Shown: piece after piece, positions 1-64,000 of the stretch | Layout of the letters: every line of letters starts with the position of its first letter | Numbering within the stretch: position 1 is the stretch's first letter | The notes under the pieces: generated by a model | Databases searched by the model: none | What the model was told of the DNA's origin: nothing | What the model saw: the letters and a program-made list of their open reading frames with translations, nothing else | Source: an uncultured Verrucomicrobiae bacterium | GTDB lineage: Bacteria; Verrucomicrobiota; Verrucomicrobiia; Limisphaerales; Palsa-1400 | Length of the DNA: 64,000 bases | Assembly: GCA_963764165.1 (NCBI GenBank) | Contig: CAVXRD010000001.1 | Location: forward strand, 1,632,001 to 1,696,000 | Direction: 5' to 3' | Translations under genes and position numbers: made by a program

Positions 1-137
1 TCGATCTCCAGGCGAATATCGGAAGCCGCGCGGACTTGAATCGCCGCGGCCGCACCCAGCAGCAGCAGGAGCGGGAGACGGCTAACGCGGACGCAACACC
101 GCGCGGCGAGGAACGTCAATGGGCCCGGTTTATTCAT
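1..137 (-). CDS. Partial CDS (N-terminus only) of a probable secreted protein
   Basis: ATG at 137, frame open to the window edge: MNKPGPLTFLAARCCVRVSRLPLLLLLGAAAAIQVRAASD..., signal-peptide-like. Confidence 0.5.
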   Translation of the reverse strand, partial: MNKPGPLTFLAARCCVRVSRLPLLLLLGAAAAIQVRAASDIRLEI

Positions 138-259
138 GGTGAACAACGACGGGGTCGGATGCTAAAGTGACAGACCAAAAATTGCCACACATTCGTTTCA
201 TTAAAATTCAGGCAGAATCCACAAGATGGGTTCTGGGTCCGACCAGGTCAGGCGCAAGG

Positions 260-575
260 CAAATTTCTTTGCGACTTTCGTGTCCTTGTTGTTAAAAGTT
301 TTTTTGGGATCGCCGACAGCGTGGCGCGCATGGTTCTTGCGGGGCCAACCGGAAACGGCAGGAAAATGGAACAGCAAGCACCCAAAGGCCACGAAGAGGA
401 AAAGGCGTTTAATGGCACGATGGAGCCAAGACCCGACAGAAAAACTTTCTCGCAGAGAAGATGAGTGCGCAGAGGAACCCAAAGACAAATCCGCGCTCCG
501 CTGAAAACAGCGCGGTATCACGTTCTTTTGGTTGCGGCTGGCCGCGCTGTGCCTTGGCGACCTTGCGTTAAATTC
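260..575. repeat. Cluster of degenerate short intergenic palindromic/periodic repeats
   Basis: ctttgcgactttcgtgtccttgttgttaaa, the acagcgcgg...ccgcgctgt inverted pair and ccttggcgaccttgcgttaaa resemble periodic intergenic repeats I recall from PVC genomes; no credible ORF here. Confidence 0.4.
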
Positions 576-651
576 TGGTTTCGGGTTTTGAGGCTTGCTT
601 CCATTAAATCAAGGGCGGCATATTTTTCCGGTTGCATTTGGCCCGCTGCGA

Positions 652-2578
652 ATGAATGCCGAAGCCAGTCGAGAATCAAATCCGTTACCATCGTCGTGGC
701 GTGCGGCGGACTGGGGTTGGGCTCTCGCCCTGCTGACCGCAACATTGCTGGCTTACCAACCGGCCTGGCACGGGCTGCCCGTTTGGGACGACGACGCCAA
801 CATGACCGCGCCCGCCCTCCGATCATGGCATGGCCTTTTCCAAATCTGGTTCAAGGTGGGCGCCACTCAGCAGTACCTACCCCCTCACCCACAGTGCTTT
901 CTGGCTGGAGAACAGGCTCTGGGGTGACGCTCCGCTGGGCCACCATCTCGTCAATATCTTCCTCCATTCCATCTCGTCCTTTCTTGTGTGGAAAATTTTA
1001 AAAGCCCTGAAGGTCCCCCTGGCGGGGTGGGCGGCGGCGATTTTTGCGCTTCACCCAGTGCAAGTGGAGTCCGTGGCATGGATTACCGAACTCAAGAACA
1101 CCTTGTCCGGCGTCTGTTATTTCGGCGCGGCAATCTCATATCTTCGATTCGACCGGACTCGGGACAAGCAGGCTTATGCGCTCGCGCTGGCATTGTTTGC
1201 GGCAGGCTTGATGGCGAAAAGCGCCATCGCCAGCATGCCTGCGGCCCTGTTGATCATCTTCTGGTGGAAGCGTGGAAAACTTGCCTGGGAAACGGATATT
1301 CGCCCGTTGATTCCGTTCTTCGCGGCGGGCATCTGCGCTGGACTTCTCACAGGATGGATTGAAGGCTACCACCTTGGCCCGAACGGCACGGGAGCGCATG
1401 GTGAAGAATTTAATTTCTCACTGGCGGACAGATGTCTCATTGCCGGCCGGGCCGCGTGGTTTTACCTGGCTAAGCTGGCCTGGCCGTCGAATTTGAGTTT
1501 CTCCTATGCCCGTTGGACCATCGATCCCCGCCAATTTTGGCAATATCTGTTCCCGGCGGCGGCGGCGATGGGCCTCCTTGCGTTGTGGCTCATGCGAGGC
1601 AGACATCGCGGCCCCCTGGCGGCGGCCTTGTTTTTTGGAGGGACACTTTTTCCGACCTTGGGGTTCTTAAACGTTTACGTCTTTCGATATTCGTTCGTCG
1701 CCGACCATTTTCAATATCTCGCCTGCCTTGGCCCAATCGTGGCCGCCTGTTTTGGCTTGAATTTCCTGATGGAAAAGCTCCCCCGGAACCAACGTGTCCT
1801 CGAGCCGATGTTTTGCGCGGGACTGCTGGCAGCCTTGATGATTCTGACCTGGCGCCAAAGCCAGGGTTATGCCGGCTTGGAAACACTTTGGCGAACCACG
1901 GTTGCCCGAAGCCCGGGCTCATGGCTGGCCCACGATTGCCTGGGAGTTGTTGACACGAAAAACGGCCGGTATGATGAGGCCATTTCCCAGTTTAAACAGG
2001 CCATCGCCATCCGGCCCGGCGGGGCTGATCTCCATTACTCACTGGGAATGACGCTCCTCAAAGCCGGGAACAAGGCCGAAGCCATGGCCGAGTATGAGCA
2101 GGCAATCAAGATCCAGCCCCGGCATTTTCTGGCTCATTACGACCTGGGCACCGTGCTGTTCCAGAATGGCGACAAACTCGCCGCGACGCGGGAATTCCAA
2201 AAGGCCGTGGAACTGCGCCCCGATTATCCTGAAGCGCAGAACAACCTCGGTTACGTTTTGCTCGACCAGAACCGGGCCGATGAAGCCATAACGCATCTGC
2301 ATGAAGCGGCACGCCTCAATCCCCGTTATGCCCAAGCCCATTACAACCTCGGGCGCGCCCTCCTGGTAAAAGGACAAATCGATGGGGCGATTTCCCAATT
2401 CCAGGAGATGGCCGAGATTTGCGCGGAATCCGGGCAATTCGACGAGGCTCTCAGGGGCGCCGAGCAGGCGTTGCGACTGGCCAGCAGTCAAACTAATTCC
2501 GAAAAGGTTTCCGCCATTCGGGAACAGATTGCGCATTATCGCGCTGGAACCCCCCTTCCCATCAGCACGGCGCGATAG
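652..2578 (+). pseudogene. TMTC-like membrane glycosyltransferase (GT-C type) with C-terminal TPRs, frameshifted near 877 (real lesion or sequencing error)
   Basis: ORF 595-927 gives the N-terminus (WDDD motif, ...GATQQY). ORF 830-2578 continues YPLTHSAFW...HPVQVESVAWITELKN...ADHFQY plus TPRs. Removing one C in CAG TAC C TAC CCC joins them. Confidence 0.8.
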
Positions 2579-2634
2579 TCCGGAATTTCAATTTGGCACA
2601 CGCGCCCCGGCGAGGCCTCCCTGCCTTTGAAGTC

Positions 2635-2663
2635 TTGGAAAATGCGGCCGCTCTCGCTATAAT
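2635..2663 (+). promoter_or_regulatory. Sigma70-like promoter for the xdhC-folC unit
   Basis: TTGGAA-17 nt-TATAAT, 17 nt before ATG 2681. Confidence 0.55.
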
Positions 2664-2680
2664 AGGCTGGTAGTGCCTTT

Positions 2681-3616
2681 ATGGTTGGCTTTTTCCAACA
2701 GGTGGTCGACGAATCACGGCGGAATCCTCGCTTTGCGTTGGGATTGATTTGCCGTGTCAAAGGCTCCAGCCCCCAAAAGGCAGGCGCAAAGGCCCTCTTT
2801 TTCCCGGACGGTCGAATGCTGGGCACTTTGGGCGGAGGCTGCCTCGAAGCGGAAGTTCGCCGCCGCGCTCACCAGTCCCTTGCAACAGGAAAAGCGGAGA
2901 CGTTCGAACTCACGCTCGATCACGATTTCGGCTGGGATGATGGCTTGATTTGCGGCGGAACGGTGTTCGGATTAATCCTTCCCAACGCAGCGAATGCCCT
3001 GGAAATATGGCGCACCCTGGCGCTGCGCGACGAAGCTCGAACGTGGGGTGTGCGCCAGGATTTTTCTATCGATTGGGCGCCCGGCGACGCCTCCGCCGGC
3101 TGGCTTTACCTCGAAACCCAATCGTCGCCCATGGCGCTTTGGATTGCGGGCTCGGGCCACCTCGCGCAAGCTGTCGCGCCGCTCGCGCAAGCGCTGGATT
3201 TCGATGTCACCATTTTCGATGATCGGCCCGAACTGGCCAATCGCGATTATTTTCCCGCCGCCACCCATTTGCGCGTCGGCCAATGGGGCGAATTATTGGA
3301 AACTCCGTTCCCGGCGCAGCGTGCGTTCGGCTTGATTGTCACGCGCGGGCATCAGCATGATGCGAATGTGCTGGCGGATTGGATTCACAAACCGTTTTTG
3401 TTTTTGGGCATGATCGGCAGCAAGCGCAAATCACGCTTGATTCGCGAAGGTTTTGCAAAAAAGAATATCGCGACGGCGGATGAATTTTCGCGCGTGGCAA
3501 GCCCGGTCGGACTGGAGATCGGCGCGGTGAGCGTGGAAGAAATTGCGGTGAGCATCATGGCGCAATTTATTCAGAAACGGGCAGCGCATGCGGCCCGCGC
3601 GTTATGTGAAATTTAG
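2681..3616 (+). CDS. xdhC: XdhC/CoxI family molybdoenzyme accessory factor
   Basis: GSSPQKAGAK, GTLGGGCLEAEV, GLICGG, VTRGHQHD, GMIGSKRK, SPVGLEIGA-EEIAVSI motifs. Confidence 0.9.
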   Translation: MVGFFQQVVDESRRNPRFALGLICRVKGSSPQKAGAKALFFPDGRMLGTLGGGCLEAEVRRRAHQSLATGKAETFELTLDHDFGWDDGLICGGTVFGLILPNAANALEIWRTLALRDEARTWGVRQDFSIDWAPGDASAGWLYLETQSSPMALWIAGSGHLAQAVAPLAQALDFDVTIFDDRPELANRDYFPAATHLRVGQWGELLETPFPAQRAFGLIVTRGHQHDANVLADWIHKPFLFLGMIGSKRKSRLIREGFAKKNIATADEFSRVASPVGLEIGAVSVEEIAVSIMAQFIQKRAAHAARALCEI

Positions 3617-3633
3617 CCTGGAAGTTGGATTTG

Positions 3634-5547
3634 ATGACGTATTCGGAAGCAATCGATTATCTTTACAGTCTTCGCGTGTTCGGGATGAAGTTCGGGCTGG
3701 AAAACACCCGCGCCCTGGCTGAGGCGATGGGAAATCCGCAGGCCGGGCTGCGCTTCATCCACGTCGCGGGCACGAACGGAAAAGGCTCGGTCTGCGCCAT
3801 GCTGGAGAGCATTTACCGCGCGGCGGAATTGCGCGTCGGCTTGTTCACCTCACCGCACCTGGTCGCTTTTGCCGAACGAATTCAGGTCGACCGAATTCTC
3901 ATCAGCCGCTCGGACATTGCGCGTTTGACTGCCGGGCTGCGCGCCACCATTCAGGCTCTCGGTGCCGAGACGCCCCCGACATTTTTTGAAGCCGTCACCG
4001 TGATGGCGCTGCAATACTTCAAGGAGGAGAATTGCGATCTGGTGATTTGGGAGACGGGCCTCGGCGGCCGGCTTGACGCGACGAACATCGTCACTCCGAT
4101 GGCCAGCATCATCACCAATATTCAGCTTGACCACCAAAAGTGGCTGGGCCACACGCTCCCGGAAATTGCCCGCGAAAAGGCCGGCATCATCAAGCCCGGG
4201 ATCCCTGTCATCACCGGAACCGAGGACGCCGCCGCGCTCGAAGTCATCATGGAAGTGGCGAGGCAGCAGAAGGCTCCGCTCATCGTGGAGACGGAACCAT
4301 TGCGTCAATACGAACTTGGCCTCAAGGGCGAGCATCAAAAGAAAAACGCCGCGCTGGCGCTGGCCACGGTGAATGCGTTGCACCCCAAGATTGCGGTCCC
4401 GGAATCCGCCATTGCCGAAGGCTTTCGCACCACGCGCTGGGACGGGCGCCTGCAAGTGGTCGAGCGGCCCGGCGGGCCAATGGTGCTGCTGGACGGCGCG
4501 CACAATCCCGCGGGGGCGCGAACCCTGGCCGACGCCCTGCAAACTCGTTTTTACGGCCACCGCCCCGCCCTTATCATCGGAACGATGGTGGACAAGGATT
4601 ACGCCGCCATCTGCAAAACTCTCGCTCCGCTGGCGGACAATATTTTCGCCACCGCCGTGGCCAGCGAACGCGGGGCGCAGCCGGAATTGCTCGCGGAAGC
4701 CTGCCGCCTGGCCCATCCCTCGGCCAAGATCGTCGTCTGCCCGCGCGTTTCCGAGGCGCTGGCGCAAACGGAGCGGGAACGATTCGTGGTCGTGACAGGA
4801 TCGCTTCATTTTATCGGCGAAGCGATGGAGGCCCTCGGCCTCGCCCCGGAGGAATCGGAAGGCGGTCTGAATGACTACACGACCAAAGCCAGCCCCGGCA
4901 GCATTCGTGCGGTGACGTTTGATGTGGGTGGCACGCTCATTGATCCGTGGCCGTCGGTCGGGCATGTTTATGCCGAAGTGGCGGCGCGCCATGGAATCCA
5001 TGCCGCGCCGGAAGAATTGCAGGCAAGATTTATCCGCGCATGGCTTGCCAAGAGGGACTTCGGCTACAGCCTCGCGGAATGGTCGGACCTCGTGCATCAA
5101 ACCTTCGCCGGCTTGATTGGCGGACCGGTGACGGACGGGTTGTTCAGCGATTTATATTCGTTTTTCGCAACCGCGAAACCCTGGAGGATTTTCGACGACG
5201 TGAGGCCGTGCCTTGAGGAATTGAAACGGCGCGGCGTCAAGCTCGGCGTTATTTCCAATTGGGATGAGCGGCTTCGTCCGCTGCTGCGCGAGCTGGATTT
5301 GGAAAAATACTTTGATGCCGTCGTGGTGTCCGGCGAAGTCGGCGCGCATAAGCCGGATCCGCGAATATTTCAAAAGGCATTAGGCTTATTGCAAGTGCCA
5401 GCGGACGCCACGCTGCACGTGGGCGACAGCGCGCTGGAGGATGCGGTGGGCGCGCGATCCGCAGGATTACAATCTCTTCTACTGGCCCGCGGCCAGTCTT
5501 TGGCCGATCTGGCATCGCTTGAACCGCTGCCCGCGCTAATAACCTGA
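3634..5547 (+). CDS. folC: Folylpolyglutamate synthase/dihydrofolate synthase fused to a C-terminal HAD-IA hydrolase
   Basis: IHVAGTNGKGS, ETGLGGRLDATN, DGAHNP, TGSLHFIG; then FDVGGTL, ISNWD, KPDPRIF, HVGDS...D in the same frame. Confidence 0.9.
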   Translation: MTYSEAIDYLYSLRVFGMKFGLENTRALAEAMGNPQAGLRFIHVAGTNGKGSVCAMLESIYRAAELRVGLFTSPHLVAFAERIQVDRILISRSDIARLTAGLRATIQALGAETPPTFFEAVTVMALQYFKEENCDLVIWETGLGGRLDATNIVTPMASIITNIQLDHQKWLGHTLPEIAREKAGIIKPGIPVITGTEDAAALEVIMEVARQQKAPLIVETEPLRQYELGLKGEHQKKNAALALATVNALHPKIAVPESAIAEGFRTTRWDGRLQVVERPGGPMVLLDGAHNPAGARTLADALQTRFYGHRPALIIGTMVDKDYAAICKTLAPLADNIFATAVASERGAQPELLAEACRLAHPSAKIVVCPRVSEALAQTERERFVVVTGSLHFIGEAMEALGLAPEESEGGLNDYTTKASPGSIRAVTFDVGGTLIDPWPSVGHVYAEVAARHGIHAAPEELQARFIRAWLAKRDFGYSLAEWSDLVHQTFAGLIGGPVTDGLFSDLYSFFATAKPWRIFDDVRPCLEELKRRGVKLGVISNWDERLRPLLRELDLEKYFDAVVVSGEVGAHKPDPRIFQKALGLLQVPADATLHVGDSALEDAVGARSAGLQSLLLARGQSLADLASLEPLPALIT

Positions 5548-5641
5548 CTTCACACGGCTTATACCTATTTTACAGAATTGACTACGGCGGCGGGGTATCA
5601 TTAGATTTGCTGAACGATATGGATTCAACACAGGGCAAATC

Positions 5642-6346
5642 ATGGTAAACTTATTCCGCCATTTGTTTTGTTCCTCGCTCGGCAAGAAATATCTCATGGC
5701 GGGCACCGGGGCCGCGATGGTTTTGTTTGTCCTCGGGCATCTCGCCGGGAATCTTCAGGTTTTTCTCGGCCCGGAATCCATCAACCGCTATGGCGATTTT
5801 CTTCAAACAAACGTCGAGCTTCTGTGGCCCGTCCGCATCGCCCTGCTGGCCATCATTTTCATCCACATCTGGTCGGCGGTGAAATTGACCGCTGAAAACC
5901 GCGCCGCCCGCCCGCGGGCTTATGTCAAGTGGGAGCCGACGGCCGCCAGTTATGCTTCGCGGACGATGTTCATGAGCGGCGTGATCGTGGCCATCTTCAT
6001 TGTATATCACATTTTGCATTACACGGTGATGATGAAATCCATCAACTTCACCGGCCACGACTTCACCGCCAAGCCCGAGTTTTTCGACGCCCAAGGACGG
6101 CACGACATTTACAAAATGATGATCGTTGGCTTCAAGAATCCGATTGTCTCGGTGTTTTACATCGTGGGGGTTGGCTTGCTCTGCCTGCATCTGAGCCATG
6201 GAATCAGCGCGATGTTTCAATCGCTCGGCTGGAAAAAATATTCCTACGGGCAATTCCTCGACAGCGCCTCCAAATGGCTCTCGGTCCTCATCTTTTTGGG
6301 TTACAGTTCGATACCTCTCTCGATTCTGGTGGGATTGATTAAATAA
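5642..6346 (+). CDS. sdhC: Succinate dehydrogenase/fumarate reductase cytochrome b subunit
   Basis: [32 protein letters not shown]; about 5 TM helices; precedes sdhAB. Confidence 0.93.
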
Positions 6347-6347
6347 A

Positions 6348-8261
<1,914 letters not shown>

Positions 8262-8272
8262 GCGAAGCGACC

Positions 8273-9046
8273 ATGAATCTTACATTGAAAGTCTGGCGGC
8301 AGAAAGACGGCGCCAGCGAAGGCCGCCTCGTCACTTACCAGGCGCCCAACGTCTCGCCCGACATGTCGTTCCTCGAAATGCTGGACGTGCTCAACGAGGA
8401 TTTGATGGCGAAGGGCGAAGACCCGATTGCGTTCGACTCTGATTGCCGCGAAGGCATTTGCGGAACGTGCTCGATGGTCATCAACGGCTATGCCCACGGC
8501 GGCCAGCCGGGCACGACCGTCTGTCAACTGCACATGCGCAAATTCCGGGACGGCGACACCATCGTGATCGAGCCGTGGCGCGCCAAGGCATTCCCGATCC
8601 TGCGCGATTTGATCACGGATCGCAGCGCTTTTGACCGCATCATTCAGGCGGGCGGTTTCGTCTCGGTCAACACAGGTGGCGCGCCCGACGCCAACGCGAT
8701 TCCCATTCCGAAAACGGATGCCGACGTCGCGATGGACGCGGCCCAATGCATCGGCTGTGGCGCATGCGTCGCCGCCTGCAAGAACGCCTCGGCGATGCTT
8801 TTCGTCTCCGCCAAAGTTTCGCATCTGGCGATGCTGCCGCAAGGCCAGACCGAGCGCGAACGCCGCGTGTTGAAGATGGTCAAAGTCATGGATGAATCGG
8901 GCTTCGGCAATTGCACCGTGACTGGTTCCTGCGAAGCCGTCTGCCCGAAGGAAATCAGCCTTGATTTCATTGCCAAGATGAACCGCGAATATGGCAAGGC
9001 CATTTTGGAGAATAATGTTCCCAGAGCGAGCAAAGGCGGGGATTAA
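8273..9046 (+). CDS. sdhB: Succinate dehydrogenase/fumarate reductase Fe-S subunit
   Basis: [35 protein letters not shown] 8273 just after the sdhA stop. Confidence 0.95.
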
Positions 9047-9048
9047 TG

Positions 9049-9232
9049 AATCAGGAACGACCGAACTCAGGAAAAGAGGCCTTGGGAGTTTTTAAAGATT
9101 GCACTCTGTGCGATGCAAATCATGGGAGTGATGTGAAGGATGGGACTAATGATTTCAGATGAAAGCGTGCGGATTAGCAGTGCGCGTGACCTAGGCTTTG
9201 GCCTCTGTTCCTGAGTTCGGTCGTTCCTGATT
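9049..9232. repeat. 184-bp element bounded by 33-bp inverted repeats (REP-doublet or MITE-like)
   Basis: aatcaggaacgaccgaactcaggaaaagaggcc (9049-9081) matches the reverse complement of 9200-9232 at 32/33; fills the gap between two convergent stops. Confidence 0.85.
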
Positions 9233-9878
9233 AATACCCTCCCTTCTTCCCCAGTTCCGGCCAGAGCCGTTCCAAGTCGGGATCGGTCGCGGCCATTGAT
9301 TTTAGCTCCTTGGCATCACCGAGCTTGAATGATTTTTCCAGATAGCCGCGCGCTTGGTCCAAGGCCCCAAGCTGGCAGCAATAACACGCAATGTTGTAGG
9401 GAACAATCGGCTCTTTGGGAAACTTCTTCTGGGCATCCAGCAAAATCAGTTTCGCCGCCTCCAATCCGCCGCCGGGGCTTCGCCGGATGGCGTAGGCCAT
9501 GCTGACCCACCAATTCACATCCCCGGGCTCAACCAGGCGCAGCGCATTGGATACTTCAGCCGCAATGTCCCAGCGGGCGGTTTTGGTCGAGATCGCCAAT
9601 CGCACCCGCAACACCTGCGGATGTTTCTGGAATTGCAGGGGGATCTTCCCCAATTCGTCAACCGCGGATTGCGCCTCACCGGCCTCCAGCCAGCCGAGAG
9701 CGGTCTTGATGGAAATGGCCAGATGCACCTGCAGCACATGCTGGTGCTTTTGAAATTTCGGAGCAATTTTCGCCAATTCTTCAATGGCGGACTTCTCATC
9801 CCCCAACTCCAGCCAGCCAAGGGCGGAGGAAAGGTAATGCGCGTCCGGCATCTCCAATTTGTTTTCAGAATCACCCAC
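9231..9878 (-). CDS. TPR-like protein with a tandem 41-aa duplication
   Basis: ALGWLE..G...A..EL.KI...FQKH..VL.V.LAIS.K occurs twice; C-terminal YNIACY...A..DPDL motif. Confidence 0.75.
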   Translation of the reverse strand: MGDSENKLEMPDAHYLSSALGWLELGDEKSAIEELAKIAPKFQKHQHVLQVHLAISIKTALGWLEAGEAQSAVDELGKIPLQFQKHPQVLRVRLAISTKTARWDIAAEVSNALRLVEPGDVNWWVSMAYAIRRSPGGGLEAAKLILLDAQKKFPKEPIVPYNIACYCCQLGALDQARGYLEKSFKLGDAKELKSMAATDPDLERLWPELGKKGGY

Positions 9879-9975
9879 GCATTCAACATTCCCATCGCAC
9901 CGATTGGCGTCAATGGCAATTGATGCGCGCCACTCGAATGTTGCAAAAGCAATTCAAGCCGTTAGTCTCGCGGCG

Positions 9976-11190
9976 GTGCCGACCAATTCGCGCCAGGTTC
10001 ATCCGTGGGTTTTCATGGTGCTGTGCATTCCCTTCGGGGTAAGCTCAGGTTACGCCAGCGTCACCCTCCCCTTCCTGCTCAAAGCGCAGGGCGTCTCCGT
10101 GGCAACCATCACCGCGCTGACCGCGCTCACGTTTTTGCCGCAGACGTGGAAGTTCTTTTGGGGGCCGGTGGTGGACATCACCCTGAACCAGCGAAAATGG
10201 TATGTTCTCTCCAATCTTCTCACCTCGATTGGCATTGGCGCGATTGGCTTTTTCCCGTCGACTCCAGCGGCCTTGAAGATTCTCTCGGCCCTGGTTTTTT
10301 TGAGCAGCCTTGCCTCGACTTTTCTGGGAATGGCGTTGGAAAGTTTGATCGCGCACGGCACGCCGGATGAGTGGCGGGGGCGCGTTGCGGGTTGGTACCA
10401 GGCGGGAAATCTGGGCGGGATGGGCCTCGGCGGCGGTCTTGGATTGGAATTGGCCGAGCGCCTGCCCTCGCCGTGGATGGCCAGCACCATTGTCGGCATT
10501 TTGTGCATCCTTTGCGGCGTGGCGCTGTTTTGGGCGCCCCATCCCGAAAAAGCATTCAGCGGGCAAAGGCTGCTGCCAAAGTTGTGGGAGACATGCAAAG
10601 AAATCTGGCAGGTGGTGAGATCCCGCACAGGCGCGCAGGCGCTGCTGCTTTGCTTTCTGCCGATTGGAACCAGCGCGGCGCCTTTTGCCGCGCTCGCCAC
10701 CGAATGGCACTCGTCGGATCATGTGGTCGCCATCGTCACGGGAGTGCTGGGCGGCCTGATCTCCGCTGTCGGCTGTTTTGCGGGAGGCTGGGCTTGCGAC
10801 CGGATGAACCGCCAATACGCCTACGTCTGGTTCGGCATCATCCAAGCCGGTTCGTGCCTTGGAATGGCGTGGATGGCTCGGACCCAGCCGATGTTTATAG
10901 CTTGGACATTGATTTATAACTTCACCGCGGGGCTGGCGTATGCGGCGTTCTCCGCCTACGTGCTGGAAGCCATCGGCAAAGGCGCCGCCGCGACCAAATA
11001 CAACATGCTGGCCTCGCTTTCCAACATTCCGATCATGTTCATGACCGAATGGGACGGCAAGGCGCACGATAAATGGGATTCAACGCGGATGTTCTACCTC
11101 GAAGCGGGTCTGGCCGTGGCCAGCGCCCTGATTTTTCTGGTGCTGACAAAATTGTTTTGGCCGAAGCGGCCACTCGAGATTGGGAAATAA
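9976..11190 (+). CDS. MFS transporter, AmpG-like
   Basis: About 12 TM helices, WKFFWGPVVD, AATKYNMLASLSN; GTG 9976 lies 7 nt after TTGCAA-16-TAGTCT (possibly leaderless). Confidence 0.85.
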   Translation: MPTNSRQVHPWVFMVLCIPFGVSSGYASVTLPFLLKAQGVSVATITALTALTFLPQTWKFFWGPVVDITLNQRKWYVLSNLLTSIGIGAIGFFPSTPAALKILSALVFLSSLASTFLGMALESLIAHGTPDEWRGRVAGWYQAGNLGGMGLGGGLGLELAERLPSPWMASTIVGILCILCGVALFWAPHPEKAFSGQRLLPKLWETCKEIWQVVRSRTGAQALLLCFLPIGTSAAPFAALATEWHSSDHVVAIVTGVLGGLISAVGCFAGGWACDRMNRQYAYVWFGIIQAGSCLGMAWMARTQPMFIAWTLIYNFTAGLAYAAFSAYVLEAIGKGAAATKYNMLASLSNIPIMFMTEWDGKAHDKWDSTRMFYLEAGLAVASALIFLVLTKLFWPKRPLEIGK

Positions 11191-11316
11191 AGGATCGAAA
11201 GGCAGGCAGCCAGTCGCACCTGTTTTTTGAAAGCGCGGCGCTAAACGCAGGATATTAATTGGAATTAAACATCCACCATAGACACGCATTTATGAAGTTG
11301 TTAGGATAACGTCCTT

Positions 11317-11784
11317 ATGAAACCAGTTCACCACATTGCGGAAGGATTCCGCGCGCTCACGCCTTATTTGATTGTGGATGGCGCGGTCAAGGCCATTGAG
11401 TTTTACAAAGCAGCTTTTGGCGCGAAGGAGATTGTGCGCATGCCAATGCCTGATGGGCGGCTCGCGCATGCGGAAATTGAAATCGGCGATTGCAAATTGA
11501 TGATGGCCGATGGCTGCGAAGCCACCCTGGTCAAAAGCCCGCAGGCCTACGGCGGCACGCCGGTGACGATGTGCCTTTACGTGGAGGATTGCGACGCGGC
11601 CACCGCCAAGGCGCTCGAACTCGGCGCGAAAATCATTCGCCCGCTGGAAGATCATTTTTATGGCGACCGCTCGGCCACCATCAGCGATCCATTCGGCCAT
11701 ATCTGGACCATTTCCACCCACAAGGAAGACGTGACACCCGAGGAGACACAACGGCGCGCCGACGCTTTGTTCGCGCAAAAATGA
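11317..11784 (+). CDS. VOC/glyoxalase (PhnB-like) protein
   Basis: LTPYLIV, AIEFYKAAFGA, HAEIEIGD, FYGDR...DPFGHIW. Confidence 0.92.
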   Translation: MKPVHHIAEGFRALTPYLIVDGAVKAIEFYKAAFGAKEIVRMPMPDGRLAHAEIEIGDCKLMMADGCEATLVKSPQAYGGTPVTMCLYVEDCDAATAKALELGAKIIRPLEDHFYGDRSATISDPFGHIWTISTHKEDVTPEETQRRADALFAQK

Positions 11785-11839
11785 ATCCCGAGGCGCGGCC
11801 CATCGTCTATTGGCTGTCCATGGCTGTCTGCCGGCAACG

Positions 11840-13975
11840 ATGACGTTTTGCGCCCATTCGAGTTCTGCCCTAAGGCCCCTGACTGCGGTGATTCCATTCG
11901 CCCGGGGAGCTTGCGCCATCGCCCTCGCGATTTTCCCGATTTTGGCCGCGCAAGCCGGGCAGAATCCAGGCGTGGCGGATTACAAGGCGCGCATCCAGCC
12001 GCTGTTGCAGAATTACTGCTTTGATTGCCATGGCGACGGCGCGCACAAGGGCGATGTGGCGTTCGACGAGATGAAGTCCGACCAGCAGATTCTTACCAAT
12101 CGCGATCTTTGGCTTAAAGCGCTGAAAAATGTCCGGGCCGGAATGATGCCGCCCGCCAAGAAACCGCAGCCGACGCCGGAAGAGAAGCTCCAGCTTGCGC
12201 AATGGATCAAAACGTCAGTTTTCAACGCCAATCCCGACGCTCCCGATCCCGGTCATGTGACGATCCGCCGGCTCAATCGGGTCGAATATCACAATACGAT
12301 TCGCGACTTGATGGGCATCAGTTACGACACGCAACTAGCCTTCCCGCCGGACGACACCGGCTACGGCTTCGACACTATTGGCGACGTGCTCACCATTTCG
12401 CCGATGTTGCTGGAAAAATACTTGAACGCCGCGCAGCAAATCGTGGCCAAGGCCGTGCCGGAGAAGCTGGAAGGGTCCGATTCAAAGGCGTATCGCCGAT
12501 TTTTCCCGCGCAACGTGCCTGAGACCGCCAAGGAACGCCGGGCCTACGCCCGGGAAGTCATTTCCAGCTTCGCCCAAAAAGCCTTCCGCCGCCCCGTGGA
12601 CACGAAAACGGTGAACCGCCTGGCCGACATGGCGGAGGACACGTATTCGCGCCCCGGCAAATCGTTCGAGTCTGGCATTGCGGACGCGATGGTTGCGGTG
12701 CTGGCGTCGCCGCGATTTGTTTTCCGCGAGGAAGCAACCAAGGAGAACAAGGCCCATCCCGATTATCCATTGGTGGACGAATTTTCGCTCGCTTCGCGCC
12801 TGTCGTATTTCCTGTGGTCGACCATGCCGGACGAGGATTTGATGCGCGAAGCCGCCGCCGGGACCCTCCGGGCAAATCTCACCGAGGAGCTGCGCCGCAT
12901 GCTGACCGACAAGCGCTCCAAAGATTTCGTGCGGAATTTCACCGGCCAGTGGCTGAAGGCGCGCGACGTCGAGAATATCCAGATCGAAGATTCCGCGGTG
13001 CTCCAACGCGAGCGCGGCAACAATCCGGAAATGGAAAAAGTCCGCCATCGCTACCACGAACTCGACAACCTTGGCGAAGAGCGCCGCAACAAGGAAGAGG
13101 AGGCGGAATACAAGGAGATCAAGTCGACTTTCTTCAAACGCTTTGCAGTCGCACTTACGCCCGCCCTGAGCAGCGAGATGCGCCGCGCCATGCGAGATGA
13201 AACCGAGCAGGTTTTCAGCTATGTCATCAAAGATGACCGCAGTTTGATTGAATTGATCGATAGCGATTACACGTTTCTCAACGAAAAACTCGCTCATCAA
13301 TACGGCATTACCAACGTCACCGGCAGCGACATGCGCCGGGTCACGCTGCCGCCAAATAGTCCGCGCGGCGGGATTTTGACCGAGGGCACGGTGCTCGTGG
13401 TGACTTCCAATCCCACCCGCACCTCGCCGGTGAAACGCGGGTTGTTCATCCTCGACAATGTTCTCGGCACGCCGCCGCCGCCGCCCCCGCCGAACATCCC
13501 GTCCCTGGAGGATGCGCTCAAGTCGCTAACCAACGGCACGCCAACCTTGCGCCAGACGCTCGCGGCGCATCGGGCCAGCCCCATGTGCGCCTCCTGCCAT
13601 AATCGAATGGACCCGCTCGGCCTGGCCATGGAAAATTTCGATGCCCTCGGCCTCTGGCGAACCAACGAGCTGAAGCAGCCCATCGATGTCGCGGGAACTT
13701 TGTTGACCGGCGAGAGTTTTGGGAGCATTCAAGAGCTGAAGCACGCCCTGGCCAAAAAGCACGCGGAAGATTTCTATCGGACTTTGACAGAAAAGATGCT
13801 AACTTATGCTTTGGGCCGCGGCTTGGAATACTATGATGTCGAGACAGTAGATCAAATTGTAGCCCGGATCAAAAAAGCGGATGGACGCCCTTCTGCCCTG
13901 CTCGCCGGCATCGTGGAGTCGGCTCCGTTCCAGGAATGCCGGGCCGCCTCGGCTAAATCAATCTCAGCGCGTTAA
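11840..13975 (+). CDS. DUF1592/DUF1587/DUF1588 planctomycete-type cytochrome c protein (start uncertain)
   Basis: CFDCH and CASCH heme motifs, RRLNRVEYHNTIRDL, LASRLSYFLWSTMPD, TSPVKRG. Confidence 0.9.
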   Translation: MTFCAHSSSALRPLTAVIPFARGACAIALAIFPILAAQAGQNPGVADYKARIQPLLQNYCFDCHGDGAHKGDVAFDEMKSDQQILTNRDLWLKALKNVRAGMMPPAKKPQPTPEEKLQLAQWIKTSVFNANPDAPDPGHVTIRRLNRVEYHNTIRDLMGISYDTQLAFPPDDTGYGFDTIGDVLTISPMLLEKYLNAAQQIVAKAVPEKLEGSDSKAYRRFFPRNVPETAKERRAYAREVISSFAQKAFRRPVDTKTVNRLADMAEDTYSRPGKSFESGIADAMVAVLASPRFVFREEATKENKAHPDYPLVDEFSLASRLSYFLWSTMPDEDLMREAAAGTLRANLTEELRRMLTDKRSKDFVRNFTGQWLKARDVENIQIEDSAVLQRERGNNPEMEKVRHRYHELDNLGEERRNKEEEAEYKEIKSTFFKRFAVALTPALSSEMRRAMRDETEQVFSYVIKDDRSLIELIDSDYTFLNEKLAHQYGITNVTGSDMRRVTLPPNSPRGGILTEGTVLVVTSNPTRTSPVKRGLFILDNVLGTPPPPPPPNIPSLEDALKSLTNGTPTLRQTLAAHRASPMCASCHNRMDPLGLAMENFDALGLWRTNELKQPIDVAGTLLTGESFGSIQELKHALAKKHAEDFYRTLTEKMLTYALGRGLEYYDVETVDQIVARIKKADGRPSALLAGIVESAPFQECRAASAKSISAR

Positions 13976-13979
13976 AATT

Positions 13980-15368
13980 ATGACGACAAAAAATAGTTCC
14001 AATGGCAATTCAGCCCAAACCGGATTCAGCCGCCGTCATTTTTTGCGCGGGCTCGGCGCGGCCATTGCCCTGCCCGCTTTCAGTTCACTCGTGCCGCCGT
14101 CACTGGCGGCCGCGACCAGCGCCAAGCTCGCCGTCACGCCGACGGGCGCGCCGCTGCGCACCGCGTTTCTCTATTTCCCAAACGGCGCCATTCCCGCCGC
14201 ATGGTGGCCGGCCAAGGAAGGCACGGATTTCCAGCTTAGCAAAACCCTCCAGCCGCTGGCCGACCTGCGCCAGCACCTGCAAGTCGTAGGCGGCCTTGAC
14301 GATCACAGCGCGGATGGGCGCGAGGACGGCGGGGGCGACCACGCCCGGGCCAACGGAACGTTCCTCACCGGCGTCCGCTTGAAAAAGAGCGCGACAGATA
14401 TTCGCGCGGGCATTTCCATCGACCAGGTTTTCGCACGGCAAATCGGGCATTTGACGCGCTTTAGCTCGCTGGAATTGACGTGCGAAAGCGAACGCCCCAG
14501 CGGCGCTTGCGATACCGGTTATTCCTGCGCCTATCAATACAATCTTTCCTGGAGTTCGCCCACCACGCCGATGGCGGCGGAATCGAATCCGCGCCTCGTG
14601 TTCGAGCGCCTCTTCGGCGCCGGCCCGCCCGGCCAGCGCGCGGAAAGCTTGCGCCGCCGCCGGCTGGAGCAGCGCTCGATCCTGGATTTCGTGATGCAGG
14701 ACGCCAAGGCGATGGAGCGCCGCCTCAATTACAACGACCAGGCCAAATTGGACCAATACTTGACAGGTGTGCGGGAATTGGAAGCGCGCATCCACCAGGC
14801 CGAAAAACTCGGCGATCCAAAAGACCCGATGGTGCCGACGCCCACGGCCATCCCGGCCAGTTACGCCGAGCACATGGACCTTTTATTTGACATCTTGACG
14901 CTTGCCTTCCAGACCGATTCCACCCGCATTGCAACGATGGCGCTGGCGCACGACGGCAGCAACCGCTCGTTTTCCGAGATTGGGATTCCCGAGGGCCACC
15001 ATGATCTTTCGCATCATTTTGAAAACGCGGAGAAAATCAAGAAAGTTTCCGACATCGATCTGTGGTATGTGCAGCAATTCGGCAAGTTCCTGCGCAAGCT
15101 CGACGCGGTCAAGGACACGGACGGCAAATCGCTTTTGCACAACTCCATGATCGTCTACGGCAGCGGCAACGCCGATGGCAACCGCCATTCGCACACGAAT
15201 CTTCCGCTGATCCTGGCAGGCGCGGGCGGCGGGACACTGACGCCAGGACGCTATGTCAAGCATTCGTCCGTTCCCATGTCTAATATGTTCCTGAGCGTCG
15301 GCGATCGTTTGGGGCTGTCAGACATTCCGCGCTTTGGAGAGTCCACCGGGAGATTGTCAAATGTATAG
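13980..15368 (+). CDS. DUF1552 (HXXSHH) Tat-exported protein
   Basis: SRRHFLRG Tat signal, YFPNG, CDTGYSCAY, HHDLSHH; usual partner of DUF1592. Confidence 0.92.
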   Translation: MTTKNSSNGNSAQTGFSRRHFLRGLGAAIALPAFSSLVPPSLAAATSAKLAVTPTGAPLRTAFLYFPNGAIPAAWWPAKEGTDFQLSKTLQPLADLRQHLQVVGGLDDHSADGREDGGGDHARANGTFLTGVRLKKSATDIRAGISIDQVFARQIGHLTRFSSLELTCESERPSGACDTGYSCAYQYNLSWSSPTTPMAAESNPRLVFERLFGAGPPGQRAESLRRRRLEQRSILDFVMQDAKAMERRLNYNDQAKLDQYLTGVRELEARIHQAEKLGDPKDPMVPTPTAIPASYAEHMDLLFDILTLAFQTDSTRIATMALAHDGSNRSFSEIGIPEGHHDLSHHFENAEKIKKVSDIDLWYVQQFGKFLRKLDAVKDTDGKSLLHNSMIVYGSGNADGNRHSHTNLPLILAGAGGGTLTPGRYVKHSSVPMSNMFLSVGDRLGLSDIPRFGESTGRLSNV

Positions 15369-16233
15369 TTTCTTGCGGAAGGCGGCCGGAGTTGCCGCTT
15401 GCTTCGCTGCCGCCGCGGCGTTGAGCGCCATGGCGGCTGAGCCGTTTGTCCTGCCACTTTGGGAAAACGGCCCGCCTGGATTCGAAAAATACCGCAACGA
15501 AGTGGAAACCACCAACGGAGGCTCGGTCGCAAACGTCCACAATCCGTCCATCACTGTTTATTTGCCGCCGAAGGAAAAAGCCAACGGCGCAGGCGTGCTG
15601 ATTTTTCCGGGAGGCGGATTCCGCCAGATCGGTGTCAAGGGCGAAGGCGTCGAACCGGCGCATTATTGGAACGATCTTGGCGTGGCGGCGTTCATTTGCA
15701 AATACCGCCTGCCGCGCGAAACCAATTCGCCCTATTCCCTTGACATCCACCCGCGCCAGGACGGCCAGCGCGCGATGCGCGTCGTCCGCAGCCACGCCGC
15801 CGAATGGGGCATCGATCCGAAACGCATCGGCATTGAAGGCTTTTCCGCCGGCGGAGAAATGACCTCTTACCTAGCCTTCAGCCCCTACGCTGGCGACCCG
15901 AACGCCGCCGACCCGGTTGACCGCCTCGATTGTTCCGTCGCGTTTCAAATTGTTATTTATCCCGGCCCGCTTGGCATCCCGGAAAAGGTTGCCTCCGACG
16001 CCCCGCCCGCCTTCTTCATCATCGCGAACGACGACACAGGCCACATGGAAGGATTGCTTTCGATGGTCGCTAAATACCACGCCGCCAACCGCCCAATGGA
16101 AGTTCACATCTACGAGCGAGGCGGCCACGGTTTTGGAATGGGGACACACTCCAAATTCAAATCCATCCGCACATGGAATGACCGCCTGACCGACTGGCTG
16201 AACGACAACAAGATTTTGCAGGGCGCGCCGTGA
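15361..16233 (+). CDS. Secreted alpha/beta hydrolase (carbohydrate esterase-like)
   Basis: Signal peptide, PGGGF, GFSAGG nucleophile elbow, GGHGFG. Confidence 0.88.
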   Translation: MYSFLRKAAGVAACFAAAAALSAMAAEPFVLPLWENGPPGFEKYRNEVETTNGGSVANVHNPSITVYLPPKEKANGAGVLIFPGGGFRQIGVKGEGVEPAHYWNDLGVAAFICKYRLPRETNSPYSLDIHPRQDGQRAMRVVRSHAAEWGIDPKRIGIEGFSAGGEMTSYLAFSPYAGDPNAADPVDRLDCSVAFQIVIYPGPLGIPEKVASDAPPAFFIIANDDTGHMEGLLSMVAKYHAANRPMEVHIYERGGHGFGMGTHSKFKSIRTWNDRLTDWLNDNKILQGAP

Positions 16234-16275
16234 GTCGAAAAGCAACATCACCGTTGCGACAATGTTCCGCCGACA

Positions 16276-17361
16276 TCATGGGGGATTTTTCTTTCCGGCA
16301 GAAGGCTTCAAGTGTTTGAGCTTTTTTATCGCTGCATCAAAATCCTTTTCCACCAAACTTGGCTTCGCGTCTTCGAGCGCGCGGAATTTTGAGAATTCGA
16401 ACTGGGCTTTTTCCATCGCTGCGTCGTGAGAGATTTTTCCCGCATGCGTCAATATATTGCGATCGGACAGGCGCAAAAAATCGTCAAGCTTCGCAGTCCA
16501 GGCCCGCATGGTCATAGGGTTGCGATTCATCGCCTGCAGCTCGGCAAATTCCAGATAGGCGGTCACAATCCGGTTCAGCGCTGTCAATTCCTCCTCCGTC
16601 AAATAGTTTTTGGCAATCGACGTGTCCTCCTTGCGCACGATGCCGCCGGGGCGGGTCGTCTTCAGTCCCATAAAGGGTTTGCTCGCGTCGGCCCGCGCGT
16701 GAATCACTTCAGCCGCTGTGTGCCCATGAGCAGCCCAATGCATTTTATTTTGGACAATCGCAAAAAACGTTTGTGAAACCACCTGGCTCGGATCGTAGTC
16801 GGTGCTCGTGGCATAGATATCCAGAACCTTTCGCCAGAAGACTTTTTCCGACGAACGAATGTCGCGAATGCGCGCCAGCAGTTCCTCGAAATAATCCGCG
16901 TCGCCGCCTTCTTTCAGGCGCATGTCGTCCATCGCGAATCCTTTCACGATGTATTCGCGCAGCCTCTGGGTGGCCCAGATGCGGAACTGCGTGCCACGCG
17001 GAGAACGGACGCGATACCCGACGGCAATAATTGCGTCCAGATTGTAATGTTTCAGGTTCCGTCGAATCGACCGCGCACCCTCCATTCGAACTTGTAAGTA
17101 ATCCTTACAAGTTGCCTGTTCGCCCAGTTCACCTTCGCTGTAAATGGCTTGCAGATGGAGGGTTATGTTCTGCGGCGTAGTCTCGAAAAGCTCTCCCATC
17201 TGAGCTTGGGTAAGCCAAGCTGTGTGGCCGTCCAGGCGGACATGAAGGCGGGTCTGCGCGTCCTCAGTTTGAAAAAGGATAACCTCGCCACCCGGTTTTG
17301 GCTCTCCGCAGGCGGCTACTCGCAAGCCCGCTGAATAGGATTCCGACCCTGACTTGCTCAT
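16276..17361 (-). CDS. rhuM: RhuM family protein (putative DNA-binding)
   Basis: WLTQAQMGELF, HYNLDAIIAVGYRVRSPRGTQFRIWAT, LLARIRDIRSSEK, QNKMHWA, IAKNYL. Confidence 0.92.
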   Translation of the reverse strand: MSKSGSESYSAGLRVAACGEPKPGGEVILFQTEDAQTRLHVRLDGHTAWLTQAQMGELFETTPQNITLHLQAIYSEGELGEQATCKDYLQVRMEGARSIRRNLKHYNLDAIIAVGYRVRSPRGTQFRIWATQRLREYIVKGFAMDDMRLKEGGDADYFEELLARIRDIRSSEKVFWRKVLDIYATSTDYDPSQVVSQTFFAIVQNKMHWAAHGHTAAEVIHARADASKPFMGLKTTRPGGIVRKEDTSIAKNYLTEEELTALNRIVTAYLEFAELQAMNRNPMTMRAWTAKLDDFLRLSDRNILTHAGKISHDAAMEKAQFEFSKFRALEDAKPSLVEKDFDAAIKKLKHLKPSAGKKNPP

Positions 17362-17425
17362 GCGTCGACCAAGAGCATGACCATTCGCACGAAGCGAAGC
17401 CAGCGAAAACACAATCTCGCCGCGC

Positions 17426-17468
17426 ATTATCGTGGACTCGAACTTGTAAGCAATCCTTACAAGTTGCC
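17426..17468 (-). promoter_or_regulatory. Putative rhuM promoter overlapped by a 10-5-10 palindrome
   Basis: Minus strand TTGCTT-16-GATAAT; palindrome aacttgtaag-caatc-cttacaagtt at 17441-17465. Confidence 0.55.
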
Positions 17469-17478
17469 GCCCTGCAAT

Positions 17479-19683
17479 CTAAAACAGCACGGTAAGTTCG
17501 CGGGCGGCGGCCTCGTTCAGGAAATGAATCCACATCAGCCCTTCGTCCGCGCTGTAATTGACAGATTCGACATTCGCCCCGGCCAGGGTCACGGACTTCG
17601 CGGCGCGCGGCGCTCGAATCAAAACTACCGCGGCCGTCCCGCCGACTCCTTCGACCAACGCCGAAATTTTCTCCGCGCTTTGGGTTTGCGGCACCGCGCG
17701 GCAGCCCGCCGCCAGCAGCGAGCGCCCGGCAATATCGGGCGCATCGACATCGAGCAATACAAATCGATGCCCCGGCGATAAGACAACTTCCCTCTGCACT
17801 TTCAATTCGGAGTCAAATAAATTGATGAATCGCCCTTTCAGCACGCGCGGTTCACCGGCGATGGATTCATCAAGGCCCGCCGCGACAATGTAGGGGCCCC
17901 GCTTGAGGTAAAGGCAATTGGTCTCGCTCCAAGCGAAATGCGGAGCGATGGAGCTTGCCAGATCACTCGCGCCGCGGCGGACGGCGTCCACCACAGCTTC
18001 GTCACCGCGCTCTTTGCGCGAAAGCACCGCCGGATTGTGGTGCAGCCAGATCAACTCGCCCTGCCCAACTTTCACCGGGCCTGTTTCATTTTGCGCGACA
18101 CCCAATTGTTCGAAGAGATGCTGGCGCGGCGTCGCGTAATGCATGCCGTTCGTGTTCCACCATTCGCGGACGCGATCGAACGGGTCGCCGTCGTCATCGC
18201 AGAAAACGAGCAAGCCGCCGCGCTTCACCCAATCGGCCAAGCCCGCGTGAACTTCCGGCGTCAACGGTTTCATCCCATGATAGCTCATCAGCAGGCAATG
18301 AACGCCGTCGAGGTAGCCGGGAATTTGCGCGTCCTCGAGTTGGATGGGTTGCACTGGCAATCCGCGTTTGAGGAACGGCAGCGCAAGCCCATACACACCG
18401 CCTAGGCGCGAATCGCTCGGCGAAGGATCGCCGCGCTCGAACATCAGCGAATCTCCGATGATCACGCCTAGTCCGGTTGCGCCGCAATTCCATGAGACGT
18501 TCGTTTGCGCCATGTCGTCGAGGGCATTCCAGATCACTTGCAGCTCCGTCGCGTAGGCGGGGGGCATTTTTTTGCGGTCCTCCCGCGGGCCGTTGCGTGG
18601 GTAGCGCGTATTGAAAATGCGTTCGGGCCACGGCGCGATTTCGTAGCGTGAGACTTCCGGCTGGAAGAGCGATGCCGTCAGCGTGCATTCCCAATTCTGC
18701 TGGTAATCGTTCCAATCATGGTTCCCATTGTCCTCGATGGGATCGTTCAGATACCAAACCGTGCGTCCTGTGGAACGGACAAGATTCTGCATCGCGCCAT
18801 ATTCGAGAAACGCCGTGTCAAAGGTGCGCTCGCGCTCCTGCCCATGGTAGAAATTCGGCGTGCGCGACGTGCCCGTCCAGACCTGCGCAATGTAACCGTC
18901 GCAGCCGTTGAGGCGCGCCAGGCTCGACTCCGGACTGACGATTCCCCAGTCAGCGTAATTGATCAAACTGTGGGTCGGAACGTAGCAGCGGACGTGCGCG
19001 CCCTTCTCTTTGTTGAACGCCAAAATGCTGTCAAACACTTGCTGCAGCGCGCGGCGATACAAATAGTATTTCAGATTGGAGGCGCGCCATTGCGCGTCCA
19101 CCGACGAATGCGGCGCCTGCCACGGCTCGCCATAGTAGCTTTGCCACTCGCGTTTGAAGCCATCGGAATAACCGTTTTGCACCCAGAATTCTGGTTCCTC
19201 CAGATGCACGGCCTCGACGCCGGCGTCCAAAGCCTTGCGCACTCCGGCGCTTAGGTAATTGCCATAGTTTGTGCTCGGGCTCATATAGTATGCGCCGCCG
19301 CCATGGCCGTGCGCACGGCCGCTGCGATCCGTCTGCCGTTCGTCGTTGTGATCCTTCCCGTCGAATCCCCCAAAGAGGAAATTAGTGTAATTGCCCCACG
19401 CCACGCCGGTCATCAAATGAACCCGATAGCCGCGGTCGCGCCACGACTTCACACGCTCTTCAACGTTCGCGTCGAACCCATAGACGATGGCGACATCCGC
19501 GCGCAAATCGCAGTCGGGCTTCCATGCGACATGTGTTTGGAAACACGTCCGCTCCATGCTTTGTTGCGGGTCGGCAAAGGGCAGATTGGTTTGGGCGACC
19601 AGCGGACGAGTCAGCCCGCAAATGCCGAGCAGCGATGCGAAAACGGCAATGGCCTTAACTCGCGAAAACCTCGTCTCATTCAT
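17479..19683 (-). CDS. Secreted hypothetical protein, glycoside-hydrolase-like
   Basis: Signal peptide, aromatic-rich, HLEEPEFW acidic motif, LADWVKRGGLLV segment like GATase-type trimerisation domains; family not recognised. Confidence 0.6.
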   Translation of the reverse strand: MNETRFSRVKAIAVFASLLGICGLTRPLVAQTNLPFADPQQSMERTCFQTHVAWKPDCDLRADVAIVYGFDANVEERVKSWRDRGYRVHLMTGVAWGNYTNFLFGGFDGKDHNDERQTDRSGRAHGHGGGAYYMSPSTNYGNYLSAGVRKALDAGVEAVHLEEPEFWVQNGYSDGFKREWQSYYGEPWQAPHSSVDAQWRASNLKYYLYRRALQQVFDSILAFNKEKGAHVRCYVPTHSLINYADWGIVSPESSLARLNGCDGYIAQVWTGTSRTPNFYHGQERERTFDTAFLEYGAMQNLVRSTGRTVWYLNDPIEDNGNHDWNDYQQNWECTLTASLFQPEVSRYEIAPWPERIFNTRYPRNGPREDRKKMPPAYATELQVIWNALDDMAQTNVSWNCGATGLGVIIGDSLMFERGDPSPSDSRLGGVYGLALPFLKRGLPVQPIQLEDAQIPGYLDGVHCLLMSYHGMKPLTPEVHAGLADWVKRGGLLVFCDDDGDPFDRVREWWNTNGMHYATPRQHLFEQLGVAQNETGPVKVGQGELIWLHHNPAVLSRKERGDEAVVDAVRRGASDLASSIAPHFAWSETNCLYLKRGPYIVAAGLDESIAGEPRVLKGRFINLFDSELKVQREVVLSPGHRFVLLDVDAPDIAGRSLLAAGCRAVPQTQSAEKISALVEGVGGTAAVVLIRAPRAAKSVTLAGANVESVNYSADEGLMWIHFLNEAAARELTVLF

Positions 19684-19693
19684 GAGACTGATT

Positions 19694-21139
19694 TCAATGC
19701 GCCTGTGGCGCGGAGTCAACCTTGTTCATTTGCTTTGGAGGGGTGCGACGCGATTGGAGAAACGCGACCAGATCATCCATGTCGCCGGGGGCTAGGTTGG
19801 CGGCGAACGCAGGCATGTTGTTGCCTCCATTGGAAATTCGGATAATCATTTGGTCGCGCGTCAACCGATCTGCGACGTTGCTTAAGTCCGGCCCGCGACG
19901 CCCGCCGCTGCCGTCGATCCAATGGCAATTGAGGCAGCCTTTGTCATGAAATTTTTGCGCCCCAGCGAACACGGGGCCGCCCGTTGCCCCGACCACGGAT
20001 TCCGGAAGCGGCTTCGCCTCGAAGTTCGGCGACCATGGAGATTTCGCGCCCTCCACCCAAAGGGTCGAAATCATTATGACCACCGCAACGACCATCGCCA
20101 CCGCCCACGGCCGACGGCGAAAACTCCGCTCGCCCTTGTTTGCGATGAACGGCATAACGATCAGTATGAACCCTGCAATCAGCGGCGCAAACACCATGAA
20201 GTAACGCTCCGAGCCATGCGGCAAAAGCGCCAGCACTCCGAAGTACCACAGCAAATACCAATCCGGCCGCGGATCAGCCCCGACGATGCTCGGGTCCGGT
20301 GGCTTGCCAAGTTCGGGCGCGCCAACGATCATCGCCAGCAGCGCCATTCCCAAAATCATCCCCACGCAGAAAACGACATCGCGCCAGGCGGCATCCGGCC
20401 AGAATGGTTTGCCGGTTTTCTCCATCAATTCCTTATATTCCTTGCGATAGGTTTTTGGATTGACGGGCTTGCCTGGAGTCGGCGGCTCAGAAATCCCGTG
20501 ACGCAACACCAGCATCAGATGCAAACCGACAAAAGCAAAAATGCACGCGGGCATGATGAAGACATGCACAACGAAAAATCGTGTCAAGGTCGCCCCACCC
20601 ACTGTATCGCCGCCGAGTGTGAAATGAGCCAGCCACGGGCCAATCACGGGAACGCGGCCGGTTTGTTCCGCCGCGACCACCACCGACCAGATCGCGGTTT
20701 GGTCCCAGCGCAAAAGCTGCCCGGTAAATCCCATCACCAGCGTAAACCCGAGCAGCAGCACGCCCGTCGCCCAGGTCAGCTCGCGCGGAAATTTGTAGGA
20801 GCCGAACAAAAACACCTGCGCCATGTGCAGCCCCACCATCAGCACCATGGCCGAGGCGCCGTAGTAATGGAGGCTTCGCAGGAAATTTCCAAACGGCGCT
20901 TCGTTGGTGATGAATTGGAGCGTTTGATACGCGTCGCCCGCAGAGGGAATATAAGCAAACGCCAACGCTACTCCGCTGACAACCTGAATGACGAAGGCGC
21001 AGAACGTCGCGCTGCCGAAGACATACCACCAGCGCGCATCGTGCGGCACAAGGTGCTTGGCCTGCTCGCCGATCATCGCCCCGAGGCCTGTGCGATCCTC
21101 CAGCCAATCGCGGATTTTTATGAAAACGCGGCGAATCAT
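19694..21139 (-). CDS. qcrB: Cytochrome b of a bc complex fused to a C-terminal cytochrome c
   Basis: RSLHYYGAS...LHMAQVF, TLTRFFVVH, PDWY Qo motif, CLNCH...MPAF. Confidence 0.93.
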   Translation of the reverse strand: MIRRVFIKIRDWLEDRTGLGAMIGEQAKHLVPHDARWWYVFGSATFCAFVIQVVSGVALAFAYIPSAGDAYQTLQFITNEAPFGNFLRSLHYYGASAMVLMVGLHMAQVFLFGSYKFPRELTWATGVLLLGFTLVMGFTGQLLRWDQTAIWSVVVAAEQTGRVPVIGPWLAHFTLGGDTVGGATLTRFFVVHVFIMPACIFAFVGLHLMLVLRHGISEPPTPGKPVNPKTYRKEYKELMEKTGKPFWPDAAWRDVVFCVGMILGMALLAMIVGAPELGKPPDPSIVGADPRPDWYLLWYFGVLALLPHGSERYFMVFAPLIAGFILIVMPFIANKGERSFRRRPWAVAMVVAVVIMISTLWVEGAKSPWSPNFEAKPLPESVVGATGGPVFAGAQKFHDKGCLNCHWIDGSGGRRGPDLSNVADRLTRDQMIIRISNGGNNMPAFAANLAPGDMDDLVAFLQSRRTPPKQMNKVDSAPQAH

Positions 21140-21684
21140 GTGGTGGAAATGGGGATAGGCGCGGTGAGAATTTGCACCTGCCCTTTATAAATCCGAACTT
21201 GGTAGCGCGGCAGCGGCGCTGGCGGAGGACCGGCTGCAACCGCGCCGTCCTCGTAATAAACGCCGCCATGGCACGGGCACATGAATAATTTCGCTCCTTC
21301 CAGCCAGCGCACCGGGCAGCCCAGATGCGTGCAGTTCAGCGAGAACGCGATGAACGAATCCTCCCCCACCTTCCGCACATAGGCCGCCGTCCTTGCCGTC
21401 ACGCCAGCCCACGGCAATGGCGATGAATCTTCAAATGCGACCTGCTTCGTTTCTCCTAATTTGAACGATTTGGGATCTCCGACTGACCGCCATATCTGTT
21501 TGTCACGCTCGAAGAGCGGCGCGAAAATAAAACCCACCATCGGCAACGCCAATACCGCCGCGCCGAAACTGCCCAGCAAAATGCTGAAACGCTCGAGAAA
21601 TTTTCGACGCGACACTTCGGCAGGCGAGGCCGCGCACGCGCAGGGCGCGGGATTTGGATTATTTTCCGTGTTTGGATCTTTCAT
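21136..21684 (-). CDS. qcrA: Rieske iron-sulfur subunit
   Basis: SRRKFL Tat signal, CTHLGC and CPCHGG. Confidence 0.93.
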   Translation of the reverse strand: MKDPNTENNPNPAPCACAASPAEVSRRKFLERFSILLGSFGAAVLALPMVGFIFAPLFERDKQIWRSVGDPKSFKLGETKQVAFEDSSPLPWAGVTARTAAYVRKVGEDSFIAFSLNCTHLGCPVRWLEGAKLFMCPCHGGVYYEDGAVAAGPPPAPLPRYQVRIYKGQVQILTAPIPISTT

Positions 21685-21901
21685 GACGAATCTCCCGAAT
21701 CCAACCAATCATCGACACCGCGAACAACAACAAACCAATGCCCGAAATAATCAGCGAGCTCACCAAGCCCCAGACGATGAACATGATCGCCAGCGACAGC
21801 GCCGCGGGCCATATCGAAGGCTCTGGCAAGTCGTCCGGTTGCGGAGCCGTCCAGCCGGGCGGCAAATTCACTTGAGGCGGAGTCGAGTGTTCAGTGTCCA
21901 T
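21659..21901 (-). CDS. Small 2-TM protein, cytochrome c oxidase subunit IV-like
   Basis: LPEPSIWP motif, two TM helices, GWIRE; RBS agaggag; lies within the oxidase operon. Confidence 0.7.
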   Translation of the reverse strand: MDTEHSTPPQVNLPPGWTAPQPDDLPEPSIWPAALSLAIMFIVWGLVSSLIISGIGLLLFAVSMIGWIREIRHERSKHGK

Positions 21902-22814
21902 GCGCTTCTCCTCTGTTGGTTTGGTTTAATTGCGAATCTCGGCAGGGCGAGGCTCCTGCCGAGCCATCTTCGCGGGTGTGGCTCGGCAGGAGCCTCGCCC
22001 TGCCGCGCCTGTCATTTTGGCGCACCCTACTCTTACCCGCAATATCGGCACTCCCTTCCGCATACCAGCGGTTTAGCATGCCCAGGATCGCTGTAAAATA
22101 GACGATGCACGCGGGCACCCACATCAACAAGCCGCCCAATTGCTGGTCGCGCGAAGGCGTGAGGGCCCATTCGTGTTGAATCAGCGGCAGCACACCGAGG
22201 CGATCCTGCGGATGCAAATAAATTGAGCACACTTCGACCGGCGAAAACGTAATGATAATCCCAAGCAACGTGCAGCCCAGGCAGGCGGTGACCAAATAGG
22301 CAATGCCCGTCATTGGCGAAAGGCGCTGTTCTTCCCACGGCCCGATGATGGGCCACCAAAATGCGAGACCCATTCCCATGAGCGAAGCATACTGCACGCG
22401 ATGAATCCACGGGGTGGCCACTGCGGCGTTGCACAAGGTCGGCGCATGCCAGAGCCACATGCCGCCCAAGCCAAGAATCCAGCAAACGATTGGCAGACGC
22501 GCGGTCCAATCGAGAAAGCGAAACTTTGCCGGACGCGCGCCGACCGGAATGCTCAACAAGATGAGCGGCGGAATGATCAGCAGCAGAAGAAGATGCTGCA
22601 GCATGTGCGCGCTGAAGAGATAGCCGTCCGCCAGTGTGTCCACCGGCGAGGCCAGCGTCAGAAAGAACAGCGCCAGCCCGGCCGCCAGCCATCCAGTCCG
22701 GCTGTCAAAACGAAATTTTCGACGAACCCCGTAAGCCACGGCTCCTGCGGCACAAAAGCCAACCACCCACGCGTTCCATTCCCAAGCCGATTTAAAAAAT
22801 TGCGCGGTTGTCAT
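21891..22814 (-). CDS. ctaG: Cytochrome c oxidase assembly protein CtaG (caa3 type)
   Basis: FSAHMLQHLLL, WLWHAP, DQQLGGLLMWVP; ATGA overlap with subunit I. Confidence 0.9.
   Translation of the reverse strand: MTTAQFFKSAWEWNAWVVGFCAAGAVAYGVRRKFRFDSRTGWLAAGLALFFLTLASPVDTLADGYLFSAHMLQHLLLLLIIPPLILLSIPVGARPAKFRFLDWTARLPIVCWILGLGGMWLWHAPTLCNAAVATPWIHRVQYASLMGMGLAFWWPIIGPWEEQRLSPMTGIAYLVTACLGCTLLGIIITFSPVEVCSIYLHPQDRLGVLPLIQHEWALTPSRDQQLGGLLMWVPACIVYFTAILGMLNRWYAEGSADIAGKSRVRQNDRRGRARLLPSHTREDGSAGASPCRDSQLNQTNRGEAHGH
21940..22005. repeat. REP doublet (family A) inside the ctaG 3' end
   Basis: Perfect 27-bp inverted repeat cggcagggcgaggctcctgccgagcca; related copies at 29966 and 46682. Confidence 0.9.
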
Positions 22815-25042
22815 AAAAGCGTCTTCAAATAAACCACCGAGAAAACCGCGATCCACACCACATCCACAAAATGCCAGTAAAGCCCGACGCTCTTCACGGC
22901 TTCAAATCGTCCAGTTCGGAAATCCCCCGCAAAACCAAGCCACGTCACCACCGCCAGCATTGCCAGGCCAACGCAAACGTGAATGCCGTGGAAGCCTGTC
23001 AAAGTGAAAAATGTGGTGGCAAACAAGTTTGAGTTGATGACGACTCCGTCGTGGAACAGCCGCGCGTACTCGAACCCCTGGCCAATGATGAAAATCACTC
23101 CCAGCAAAATTGTCACGAGCATCATCTTCACAAAACCTTTTTGGTTGCCTGCGAAAAGTTTTCGTTCCGCCAGCCAAAACGTGACGCTGCTCGCAAGAAG
23201 ACAAATTGTGAAAATTCCAGACTTGGCGATTTCCAGGGATTTCGCGGCGCTCGGTCCGGTCATTTCATGGCCGTTGTAATAGAGATACGCCAGAATCAAC
23301 ATCACGAAAAATGAGGCCTCGGAAATTAGAAAAGTCCCCATGCCGATTTCGTTTTTCTCCCACACTCTCGCTTTTTTCGCACTCGGCGCGCCATCTTCGG
23401 GATCGCGCCGAGCCGGGTTCGCCAAATCCCACAAGGGACGGCGGCTGCGCACTGGCGGCACGCGGTCGAAATTATGCTCCGGCGGCGGCGAAGTGGTGGC
23501 CCATTCCAACGTCCACGCCCGCCATGGATTGTCCCCCGCGGGTTCGCCGTGGCGCAGGCTCACCGCAATGTTCCAAATCAAAATGAGCACGCTGAAGCCG
23601 AGGACAAACGCGCCGACGCTGGAAACGACGTTCAAAATCCCCCATCCTGGCAAATCTGGATAGGTGTAAATGCGCCGCGTCATTCCCATCAAGCCGAGAA
23701 TGTGCTGCACGAAAAACGCGCCATTGAAACCGATGAGCGCCGTCCAAAAATTCAGCTTTCCGATTTTTTCGGAAAGCATTCTCCCGGTCATTTTCGGAAA
23801 CCAATAATATATGCCGCCGAGAATGGCGAAGAACGTTCCGCCAAAAAGCACGTAATGAAAATGCGCGACCAAATAGTAAGTGTCTGTGACCTGCCAATCA
23901 ATGGGCACGACGGCAAACGTGATTCCGCTCAAGCCGCCAACGGTAAATTGAATGAGAAAGGCCACCGCAAACATCATTGACGTTGTCAAACGAATCGCGC
24001 CGCCCCACATGGTCGCGCTCCAGGCAAAGATTTTAATCCCGGTCGGCACTGCAATCAGCATGCTGCTCGCCGCGAAAAACAAATCCATCGGATGCCCCAT
24101 GCCGACCGCGAACATGTGATGGGCCCAAACGCCAAAACTCAGCAACGCGATGGCCACCGTCGAACCAGCCACAAACTCGTAGCCAAAAATTGGCCGGCGC
24201 GAAAAGACCGGGACGATTTCCGAAATGATTCCGAAAGCCGGCAGCGCAAGGATGTAAACTTCGGGATGGCCAAAGGCCCAAAAGAAATGCTGCCATAATA
24301 TCACTGACCCGCCGTGCGCCGCCGTGAAGAAATGCGCTCCGAGCTGGCGGTCGATCAGCAGCATGATGATGTCCGCGTTCAAGGCGGGCATGGCCAGGAT
24401 GATCAGGAACGAATTGATCAAAATCATCCACACGAACAACGGCAGGCGCTTGATTGTCAAACCCGGCGGACGCAGCGTGAAAATGGTGGCGACCAGATTT
24501 ACGGAGGCGGCGACCGACCCGATTCCCAACACCAGCAGCGCAAGCACCCAAAAATCCACTCCCTGCGTCGACGCAAACGGCGTCTCGCTCAGCGGCGCGT
24601 AGCTGAACCATCCCACCGCGGGCGCGCCGCCGACCAGCAGGCTGAAGTGCAGCAGAAATCCGCCGCACGGCAGCAGCCAATAACCGAGCGCGTTGAGCCG
24701 CGGAAACGCCATGTCGCGCGCGCCGATCATCAGCGGCACCAAATAATTGGCCAGCCCGATGAGCGCCGGCATGACGACCAGAAAAATCATGGTCGTGCCG
24801 TGCATCGTGAAGAGCTGATTGAAGGCGTCTGGAGAGAGAAAATGATTATTAGGGCGGATCAATTGAATCCGAAGCAGCAACGCTTCCGCGCCGCCGACAA
24901 GCAGGAAAAACATCGCCGTCAACAAATACAATATCCCCACGCGCTTGTGATCGACCGTCGCCACCCATCCGAACAAGCCGTGGTGGAGGCTGGCTTTCTC
25001 CGCGGCTTCGGCGTTTTCCTGCGCTGGGGCCATCGCGCTCAT
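22811..25042 (-). CDS. ctaD: Cytochrome c oxidase subunit I fused to subunit III (A1 type)
   Basis: HGTTMIF, GHPEVY, WAHHMF, HFHYV; then FLISEA, TGFHGIHV, YWHFVDVVW. Confidence 0.95.
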   Translation of the reverse strand: MSAMAPAQENAEAAEKASLHHGLFGWVATVDHKRVGILYLLTAMFFLLVGGAEALLLRIQLIRPNNHFLSPDAFNQLFTMHGTTMIFLVVMPALIGLANYLVPLMIGARDMAFPRLNALGYWLLPCGGFLLHFSLLVGGAPAVGWFSYAPLSETPFASTQGVDFWVLALLVLGIGSVAASVNLVATIFTLRPPGLTIKRLPLFVWMILINSFLIILAMPALNADIIMLLIDRQLGAHFFTAAHGGSVILWQHFFWAFGHPEVYILALPAFGIISEIVPVFSRRPIFGYEFVAGSTVAIALLSFGVWAHHMFAVGMGHPMDLFFAASSMLIAVPTGIKIFAWSATMWGGAIRLTTSMMFAVAFLIQFTVGGLSGITFAVVPIDWQVTDTYYLVAHFHYVLFGGTFFAILGGIYYWFPKMTGRMLSEKIGKLNFWTALIGFNGAFFVQHILGLMGMTRRIYTYPDLPGWGILNVVSSVGAFVLGFSVLILIWNIAVSLRHGEPAGDNPWRAWTLEWATTSPPPEHNFDRVPPVRSRRPLWDLANPARRDPEDGAPSAKKARVWEKNEIGMGTFLISEASFFVMLILAYLYYNGHEMTGPSAAKSLEIAKSGIFTICLLASSVTFWLAERKLFAGNQKGFVKMMLVTILLGVIFIIGQGFEYARLFHDGVVINSNLFATTFFTLTGFHGIHVCVGLAMLAVVTWLGFAGDFRTGRFEAVKSVGLYWHFVDVVWIAVFSVVYLKTLL

Positions 25043-25974
25043 TTGAGAGTGGCGAGGTATTGCGCCAGCGCGTTGGCATCGGCGTCCGTCAGATTCAAAT
25101 TCGGCATGAGGCACGCAGGCTTGATGGATTGCGGATCCTTCAGCCAGCGATACAGATTTGTTTCCGTGATTGGCAAAATTCCAGCACCCAAATTTTTCCG
25201 CCCCGCAACGTGCGTCAAATCAGGCGCTGCCGTTGATATCCCTGAGACACCGCGAATCGTGTGGCAATTGATGCATGTTTTGTCCTGGAACGTTTTCAAA
25301 CCTTGTTCCAAAACTCCCGACGACGACGCCTGCGCCGGGGCCGATTGCGCGCGCAGCCATTCGTTGAATTTATCGGGAGGATCGGCCACGACGAGAAAGC
25401 GCATCCACGAATGCTGCGCGCCGCAATACTCGGCACAGGTGCCGTCGTAAGTCCCCGGCGACTGCGCGGAAAGCCAGAGATAATTGGTGAGGCCGGGAAC
25501 GACGTCGATTTTTCCGCCCAGTCGCGCCACCCAAAAATCGTGAATTACGTCGGCCGATTCCAATTGCACCAGCCAGTTGCTTCCAACGGGAATGTGGATT
25601 TCATTGGCCACGACTGCCGAAGAATCTGGATAGCGCGCCTCCCACCACCACTGATGGCTCACGACAATCAGATCCGGTTTGTCTTTTGCGGGCGGATCGG
25701 ACAAACGCATTCCCCGGGCTGTCAAGACGAACAAACCGGCGACGATCAGGGTCGGGACAGCCGTCCAGGCGATTTCCAAATTGCGATTGCCAAAATACGA
25801 GGGAGGATCCTCCGCGCCTTCACGATGGCGAAAGCGAATCAAACAAACAGCGATCAACCCCGCCACAATCGCCAGAATCACCGCGCAAACCGCCAAGGTC
25901 CCAATAAAAACATCCGATATCGCCGCCGCCTGCGCCGACGCAGGGTCGAACATCGGACTGATGGCCTTCAGCAT
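25039..25974 (-). CDS. ctaC: Cytochrome c oxidase subunit II with fused cytochrome c (caa3)
   Basis: HQWWW, DVIHDFW, CAEYCGAQHSWM CuA site, CINCH. Confidence 0.95.
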   Translation of the reverse strand: MLKAISPMFDPASAQAAAISDVFIGTLAVCAVILAIVAGLIAVCLIRFRHREGAEDPPSYFGNRNLEIAWTAVPTLIVAGLFVLTARGMRLSDPPAKDKPDLIVVSHQWWWEARYPDSSAVVANEIHIPVGSNWLVQLESADVIHDFWVARLGGKIDVVPGLTNYLWLSAQSPGTYDGTCAEYCGAQHSWMRFLVVADPPDKFNEWLRAQSAPAQASSSGVLEQGLKTFQDKTCINCHTIRGVSGISTAAPDLTHVAGRKNLGAGILPITETNLYRWLKDPQSIKPACLMPNLNLTDADANALAQYLATLK

Positions 25975-25986
25975 TTTGGCTATGGG

Positions 25987-26673
25987 TTAAACGATGACGC
26001 GCTTTGGTTGTTTGGTGTGAGTCCACAGGCGGAGGCCGCCGCGAAACGCATTCGCGTTATCGCCGAGGCGGGCGCCAGGGGGGAGTTTCTTCAAAAGCCG
26101 CGCGTTGCCTCCGCCCAGAACAACGTAATCCGCTTCGAGGGCGGCTTTGAGTTTCTTGGTGACATCCGCGACGTAGTGGCGCCATTTCTTTTTTCCGTAG
26201 TGCTCCAATCCCGCCAGCCCAAGGTAATCCTCGTATGTCTTGCCTTTGCGATATGTCATGTGCGCCAACTCCATCGCTTCAAGAACGCCATCCACGATCA
26301 TGGCTGAACCGAGCCCGGTGCCAAGCCCTAAAAAAAGCATCCGCCTCCCCTGGTAACTGCCGACCGCCTGCATTGCGGCATCATTGATAATCTTGACCGG
26401 ACACTTGAACGCCCTTTGAAAACGGAACCCAATCCAACCCGCCCCCAAATTGTGAGGCTCTGCGGCAATGTGGTTGTGAAAGACCGTCCCGGGATAGCCA
26501 ATGGTGATGACATCGTATTTCCAACCGCGCGTCAGCTTTTTGACAGCAGCCACCATTTTTTTTGCTGTCATCTTCTTGCCCGAGGGAATTTCCACTCGCT
26601 CGGGATGCTCGGTCGAACGCACTTTGATGTGCGTGCCGCCGACGTCTATGACCATGATTTTCATCGCGCCCAT
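25987..26673 (-). CDS. ROK family (polyphosphate) glucokinase
   Basis: IDVGGTHIK, INDAAMQA, LGLGTGLGSA, ELAH. Confidence 0.85.
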   Translation of the reverse strand: MGAMKIMVIDVGGTHIKVRSTEHPERVEIPSGKKMTAKKMVAAVKKLTRGWKYDVITIGYPGTVFHNHIAAEPHNLGAGWIGFRFQRAFKCPVKIINDAAMQAVGSYQGRRMLFLGLGTGLGSAMIVDGVLEAMELAHMTYRKGKTYEDYLGLAGLEHYGKKKWRHYVADVTKKLKAALEADYVVLGGGNARLLKKLPPGARLGDNANAFRGGLRLWTHTKQPKRVIV

Positions 26674-26676
26674 ATC

Positions 26677-28215
26677 CTAGGAAATTTTCTTCGGAACCGT
26701 TTTCTTCGGCGACAGTTCCGTTGGCAGCGGCCAGCTATGCCCGCAATCCATCAAGCCCTGCGCCGCCTCCGGCCCCCATGAACCTGCGGCGTAATTCGGA
26801 AAATCGCCCGGCGGCGCGGCCGACCACACGTCGATGAGCGGCATCAGAATCTGCCATGCCGCCTCGACTTGATCGTTCCGCATGAACAGCAGCGGGTCGT
26901 TTTTCATGATATCCCACAGCAGCGTCTCGTAGGCGTCCGGCGATTTTGTCTCGAAGGCGTCCTGGTAATTGAACTTCATCTCGACCGAGCGCAAATGCAT
27001 TTTCGGGCCGGGATGCTTCGCCTGAAATCGCAGGACGATGCCCTCATCCGGCTGGATGGAAATTGTCAGGCGCGAGGGCTGCCAGTCAAGCGTGCATTCG
27101 GTGGGAAAAGCCTGGTGCGGAACGCCGCGAAATTGAATGGTGATCTCCGAAGCCTGCCGCGCGAGGCGTTTGCCGGTGCGCAAATAAAACGGCACCTCCT
27201 GCCAGCGCCAATTATCGATGAAAAGTTTCAGAGCGACAAATGTCTCGGTTTGCGAATCCGGCGCGACGCCCTCTTCCTGCCGATAGCCGGGAACTTTTTT
27301 GCCATCGGTCACCCCGGGGCCGTATTGTCCGCGCACGGCCGAGCCGTGGACGGATTCAGCGGTCAGCGGGCGCACGGCGTGCAGGACATCCACCTTTTTG
27401 TTGCGGATTTCGTCGGCGGTGAAGGAAATCATCGGTTCCATCGCAACGAGGCACATCAATTGCATCAAGTGATTTTGCACCATGTCTCGCAGTGCGCCCG
27501 CGTGCTCGTAATAGCCCCCGCGATGCTCCACGCCGACCGTTTCCGCGGCGGTGATCGTCACGTATTCCACGTAGCGCCGGTTCCAAATCGGCTCGAACAG
27601 CGGATTGGCAAAGCGAAAGGCGAGAATGTTCTGCACCGTTTCTTTGCCAAGATAATGGTCAATGCGAAAAATCTGTTTTTCGTCGAAATTCCGGCCAAGC
27701 GTTTCATTCAATTTCTTCGCCGACTCAAGGTCATAGCCAATCGGCTTTTCGCAGACAATGCGCGAAGTTTCCAATCCCTTCGAAAGCCCTGCTTTGCCGA
27801 GAAAATTTGGAATTTCACCAAACATGCTCGGGGGCGTTGCCATATAGAAAATCCGATGCGTCTCCGCGCCCCATTCTTTTTCAAATTTGTCGCATTGCGC
27901 CCCAAGCGCGGTATAAGTCGGAAGCTTGGTAAAATCGCCCTGCATGTAAAAAATATGCTCGGCGAATTGGTTCCACGCTTTCCCTGCTTTCGAGCCGGTG
28001 CGCGAGAATTTTTTCACGCCTTCGTGCAGGCGCTGCCGCAATTTTTGGTCGCTCATGCTCGCGCGATCGACGGCGAGGATGGCGAACTTCTCGGGCATGC
28101 TGCGATCCTGCGCGAGGTCGAACAGAGCGGGGCCCAATTTCCTCCAGGTCAAATCGCCTCCGCCGCCGAAAATGACAAAAATGGTGGGAGCGGGTTGATC
28201 GCTGGATTTATTCAT
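26677..28215 (-). CDS. zwf: Glucose-6-phosphate dehydrogenase
   Basis: [28 protein letters not shown]. Confidence 0.97.
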
Positions 28216-28218
28216 GGG

Positions 28219-29880
28219 TCATCGTTTCTGCCCGCCGGCCAGCGCATCGCTGACAATGGTTTGGGCTTCTCCCAAAATCTGGCGCAAATGTTCCGCGCTG
28301 CGGAAACTCTCGGCGTAAATTTTGTAAATATTTTCCGTGCCGGAAGGGCGGGCGGCGAACCATCCGTTTTGCGTGGACACTTTCAAGCCGCCGATGGCTG
28401 CGCCGTTGCCGGGGGCGGTCGTCAGCACGTTTTCGATTTTCTCGCCGGCCAATTCCTGGCTCTTGACCTGCTCGGGCGAAAGTTTTGAGAGGAGTGTCTT
28501 TTGCTCTGGAGTGGCCGAAGCTTCGACTCGATCGTAAAACGGTTCGCCGAATTCGCCCGTTAGCGTCTTGTAAATTTGGCCGGGATCCGCGCCAAGCTTC
28601 GATGTAATTTCCGCCGCGAGAAGGCATGGAATCAGGCCATCTTTGTCCGTCGTCCACGCGCCGCCCTTGCGCCGGATGAAGGTCGCGCCCGCGCTTTCCT
28701 CTCCCGCAAATCCGAGCGTTCCACCGATGAGTCCTTCGACGAACCACTTGAAACCGACCGGAAATTCAATGAGCTTGCGATTCAATTTCTTGGCGATGCG
28801 GTCGATCATCCCACTGCTCACCAGCGTCTTGCCAACGCCGACAGACACAGACCACTCCGGTCGGTTTTGGAAAAGATAAAATATGGCCACCGCCAGATAA
28901 TGATTTGTCGGCATCAATCCGACGCTCTTGGTTACGATGCCATGGCGGTCGTGGTCGGTGTCGCACCCGAAAGCGAGATCGAAGCGATCCTTCATGCCGA
29001 TCAACCGGCGCATGGCATACGAGGACGAAGGATCCATGCGAATCTGTCCGTCCCAATCGAGCGTCATGAAACGGAATGTCGGATCCACTTCCTCGCTCAC
29101 CACTGTCAAATTCAAACCATATTTCTCCGCGATGCGCCTCCAGTAACGAACACCCGCCCCGCCCAGCGGGTCAGCGCCCAGATTCAATTTCGATCCGCGC
29201 ACCGCATCCAGGTCGACCACCGCCGCGAGATCGGAAATGTAGGCCGTTGCATAATCGTGGCGATGGGTGGTCGGAGCCTTCAAAGCGCGAGCCAATGGAA
29301 TTCGCTTGATGCTGTCAAACGAACTTTCAAGAATTTCGTTGGCGCGCTTTTCGATCCACCCTGTCGCCGTTGAAGCGGCCGGGCCGCCATCGGTGCCGTT
29401 GTACTTGAATCCGCCGTCCTGCGGCGGATTGTGCGATGGCGTGATGACAATGCCATCCGCCAATCCATCTTTGCGCCCGGCGTTGTAAGTGAGGATTGCG
29501 TGCGAAACCGCAGGCGTTGGTGTGTATTCGCCTTCCTCGGCGATCATCACATTGACACCATTGGCGGCCAGGACTTCCAGAGCGGTGGCCGCCGCCGGGA
29601 TCGAAAGCGGGTGGGTGTCGATTCCCAAAAACAACGGACCGTTCGTGCCCTGCTGGCTGCGATACTGGCAGATGGCCTGCGTGATGGCCAAAATGTGATT
29701 TTCGTTGAACGAGGTGTTCAGCGAAGTGCCGCGATGGCCGGAGGTGCCGAAGGCTACGCGCTGCGCGCGCACGCCCAGGTCTGGCGCGTCTGTATAATAT
29801 GCGGTGACGAGCTTGGAAACGTTGACCAACATTCCCGGCTCCGGCAATTTCCCTGCAAGAGGACTTATATTTGAACTCAT
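28219..29880 (-). CDS. pgm: Phosphoglucomutase
   Basis: FGTSGHRG, TPSHNP, DTDHDRHG, GEESAG, RPSGTE. Confidence 0.97.
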   Translation of the reverse strand: MSSNISPLAGKLPEPGMLVNVSKLVTAYYTDAPDLGVRAQRVAFGTSGHRGTSLNTSFNENHILAITQAICQYRSQQGTNGPLFLGIDTHPLSIPAAATALEVLAANGVNVMIAEEGEYTPTPAVSHAILTYNAGRKDGLADGIVITPSHNPPQDGGFKYNGTDGGPAASTATGWIEKRANEILESSFDSIKRIPLARALKAPTTHRHDYATAYISDLAAVVDLDAVRGSKLNLGADPLGGAGVRYWRRIAEKYGLNLTVVSEEVDPTFRFMTLDWDGQIRMDPSSSYAMRRLIGMKDRFDLAFGCDTDHDRHGIVTKSVGLMPTNHYLAVAIFYLFQNRPEWSVSVGVGKTLVSSGMIDRIAKKLNRKLIEFPVGFKWFVEGLIGGTLGFAGEESAGATFIRRKGGAWTTDKDGLIPCLLAAEITSKLGADPGQIYKTLTGEFGEPFYDRVEASATPEQKTLLSKLSPEQVKSQELAGEKIENVLTTAPGNGAAIGGLKVSTQNGWFAARPSGTENIYKIYAESFRSAEHLRQILGEAQTIVSDALAGGQKR

Positions 29881-29965
29881 TCCACCCTTACGCTGCGCGA
29901 AACACTATGCGCGGGAGGCTTCTCCCCGGCACATAGGGTGTTCGCCTAATTACTGTTCGACCAGT

Positions 29966-30035
29966 CGGTAGGGCCAGGCTCCTGCCGAGCCGTCCGCCGC
30001 GCGGAAGATGGCTCGGCAGAAGCCGGGCCCTACCG
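29966..30035. repeat. GTAG REP doublet (family A)
   Basis: cggtagggccaggctcctgccgagcc...ggctcggcagaagccgggccctaccg. Confidence 0.88.
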
Positions 30036-30065
30036 CAACTCGGCCTTCCTAGATCCATCGTCAAA

Positions 30066-32501
30066 TTAAGTTGACTGGCCCGCTGAGGATTCCGCGACCG
30101 AGGATTTATTGCGAGATTTTTTTGAAACATCAGCGGCGGGCGTCGACCATTTCCAATTGCGAATCTCCGGCAAATCCTGGCCGTTCGTCTGGATGTAATG
30201 GCGATGCTCGGTCAATTTATCCCTAAGCATTTGCTTGAGGTAAACGCCCTTGTCGCCCGTTCGCGGAACGCGATCAACGACATCCATCACGAGATGGAAT
30301 CGATCCAATTCGTTCAGCACCGTCATGTCGAATGGGGTTGTAATGGTGCCCTCTTCCTTGTAGCCACGAACATGGATGTTGTGGTGGTTGGTGCGGCGAT
30401 AGGTCAGGCGATGAATCAACCAGGGATAAGCGTGAAACGCAAATATCACCGGTTTGTCCTTTGTGAAATAGGCGTCGAAATCCATATCGGTCAGCCCATG
30501 CGGATGTTCCGACTTCGGCTGCAGTTTCATCAAGTCAACCACATTGACCACGCGAATTTTCAATTTCGGCAGATGCTCGCGCAAAATCGAAACCGCGCCC
30601 AGCGTCTCCAACGTTGGCACATCGCCGCAGCAGGCCATGACGACATCTGGCGAAGTTTCCTGGTCGTTGCTGGCCCAGCTCCAGATGCCAATGCCTTCCG
30701 TGCAATGTTTGACAGCGGCATCCATCGTGAGCCACTGCGGCGCGGGATGCTTGCCGGCGACGACCACGTTGACGTAGTGCCGGCTGCGCAAGCAGTGATC
30801 CATAACCGAAAGCAGGCAGTTGGCGTCGGGAGGGAGATAAACGCGCACCACTTCCGCCTTTTTATTGACAACGTGATCGAGAAAACCGGGGTCTTGATGC
30901 GTGAAGCCGTTATGGTCCTGCCGCCAGACGTGCGAGGCCAGCAGGTAATTCAGCGAAGCAATGCGCCGCCGCCACGGAAGCCCCGCTGTCACCTTCAACC
31001 ATTTGGCGTGCTGGTTGAACATGGAATCCACAATGTGAATGAAGGCCTCGTAGCAATTGAACAAACCGTGCCGGCCGGTCAGAAGATAGCCTTCAAGCCA
31101 GCCTTCGCATTGATGCTCGCTCAAGACTTCCATGACGCGTCCCGCGCGCGCCAGCGCTTCGTCGCCGGGCACAGTCGAGCCTTCCCATTGCCGGGAGGTC
31201 ACTTCAAATATTTTGCCGAGGCCGTTGGAAATGGTTTCGTCCGGGCCGAACAGCCGGAAATTTTTCTGCTCCATGTTGAATTTCGCAACATCGCGGACAA
31301 ACGGCGCAAGGACGCGCGTATCGCCAATGCCCGTGATGCCGGGGGCAGAAACTTCCACTGCGTAATTGCGAAATTCCGGCATGCGCAGGTCCCGCAGCAA
31401 AATCCCTCCGTTGGCGTGCGGATTTGAGCCCATGCGGCGCTCGCCTTTCGGAGCGAGTTCGGCTAATTCGGATCTCAAGCGGCCCTGGTCGTCGAAAAAT
31501 TCCTCCGGGCGGTAACTGCGCAGCCAGTCTTCCAGCAATTTCAAGTGGCCGGGATGCGTGACCGGATCGGCCAGCGGCACTTGGTGCGAACGAAACGTCC
31601 CTTCAATTTGCAGCCCGTCAACAACCTTCGGGCCGGTCCAGCCCTTGGGCGAATTTAAGATAATCATCGGCCAGCGCGGACGCTCGGTGTTGCCGTTTTC
31701 ACGGGCGGCTTTCTGGATTTCCTTGATTTTCTCCACAGCGGAATCGAGCGCAGCCGCCATCGCCGCGTGCATTTTTTCCGGCTCGTGGCCTTCGACAAAA
31801 ATCGGCACCCAGCCGCAGCCGCGAAAGAATTGCTCCAATTCCTCGCGCGTGATGCGCGCAAAAATCGTCGGATTGGCGATCTTGTAGCCGTTGAGATGAA
31901 GAATCGGCAGCACCGCGCCGTCGTTGGCGGGATCGAGAAATTTATTCGAGTGCCAGGCGGTGGCGAGCGGGCCGGTCTCCGCCTCGCCGTCGCCGACGAC
32001 GCAGGCTACCATCAAGCCGGGATTGTCAAATACTGCGCCGAAGGAATGGCTCAATGAATATCCAAGCTCCCCGCCTTCGTGAATTGATCCCGGCGTCTCC
32101 GGGGAAGCGTGGCTGGGAATGCCGCCGGGAAAGGAAAATTGCAGGAACAGTTTGCGCAACCCCTCTTCATCCTGGCTGATGTTGGGATAAATTTCGCTGT
32201 AAGTGCCCTCAAGATAAGTGTGGCTCACCACCGCCGGACCGCCATGGCCGGGGCCGGAAACGTAAATCATGTCCAAATCATATTTCTTGATGATACGGTT
32301 CAAGTGCGTGTAAATGAAATTCTGGCCCGGCGTCGTCCCCCAATGGCCCAGCAGCATGTGTTTGACGTCGCCGTTCTGCAGCGGCCGCTTGAGAAGCGGG
32401 TTGTCATAAAGGAAAATTTGCCCGACGGACAAATAATTGGAGGCGCGCCAATACGCGTCCATTTTTTGAAGCAGTTCCGGTTGTAGTGTGTTTGTTTCCA
32501 T
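30066..32501 (-). CDS. xfp: Phosphoketolase (XFP family)
   Basis: [44 protein letters not shown]. Confidence 0.97.
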
Positions 32502-32515
32502 AAGTCTCAATTTCA

Positions 32516-33718
32516 CTATTTGCCCGAGCCCGATTCGAGCAAACGCTGCACCGCGCGGGCGATTACAATTTCTTCGTCGGTGCGAATCACGCGGACGGCG
32601 ACCTTTGCCTTTTCCGCGGAAATAACAGGGGCGCTCCTTTTATTTTTGGATTGATCCAATTTTACGCCGAGAAATTCCAAGCCTTCGCAAATCTGCCGGC
32701 GGGCGGCCGGGCTGTTTTCGCCGATGCCTCCAGCGAACACGAGCGTGTCCACCCCTCCAAGCGCGGCCGCGAACGACCCGATCCACTTTTTCGCCTGATA
32801 ACAAAACAGCTCGATCGCTTCCGCCGCTCGGATATCTTTGGCTTCCGCCGCTTCCAAATCGCGCATGTCCGAACTCGTCCCGGAAATTCCGAGAAGGCCC
32901 GATTTATGATTGACCATCTCGTAGAATTGATGGGGCGACATTTTCTGCGTGCGGGCAAGAAACGCAGCCAGACCGGGATCGAGATCGCCGGAACGCGTGC
33001 TCATCACCAGTCCAGCCGTCGGCGTAAAACCCATGCTGGTGTCGATGCTCTTGCCGTTCCGCACCGCCGCCATGCTCGCGCCATTGCCCAGGTGCGCAAG
33101 GATGACACGTCCCTTTTTCGCCGCCGGATCCTTTAAGCGGACAAGCTCGGACATCAAGTAAGTGTAAGAAAGTCCGTGAAAACCATAGCGCTGGATTCCC
33201 TCCTTATCAAAACGCCGCGGCAGCGGAAGCAGTTTCGCCACCCGCGGCATTGTCCGGTGAAAAGCGGTATCGAAACATGCGACTTGCCGAACTGTGGGAC
33301 GCCGTTCGCGGAAGGCCTCCATCAATTCTAACTCGCGAGGCAGATGTTCGGGATCGTTCGGGCTAATGCGCCGAAGATCGCCCAGCAACTTGTCAGTCAC
33401 CAGCTCAGGCTCGGTGTGTTGCATGCCGTGGACGACACGATGGCCGACGCCGCGCACCGTTTCAAGAGCGTTTTCTTTTTCAAGCCAATCGATGAGCGCC
33501 ATCGCGCCAGCCTTGTTGGACGATGCGGTCATCGGCTGCGTTTTCGGCTTTCCTCCGCCCGGCGTTGTAAACGACATTTGCGTGCCGCTGAGGCCGATGC
33601 GGTCAATTTTCCCATGCAGGGCGCGCGCGAGCTCCCGCCCTTGCTCCTCGAACAAAGCGAACTTGATGCTCGAGGAGCCGCCGTTGAGGGTCAAAATGCT
33701 GCCGCGCGCCGGTGTCAT
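32516..33718 (-). CDS. ackA: Acetate kinase
   Basis: [42 protein letters not shown]. Confidence 0.95.
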
Positions 33719-33751
33719 GCAATCCCAAGCGCGACTATGCCGGCGATGAAA

Positions 33752-34528
33752 TCAGGGGCGTTCCTGGCTGATCGTAAGTTCATCGACCCAATAACCTTCA
33801 AGATTATAATGCCGATGAAGCTCTGTTTCATAGTCACGAGTAAGTAAAAATTCGTCGGTGTATTCCGGCGATTCCTGGATGGCCTCGCGTGACAAATTGG
33901 CGAAGACTTTGGATTCCGGCCAGCTTACCCGCTCAATCCAGCGCGGCGACACGAGCACTTTCTTGCCCGGCAGCCAATTGCGCGTGTCCACCACGAGATA
34001 ACGGATGGACCAATTGTCGTCATCAATTATAAAATCGCTGACATGGCCAATTTCCCCGTCGACCGCCTGCACATGGTAGCCGGAAACATCCGCCGTGCTG
34101 CGAAGATGATGATCCCACGCCTTGGCCTGCGCCTTTTCGGCGGGTTCCTTTGCTTGGTCAAACTCGCGCATCAGGTACGGGTTGACGCCCCAAGTGTATG
34201 GCCCGGACCAATACATCGGCCAGCCGTAATAGCCATAATACGCCTCTTCGAATTGCTGCGAAACGGGCTTGTCCGTGTAAAGCGACGGGCTTTCTTCGAT
34301 TTGCTTCTTCGTCAAATTGACACTGATGTGTTTGTCGTCCTTGAGCACGCTCAGTAGCGCATAGGGCGAAATCAAGACCTGCCGTTCCGCCAGCCACGTG
34401 CCGGTGTCGGCGACGAGGTAGCGAATGGTCCAGCGGCGGTCGTCAAAATAAAATTCCTCCACCTTGCCGATGTCGCCGTCAATGGCTTCCAGTTTGAATC
34501 CTTTAATTGATTTAACTTTGCTTAACAT
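33752..34528 (-). CDS. Tandem PRC-barrel domain protein
   Basis: Two copies of A.DG.IG.V..F..DD..W.IRYLV.DT..WL..+.VL.SP. Confidence 0.9.
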   Translation of the reverse strand: MLSKVKSIKGFKLEAIDGDIGKVEEFYFDDRRWTIRYLVADTGTWLAERQVLISPYALLSVLKDDKHISVNLTKKQIEESPSLYTDKPVSQQFEEAYYGYYGWPMYWSGPYTWGVNPYLMREFDQAKEPAEKAQAKAWDHHLRSTADVSGYHVQAVDGEIGHVSDFIIDDDNWSIRYLVVDTRNWLPGKKVLVSPRWIERVSWPESKVFANLSREAIQESPEYTDEFLLTRDYETELHRHYNLEGYWVDELTISQERP

Positions 34529-34839
34529 AAAATCTGCTCCTTTTCTTTTTGTCTCCCTGGTTCCCATCGAGTGTCGAAGGCGCCCTTGGCATCAATCCGC
34601 CCGCAACGGCGAGAGCCACCGTGATTCTCGCCCGCGAGCCGCCGATTGCAGGCCTCCGCAACATCCGCCATCGCGGAGGATTCGGATATACGGACAATAC
34701 CCCACGCTCCGAACGACGGGGGTGTCAAATACTCGTCACACCGGGTTCCACCCTACTGGCCAAAGCGCCAAAGCGAAGCGAAGTTACCGCGACAAACAAC
34801 CGAAACGGCGGCGCTGCGCTGCCACAAAAAGGAAACGTT

Positions 34840-34989
34840 ATGTTATATACATTGGCAGTTATTTTAATCGTGCTCTGGCTCCTTGGACTTGTGACGAGCT
34901 ACACCCTTGGCGGATTCATTCACATTCTTTTGGTAGTTGCCGTCGTGATGGTCCTGGTGGACTTGATCTCCGGCCGCCGCGCCGTATAG
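34840..34989 (+). CDS. lmo0937-family (DUF5670) small membrane protein, 49 aa
   Basis: MLYTLAVILIVLWLLGLVTSYTLGGFIHILLVVAVV...GRR; RBS aagga. Confidence 0.9.
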   Translation: MLYTLAVILIVLWLLGLVTSYTLGGFIHILLVVAVVMVLVDLISGRRAV

Positions 34990-34993
34990 GGAA

Positions 34994-35093
34994 AGGTAGG
35001 GACGCCTCGGTGAGGCGTCCGGGGACGTTCGCAAGTCCGAGCGCTTTCGAAAAACATCACGGAATCGGACGCCTCGGCGAGGCGTCCCTACCT
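34994..35093. repeat. GTAG REP doublet (family B)
   Basis: aggtagggacgcctcggtgaggcgtccg and inverted cggacgcctcggcgaggcgtccctacct; degenerate copy near 2599-2626. Confidence 0.88.
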
Positions 35094-35172
35094 CGCTTCG
35101 CGACCCGGAGCGGCGAACTGACGCATTGCGCTTTGACTTTTTGCCGGGCCGTGATGGAGACTATTCTCCGTC

Positions 35173-35820
35173 ATGGATAACGTCACAAAGTTCGGACTGC
35201 GCTCGGAATACACGCGGGGCGAACTGGATCTGGAGCATCTGAAGCCCGATCCATTCGAGCAGTTCGCGCTTTGGTTTCAGGAGGCTTTGGAGGCCAAAGT
35301 TATTGAACCAAACGCGATGAGCATCGCCACAACAGGCGCCGACATGCGTCCCTCCGTCCGCACCGTCCTTCTGAAAAGCTATGACGAACGCGGGTTCGTT
35401 TTCTTCACCAATTTCGAGAGCCGCAAAGCGCGGCAAATGTCCGAAAACCCGCAAGTTTGCGCTTTATTTCCGTGGCTGGCACTGGAGCGGCAGGTGATCG
35501 TTTCGGGCACAGTCACAAAGGTGAGCACCGCGGAGTCCCTCGCATATTTCCTAACGCGGCCGCGTGGAAGCCAGCTTGGCGCGTGGGTTTCCCCGCAGAG
35601 TTCCGTCATAACCACTCGATCCTTCCTCGAACAAAAATTGGAGGAAATGAAGAGGAAATTTGGCGAAGGCGAGATCCCCCTGCCCTCATTCTGGGGCGGC
35701 TTCCGAATTATTCCGCGCGACATCGAGTTCTGGCAAGGACGCCGCAGCCGTTTGCATGATCGCTTTTTATACACGCGGCAGGAAGATCAATCATGGAAGA
35801 TCGACCGGCTCGCGCCGTAA
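35173..35820 (+). CDS. pdxH: Pyridoxamine 5'-phosphate oxidase
   Basis: RTVLLK, FFTNFESRK, SQLGAW, EFWQGRRSRLHDR, RLAP. Confidence 0.97.
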   Translation: MDNVTKFGLRSEYTRGELDLEHLKPDPFEQFALWFQEALEAKVIEPNAMSIATTGADMRPSVRTVLLKSYDERGFVFFTNFESRKARQMSENPQVCALFPWLALERQVIVSGTVTKVSTAESLAYFLTRPRGSQLGAWVSPQSSVITTRSFLEQKLEEMKRKFGEGEIPLPSFWGGFRIIPRDIEFWQGRRSRLHDRFLYTRQEDQSWKIDRLAP

Positions 35821-35846
35821 ATCCTAATTTGGTATCTCCGTGTCAG

Positions 35847-36161
35847 TTAATTCGACCTCGGAAAATATGCATCGATTTCAAACTTACTGCCTTCTGTGTC
35901 AAACAACTGGTCACCTTTCTCAATAATGGATGTCAACCGACGACGCACCATTTCGAGAGCGAACGAAAGCGACTGCATTGAATCTTCTCCGCACATGTCA
36001 TTCAACCGACCATCCAAACCATGCAACGCAACCGGAGTCCGCCAGAAGCCTTCCGGAGACCGGTAAGGCAGACCAATCTCTGCAACAATGGAAGCCCTGT
36101 CCCTGTTCGCTCGAATTCGAACTATTTCCATCTTAGCAATCGGAGGAGTGTCAGTTTTCAA
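35847..36161 (-). CDS. Small hypothetical protein (DUF6968-like)
   Basis: IGLPY...W...V.L.GL....GEDSMQSL pattern; visibly more AT-rich than its flanks. Confidence 0.55.
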   Translation of the reverse strand: MKTDTPPIAKMEIVRIRANRDRASIVAEIGLPYRSPEGFWRTPVALHGLDGRLNDMCGEDSMQSLSFALEMVRRRLTSIIEKGDQLFDTEGSKFEIDAYFPRSN

Positions 36162-36191
36162 TAGAGCGTTCTATAATACATCCGCTTGTTT

Positions 36192-39100
36192 CTACCGGGA
36201 TATTTTCTTCAATTCCTGGTCGAGGTTCTGGACTTTGAATCCGTCGGACACAACTTTGTGCGAGGCGTCGGTCAGGATAAGCCAGGGCAATGATTTTGAA
36301 TCCAGAATCCATTTCGTTGAATTCGTTTTTTCCGTGACCCTCCCGATCGGAAAGGAAACGGGGCTTTCCGCCCGCCATTGGTTAAAGATTTCCCCGCCAG
36401 TAATGACGGCTTGAACGCCAATCACAACTACGCCCTTGTCGCGCAATTGCAGCGATGGCTCGTTCAACTGCTTCATCATCTGGCGCGACGCTCGCTGGCC
36501 GGCGTCAAATAAACACAACAGCACAGGCAATCCAGCCGTCACGGTTTTCTCGGGCAAGTGAGCGTCCGCAAGGCTCGGCAAGGGTTTGCCAGCCAGGTGC
36601 GATTCGGGCAGCGAGTCGGTCAGGTCATTCCCGATCATTCCGCGCCTGCGGACGCCAACTTGCAGGACGACATTCGTTTCACCCGCCTCGGCCCCGCCCT
36701 GGGCGAAGCCTCCCTGCGGGCTGTTGGCAGTAAAATTGACCTGCCCTTCACAAACCTTGAAATGAAAGCATCCCTTGCTATCCGTGACCATGTAGGCGTC
36801 GACCTGCCCTTCGCCGCTTGCGTAAACGGAGGCTCCCGCCAGCGGCGCATTTTTTTCGTCCACCACCCGCCCGGCGATCACGCGATTCGCGGTCTTGAGT
36901 TCCACCGCCCGCATTTCCAGATAATTCGTCCTGGTGGATGATTGAATTGACAACTGGCTCTTGCCGCGCCCGCTGGCCGAGATGATGATAGCATATTGCT
37001 GGCCGGGCGGGAGGCATTTGAGCCGGTACCTTCCGGCTGCATCCGTCTCAGCGGGTTGATCCTCCATTTTCGCAAAGGCATTGGCGGCTTTGACTTGAAT
37101 ATCGACTCGCGCGCCGGCCAGCGGCGCGCCGTCCTCACTCTTGACCAGCCCGGACACAATCATTGCAGGCTCCAACTGAAGGGACACGTTGGTGTCGGTC
37201 TCATGCAAATCCGCGACGCCGGCGGCGTTGCGGGCAGGATCGCGGGCAATGGCCATCGGAAAATTGCCGTTCTGCAATTGCCACGGCTGGAGTGACCAGG
37301 TGAGTCGGGCCGCGCCGTTGGTTCCCGTTTTCTTCCAATGAGATTTCAACGCGAAAGTCCCAGGGAATATTGCGGCCTGCGCGCCGGGAACCCGTTTCCC
37401 TTCCGCATCCATCACTGTGGCGAGGACGCGGTGCGATGGCCCGCCGCCAAACGTGCTTGTTTGTCCCACAACCAAAACGACGTTTGTATCCCCTGATTCC
37501 GCGGCAAGCTGGTTGTAGCCGCCTTGATCATTCACAAACAGGTGCACGGCTCCCTTGCAAACCGTGGCATGAAAGCGGCCCTGGCGATCAGTCCTCGCCT
37601 CCGTCTTGGGCTGATCAATGCCGTCGATGTGCACTTCCGCATCCGCGACCGGTTTGTCGTCATCATCAAGCACCTGCCCGGCGATGAAACTGTCCGCCAG
37701 CTTCAGGTAAAGCGGGAATAATTCAACGTGGTTGGTGGAACTATCGGTCCGAATCGGCTGCTGGCTCTGGCCGTGGCCATCCGCGGAGGCGGTTACCATA
37801 AAGGTGGCTTCCGCAGGCATGCTCTTGAATTCGAAGCGGCCTTGGGCGTCACTTTTCACCGGCGCCACCGGCATTTCTGATTCGTGATTGCCAATCTTGG
37901 CGGCGACCGAAAGCGTCGCGCCGGGAAAGGCCGATTCATCCGGGTTTCGCACGAAACCTGTCAAAGATACGGCTGGCTTGAGGTGAATCTCGATGTTCGT
38001 CCGCTCGGCGTCGAACGGCAGGAAGGCGCCCAAATCCTGGGCGGCCGCGCGCGCGACCAGCATGGGGCCGCCGCCTTGCATGAGCCACGGTTGGATCGCC
38101 CACGTCAGCGCGAATGAACCGTCGCCGCGGGTGGTTTTCCACTGCGCCGGGCCGCTGGCGGGGAGAATCGCCACTTGCGCGCCCGCCACGGGTTTCCCGT
38201 CAGTATCCATAACGATGCCATTGAGGCGATGAGGCTTGGCGTTGCCCAGGTTCGACTCCGTGGCGCGCATGATGATATTGGTATCGCCCGCCTCGGCCGT
38301 CGCTTGGAATGACTTGCCCCCGCCTGAAGCGGTCGCAAAAATGCGCACCTCCCCTTCGCAGACTTTGAATTCAAACCCGCCACTCTTGTCCGTCGTGACG
38401 TGGTCGTTCGGCTGGCCGTCTCCGCTGATGGAAACGCTGGCCGCCACGAGCGGTTTGTCGTCATCATCGAGCACTCGGCCTTTGATGATGCGATCCGCCA
38501 CATTCAATATGAACGGGGGCAATTCCAACCGGTTTGTCTCCTGATTCGGCGCGATCTGCTGCTGGAACTCGCTGTAACCTTTGGCGCAAACGCCCAGCGT
38601 GAAACTTCCTTCGATGGGCAAGCCTTTGATTTCAAAACGGCCATTCCCGTCGACGCTCCCGTTGTCCGTGTCCCACGTTTCTGAGGAATTGCCGGCGCGC
38701 ACGATCAAAGAATAAGCGCCGTTGGTCAGAGCCGTTTCATTTGTATTTTTGACAACACTCGAAACGGTCAACGCGGGGATCAGTTTTACTTCCATATTGG
38801 TAACGTCCGCATCCAACGGAGCGAGGGCGGCCAGATTATGGGAGGCATCCCGGACAAAGAGCTGGGCGCCGGTGGCGCGCTGCCAAGGCTGCAGCGCCCA
38901 AATTCGGGTGAAAGCGCCCTCGGAGTCGGTCTTCGTCCAGTGGATGTTTCCCTTCGAAGGGAAAACCATCAATTCGGCCCCAGCCGCCGGTTTGCCATCT
39001 GGCATTTTGACGACGCCGGAAACTCTGTCGCTCCGACCGTTCCCCAATCCAAGATAGATGATGATATTCGTTTCCCCCGCGGTGGCATCAACCGTTGAAG

Positions 39101-39920
39101 AAGTTCGTTCGGTGTTCGCATTCAATCGAACTTTGCCGTCGCAAACCTTGAACTCGAACTTGCCTGCGGCATCGGTCGTTCCTTCCCCAGTCGGCTGGTC
39201 GAATCCGCTCAAATGAATTTTCACGCCGGATTCGGGCTTGCCCTCGTCGTTGTAAAGGTGGCCGGAAATCACATTGGTTGCCGGTCTCAAATCGATCGCG
39301 CCCAAATCGATGGCAGGCGTGCCAGAGCCGCCGTCTGCGTCGACAGTCTTCGAACCGTAACCGCGCGCAAAAACAGTGATGCGATATTTTCGCCCCGTCG
39401 GCAGATTGGCGAATTCAAATCTTGGGCCGCCATTGGTGGACGCATCTATTTTGATTGGCACAGGCGTTTGATCCGTCAAAAGCGCGGCGCACGCCTGGAC
39501 ATTCGCAAGCGGGACGCCATCCGACTGCGCGCGACCGGTGACGCTGAAACCGGGGGCAAGGTTAAGGTTGAAATTCGTGGCCTCCTCCGATACTTCCTCG
39601 GCCCCCGCAAGTTTGCTCCCGGGATCACGCGCGACAATAACAGCATACGACGGCACGTTGTTCTGGCGAACCTTCCAATCAAACGCGAATTTGCCATTCG
39701 CATCGGCATTCGTAATCAAGGGCGCATCCATGTTGAAAATGCTGACAAGACGAAGCTCGGCATTCGCCGCCGGGTTTCCATAAAGTGTGCGAACCGCGCC
39801 CGTGACGGGAATGGTGCGCTCCGAGCCGTTGTCGAGATTCGTTTGCGCCCGGCCAGGCGGGGCCCCCCCGAGAAGCGCGGCGGCGAGAAGCATCACAAAC
39901 CATGAGCGCGTCAATATCAT
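36192..39920 (-). CDS. Large secreted protein: four ~265-aa repeats of carboxypeptidase-regulatory-like beta-sandwiches plus a C-terminal redoxin-like domain
   Basis: Repeated G.V...DGKP.AGA, TD..G.F.FKVC.G.V, A.AG.TN; the C-terminal GKPLPSL...VLLCLFD...FPIG...LPWLILTD segment has no CxxC. Confidence 0.8.
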   Translation of the reverse strand: MILTRSWFVMLLAAALLGGAPPGRAQTNLDNGSERTIPVTGAVRTLYGNPAANAELRLVSIFNMDAPLITNADANGKFAFDWKVRQNNVPSYAVIVARDPGSKLAGAEEVSEEATNFNLNLAPGFSVTGRAQSDGVPLANVQACAALLTDQTPVPIKIDASTNGGPRFEFANLPTGRKYRITVFARGYGSKTVDADGGSGTPAIDLGAIDLRPATNVISGHLYNDEGKPESGVKIHLSGFDQPTGEGTTDAAGKFEFKVCDGKVRLNANTERTSSTVDATAGETNIIIYLGLGNGRSDRVSGVVKMPDGKPAAGAELMVFPSKGNIHWTKTDSEGAFTRIWALQPWQRATGAQLFVRDASHNLAALAPLDADVTNMEVKLIPALTVSSVVKNTNETALTNGAYSLIVRAGNSSETWDTDNGSVDGNGRFEIKGLPIEGSFTLGVCAKGYSEFQQQIAPNQETNRLELPPFILNVADRIIKGRVLDDDDKPLVAASVSISGDGQPNDHVTTDKSGGFEFKVCEGEVRIFATASGGGKSFQATAEAGDTNIIMRATESNLGNAKPHRLNGIVMDTDGKPVAGAQVAILPASGPAQWKTTRGDGSFALTWAIQPWLMQGGGPMLVARAAAQDLGAFLPFDAERTNIEIHLKPAVSLTGFVRNPDESAFPGATLSVAAKIGNHESEMPVAPVKSDAQGRFEFKSMPAEATFMVTASADGHGQSQQPIRTDSSTNHVELFPLYLKLADSFIAGQVLDDDDKPVADAEVHIDGIDQPKTEARTDRQGRFHATVCKGAVHLFVNDQGGYNQLAAESGDTNVVLVVGQTSTFGGGPSHRVLATVMDAEGKRVPGAQAAIFPGTFALKSHWKKTGTNGAARLTWSLQPWQLQNGNFPMAIARDPARNAAGVADLHETDTNVSLQLEPAMIVSGLVKSEDGAPLAGARVDIQVKAANAFAKMEDQPAETDAAGRYRLKCLPPGQQYAIIISASGRGKSQLSIQSSTRTNYLEMRAVELKTANRVIAGRVVDEKNAPLAGASVYASGEGQVDAYMVTDSKGCFHFKVCEGQVNFTANSPQGGFAQGGAEAGETNVVLQVGVRRRGMIGNDLTDSLPESHLAGKPLPSLADAHLPEKTVTAGLPVLLCLFDAGQRASRQMMKQLNEPSLQLRDKGVVVIGVQAVITGGEIFNQWRAESPVSFPIGRVTEKTNSTKWILDSKSLPWLILTDASHKVVSDGFKVQNLDQELKKISR

Positions 39921-40040
39921 GCGACTGTGGCCAATAGGCGGTGTCAAACGGCGACGCATATTACGAGCGTGGCGTTGGAATAGCGATACAATCCTTAGTG
40001 GCAACCCAAACCTCGGCTCGCTCGATTTTTCAAAAATCCG

Positions 40041-40080
40041 CCTATGTTTGCCTTTCTTTGCCTATGTTTGCTTATGTTTA
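40041..40080. repeat. Four tandem 10-bp direct repeats
   Basis: cctatgtttg cctttctttg cctatgtttg cttatgttta. Confidence 0.85.
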
Positions 40081-40266
40081 CGCACGCACCCCGCTCGGGA
40101 GAAATGAGTGACGCACGGCCACCTGATTTTCCGGAGGCGGCTCGCTGTTTTCGGCGCAACCTCAAAGGGAAGATTTGCCCGCGTGCTTCTCTGCGCGAAA
40201 ATAGTTGACTCTAAAAATGCTTTGCAATCAACAACGCAGCGGATGTTGCCCCTTTTTGGAGATTAT

Positions 40267-41535
40267 TTATTGCGCCTTTAATTTGCCCAGCCGTTCCAGC
40301 GCCTTTCCCTCCTGGCCAGCGACAACGGCAGAAAAGACCTCATCAAGCGCGGAACCGAGCGCGGCATTGGTGGCGGATTGGCGGCGAAGATTGTAGAACT
40401 GAACGGCTGATTCCAGATGATTGGATGCGGAATGGCCGCCACGATGGCAAAGATCCTGGATAACGTTAAGATCGCGAAATCCATACTCCTTCGTGGGTTC
40501 GATCGTCGTTCCCTCGCCGAAATCATTCCATGTGACAATTTGAACGAGCGCAGAATTGTTGGCCAGGGCGCGGTTCAGACTTTCGCGCAATGTTTCGCCA
40601 TTCCGGTCGCCCAAATAGCCCCAGTAATTGCGCACGCCGGCGCGCTCGTAGACATCGTGGAACCGAGGAAAGGCGCTGCTGATGAAGGCCGGCCAGGCGG
40701 CGGACTTGCCCTCAAATTCCGCCAAATAGCTTTTAAGCGCGGCGTCCGACAAAACACCACCGGTGCCAGGCTGCTGGCTCAGCCACATGGGCGGCCAGTC
40801 AAAGGCGCCCGCGCCCGACGCCAGGCGGTTGTCCTCAGTAAAAAAGCTGGGCCGGTTAGAGGCCTCAAGCACGGAGAATATCTCATCCCAATTGGTCGTG
40901 GATGTAAAATATTGCGGGCCAAAGTTCTCGAAGAGCGGTTTGCCCTTGATGCGAAAATACGATGGATCGCAAAAGAAGTTCGACTGGAGATAAAGCATTT
41001 CCTGCTGCGCGTGATGAATGGCCTCGGCCGCCGAGATGCGCTTGCCATCGATCAGGCGCTGAACCGTCTGGTCTTCATAGCAAACCGCAAATTTCAATCC
41101 GGCTTTGCGGGTGTAATCGAATATCCTGGCCGTGTTGCGGTCGACGGCAGCGTAGTCAAAGTAATCGGTCGAGCCGTACCAGTCCACAATCACACCATCA
41201 ATGCCAGCGAGCTTCATCAGCAGAACATGATACTCGAGCACCGCCGGGTCCGAGGAATCGTAAGGCCCAATGAGCGGATAGTACCACGACGCGATTTCCC
41301 GTTCACCGGATGCGTTGACCTTTTCAGGATCGAAATGGTTCATGGTCCAGTGCCAGCCCCACTCTGCGCTGTGGGGTTTCGCGGCATACCAAGGCATGTA
41401 ATAGACCATCACCGGCTTGTCATTCGTCGTGGCTGCCGAAACACCAGGCGAAACACATGGCAGCATCGTCAGCGCGGCAAGGATGCTAGATCTCATTGCT
41501 TTCAGGGTCCTTTGCATTTTCGAAGAGGCGCGCAT
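40267..41535 (-). CDS. Glycoside hydrolase family 71/99-like, secreted
   Basis: YYMPWY, YYPLIGPYDSSDP, AGIDGVIVDWYG, CYEDQ, TWNDFGEGT.IEP. Confidence 0.85.
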   Translation of the reverse strand: MRASSKMQRTLKAMRSSILAALTMLPCVSPGVSAATTNDKPVMVYYMPWYAAKPHSAEWGWHWTMNHFDPEKVNASGEREIASWYYPLIGPYDSSDPAVLEYHVLLMKLAGIDGVIVDWYGSTDYFDYAAVDRNTARIFDYTRKAGLKFAVCYEDQTVQRLIDGKRISAAEAIHHAQQEMLYLQSNFFCDPSYFRIKGKPLFENFGPQYFTSTTNWDEIFSVLEASNRPSFFTEDNRLASGAGAFDWPPMWLSQQPGTGGVLSDAALKSYLAEFEGKSAAWPAFISSAFPRFHDVYERAGVRNYWGYLGDRNGETLRESLNRALANNSALVQIVTWNDFGEGTTIEPTKEYGFRDLNVIQDLCHRGGHSASNHLESAVQFYNLRRQSATNAALGSALDEVFSAVVAGQEGKALERLGKLKAQ

Positions 41536-41538
41536 GAA

Positions 41539-43989
41539 TTACGGGGATACCATTCGATAAAATCGCGCCATTCCTGATGGCGAGTTTGTATCGGCGAACA
41601 TCGTTGAATTATTCGAGGCTAAACTGGCGCTGCCAATCAAGTTAATCCACATCGGCGGATCGAGCCGGGCTGTCGTCTCAATATGATAGACAAAGCCCGG
41701 CTCCGTCTCGCATGTGAGCAGAAGGCCGTTGCTGCCTTTCACAGCCACTGCGCTTATAACCGGCGCGGGCGGAAGGAAGCCAGCCTGTTCGATGACGGGG
41801 CCGTCCAACGCAATAGTAGCAGGATTGTTCCCGCCGGAATAGGAACCATTGCCAGTGCCAGCCCAGCTGCCGAAAGCAAATCCATTGGATGGCGCAGCTC
41901 CGATGTTGATGGATTGGCCGCTATTGACCCACATGCTGGCGGGGCTGACGGAGCCGCCGGGGCCGGAATTCAGAGTCAGAAAATATTGCGCGGCAAAGTT
42001 CACTGTTACATTGGTGTTTGAGGTTGGACTGATGTTATGCGTAATCGCTCCGCCATCGCTCCATGAACTCCAAACGTACTGCGCGCCGCGCCCGGTGCTC
42101 AAAGTGCTCGGCGCGCCGAGGGAGTGGCTCGAACCAGGAGCCCACGCAAACGTGCTCGCGTTGGTGTAGCTTGCGTCATCCACAAGGTAGACGCTGTTCG
42201 GCAGATTGGCCTGCACCGAGACACTCACGGCATTGGATATAAAGTAGAAATTGAATGTCCCGGAATCATTCTCGAACTCCGGCACGACAGAATTGCTGAC
42301 AATCAAACTCCCGCTGGGGCATCCGTTCAGGCACTTGGCCCACCAGGCATTCTGGCCTGATATGTTATCCAAATTATAACCATCAATATTGATAGCCGTG
42401 GCGGCCGCATTGCTTAGCCCTCCGGCGCTTCCCAGGACGCTCACGGCGGAAGAGATGCTGTCAATTAGATTCAACCGATTGAGATTGAGCCCGGAAATCC
42501 CTTTGTAGTTGGTGTTGTCCATGACGATTTGAACAGCCGAACGCCAGCCGTAACCGCCATCATAGCCGCCACAGCGGACGAGATCGCAATACTGCGCGAT
42601 ATTCGTGCCGCTAAATGAAAACGAAACATTGAACGTGGTGCTGAACAGAATGCCGCAGCCATAGGGAATGTCCGAGAACAGCGAATCTTCAACCCGATTG
42701 TTGGCGCCCCCATAGATTGCCCCGCCGTTGGCGAGAAAGGGCAGCTCGCCGGTGCAATGGGTAACGACGTTGTTGGCGGGAGTGTAGTTTCCCGAATTTG
42801 GCGACGGCCACATGGCGAAACAGTCGTCGCCCGTGCCGCGCGTCGCGCAGTTGGTGACCACGGTATTTTGCATGGCGTAATTGACATTGATGCCATCGGC
42901 AAGTGTGTCCCGAAACCGGCAGCCATCCACCAGCAGACCGCTGGAATTATAGATCCAGGCGGCGGACTTGGTGTGCTCGACCCAGATGCGCGAGATGCTG
43001 GAACCCGTGCCATAGCTTCCTCCCAGGCCGTCATTTCCTTCGGAGTCGTTACGATAATTCAGGCGTCCCAGAATCGCAAAATCCGCCAGCTTGATGTTGC
43101 TGCCGGATCCGACGAGGTTCACGCGCCGCGACTGGTTTGTGTAAAGCACCGGACTTCCCACCAGCGTCGAGTGCCACATGCCCGCGCCAGTGATCTGCGT
43201 GTTTGCATTCAAGGTAATGGTCCCGGTGATCAAATAATTGCCGGGCGGAATCCACACGGCTTTGTTTTGCGATCGCGCGGCGGTGATGCAATTTTGGAAC
43301 GCCGCCGTGCAATCGGTGACGCCATCGCCAACCGCGCCGTAATTGGTTACCGAAAAGGAATTCGCCGGCTGCGCCAGCGCCGCTGGGACATTTTCAACAT
43401 CGACAAGGTCAATATCGTAATAAGCGGCGGAGTCCGTGGAATTCTTTTGAAGTTTCACGATGCAACCGGCGTCCAGTTTCAGGCCGTTGATGCGCGCCTC
43501 GTCAAAGAAGTTTCTAGGGAATCCATAATTCGGATTATTGGAAAATGGATAATTGCCATAAAGCCAGGAATATTTGGAAGTCACGGGTAGGGTGGCGGCG
43601 AACGATCCGTTCGTGTAAAGACTCAAGGTGTAATCCGCTCCCACCCCATCGGTTGTATCCGGCACGCAGTAACGAACCACCAACGAAGTGCCGGGTAGTT
43701 GATTCGTAAACTGAATGTACTGGCCGGTGGCATTCAATTGCGCGCACATCCGGCCCGACGCTTCGGTCGTAACCCGGCTGGGGTCGTAGGTCGGCCCCAA
43801 TATCGAACCCCCGCTGACAAACATGTTTTCCGCCTCATACGTCGTCCAGGGAACCGACGCTCCCGTGCCAGCTTTGACTCTTATGTCAGCAACGAATATC
43901 AGGAGAAGCAGCCCAAGAAGGAATCTCGCCTTTGCGCTCCATGCGCCGACTAGTCCCCGAACGAGGGCAGAAGGGAAATTATGGGACAT
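41539..43989 (-). CDS. GH87-like alpha-1,3-glucanase/mycodextranase (beta-helix) with InlB-B-like repeat and RFYR C-terminal domain
   Basis: GASVPWTTYEAE, VRYCVPD, FFDEAR, GAGMWHS, WVEHTK, ADGIN, TGDDCFAMW. Confidence 0.8.
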   Translation of the reverse strand: MSHNFPSALVRGLVGAWSAKARFLLGLLLLIFVADIRVKAGTGASVPWTTYEAENMFVSGGSILGPTYDPSRVTTEASGRMCAQLNATGQYIQFTNQLPGTSLVVRYCVPDTTDGVGADYTLSLYTNGSFAATLPVTSKYSWLYGNYPFSNNPNYGFPRNFFDEARINGLKLDAGCIVKLQKNSTDSAAYYDIDLVDVENVPAALAQPANSFSVTNYGAVGDGVTDCTAAFQNCITAARSQNKAVWIPPGNYLITGTITLNANTQITGAGMWHSTLVGSPVLYTNQSRRVNLVGSGSNIKLADFAILGRLNYRNDSEGNDGLGGSYGTGSSISRIWVEHTKSAAWIYNSSGLLVDGCRFRDTLADGINVNYAMQNTVVTNCATRGTGDDCFAMWPSPNSGNYTPANNVVTHCTGELPFLANGGAIYGGANNRVEDSLFSDIPYGCGILFSTTFNVSFSFSGTNIAQYCDLVRCGGYDGGYGWRSAVQIVMDNTNYKGISGLNLNRLNLIDSISSAVSVLGSAGGLSNAAATAINIDGYNLDNISGQNAWWAKCLNGCPSGSLIVSNSVVPEFENDSGTFNFYFISNAVSVSVQANLPNSVYLVDDASYTNASTFAWAPGSSHSLGAPSTLSTGRGAQYVWSSWSDGGAITHNISPTSNTNVTVNFAAQYFLTLNSGPGGSVSPASMWVNSGQSINIGAAPSNGFAFGSWAGTGNGSYSGGNNPATIALDGPVIEQAGFLPPAPVISAVAVKGSNGLLLTCETEPGFVYHIETTARLDPPMWINLIGSASLASNNSTMFADTNSPSGMARFYRMVSP

Positions 43990-44045
43990 TGGCGAGCGCA
44001 CCGCATCCAGTTTTGTATTTCCGATCATCCGCCATTTCAAGAACG

Positions 44046-44079
44046 ATCCGTCGAGCCGGGACTTGCCGACTCGACGGAT
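44046..44079 (-). terminator. Intergenic stem-loop downstream of the Ig-domain gene (terminator or mRNA stabiliser)
   Basis: Minus strand atccgtcgagtcgg-caagtc-ccggctcgacggat, 14-bp stem with one GU; weak U tail. Confidence 0.5.
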
Positions 44080-44110
44080 GCTCAACAGTCTTCGGGGGCG
44101 GTATGCGCGT

Positions 44111-46529
44111 CTAGTGCGTGAATAAGCGATAGAATCGGCTGGCGTTGGTGCCAATCGTGTCCGGCACCGAAACATTCAAGCCAGTGCCGTTGGTGGTTGT
44201 CAACGTATTCCAAGCCTTGTCCGTCAAGTTTGTCTTGTATTGGACGGAGTAGTTATGATTGATCACCGTCGGGAATCCGACGCTGAGTTTTGCCCCACCC
44301 CGGCTGACCGAGGTTATTGGCGAGTAGACCTGCACTTGCACAGCGCCTTGGGTGATCGGATTCGTGGCGGAATTATCAGGACCCCAGAGGCCGAAACCAT
44401 ACTGAATGTGGTCGCCCGCGGTCGACGCCACCGTCACAGTGAACGGCTGGCCCGCCACCAGGGGCGCGTCGTAGCGATGCTCGACGCCCCAGCTCGGGGA
44501 ACCATCTTTGATCCAGGCCCTTGCCGTGTAGTTGGAATTCAACGAATTGCTCGTGCAGATGCCTGAAAACGTAAGCACATCTCCCGCCAGGTTGTCATTT
44601 TGAATGTAGTAATCCTGCTCCATGTAGGCGGCGGACGAGCCGTCTGGATTAATGTAGGCAGAATTGACCGGGTTGGTGGCGCCGTCATAAACATAGGTGT
44701 TCGGTTGCAGTGTGATTACATCATTGGATGTATTCATCGTGGCCCGCAGCAATGTCGTAGGCGCGACGGCAAAACCAAAACTGGCTGCCGGGCTTGTGCC
44801 CGCGGCGCCGCTGGAAGGCGGAGACGAAATGAGGTTGCCGCCATTCCAAACGTTGATATACCCATCGAACGGGGCCAGGGCGCGGTCGAAATACAGCCAG
44901 GTCGGATTATAAACCACCAGCGTCACGAGGCTGGTGGCCGACAATGAACTTGAGTCCGTAACAACTACTTTGTAGGTCCCTTCCTCCAATGGCTGCACGT
45001 TGGCCAGGCTGAGCGTGTTGGATGCGGATCCCGAGATGCCGCCGCCATCGGTGAGATTCGCCCCGTTTTGCGACCATTGATACTTCAGCCCATTGCCGGT
45101 GGCGTTCACCGCGAAGGAAACGTTGGAACCGACATTGACGCTGGCCGAACTGGGCGTCACCGACAGGATTTGCGGGCCGGCGGAAACCACGGCGTTGCTT
45201 GAGAAGAGCACGTAGCCCAACGGCCCCACATAATTCGCCGCCGCCGGGTTTGTGCGCGCAGGCAAGCCCTGCCATTCGAAGCCCCATTGAACGTGGTCTC
45301 CGGTCGTGTTGATTACTTTGCTAATGGTAAACGTTTGCCCATTCGTGAGGCTGGAAAGTGGCACCGTCGTCTCCCCATAATAAGCCCAGCCCGTGCTGAA
45401 GTCCTTGATGAAGGCCACCAATGAGCTGGCCATCCCGGCGTCCGTCAAGGCGTTCGTCACCAGCGTGCCGGAGAAAACGACTGTGTCGCCGCCCCTCGCG
45501 CCGGTGGAGGTGCTGTCAACATAAAATGTATTGTCGTAGGTCGCAATCGGCCCGCTTGTCCCGGAGTCGTCGGACCAAATGGTGGTATCGGTGTGAAAAT
45601 ATGTGTCCAGGCTGATATCAGGGGCGCAATTCACCACGCCCTCGCTGCTAATCGTGCCTTGAAGATCGGGAGTCTGGCCACCGACGCCGAGATAACCGCT
45701 GGCGTTGCCATAATTGTTGCCGAACTCATCGGTCACATTGCGATAACCAGCCCATGACTGCGAAGGATCCAGATAAACGTAGACATTCGTCGGCGGTGGC
45801 GGCGGCGGCACGTAGCCACCATTGGTGCTGATGATCGCCTGCCCGTAGCTGGCCGCATCCACCGAGCGCACGGGAGGGCCGGACCATTCCAAGCCGGTAC
45901 TGGACGAAATCGCCGGTTCCGTAGACCGATGGAAAGGTCAGCGAGAAAGGCTGTCCGTTCGTGAGCGTGCTTATCGCCAGCGTCACGTAGCCGTGAAAAC
46001 CCCACGACGAGTCATAGTCTTTGATGAAAATAACGGCGTTGCCGCTGTAAGGTTCCGCCAGAGTGTTCGTCACCAGGGTGCCGGTGAAAATGATCGAGTC
46101 CCCGGCGCTGGCGTTGTTATACTGTGTGTAAATGTCGCTCAGCGTCTTGCATATGGCGGGGCTTGTTCCCGTAGCATCGGCCCAAATGTTGGTATCGACA
46201 TTGTAGGGGCTGGTCACGTCCGGCCAATCATCAGCTCCGATGGTCAGGTTGCCGGAAGTGTCCACCGAGGAATTGTTCGGGAAAGATCCGCCCCCGCCGT
46301 CCCCTCCAGACCCTAAATAGAGCGAAATGTAAGCTGGCTGCGTTGTCGCCGTCAGTCCATTGGTAAAGACGTTTTCGTAACCATAAAACGTGTTGTTCGG
46401 GTCAGTGATGACATAGTCCGGGTTCGCCTGGGCTTCAAAAGTCCCAAGCCCTGTCACAACGGCGGTCAGGCCGGCGGCAAATAGGAATCCTGCTCGTTTG
46501 CTTATCATATTTAATCTGGGTTTTCTCAT
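44111..46529 (-). pseudogene. Secreted protein with three copies of an unknown ~190-aa domain, an Ig domain and an RFYR C-terminus; frameshifted near 45896 (real lesion or error)
   Basis: ORFs 45726-46529 and 44111-45892 join as GDFVQY-GLEWSG (compare repeat 2, GDHVQWGFEWQG) if one C is removed from CAG TAC C GGC. Confidence 0.8.
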
Positions 46530-46637
46530 AAATTTGAGGTGGCCGCTGATCGGTGCAATGGCGTCAGCGAGACGATTTCTCTGCGTTTCGTAGTCATTGG
46601 GACAGCTTGTTTATATCACAGCCGCGTTTGGCCGCAC

Positions 46638-46656
46638 GTCGCATGAAATGGTGACA
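46638..46656 (-). promoter_or_regulatory. Putative activator site, copy 1
   Basis: gtcgcatgaaatggtgaca, 22 nt from a minus-strand TATAAA; 17/19 identical to 50244-50262. Confidence 0.65.
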
Positions 46657-46681
46657 AGGGCCGACTTCTGGAGAGAATCGT

Positions 46682-46968
46682 GGTAGAGCGAGGCTCCTGC
46701 CGAGTCATCCCCATGATTCCCATTCTTCGCATGAAGTTGGGAGCTATGAATATAATGGGACGGCTCGGCAGGAGGCCCCAACCAACAAAGTTGGTGGGAA
46801 GTGCCAATGAACCGAAGTGGGATGCGGGACGCGAGGCGCGTCCCGCTGCACGCGGGGGCGCGTGCGCTCCCCGGATTCAGAGGCCTGGGGAGCACACGCG
46901 CCTCGCGTGTCGCGCTCGGCGCCTCGCCGAGCGCTTCCCCTGTGGTTCATTGGCAGCCTCGCCCTACC
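46682..46968. repeat. Mosaic REP cluster (family A arms plus another palindromic family)
   Basis: ggtagagcgaggctcctgccgag, ggctcggcaggag, gcgggacgcgaggcgcgtcccgc, gcgctcggcgcctcgccgagcgc, gcctcgccctacc. Confidence 0.8.
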
Positions 46969-49252
46969 GCCCTCCGGAAATCTTGGACTGCAGCCACGCA
47001 ATTTGATTTTGCGCGCGGGCATTGTTCGGTTCCAGCTTTAGCACGGCCTCAAACTCCTGTTTGGCGCCGAGCCATTGCTGCTGGCGCAGCAGCCATGTGC
47101 CGTAGTCGAACCGATACGCCACGGAGTCCGCATTGAATCGCGCGGCTTGCTGGAACTCCGGGCCAGCCGCCTCGTTTTCCCCTGCCGCAACCAGCTCGAG
47201 CGCCAGTTCGTGGTGGATCAACGCATCCGCCGGGCGCAGCGCGAGGCCGGCGCGATAGCTCGCAACGGCTTCGGCATGGCGGCTCAAATGGCCGAGCACT
47301 TTGCCGCGCCGCAAATACGTCTGCGGATCGTGCGAATCCTGTTTAAGCGCGGTGGCAAACGCATCAAGGGCCTCGGGGTATTTTTTTTGCATGGCAAGCG
47401 CGTTTCCAAGTTCAATCCAGCCATCGGTGCGGCTTGGTCGCATGGCCAGCGTTCGGCGCAGCATGGTTTCGGCTTCCGCGTAATGCTGCAACGGCACCGA
47501 CAGCCTCCCCGCTTCAAAATCGCCCAGCGGGTCATGTGGCACCAAGTCGCGAAAATGCTCCCATTGCGACTCCGCCGCCGGAATGTCGCCAGACAGCTCC
47601 AAAAATATCGCGTAGTTTTCGCGAAGGGAAAAATCGTCCGGCCGCTGGGAAACACATGTTTCAAAATCGATGCGTGTCTGCGCAGCCCGATCGTGGTCGG
47701 CCGCCGCGAGCGCGGCCTTGATGCGGGATTCCAAAGTGGCTTTCCGCAGGTCATTGTTCGCCTGTGTGCTTAACGGCGGAAGCTCCATCCGCTCCACCAT
47801 AAAGTGGATGACTTGCGATCGATTCCAGAGCGAAAGCCCAATCTGCCGTTCACATTCAGCCTGCGAAATCCAGCCGTTCGCGCTGGGTGGAAAAAGCTTG
47901 GAGATTTGCCCGGCCCAAGCGCGAGCGAGCCGGTAGCGCGCGTCGAAATCAAAATGAACATGCTCGAAAAAAGTTTCATCGCCGCAAATTCCCGTGGCAC
48001 TTCCTCCGGCGAGCGCCTCGGCGGCGTCGCATAGGATTAGGCGGTCACTCTTCGCGCGTTCCGGTTCGCCGCGGATGGCAGAATTAATTCGCGAGTCCGC
48101 GCGAAACGGCAGCGCGTCGCAATCGCAAGCCAATTGAAAATGCGCCCGTGCCTGCGCGAAGTTTGTGCGCGCCAGAAAATATTCGCCCCACAAGTATTGG
48201 AGATCCGCGCGCTGATCGTCCAGTTGCGCCGCTTGCGCAAACGCGCTTTCGGCCGCATCCCATTGCCGCTGGACAACGGCCTGATGGCAATGGGCCAGAA
48301 GCGTGTCGAACTCAGCGCGCTGGGCTGGCGAGACGCCGGCTCGCGGCAGCGCGGCGAACGGCGGGCAATCCCGCAGATTCACGCCTACCGTGCTCAGCAA
48401 AACTGTGGCGCCTGAACGGACCCCGGCGCGAACGATGTCATCCAGATTTTTTTGAAAATTTCGATAGACCGTTTCGCGCATGGGGCTGTCGGGAGGAACT
48501 TGGTTGTTGAGGAACATCTCCATGCCTCCCCAAGCCGCGCCTTCCCTGCTCTGCCCGCTGCGCCGCCGTCCCAACGCCGCCAGCCATTGGCCAATCCGAA
48601 ACTTCTGCGAGGCCGTGACCAGCCTCGTAAACGGCAGGCTTGGCGCCTGGCGGCCAAACACAGTCGCCGCTCCGTAGGGCCCCACCATCTCGTTGTTGCC
48701 CATGTAAACAATCCACAAATCGCCATCGTGCTGGGCGCATTCGCGGGCAATTGGCAGAATGACATGCGAGTCGATGGCCGTCACTGCAGTATTGATCACC
48801 TCGAACTTTCGCTCTGGATATTTTTCGCGCAGTAGCATTTCAAGGTAACGGTCCGGCGCGACGCTTTCGGCCGGATCGCCCATCGCCGCCGATTCTCCCA
48901 GGATGAAAATGCGAAAAGTCCCCAGCGCTTTGTGAACTGGAAATCGCAGCGGGCCGGTGGTGCGCACCATGCTCTTGGGAAAAAAGGTCAATCCGAAATC
49001 TTCGTTTTGGACAAAATAATCCGCCCCGCCAATTTGGACGCGCCTGAAAAAACTTGGGTTGTAACCGTAGCCGGCCAGCCGCAGGCATAGCTCGATTGCG
49101 GTCAATAATAGAAAAGGCAGCGCGAGAAGCGCGAAGCGAAAAAACCATCGCCGCCCGCGCGATAGCGGGATGGGATTGGCTGCTGTTGAACCGTTGCTTT
49201 TTTTGCCGGCCTTCAAGCTGAACTTTGGCTTCTGGCCGGCGCAGCAGTCCAC
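46964..49252 (-). CDS. Membrane-anchored SGNH-like/TPR protein
   Basis: N-terminal TM helix, FILGESAAMG, YMGNNE, FFEHVHF, multiple TPRs. Confidence 0.8.
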   Translation of the reverse strand: MDCCAGQKPKFSLKAGKKSNGSTAANPIPLSRGRRWFFRFALLALPFLLLTAIELCLRLAGYGYNPSFFRRVQIGGADYFVQNEDFGLTFFPKSMVRTTGPLRFPVHKALGTFRIFILGESAAMGDPAESVAPDRYLEMLLREKYPERKFEVINTAVTAIDSHVILPIARECAQHDGDLWIVYMGNNEMVGPYGAATVFGRQAPSLPFTRLVTASQKFRIGQWLAALGRRRSGQSREGAAWGGMEMFLNNQVPPDSPMRETVYRNFQKNLDDIVRAGVRSGATVLLSTVGVNLRDCPPFAALPRAGVSPAQRAEFDTLLAHCHQAVVQRQWDAAESAFAQAAQLDDQRADLQYLWGEYFLARTNFAQARAHFQLACDCDALPFRADSRINSAIRGEPERAKSDRLILCDAAEALAGGSATGICGDETFFEHVHFDFDARYRLARAWAGQISKLFPPSANGWISQAECERQIGLSLWNRSQVIHFMVERMELPPLSTQANNDLRKATLESRIKAALAAADHDRAAQTRIDFETCVSQRPDDFSLRENYAIFLELSGDIPAAESQWEHFRDLVPHDPLGDFEAGRLSVPLQHYAEAETMLRRTLAMRPSRTDGWIELGNALAMQKKYPEALDAFATALKQDSHDPQTYLRRGKVLGHLSRHAEAVASYRAGLALRPADALIHHELALELVAAGENEAAGPEFQQAARFNADSVAYRFDYGTWLLRQQQWLGAKQEFEAVLKLEPNNARAQNQIAWLQSKISGGR

Positions 49253-49256
49253 CGCC

Positions 49257-50186
49257 TTAGTTTTGCGGAGTGCGGGCCGCCAGCCAAAGCATGTCCGGGT
49301 CGTTGATCAAACACGAAACCTGATCCGCGCCTTGGAAAGTCACCCTTGTGTGGGCTTTCATCACCGGGCCGTTCCAGCTATGGATTTCAGCATGGCCATC
49401 CGCGAACGTCAAGCCGCACCGTCCGGCATGCTGGTTTCCGGGAAGTTCTGTGAAGCTGGTGACGGGATAGGACGCCGTGTAAAGAATGGTGTCATCAATG
49501 CTGTCGGGATGCTCGTCCATGACCAGCCAGGAGCCGGAAGGGCCGGGCGTGTGAAAATCACCGGTCTTTTTGGCCACAAACCAATTGGTCCAGCCGAAAG
49601 GCTCCGGCGCATCATATTTGGCGCCGTCGCCAATCGCCGCGTTCATGGCGATGCTGCGAACCCGGTGGCTCCATCCAAAACTGCGCTGAACCGGGCTTAC
49701 AAAATTGGCGGCCGGACAAGCGTAAATTTTTGGGTTTTTCGCGATGTAAGGCCCGAGCGAAGCGTACGTTTCGCTGACGATGAGAGCTTCGTTGGTATTG
49801 TACAAGCCCGCCGTCCAATCGATTTTGCCGCTCGCCCACGAAATTGTGCCGTTGTAAGCAATGGACCCGCTGAACTGAAAGTCGTTGTTGAACGCCACGC
49901 ATTCCCGGAAATCCCCGGCATACATCGTCCAGGCGACGCCGACTTGTTTTTTATCGCTCATGCAGGAAGTGGCCACGGCCTGTTCCTTGGCGTTGCTGAG
50001 CGCGGGCAGCAGCAAGGCGGCTAGAATGGCGATGATCGCAATCACCACCAGAAGTTCGATCAAGGTGAAAGCTTTTTTTGGAGAGGGCTGTCCCGGTCCA
50101 TTGATGCTGCTCTGGCGGAATAGTGTTTTCATTTTGCCGAACTGCCGGCCAGCCTTCGATGAACGCAGATTTAGGCGGCAATTCAT
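49257..50186 (-). CDS. Prepilin-type N-terminal cleavage/methylation protein with H-X9-DG motif (DUF1559-like)
   Basis: [42 protein letters not shown]. Confidence 0.92.
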
Positions 50187-50243
50187 AATTATATTTTACG
50201 GGCTGTTTCATGTTGAATTTACAACGCCGCCAATTTCCTGACA

Positions 50244-50262
50244 GTCGCATGAATTGGGGACA
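50244..50262 (-). promoter_or_regulatory. Putative activator site, copy 2
   Basis: gtcgcatgaattggggaca, 22 nt from a minus-strand TAAATT. Confidence 0.65.
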
Positions 50263-50418
50263 GGAAAGATTTCATCTGGAACTCATGAAATCAGGAAAGA
50301 GGCCCGGAGAACTTTATAACTCCCCTGTTTCCCATTCCTCCCATCCGCTTCGCTGAGTCGAATAACTTTTTTTGTTCGCCACCGGAGCGCTATTTCCCCA
50401 TAATGCCTCTCGAACCCT

Positions 50419-53400
50419 GTGAACGGCGTCGCAAAACCATCGGCAATAATCGCCCTCCTGCTCCTGCCATTGTTTCTTGCTTTCCAGGCTGGCGCGGTCG
50501 TTTTGTGGAGCAATTATGATCCCATCACCGTTCATGCCAACGGCCCCGGGGCCGACTTGCTTGGGGGCGCGGTAAAACGGGACGAGGCGGCCACGGACAC
50601 GCTCTATTTCAAATTCCACGTTGATCCCATTTCCGACCAGACAACCGAGCCGTACTTTGCGGCGCTGGAACTCTACGAGGATGATGTTCAACGCCTCGGC
50701 GTGGGCAATGCGCTGGACGCCTGGGCTTACAGCGCTTTCTTTCCCGGCGCGCAAAGCAGCGGCGTTCCCCCGGCCGGTTATTTGGATTTGCGCACAAGCC
50801 ATCCCGAGCCGGACTCCGCTGGGCGCACGTCGAACTACCAGTGTCCGCATCGTGGCGAGCCCGTCACGATTGTGTTCAAGATTCAATATGTTCCAAACGG
50901 CGAGGATCTCGCGACCGTCTGGCTGAATCCCGATCTCGGCCCGGGCGCCAACGAAATAAATCAGGCCGAAGCGTTGACGACTCGATTCAATGTCAACGCT
51001 TCCTTCGACGAACTTCGGCTGCGCCACGGCGGCAATGGCGGCGGCTGGATATTCAGCGATCTGGCCATTGCCACGGCCTTCAGCGATTTCGTGGATTCCA
51101 GCAGCACCCAGCCGGCGGGCAGCGTGGCCAATCTCGCTCAAAACATCGACTCGCTCCAATTTCAATCCTGGCTGAAAAACCAAGGATTGCCGCGCGTGAC
51201 GGTGGATGCCATCCAGCAAACGCGCGACGGGTATTTGTGGATTGACGCCGATGGCACTGTGGCGCGTTTTGACGGTTTGAGATTTGTTCCGCTGGCCACT
51301 CGGCCGACTGAGACAAATTCTTCCACGCGGACAATATTCGCGGACAGCCAGGGCGCGCTCTGGGTGGGTGTTTCGAACGGCTTGCAGCGCTGGCAGCACG
51401 GCGTGGCAACAGCGCTGACCCTGAACGATGGTTTGCCCAACACACACGTCACCGCCGTCAACGAAGACGCGCAGGGCAATGTCTGGATCGGCACGACCGC
51501 CGGCCTGGCAGTGTGGAACAACGGACGATTGATGCCTTTGCCTGATGCAAAAAGAATTCTTGGCCGCGCCATCACTGCCATCTTCAGGGATCACAAAAAC
51601 CGGATGTGGCTGGTCGCGCAAGACTCGGAGATTCTTGAGTTTGACCACGATCACTTTGTTCCAATCGCCGATGACGCCTTCCGGGAGTGGAAGGCTGGCA
51701 TCCACGCATTGCTGGTCGATGGCCAGGACCGGCTCTGGCTTGCCGCCGGCGAGGATGGGGTGTTGTGCCGGGACCGTGACGGCTGGCGGCATTATCGGCT
51801 TCCGAAACGCATCACCGGCTCTCGCGTCAAAGCGCTGGCGGAAGAAGCCGACGGCACAATTTGGGCTGGCGGAGCTGGCGGGTTGTTTCTGTTTTCAAAC
51901 GGGAAATTTTCCGCCGTTCCGGCCAGCAGCAAATTGGCCGGAAGCGTGATTCAGTCCTTGTTTGTGGCTCGCGACGGAGCGTTGTGGGCTGGCACGGATG
52001 AAGGGTTGAATCGCTTGCAGCACAAATGTCTTTTTCCGCTGGGACAAGGCGAGGGACTTGGCTTCGGCCCGGTGCAGGGATTGGCGCAGGTCTCTTCCAG
52101 TGTGCTGTGGGCGGCGCGGGCAGGTGACGGCATTTATCGCTGGGATGGGCGCGAATTCAGCAGGTTGAGGGCGGCGGGACTTTCAGCCCACAACTCGCAG
52201 GCCAACGCCCTGCTCGTGGCCCACGATGGCGTTTGCTGGGTCGGAAGCACAGGCGGATTGCTGCGCTACAAAGATCCCGTCGCGGCCGCGGATGAGGTCG
52301 CCTGGTTTGAACTTCCGGGAGAGGACATCATTTCGCTGGCTGAGGATCACGAAGGGGCTTTGTGGGCGGGCACAAGAACGGGGCGGCTGTGCCAATTGCA
52401 CGAAGGAGCCTGGCTCACCAACAGCTCGCTTTCAATTTCCAATCCAATCTGCGTCATCCTGCCCGACGGCAGCGGCTCGATCTGGATTGGCACAGACGGG
52501 CGCGGCCTCGTCCGAATGGATGAACACGGCGCAACTTTTTTTGGCAAAAACGAAGGGCTCGCCAGCAAGACAGTGCTCGCGCTTTATTTGGATGCGCGCG
52601 GCGCCCTCTGGATCGGCACCGCAGAAGGTTTAAGCTGCCGGCGCGGTGAGAAAATTTCGCATTTCACCGCCGCCGACGGACTTCCCGACAATCCTGTCTC
52701 GCAGATTCTCGAAGACGCCATGGGCAGGCTCTGGCTCGGCACCAGCCAGGGCATCGCTTGCGTTCCCAAAGAGCAACTGGAGGATTTCGCGTCCGGCAAA
52801 ATCGAGAGGGTTCACCCAAAAATATTTAATCACGCCGATGGCATGCCCTCGGACGAATGCACGGGCGGCTTTTGCCCCGCCGCCTTGAAAAGCCGGTCAG
52901 GGCTGCTTTGGTTTCCATCGACAAAAGGCATCACCGTCATCTCCCCGCAGAGCTGGCCGGCGCAAGACCACGCGCCCGCCGCCGTGATTGAGGAAATCCT
53001 GCTGGATGGCGTTCCCGAAAACGTGCCGCCCGACGCCACGAAACTTACGATACCACCCGGCAAGCACCGATTGGAATTGGTCTACACCAGCCCCCGGTTC
53101 GATGCTCCCAGCGCCGTCCGGTTCCGCTACAAATTGGAGAATTGGGACGCCGATTGGATCGACGCGGGCACAAGCCGCAGCGTCGTGTATAATTTCATCC
53201 CGCCCGGCCAGTATCATTTTCACATCAGCGCCTGCAGCCGCGATGGCATCTGGGCGGACGCCGAAACCGGCATTCAATTGGTGTTCGAAAGACACTTCTG
53301 GCAATCGACGTGGTTCATCGCCACCGCCGCACTCGCGCTGTTGTCCGGAGTCGGCGCGGCGGTAAGATTGGTGGAGCGGGAGAAGGCGAAGTCCCGGCTC

Positions 53401-54096
53401 AACCGCCTCGAGCAGGAGCGCGCCCTGGAGCGGGAGCGCACGCGCATCGCCCAGGATTTGCATGACGAAATGGGAGCCAAGCTGTGCCGGATTTCTTTTT
53501 TGAGCGAGCACGCCCGCCGCGACACCATCAACCCGGCGGAAATGCAGGAGCAGATCAAATCCATTTCCGACGATTCGCGCGAAGTCCTGCATTCGCTCGA
53601 CGAAATCGTCTGGGTCGTCAATCCTCTCAACGACACTCTTGAACATTCAACTTCCTATCTCGCGCAATTCGCCCAGGAGTATTTTTCGATGACCGGCGTC
53701 GAGTGTGACTTGGTCGTGCCGACGCAAATGCCGCCTCATCCGGTTTCCTCGCAGGTGCGGCACCATCTTTTTCTGGCGGTGCGGGAAGCGATGGCTAATA
53801 TCCTCAAACACTCCGCCGCCACCCGCGCCCGGATTTCCATCGCCGAGAAAAGCGGCAATCTGGAAATCTCCGTGAGGGACAACGGCAGGGGTTTCGACTC
53901 GAAGACGGAAACGCCCAACGGCTTCAACTCGAACCATTCGCACGATGGCTTGCGGAACATGACCAAACGAATCACGGACATAGGCGGACAATGCGTTATC
54001 GAGTCCACCGTTGGTGTGGGCACGACAATAACGTTTGTGCTGCCGCTCGAAAACGCCGCGAACAAGATGACTTATGATAACGGTTTCCATCGTTGA
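50419..54096 (+). CDS. Sensor histidine kinase: extra N-terminal domain, two-component beta-propellers, Y_Y_Y domain, TM helix, HisKA_3/HATPase
   Basis: D..G.LWIGT..GL repeats, FRYKLE...Y...PPGQY.F, IAQDLHDEMG, DNGRGF, GLRNM. Confidence 0.93.
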   Translation: MNGVAKPSAIIALLLLPLFLAFQAGAVVLWSNYDPITVHANGPGADLLGGAVKRDEAATDTLYFKFHVDPISDQTTEPYFAALELYEDDVQRLGVGNALDAWAYSAFFPGAQSSGVPPAGYLDLRTSHPEPDSAGRTSNYQCPHRGEPVTIVFKIQYVPNGEDLATVWLNPDLGPGANEINQAEALTTRFNVNASFDELRLRHGGNGGGWIFSDLAIATAFSDFVDSSSTQPAGSVANLAQNIDSLQFQSWLKNQGLPRVTVDAIQQTRDGYLWIDADGTVARFDGLRFVPLATRPTETNSSTRTIFADSQGALWVGVSNGLQRWQHGVATALTLNDGLPNTHVTAVNEDAQGNVWIGTTAGLAVWNNGRLMPLPDAKRILGRAITAIFRDHKNRMWLVAQDSEILEFDHDHFVPIADDAFREWKAGIHALLVDGQDRLWLAAGEDGVLCRDRDGWRHYRLPKRITGSRVKALAEEADGTIWAGGAGGLFLFSNGKFSAVPASSKLAGSVIQSLFVARDGALWAGTDEGLNRLQHKCLFPLGQGEGLGFGPVQGLAQVSSSVLWAARAGDGIYRWDGREFSRLRAAGLSAHNSQANALLVAHDGVCWVGSTGGLLRYKDPVAAADEVAWFELPGEDIISLAEDHEGALWAGTRTGRLCQLHEGAWLTNSSLSISNPICVILPDGSGSIWIGTDGRGLVRMDEHGATFFGKNEGLASKTVLALYLDARGALWIGTAEGLSCRRGEKISHFTAADGLPDNPVSQILEDAMGRLWLGTSQGIACVPKEQLEDFASGKIERVHPKIFNHADGMPSDECTGGFCPAALKSRSGLLWFPSTKGITVISPQSWPAQDHAPAAVIEEILLDGVPENVPPDATKLTIPPGKHRLELVYTSPRFDAPSAVRFRYKLENWDADWIDAGTSRSVVYNFIPPGQYHFHISACSRDGIWADAETGIQLVFERHFWQSTWFIATAALALLSGVGAAVRLVEREKAKSRLNRLEQERALERERTRIAQDLHDEMGAKLCRISFLSEHARRDTINPAEMQEQIKSISDDSREVLHSLDEIVWVVNPLNDTLEHSTSYLAQFAQEYFSMTGVECDLVVPTQMPPHPVSSQVRHHLFLAVREAMANILKHSAATRARISIAEKSGNLEISVRDNGRGFDSKTETPNGFNSNHSHDGLRNMTKRITDIGGQCVIESTVGVGTTITFVLPLENAANKMTYDNGFHR

Positions 54097-54709
54097 CGAC
54101 GAAAGCAAGCTGCGGGAATCCATCGCGACGTTCGTCAACGGCTCGCCTGGCTTCCGGTGTGTCAGCAGCTACGGCTCGGCTGAAGCCGCGCTGAAACAAT
54201 TGCCCGCCGACAAACCGGACGTCGTGCTCATGGATATCAACCTCGGCGCAGTCAGCGGCATCGAGTGCGTGGAAGAATTAAAGAAGCGCTTCCCGGACAT
54301 GCAAATCCTGATGCTGACCGTTTACGAGGACACCGAGAAAATCTTTCGCGCCCTGGCGGCGGGCGCCAGCGGCTACCTCTTGAAACGCTCCAGCCCCTCG
54401 ACTCTTCTTGCCGCCATCAAGGAAGTTCATGGGGGCGGCTCGCCCATGACGAGCTCCATCGCCCGCAAGGTTGTGGGATCTTTCCAGAAACAGAAACCGG
54501 TCGCGGATGCCAGTGGCGAAATCAAAGGCCAATTGTCACCCCGCGAGCAAGCCGTGCTGGACGGCCTGGCCAAAGGCTGGACCTACAAACAGCTCGCCAG
54601 CGAATTGGACATAAGCATCGACACCATCCGCACCTATATCCGGCGCATCTATGAAAAGCTGCATGTGCAATCCCGCACCGAGGCCGTCGCAAAATACATG
54701 CGGTCGTGA
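54074..54709 (+). CDS. NarL/FixJ family response regulator
   Basis: IVDD, VVLMDINL, GASGYLLK, LSPRE...IYEKLHVQSRTEAV. Confidence 0.95.
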   Translation: MITVSIVDDESKLRESIATFVNGSPGFRCVSSYGSAEAALKQLPADKPDVVLMDINLGAVSGIECVEELKKRFPDMQILMLTVYEDTEKIFRALAAGASGYLLKRSSPSTLLAAIKEVHGGGSPMTSSIARKVVGSFQKQKPVADASGEIKGQLSPREQAVLDGLAKGWTYKQLASELDISIDTIRTYIRRIYEKLHVQSRTEAVAKYMRS

Positions 54710-54800
54710 ATGTTTGCGCTGGCCGACGACTCATCAAAGCGCTGAAAGCGCGTCTTCGGAAGATGCCGGGGGCATCATAGATTGCAGCCCGCCAGCAGGT

Positions 54801-54834
54801 TAAAACAGCGGGCGGTGACAAATCACCACCCGCT
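54801..54834 (-). terminator. Rho-independent terminator
   Basis: Minus strand gcgggtggtga-tttg-tcaccgcccgc followed by tgtttt, downstream of the 54868 stop. Confidence 0.7.
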
Positions 54835-54867
54835 TCCAATTAGGGCTTTAATTTCTTGCCGAGCTTC

Positions 54868-57492
54868 TTACTTGCCCGCGACGCGATAGAAACGATCCGT
54901 GCCGGACGCGGTCGTATCCGTATAGCTGGCCGACGTGCCGGATGCGACGATCGGCGCACCGAGATTCGTCCAAGGGCCGGTCAGCGCTGCGGCGTATTGC
55001 ACCTGATACGTGTGGCTCGGGACAGCCGCCCACGAGAGCGTAAACCCGGTGCTGTCAGTTCCAGTGAAGCTCGTGATGGTGAAAGGCACCAGCGGCACGC
55101 TGTAGGTCAGCGCCACAATGCCGTTATTGACATCCAGCGAGTAAATGCGCGGATACTTGATCACCGTTGCGCCGTTGTCCTGGCTGTTGCCGTTGTTCGA
55201 CGGGAAAAACGCCTGGTCGAACATGTAAGGCGCCGTATTGGTCGCGGATCCGAGGACAAACAGCGAAAGATCGTTCGGAATGTCATTGAAGGTAATGCCC
55301 GCGAGAACATTGTTGATCGGATCCACCGCGATTGCGGACATGGACGAAAAGGCAGCTGCGCCGTTGGTCGCCGTCGAAATGTCCTGCAACACAGAGCAAT
55401 TGCCCGACACAGGGTCAAACGCGATCTGCCGCAGGTCATAGCCGGGGCTCTTGGCCCAGAAGGTGTTTCCAGCGCCGAAGCAGATGCCAAGGCTGCAGAA
55501 GCCGGCCGGAACTCCCGCTGTGTTGGTAATGGTCAGAAGCGTCGGATAGAACGTGACGCCATCGGGAGTCGTCATCAAAACCGCGTTCGTCGACGGGCCA
55601 CCCAAATAGCCGTCATAGCTGCCTAGGAGAATTTCTGTATTCACCCCTGCGCCTCGAACGGCCATTGTATCGCCCCAGCGATCTTCGCCCTCGGAGCCAC
55701 TTGGATCGCCAGGACCATAAGCATACTGCGGAGTCGCATTCGAATTCACGGATGACCATGAAAAGATGGCGAAGCTGCCCGCAGTGGAGCCCGTGTCAAA
55801 CAGGTTGCAGGCATAGACCACGCCGTCATCCGCCACCCCGACTTGGTCGAGATTGAATTGGTTGCCGGAGACCCCGATGCCGAGGGTGTTCATCGTAAAC
55901 AAATTTGAACCGGTGTTCGCATCAAGGACGTAGATGCCAATGTCCGTCCCTTTATCCGCCACCAAAACCGTTGACGTATTGGTGTCGTAGGCCAGGCCGC
56001 GGGTGTCGTAACTGGTCGAATCAAGATAAGGATAAGCACCCGTGCCATTGCTCGGGGCAATCTTCCAGAGCACCGAAACACCGGGGCTGGAAATTGGCGC
56101 AGTCACCGTCAGTTCAGCCGGGATGCTGGAGGTCACGCCGCCGCGGTTGGAAATGACAACGTCATACCATCCGGAGTTCGTCACGCTCAGAGGGCTCAGG
56201 GTAAAGCTGGCGTTCGTCGCGCCAACAATATTCTCGGCAGTGTCCAGATTGCTTTCGCTGTTGTACTGCCATTGATACGAAATCGGAAGAGTCCCCGTCG
56301 CGGAGACGCTGAACGAAAAGGAGCCGACGTTGGTATAAACCGCGCCGCCAGTTGGCTCGGTTGTAATCGTCGGGGGAATGGCGGCCGCCGTGTAAACAAT
56401 GGCCGTTCCTTGCAAGCCAGCGCTGGTGTCCATGGTAAAAATGGCATTTGTTCCGGCCAGGGCGACATCGCCTGTTTCGTTTCCGTTGATGGATGTGCTT
56501 GTGCCAAAGCTCGTGCCGCCCGAAACGAGCGAGGCCATCGCGCTGAAGTTTGCCGCGGGCAGGCTGTAGAGGTAGATATTGGTGGATGCATTCGGATGCG
56601 CTGCCATCAGCCCAGCCGATGCGTTATAGGAAATATCAACCCAATTGCCGGCGAAACCCGAATTGGTCGCGATCGTCGTGGCTGCAACCGGGCTGCTGAG
56701 GCTGGCGAAGTTCGACGGGAATTGCACCAAATACAAATTGCCCGCCGCGCCATCTGGATTCACCATGAATGTATTGTTCGTGTAGAATGCAAAACCAAGT
56801 TGAACTCCACTGCCTGGCGTCGGCAGGCCCGTGACTGCCAGAACTGTCGGTGTGAAATTCGTGCCGTCTGCTGTGCTCAGCAGAACGTAATCATTCTTTC
56901 CGTTGATAACGGCCAGAATCATCGTATTTGACCCACCGCCAGTGATCGCAAATGTATCGCCGATTCGAACCGACCCGCTGGCGGTAAAGTTCGCAATCGC
57001 ATCCCCTGCCGTCGTTGAATAGGCAACGTAAGGCGCCGAACTTAAGTTCGTGAAGGCATATAGTTTATACGGCGTGCTGCCATTCACGGCAGTTTGAAGG
57101 TTTGCGCCATAGAGAATGCCATTGGTGCCAAACCCAATTTTGTTCATGGCAAAATTGCCGCCTGAAATAATCGAATATCCGCTGTAATTCAACACGCCGT
57201 TGGAAGTTCCCGTGCCGCCGTCATAGAACTCAATGATTTTGGTGCTCTTGTTATTCACCAAAACTTGGTTGCTGAATGGATCGTAGCACATGCCGCGGGT
57301 ATCGTTTGCGGTATCGATGTTGTTGGTCGTTGGCGAGGCGGCCGCTATCTGCGTCCATTCGTTGCTCAACCCGTACGTCTGGGCATGGGCTTGAGGAGCG
57401 AGTCCAGCCGCAGCCAAGGCCAGGGCCGGGAGGAACTTGAGCCACGAGGCTCTGCTTTTTGTGGAGGAATCGGAGTTTTGTTCGTGTTTCAT
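54868..57492 (-). CDS. Secreted protein with two DUF4623-like propeller domains, an Ig domain and an RFYR C-terminus
   Basis: Signal peptide; two DTRG..YD...VLV / G..Y..NL / R.GDT.A..G.G.NT.IL units; SYQWQYN...GWYDVVISN Ig domain. Confidence 0.75.
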   Translation of the reverse strand: MKHEQNSDSSTKSRASWLKFLPALALAAAGLAPQAHAQTYGLSNEWTQIAAASPTTNNIDTANDTRGMCYDPFSNQVLVNNKSTKIIEFYDGGTGTSNGVLNYSGYSIISGGNFAMNKIGFGTNGILYGANLQTAVNGSTPYKLYAFTNLSSAPYVAYSTTAGDAIANFTASGSVRIGDTFAITGGGSNTMILAVINGKNDYVLLSTADGTNFTPTVLAVTGLPTPGSGVQLGFAFYTNNTFMVNPDGAAGNLYLVQFPSNFASLSSPVAATTIATNSGFAGNWVDISYNASAGLMAAHPNASTNIYLYSLPAANFSAMASLVSGGTSFGTSTSINGNETGDVALAGTNAIFTMDTSAGLQGTAIVYTAAAIPPTITTEPTGGAVYTNVGSFSFSVSATGTLPISYQWQYNSESNLDTAENIVGATNASFTLSPLSVTNSGWYDVVISNRGGVTSSIPAELTVTAPISSPGVSVLWKIAPSNGTGAYPYLDSTSYDTRGLAYDTNTSTVLVADKGTDIGIYVLDANTGSNLFTMNTLGIGVSGNQFNLDQVGVADDGVVYACNLFDTGSTAGSFAIFSWSSVNSNATPQYAYGPGDPSGSEGEDRWGDTMAVRGAGVNTEILLGSYDGYLGGPSTNAVLMTTPDGVTFYPTLLTITNTAGVPAGFCSLGICFGAGNTFWAKSPGYDLRQIAFDPVSGNCSVLQDISTATNGAAAFSSMSAIAVDPINNVLAGITFNDIPNDLSLFVLGSATNTAPYMFDQAFFPSNNGNSQDNGATVIKYPRIYSLDVNNGIVALTYSVPLVPFTITSFTGTDSTGFTLSWAAVPSHTYQVQYAAALTGPWTNLGAPIVASGTSASYTDTTASGTDRFYRVAGK

Positions 57493-57560
57493 AGTGTTGA
57501 GGTGGTCTGTTCTGCAGTTTGTCGGGGAGCGGAAGAAATTCCAATGGACATCGCTCAGAG

Positions 57561-58493
57561 CTAATTGACGTCAAAGACCGGGACGGTGACTGTCAGGCGT
57601 TTATTATCGGGATCGGAAGCCGGATTTGGGCACGGCGCCTGGTCACCCGGGGCCGGATCCGACCCGTTGTCAGGAATCGCATTGTCCTGAATGATGGCGC
57701 TGCCAAGCCATTTCCAATGCTCCGCGTGCCCATCCGCAAAGGAGAGATTGCAGCCGTTGTTATGGCGGCTGGCCGGGAGATTCCAAAAAGTTGACACCGA
57801 CGAATTCGGGATCAGAATTGTTCCGGTGGGATCGAGAGTTGGCGGGTTGATGCCGATCGCGTTGTTGTCGATGCTGTTGACCGCCTCATCGAGGAAGACC
57901 GAAGCCCCCACAGGGCTCGGCAAGTGAATCTGCGTGAAACGAACAAAGGAGCCATTTGTTGCAGTTTGCAAGGGGTTATTATCCATCCAATTCATGCCGG
58001 TGCTCATGGAATAGCTTCGATTGCGCAGAACAGGGGCGCTCGCAGAGTTCACGGTGGAAACATCCGTCGGGCAGTGGTAGATGGCGGCGCTGTTGTTGTA
58101 CGGCCAGAGCAGCCCATGCGTAATGGCGCCGGTGTTGGTATCTTGACGGACATTGCCCGACCATGAGCCCACCCCCAATTGAGTGCCCGAGGAAACCCAA
58201 GCGTCGGCACCGCAAGTGGGATTGCCCTTTGTGAAATTATTGACGATGTAGTCCTTGTAATCCCCAGCATACATCGTCCACGCGATAGTAAGCTGCTTGT
58301 GATTGCTAAGGCAGTTGGTCGACTGGGCCGCCGACTTAGCCTTGGCCAGCGCGGGCAAAAGCAGCGCGGCAAGAATGGCGATGATCGCAATCACGACCAG
58401 CAATTCGATAAGGGTGAAGCCTTGTTGGGGGCGTTTATTTATGCCCTTCCGAATAATTGGGCTCGTTCGATTAATTTTTTGGATTTTGCTCAT
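57561..58493 (-). CDS. Prepilin-type N-terminal cleavage/methylation protein with H-X9-DG motif
   Basis: [47 protein letters not shown]. Confidence 0.92.
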
Positions 58494-58747
58494 GGAGCGG
58501 CAAGGGACACCGTTTGCTTCAAATAAGGAGAGTGCCCGTCCACCGGCCAGGAAGTCAAGGAATTTCCCCAGGCTTTCGGCGGTTCCGCCCCCGCGTCTTA
58601 TTTTGTTATACAAATCTTCGTTTCGCTCGTTTGCTTGGTTCGAAAGCAGGGCCATGAACGGCATTTCCCCTATGCCCAATTCCCGGAGAACCCCGATTGT
58701 CGCCGTTCTCCTCTCGTGTAAATTGATTTCGTTGTTTGGGGGATAAT

Positions 58748-58789
58748 AACCCGCTTGGTGTTTGGTTGCGCCAGGCGGGTTTTTTGTTT
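58748..58789 (+). terminator. Terminator-like hairpin, best formed on the + strand (may be bidirectional)
   Basis: aacccgcttggtgt-ttggtt-gcgccaggcgggtt then ttttgttt; the three GU pairs form only on the + strand. Confidence 0.6.
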
Positions 58790-58794
58790 CAAAC

Positions 58795-59820
58795 CTAATA
58801 CGCGGCCTGCACGCCTTTGACGGCGCGCTTCTTCATCCACGGCATGAGAGAGCGCAGGCGTTCGCCAACTTTTTCGATGGAATGCTTTTCGCCCGCCTTG
58901 AGCAGGGCGTTGTATTTCTTGTAACCGCCGTTGTATTCGTTGACCCAGCCCTTGGCGAATTTGCCCGTCTGAATATCCTTCAACGCCGCTTTCATCCGTT
59001 TCTTCACGCCTGCGTCGATGATTTTCGGCCCGACGCTCACGTCGCCCCACTTCGCCGTTTCAGAAATCGAGAAGCGCATGCCGCTGATGCCGGCTTCGTT
59101 CATTAAATCCGCAATCAATTTCAATTCGTGCAGGCACTCGAAATACGCCATCTCAGGCTGATAACCCGCTTCGACCAGCGTCTCGTATCCCGCCATCACC
59201 AGCGCCGAAGCGCCGCCGCAAAGCACCGTTTGCTCGCCGAACAAATCCGTCTCCGTCTCTTCCTTGAAGGTGGTTTGGATGACGCCGGCGCGGGTTGCGC
59301 CGATGCCCTTGGCCCACGCTAGCGCAATCTTTTTGGATTGCTTGCTTGGATCCTGAAAAATGGCGATCAAGGCCGGCACGCCTTTGCCTTCAACATATTG
59401 GCGGCGCACGATGTGCCCCGGCCCTTTCGGCGCGACGAGGATGACGTTGACATCCTTCGGCGGAACGACGGTTTTGAAATGAATCGAAAACCCGTGCGAG
59501 AACAGCAGCGTTTTGCCCTTGGTCAGATTCGGCGCAATATCCGTGTCATACACGCGCGCCTGCTTCGTGTCTGGAATGGCGACGAAAATGACGTCGGCCC
59601 GGCGGACGGCTTCGCCGGTGCTCACGACTTCAAAGCCGTTCGATTCGGCAACTGGCTTGGATTTGCTGCCTTCGTAAAGGCCGATGATGACGTTGCAGCC
59701 GCTGTCCTTCAAATTCAGCGCGTGCGCATGGCCCTGTGAGCCGAAGCCCAGCACAGCGAGCGTTTTTCCCTGGAAAATGGCGAGATCTGCATCTTTGTCT
59801 GAGAATACTTTTGCGGGCAT
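58795..59820 (-). CDS. ilvC: Ketol-acid reductoisomerase
   Basis: [39 protein letters not shown]. Confidence 0.97.
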
Positions 59821-59889
59821 AATTTTATTAGTTAAGTGAAATGACTGTTTTTCGATTCGTTTTGTTTCAATTCAATTCGGCGGCATTGA

Positions 59890-60363
59890 CTAACGCCGGT
59901 CCAAGGCAATTTTTCCGGTGCGCGTCAATTCGAGCACGCCAAACGTGTTCATCAAGCCGAGAAATTTGTCGATCTTGCTTTCGTCGCCGGTGATTTCGAT
60001 GGTCAGGCTCTTGGGCTGGACGTCGACAATTTTGGCGCGGAAAATATCCGTCATCTGCATGATTTCCGCCCGCGTCTTGGCGTTGACCTCGACGCGCACC
60101 AGCACCAATTCGCGGTCAATGAACTCGGATTCGCGAAAGTCATGCACTTCCAGGACGTCGACCAGCTTGTTCAACTGCTTGACGATTTGATCCGCCGTCG
60201 CGTCGTCGCCGACGCTGACGATGGTCATGCGGGAAGTGTTGGGTTGATGAGTCGGAGCCACATTGAGCGTGTCGATGTTGTAGCCGCGGCCGCTGAAAAG
60301 GCCGGCCACGCGCGTGAGCACGCCGAACTTGTTTTCCACCAGGACAGATATCGTATGTCGCAT
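59890..60363 (-). CDS. ilvN: Acetolactate synthase small regulatory subunit
   Basis: MRHTISVLVENKFGVLTRVAGLFSGRGYNI, KQLNKLVDV, RTG. Confidence 0.96.
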   Translation of the reverse strand: MRHTISVLVENKFGVLTRVAGLFSGRGYNIDTLNVAPTHQPNTSRMTIVSVGDDATADQIVKQLNKLVDVLEVHDFRESEFIDRELVLVRVEVNAKTRAEIMQMTDIFRAKIVDVQPKSLTIEITGDESKIDKFLGLMNTFGVLELTRTGKIALDRR

Positions 60364-60369
60364 ATAGAC

Positions 60370-60400
60370 TAAAAATCCCGCTTCCATTTCGGAGAGCGGG
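60370..60400 (-). terminator. Attenuator terminator in the ilvN leader
   Basis: Minus strand cccgct(c)tcc-gaaat-ggaagcggg-attttt, ending a few nt before the ilvN ATG. Confidence 0.75.
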
Positions 60401-60434
60401 CAGCCTGAAAACCGGTAAAATACGTCAGGCTGCG

Positions 60435-60488
60435 TCAGTCGGTTACGACGACTCGCAGAACGTAAATTACAACGGCAATCAATTTCAT
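60435..60488 (-). CDS. ilv leader peptide MKLIAVVIYVLRVVVTD
   Basis: 17 codons, 10 of them Ile/Leu/Val; lies between a promoter and a terminator upstream of ilvN-ilvC. Confidence 0.8.
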   Translation of the reverse strand: MKLIAVVIYVLRVVVTD

Positions 60489-60496
60489 TGGTGGCC

Positions 60497-60525
60497 AAAC
60501 TAGCAATCCGCCCGAACGCGGTCAA
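60497..60525 (-). promoter_or_regulatory. Sigma70 promoter of the ilv leader
   Basis: TTGACC-17 nt-TAGTTT with an extended -10 TG. Confidence 0.7.
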
Positions 60526-60769
60526 GATTCAATTTTTGCTGGCGGTGAAACCAATTGCATCTCGAACGACGGAATGCGGCCTGATAACGCCCAAATGGGT
60601 CACCCCTTTTCCAAATAGGCTCGGGTGACATGTCATTCATGCAATCATCCTCCCTGATGAATGGCATTATCCCGCTGGAAACTCAAGGTGATTACGCTTG
60701 GCCGTCGTTAAAAACGGCCAAGCGCAAGCCCAATCGAATTCGCCTGTTTACCGCCCGTTCGGAATCAAG

Positions 60770-63700
60770 CTAATAGTTAGCGGGGTTGAGAATCATCGAA
60801 CCGGCGTTGGTTCCAGACAGGAAAAACCCGCCTCCAATGCCGGTGCTCTGCACGGCGGCGCCGGTGGCGGTGATTTTCTTTTTGGCGGAGTTCGTAAATA
60901 CGACTGTCAGCAACCCATTGGTGCGGTTAATGGCGCCGCTGGTGAAGTTTGTTCCAGCAGACACAAGCTTCAATGTATTCAAGGGTGTCAGTTCAACCAA
61001 ATTGGTGAGGCTGTAATCAAGGCCGCCGCCCTCCAATACCAGCCTCATTCCATTCGTGGTGAATGGCGTCACGGCCGCCGCCGAGTTTGTCCAAGCCGAA
61101 CCCGTCACTTGAAGATCATAAAGGGAGAAACCGTTCGTGAAGTTCGCGCTGGAGCGGGAGGTTGGTTTGATCCAGTTGAGGGTTCCGGCAAGGTTGCTTC
61201 CTTCCGAGGTCAGCCAGCCAGCCACCAATCCCGACTTGCTGTAAAGACTGCCGTAAAGTGGCAAACGCCCGGTGCTCGACAGCGGCACCGATTGGCTAAA
61301 CGACGTCCCGTCGGCCAGTTTCACGCTGAGAACATTGGTTCCGAGATAATTGGTCACCAGCAAATAGCCATATCCGGGCGGCGTTCCGTTGTTTGTGCTG
61401 GGTCGAATCACGCCCGTGTATTCCGCCGAACCCACTCCTGGCTGACGCGGCTCGGCGGTCAATTCCGAGGCCCACGTTTCGTTGGAGACGGTGCCGGTAA
61501 TCGTGGGCGGTGTTGTATCCCAGTCGAACCCGAGCACCATGGTTACTTTCCCACCGACTTTGGCCGTGCTCTTGAAAACATTGGTGGCCATGCCGCTGGT
61601 GTTGAAGTTGCTGCTAATGTGATTGACAGCGCCATCCAGCAAGACGCTGCCGCTGTAGGCTCCAGAGGGCGTGACGGTCAACGCGCTCAGCATGCCTGTG
61701 TTCGTTTCTGCAACGGGGTTGGAGGCGGGCAAGAAAAGGCCATTGTAAATCCCTGCTCCTTTGAAGGTATAGGCTGCGGTAACCTTTGCAGTGGCATTGG
61801 TTTTTACAAAGACGCTTGCGTTCGTCGGTAAATTCCAATCATCGAAACTCGCGAAGGTCAGCGAATGGCTCGTGCCAGCCTGGAGGTTCGTAGCGGTCGC
61901 ACCGCTCTTTTCCGTCGCCCCGGAGTCGATCTGCCACGTCGCCGTTTCAGCGAGCACTGCCGGCGTGATGGTCACTTCCACCGACCCGATCGGCGAATAA
62001 GCGCCCGTTGCGATATTCGTGCCGAGACTTACCGGCACCGTTTGACTCTGCGGCGTTACCCACCCCTTGATGGTATTGAAGCTGACGACGTGGCTGCCAG
62101 CTTCCAAACCTGTAACGGTGGCTCCGCTGCTTTTGTAGGCGCCGTCATCCACCTTCCATTTCGCCCCGGCCGAGACAGCCGCTGGCGGGCTGATGGTCAC
62201 TTTCAATGCGGTGACTTCCACCTTGTAGGTGCCGGTAGCGGTCTCTGTTTTTTTTGCTTTGACGCTCACCGTCTGGCTCGCTGGCGTGGTCCAGCCATAG
62301 ATGTTGCTGAAGGTCACGGTATAACTGCCAGCAGCCAAGCCGGAAACTGTCGTGCCGCTGGGCTGCCAAGCTCCCCCGTCCACAGCCCATTGAGCGCCAG
62401 CCGTGACCACGCTGGCGGGCTCAATCGTTACCTTTATCCCGCCTGTCGAAGTGCTGGTGCTGGATGCGCTCAGTTCGTAGACTCCACCATTGCCATTGTT
62501 TCCTCCGCTCGCTGTGGCTCCATAATAATTGCCGTTTGCGCCCGCCACGATCCCCTGCGGACTGCCTCCGGTATCCTTCGTAAGCCAAGCGACGGTGCCC
62601 GGGGCGCTCCCGGGTGTAAATGTAAATATGGTTCCCCGGGAATTCGCGCCGCCCCCAGATGTCACGCCGTAAAATTTGCCGGTTGCTGACGGCGCAAGCG
62701 CGCCAACGGGATAATAACCGTCTTGGCCCTTTTGATCGAAAGAATACAAGGTTGTCAGGGAAAAAACCCCATTTGAGAGACAAAACAGTGTGCCCGAGCC
62801 GGAGCCGTTCGCTCCGCCGGACTCAGTAGTTCCATAAAAGTTTCCATCCGCGCCCTGAGTCAAGCCGTTCGGATAGGCGCCGTCCAAAGAATTGCCGAAG
62901 CCATCCTGCGACTGTCCGAAGTCATGCAAGTCGGAAAAGCTCTCACCAGTTGTTTGAATTCTAAAAATAGTGCCGTCGTAATAGGCCCCGTCATAGGAGG
63001 TCACGCCGTACAGATAGCCGTCTTTGCCTTGGATCATTGGGCTTGATGGGGATCCTCCATCGTAATAATCAAAACTATGCAGAACCGTGAACGCTCTTGA
63101 GGCTGGCGAGAAACTGAAAATTGTGCCATAGCTCCCCCCAAAGTATCCGGGGGTTTTCCCCATCTTCTCGTTTCCATTCCGACGCGTCTCGTCATAACCA
63201 AGGTATCCAGATGTAGTCCCATACAGGTTGCCGTCGGTCCCCAGCGTCAGCGCGGACAGGGGGTCGCTGCCGTCATTGGTTCCTTCTCCGAAATTGTACA
63301 ACGTGCTATACGAACCTGCCGTGCTGATTCGGAATATTAAGCCTTCCCCGAAGTTGCCACCGTATTGAGTGGTGCCGTAAAGGTAGCCGTCACTGCCTTG
63401 GATGATGGGATTGGGGCCGGACCCGCCTGAATAGTCGTCCTTATCCGAGCCGAATTGGTAAAGCGTCGTCGTCTTGCCGCTTGGCGTAATTTTAAGGATG
63501 CTCCCTTCATAGTAAGAACCGCCATATTCGTCCGTGCAATAAACATTGCCATCGCTGCCCAGGATCACGCCTGCATTAAAGGCGTTGTTGGAGAACGAAG
63601 TCAGCGTGGTCAAATTCAAACCAGGCGTTTCCAGCCAGGCGTTGAATTCCTTTAGCGCCCTTTTGTCCAGATTCGTCTTAGTCAATCCATTTACAACGCC

Positions 63701-64000
63701 TCCGAGTGTTGCGTCCGGCCACGAATCCCAGACAAACGAAGATCCTTGGAAAGATGGCAGGAGCGATCGCGGACTGCTCGCATCGCTAAAGAATGCCGCC
63801 ATCGAAACTGAAATGTTGGTTGCGGTTGGCAAGGGTTGCGCGGGACCATCGACGGAATTAACCAGGTTGGTCAGTGTCTCGCGAAATTTCAATTCATCCG
63901 GCTGTTCGTTCGTGCTCAGGTTGAACAGATACGTCTCGCCCGACGGGCGGACGTTGCGGATGAAGTCCGAACCCGCGAAATAGAGTGCGGCGGCGCTGGT
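60770..64000 (-). CDS. Large surface protein with GloVer-type choice-of-anchor tandem repeats and three PEGA-like repeats (5' end outside the window)
   Basis: Repeated G.DG.LYGTT..GG....G.IF and L..F....DG..P; three V.I.P....AGA.W.VD.GA...SG.TV.GL units; frame open to 64000. Confidence 0.85.
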   Translation of the reverse strand, partial: TSAAALYFAGSDFIRNVRPSGETYLFNLSTNEQPDELKFRETLTNLVNSVDGPAQPLPTATNISVSMAAFFSDASSPRSLLPSFQGSSFVWDSWPDATLGGVVNGLTKTNLDKRALKEFNAWLETPGLNLTTLTSFSNNAFNAGVILGSDGNVYCTDEYGGSYYEGSILKITPSGKTTTLYQFGSDKDDYSGGSGPNPIIQGSDGYLYGTTQYGGNFGEGLIFRISTAGSYSTLYNFGEGTNDGSDPLSALTLGTDGNLYGTTSGYLGYDETRRNGNEKMGKTPGYFGGSYGTIFSFSPASRAFTVLHSFDYYDGGSPSSPMIQGKDGYLYGVTSYDGAYYDGTIFRIQTTGESFSDLHDFGQSQDGFGNSLDGAYPNGLTQGADGNFYGTTESGGANGSGSGTLFCLSNGVFSLTTLYSFDQKGQDGYYPVGALAPSATGKFYGVTSGGGANSRGTIFTFTPGSAPGTVAWLTKDTGGSPQGIVAGANGNYYGATASGGNNGNGGVYELSASSTSTSTGGIKVTIEPASVVTAGAQWAVDGGAWQPSGTTVSGLAAGSYTVTFSNIYGWTTPASQTVSVKAKKTETATGTYKVEVTALKVTISPPAAVSAGAKWKVDDGAYKSSGATVTGLEAGSHVVSFNTIKGWVTPQSQTVPVSLGTNIATGAYSPIGSVEVTITPAVLAETATWQIDSGATEKSGATATNLQAGTSHSLTFASFDDWNLPTNASVFVKTNATAKVTAAYTFKGAGIYNGLFLPASNPVAETNTGMLSALTVTPSGAYSGSVLLDGAVNHISSNFNTSGMATNVFKSTAKVGGKVTMVLGFDWDTTPPTITGTVSNETWASELTAEPRQPGVGSAEYTGVIRPSTNNGTPPGYGYLLVTNYLGTNVLSVKLADGTSFSQSVPLSSTGRLPLYGSLYSKSGLVAGWLTSEGSNLAGTLNWIKPTSRSSANFTNGFSLYDLQVTGSAWTNSAAAVTPFTTNGMRLVLEGGGLDYSLTNLVELTPLNTLKLVSAGTNFTSGAINRTNGLLTVVFTNSAKKKITATGAAVQSTGIGGGFFLSGTNAGSMILNPANY

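Follow-up and report, generated by a model that had tools for sequence, protein, structure and literature searches.

The window analysed here is a stretch of 64,000 nucleotides from an uncultured Verrucomicrobiae bacterium (contig CAVXRD010000001.1, positions 1,632,001 to 1,696,000), and the features under study are listed in Table 1. The protein encoded by the rhuM gene, P0001, matches the Virulence_RhuM profile PF13310 over its full length (374.5 bits, cut-off 33.7), and it is a full-length member of PADLOC PDC-S05, with a PDLC04853 match over residues 25–351 (E 3.7e-141). The start of P0001 was taken from a homologue, and a longer frame opens at 17427. rhuM is a lone gene, located between the 746-aa gene on one side and a convergent esterase gene on the other, and its surroundings (esterase, DUF1552/DUF1592, cytochrome b, MFS and flavoprotein genes) are not a prophage setting; some of its relatives are located in viral contigs. 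rhuM was absent from all 20 fetched loci that carry orthologues of its neighbours, and the two genes flanking it were found together in 0 of 20 fetched loci of relatives.

Table 1 Features of the rhuM locus, in window coordinates
Feature	Position	Strand	Basis or remark
rhuM, 361 aa (P0001)	16276..17361	-	PF13310 / PADLOC PDC-S05
N-terminal domain, residues 26–150, predicted winged helix-turn-helix of MerR/Xis type	16912..17286	-	AlphaFold2
Codons of predicted recognition helix, residues 63–76	17134..17175	-	63, 64, 65, 67 and 68 co-vary with arm bases 5–10
Intragenic 10-5-10 palindrome, TGTAAG class	17089..17113	.	codons 83–92, first wing strand
Second, non-coding copy of the site	17441..17465	.	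13 nt after upstream stop
Weak sigma-70-like hexamer pair overlapping the upstream site	17426..17453	-	8/12 matches; putative
746-aa gene upstream of rhuM	17479-19719	-	no Pfam match; 57–68% identity in relatives

The initial annotation had described two near-identical 31-mers, at 17086–17116 and 17438–17468, and both are present as described: 30 of the 31 positions are identical, and the sole difference falls in the 5-nt spacer (T at 17099, C at 17451). One copy lies inside rhuM, where it encodes residues 83–92 of P0001 and third codon positions pair with third positions. The other, 352 bp away, lies in the gap before rhuM and begins 13 nt past the stop of the 746-aa gene. The 25-bp core with perfect 10-bp arms has 2 matches in the window versus 0.00 in 100 shuffles, and no further copy was found in the 7.0-Mb genome with up to 5 mismatches allowed. 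Other RhuM-class sites in this genome were confined to two other rhuM genes, plus background. A mobile palindrome of the REP-like or RPE-like kind was ruled out, given 2 copies in 7.0 Mb and no dispersal in the host genome. As a separate matter, the genome contains two unrelated families of repeated 5-nt-spacer palindromes that are REP-like, with several copies each (e.g. C2:222484, 421668 and 2338503; C1:474816 and 762083).

Other rhuM sequences were also observed in the genome. A second full rhuM at C2:2207946-2208872 belongs to the TTCC class and has its own helix variant, a C-terminal rhuM fragment lies at C2:2399980-2400135, and a truncated rhuM N-domain of another class, with a perfect CCGG site, lies at C2:1619654-1619887. 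The reading frame of this last one breaks shortly past the palindrome, and it adjoins a transposase-like gene, presumably IS630-like.

Predicted fold of RhuM

AlphaFold2 modelled the N-domain with a mean pLDDT of 84. The best structural match of this model was the DNA-binding domain of pSK1 Par (8csh; rmsd 1.3 Å, 51 aligned) at Z 7.4, a value under 8 that alone indicates only a common arrangement, and the top matches comprised pSK1 Par, ParA N-domains, DdrC, RacA and Xis. A Foldseek search with the N-domain returned no match at E < 0.001. The modelled strand-helix-turn-helix-hairpin topology agrees with that of solved DNA-binding domains, and the RhuM N-domain is predicted to be a winged helix-turn-helix of the MerR/Xis type. 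The homodimer prediction scored 0.75, compared with 0.00 for the best of 3 controls; of 30 solved pairs 20 reached the same mark, and of 23 single chains 1 did. In the homodimer model, contact agreement was at least 92% and pLDDT at least 82, and the listed interface excludes residues 48–75 and 80–107, i.e., the helix and the wing.

The full-length AlphaFold2 model was poor (pLDDT 56), and fold searches from it gave nothing clear for the C-terminal part. In the ESM Atlas, residues 150–345 had only matches at 0.78, and the PHROGs and NCBIfam searches yielded nothing useful. No recognised fold or catalytic family was thus found for the C-terminal effector by fold searches, ESM Atlas, PHROGs or NCBIfam.

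The internal palindrome and its covariation with the helix

The initial annotation had stated that homologous variants of the site-encoded peptide can also be encoded by palindromes, and this was borne out on a family scale, with an internal palindrome in 240 of 242 genes. These genes, which come from several phyla and from viral contigs, were selected on protein similarity and de-duplicated, with 4 partial HMM hits and duplicates left out. At a fixed codon register, 160 genes had 10/10 pairs, 54 had 9 and 11 had 8 (225 in all); 15 further genes, with a shorter wing type, had 10/10 pairs one base over, and 2 had no palindrome. In the first 126 genes, the mean number of pairs was 9.4, versus 6.6 under synonymous recoding with each gene's own codon usage. 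The internal palindrome is characteristic of the family and under selection at the DNA level. Of 40 partial rhuM hits, 24 had a detectable site, a figure to be read with an incomplete class list and with several hits ending at contig ends or before the site. Two repeat-bearing cases were also seen: six overlapping tandem TGCA-class copies inside a rhuM reading frame (L202:851-965), and two site-encoded peptides apparently in tandem in P0033.

Within the 225 genes, 61 of the 76 arm mismatches fell at arm positions 4–5, and on the sense strand A.C mismatches numbered 29 and G.T mismatches 19. Such an absence of G·U bias makes an mRNA hairpin unlikely as the specificity determinant, which had been offered as one option, and the fixed 5-nt spacer argues the same way. 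More broadly, the element might act as RNA (an mRNA hairpin, like a type III antitoxin) or as a single-stranded DNA hairpin read by RhuM, and either copy could indeed fold, as RNA, into a stem of about -11.5 kcal/mol. Besides the mismatch counts, the loop length is fixed at 5 though the loop sequence is free, no Rfam family was matched (one chance-level match lay outside the element), and the predicted domain resembles binders of double-stranded DNA. We consider this reading very improbable.

Mutual information between protein residues and the arm peaked for residues 63 and 67 with arm bases 5–6, for residue 64 with bases 7–8, and for residues 65 and 68 with bases 8–10, and the conserved residues 66, 69 and 70 carried none. 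Across several inner classes, arm bases 5–6 are GT with K63, AT with V63 or I63, and TG with R63 or P63, the exception being V63 with GT in 12 genes. This code was counted on a backbone tree built from the sequence after the wing (173 genes with at least 91 class changes; 52 of the 225 lacked a full backbone and were left out), which gave about 22:0, 19:0 and 26:0 independent pairs. The base pair 7/19 occupies the third position of both its codons and is silent in both, and in the CGG class it is C with R64 or K64 in 27/27 genes and T with other residues in 36/36, i.e., it follows residue 64 in 63/63 genes (10:0 independent pairs, p 0.002). Likewise, GTCAAG versus GTTAAG follows residues 63–64 in 19/19.

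The silent pair bears on a further alternative, in which template switching produced the palindrome incidentally and contacts between helix and wing residues within the protein account for the covariation. Amino acids 85 and 90 are themselves determined by arm bases 5–6, and a share of the covariation could thus arise inside the protein. However, since the silent pair follows residue 64, a reading of the DNA is favoured over a protein-internal origin; the GTCAAG/GTTAAG choice stands against the by-product explanation too, as do non-coding phage copies that retain the same arms and spacer. Its probability appears minimal.

As controls for linkage, the outer arm bases, which lie between the helix codons and the inner arm, were unlinked (4.5 vs 5.1), and so were residues 59, 60 and 71–73. 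Because the outer arms and the likewise intervening residues 71–73 are unlinked, block inheritance alone is insufficient to account for the covariation. The helix codons and the site are 45–70 nt apart, and helix-site blocks also swap: among 513 pairs whose backbones are at least 80% identical, 336 differ in class, and class switches were found between genes 90–97% identical in backbone. The protein P0002, 84% identical to P0001, has a different helix and a different site-encoded peptide. The claim of the initial annotation that the gene holds its own target site, and that site and protein co-vary, seems very likely from the way helix residues 63–68 track arm bases 5–10. Judged from these sequence patterns, cognate binding of RhuM to its own site, taken alone, is highly probable.

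The upstream copy and orphan sites in phages

The upstream copy had been placed over the rhuM promoter. The corresponding -35 and -10 hexamers do exist (17453–17448 and 17431–17426, 16-nt gap), but they score 8/12 and a promoter scan found 0 promoters at its threshold, so that the copy overlaps a putative promoter at most. A role as a general operator did not hold: in the region from -900 to +1500 around 225 rhuM genes, there were 16 extra sites versus 0 in shuffles, and only 2 of the 16 were of the gene's own class. With own-class copies near only 2 of 225 genes, the window's included, an autoregulated repressor with a family-wide promoter operator was rejected. Across 301 genomes of the order, 15 of the 16 exact sites lay in rhuM, and the upstream copy of the window was the only non-genic one. 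Nor did a decayed rhuM duplicate, which had been named as a possible source, find support against the rhuM profile: the best shifted scores of the flanks were -32 and -15, at the background medians of -34 and -16, compared with +40 and +18 for the gene copy. The upstream copy matches the gene copy at 3 flanking bases on each side and nothing beyond, and these six bases recur in 2 of 76 viral orphans and, within the class, in 14 of 42 genes. The upstream copy is local in character and not a family operator. It probably derives from a rhuM gene of its own class, by copying or as a remnant, and would be a spare or left-over self site rather than an operator that the gene requires.

One to three sites of other classes were observed between the end of the previous gene and the rhuM start in five loci (L025, L065, L021, L260 and L609). 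These sites resemble a record of former alleles. In L065 and L609 the previous gene is one that we take to be hsdS-like.

Outside rhuM, the site was found in metagenomes and, more often, in phages. Of 119 exact sites located in metagenome contigs, 32 lay outside rhuM (one of 120 loci was dropped). For the window-class site in viral contigs, with spacers of 0–14 allowed, the spacer was 5 in 118/120, and 113/120 lay outside rhuM, representing 77 contexts, since the viral contigs are redundant and include proviruses. The TGCA class had spacer 5 in 78/106, 63 of these 78 being outside rhuM, with a larger non-5-spacer background (28/106), and a third class had spacer 5 in 119/119 with 109/119 outside rhuM. 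By contrast, two permuted-arm controls gave 4 and 10 matches, with spacer 5 in 0/14. The high share of orphans arises partly because phages rarely carry rhuM. A RhuM N-domain was encoded in 0 of 49 phage records with an orphan site, with a positive control of 4/4 (the records came from 50 of the 77 viral contexts, and 10/49 were at least 90% complete).

Near 143 orphan contexts, 46 further RhuM-class sites were found versus 2 at four other spacers, and eight near-complete phages held 14 extra sites versus 3. Sites of different classes form head-to-tail arrays in viral contigs, with exactly 26 bp as the commonest offset between neighbours. The cultured phages with a match included lambdoid phages, cyanophages B3/B23, REQ2 and Colucci; the lambdoid sites lie in frame in EaA/DUF551 genes, and some array sites lie inside phage ORFs. 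T4, T5 and T7 had only background-level 8/10 matches (2, 1 and 0, respectively), and this near-absence fits their reported sensitivity, though weakly. Two further features of viral contigs were noted. In L325, L319 and L404, a palindrome of different design adjoins RhuM sites; it may belong to another domain family, perhaps a DinD-like one, and arrays may mix families. In the phage genome G103 (L370), a site at position 18040 interrupts a tRNA- or tmRNA-like sequence.

The orphan flanks speak to the possibility that recombination or cleavage at the palindrome swaps helix-plus-site modules, with the free copies, including the upstream one, as scars. The class switches between nearly identical backbones would agree with this, as would the many genes that break soon after the site and the upstream sites that keep 2–3 gene-like flanking bases and follow the stop of the previous gene. 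However, it leaves the residue-by-base covariation with unlinked outer arms unexplained, rhuM-like flanks are kept in only 1/76 viral and 2/32 metagenomic orphans, and symmetric C/C or G/G outer bases occur in 27/76 viral orphans and in 0/42 genes of the window class. As a general account it is improbable, although for the upstream copy it can be compatible with the model favoured below.

A candidate off-switch and its relation to known systems

From sequence and structure prediction, we propose the following model. A RhuM dimer would bind its self-encoded duplex site, with the half-sites about one turn apart, and this binding would keep a putative anti-phage activity of RhuM off. Degradation of the host DNA, or entry of DNA without the site, would lead to release and cell arrest, and phages without rhuM would copy the site as decoys, in arrays. 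That the dimer binds the site, that binding is the off-switch and that phage arrays are decoys seems, as a whole, somewhat probable.

Alternatively, RhuM at the internal site may only repress its own transcription, as a roadblock or by looping with the upstream copy, and the phage sites may bring in RhuM for regulation or serve some other purpose. Autorepression draws on the same covariation and predicted-dimer evidence; in the window the second copy overlaps a weak promoter-like pair, and several rhuM genes are closely preceded by a site. Against it stand the scarcity of own-class sites among the 16 extra ones, and multi-class arrays at a 26-bp pitch, some in phage ORFs, are unlike operators. 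In addition, if RhuM were purely an autorepressor, a decoy would increase the amount of the defence protein. As a phage gains little from titrating the autorepressor of a defence gene and gains from an inactivating or self-marking site, we favour the off-switch and regard autorepression as unlikely. Of the self-referential autoregulation or DNA recognition first envisaged, the covariation of site and protein is supported, but simple autoregulation does not explain the phage arrays; under an off-switch by binding, arrays in phages without rhuM would be explained as likely decoys.

One PDC-S05 gene with a RhuM domain is reported to reduce plating of T7 and T5 by about 1000-fold and of T4 by about 10-fold (bioRxiv 10.1101/2024.09.26.614923). 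It has been suggested that RhuM acts as a toxin alongside R-M and PrrC (PMC3710099), and RhuM is reported to be enriched next to invertible genes (PMC9881135). The accessible PDC-S05/PF13310 literature gives no mechanism, DNA site or palindrome. PDC-S23 shares its N-domain with PDC-S05, and in the papers searched, most subscription journals being outside the search, we found no description of the RhuM palindrome and no mechanism for the RhuM N-domain.

By its logic, BstA-aba is the closest system. According to Owen et al. 2021 (PMC8585504), defence against phages is provided by one protein, BstA, whose N-terminal domain is of HTH type, and aba is a short DNA element that overlaps bstA and suppresses BstA. 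It works at the DNA level, can act in trans when present at high copy, and differs so that each BstA variant has its cognate element. The element is 63 bp long with terminal direct repeats, is located at the start of bstA and safeguards replication of the prophage itself, and a palindrome is not mentioned in the main text (PMC8585504). Membership of rhuM in this system fails on element structure and context: the rhuM site is a 25-bp palindrome at codons 83–92, not a 63-bp direct-repeat element at the gene start, it occupies codons of the reading domain, follows a residue–base code and recurs as arrays in unrelated phages, bstA has no 10-5-10 site, and, unlike BstA, the rhuM of the window is not prophage-encoded. 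An hhalign comparison of RhuM with BstA (KilA-N-like domain) was weak (probability 3.8%, E 0.011, 136 columns).

Intragenic or auxiliary operators such as lac O2, gal OI and the PurR site in purB similarly place the palindrome of a dimeric HTH protein inside coding DNA, but they lie in regulated genes rather than in the codons of the reading domain, and they do not diversify with the helix. Type III toxin–antitoxin systems carry RNA pseudoknot repeats upstream of the toxin, with pseudo-ToxI of phage PhiTE as a phage mimic in repeated form, and would share with rhuM a nucleic-acid antitoxin that is cognate to the toxin and mimicked by phages in repeats. Their repeats act as RNA, whereas the evidence for rhuM points to double-stranded DNA within the gene. 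A type III system was ruled out by the single upstream copy, the lack of a near-cut-off Rfam match and the lack of G·U bias. Coding palindromes of Nematomorpha mitochondria are perfect inverted repeats with both arms protein-coding, but they are numerous and reach 284 bp, and the abstract names no reading protein or covariation (PMC6649704).

The RhuM N-domain is very common, with 22,357 clusters at 50% identity, and it was present in 65/201 and 36/101 genomes of two phylum samples. It is plausible, though short of probable, that RhuM represents a class of one-gene defence or addiction modules in which codons of the reading domain double as a DNA-site antitoxin, a combinatorial helix-to-base code generates variants of it, and phages respond with decoys that need no gene product. 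Each member of the RhuM family would receive a predicted binding site readable from its own gene, and the family would offer a natural residue-to-base code for a winged HTH. Short palindrome arrays of phages, the in-frame sites of the lambdoid EaA/DUF551 genes among them, would gain an explanation that can be tested directly. If RhuM is indeed switched off by binding, the logic of BstA-aba would extend to a far larger family, and the phage arrays would be a DNA-only counter-defence, i.e., an anti-defence that needs no gene product.
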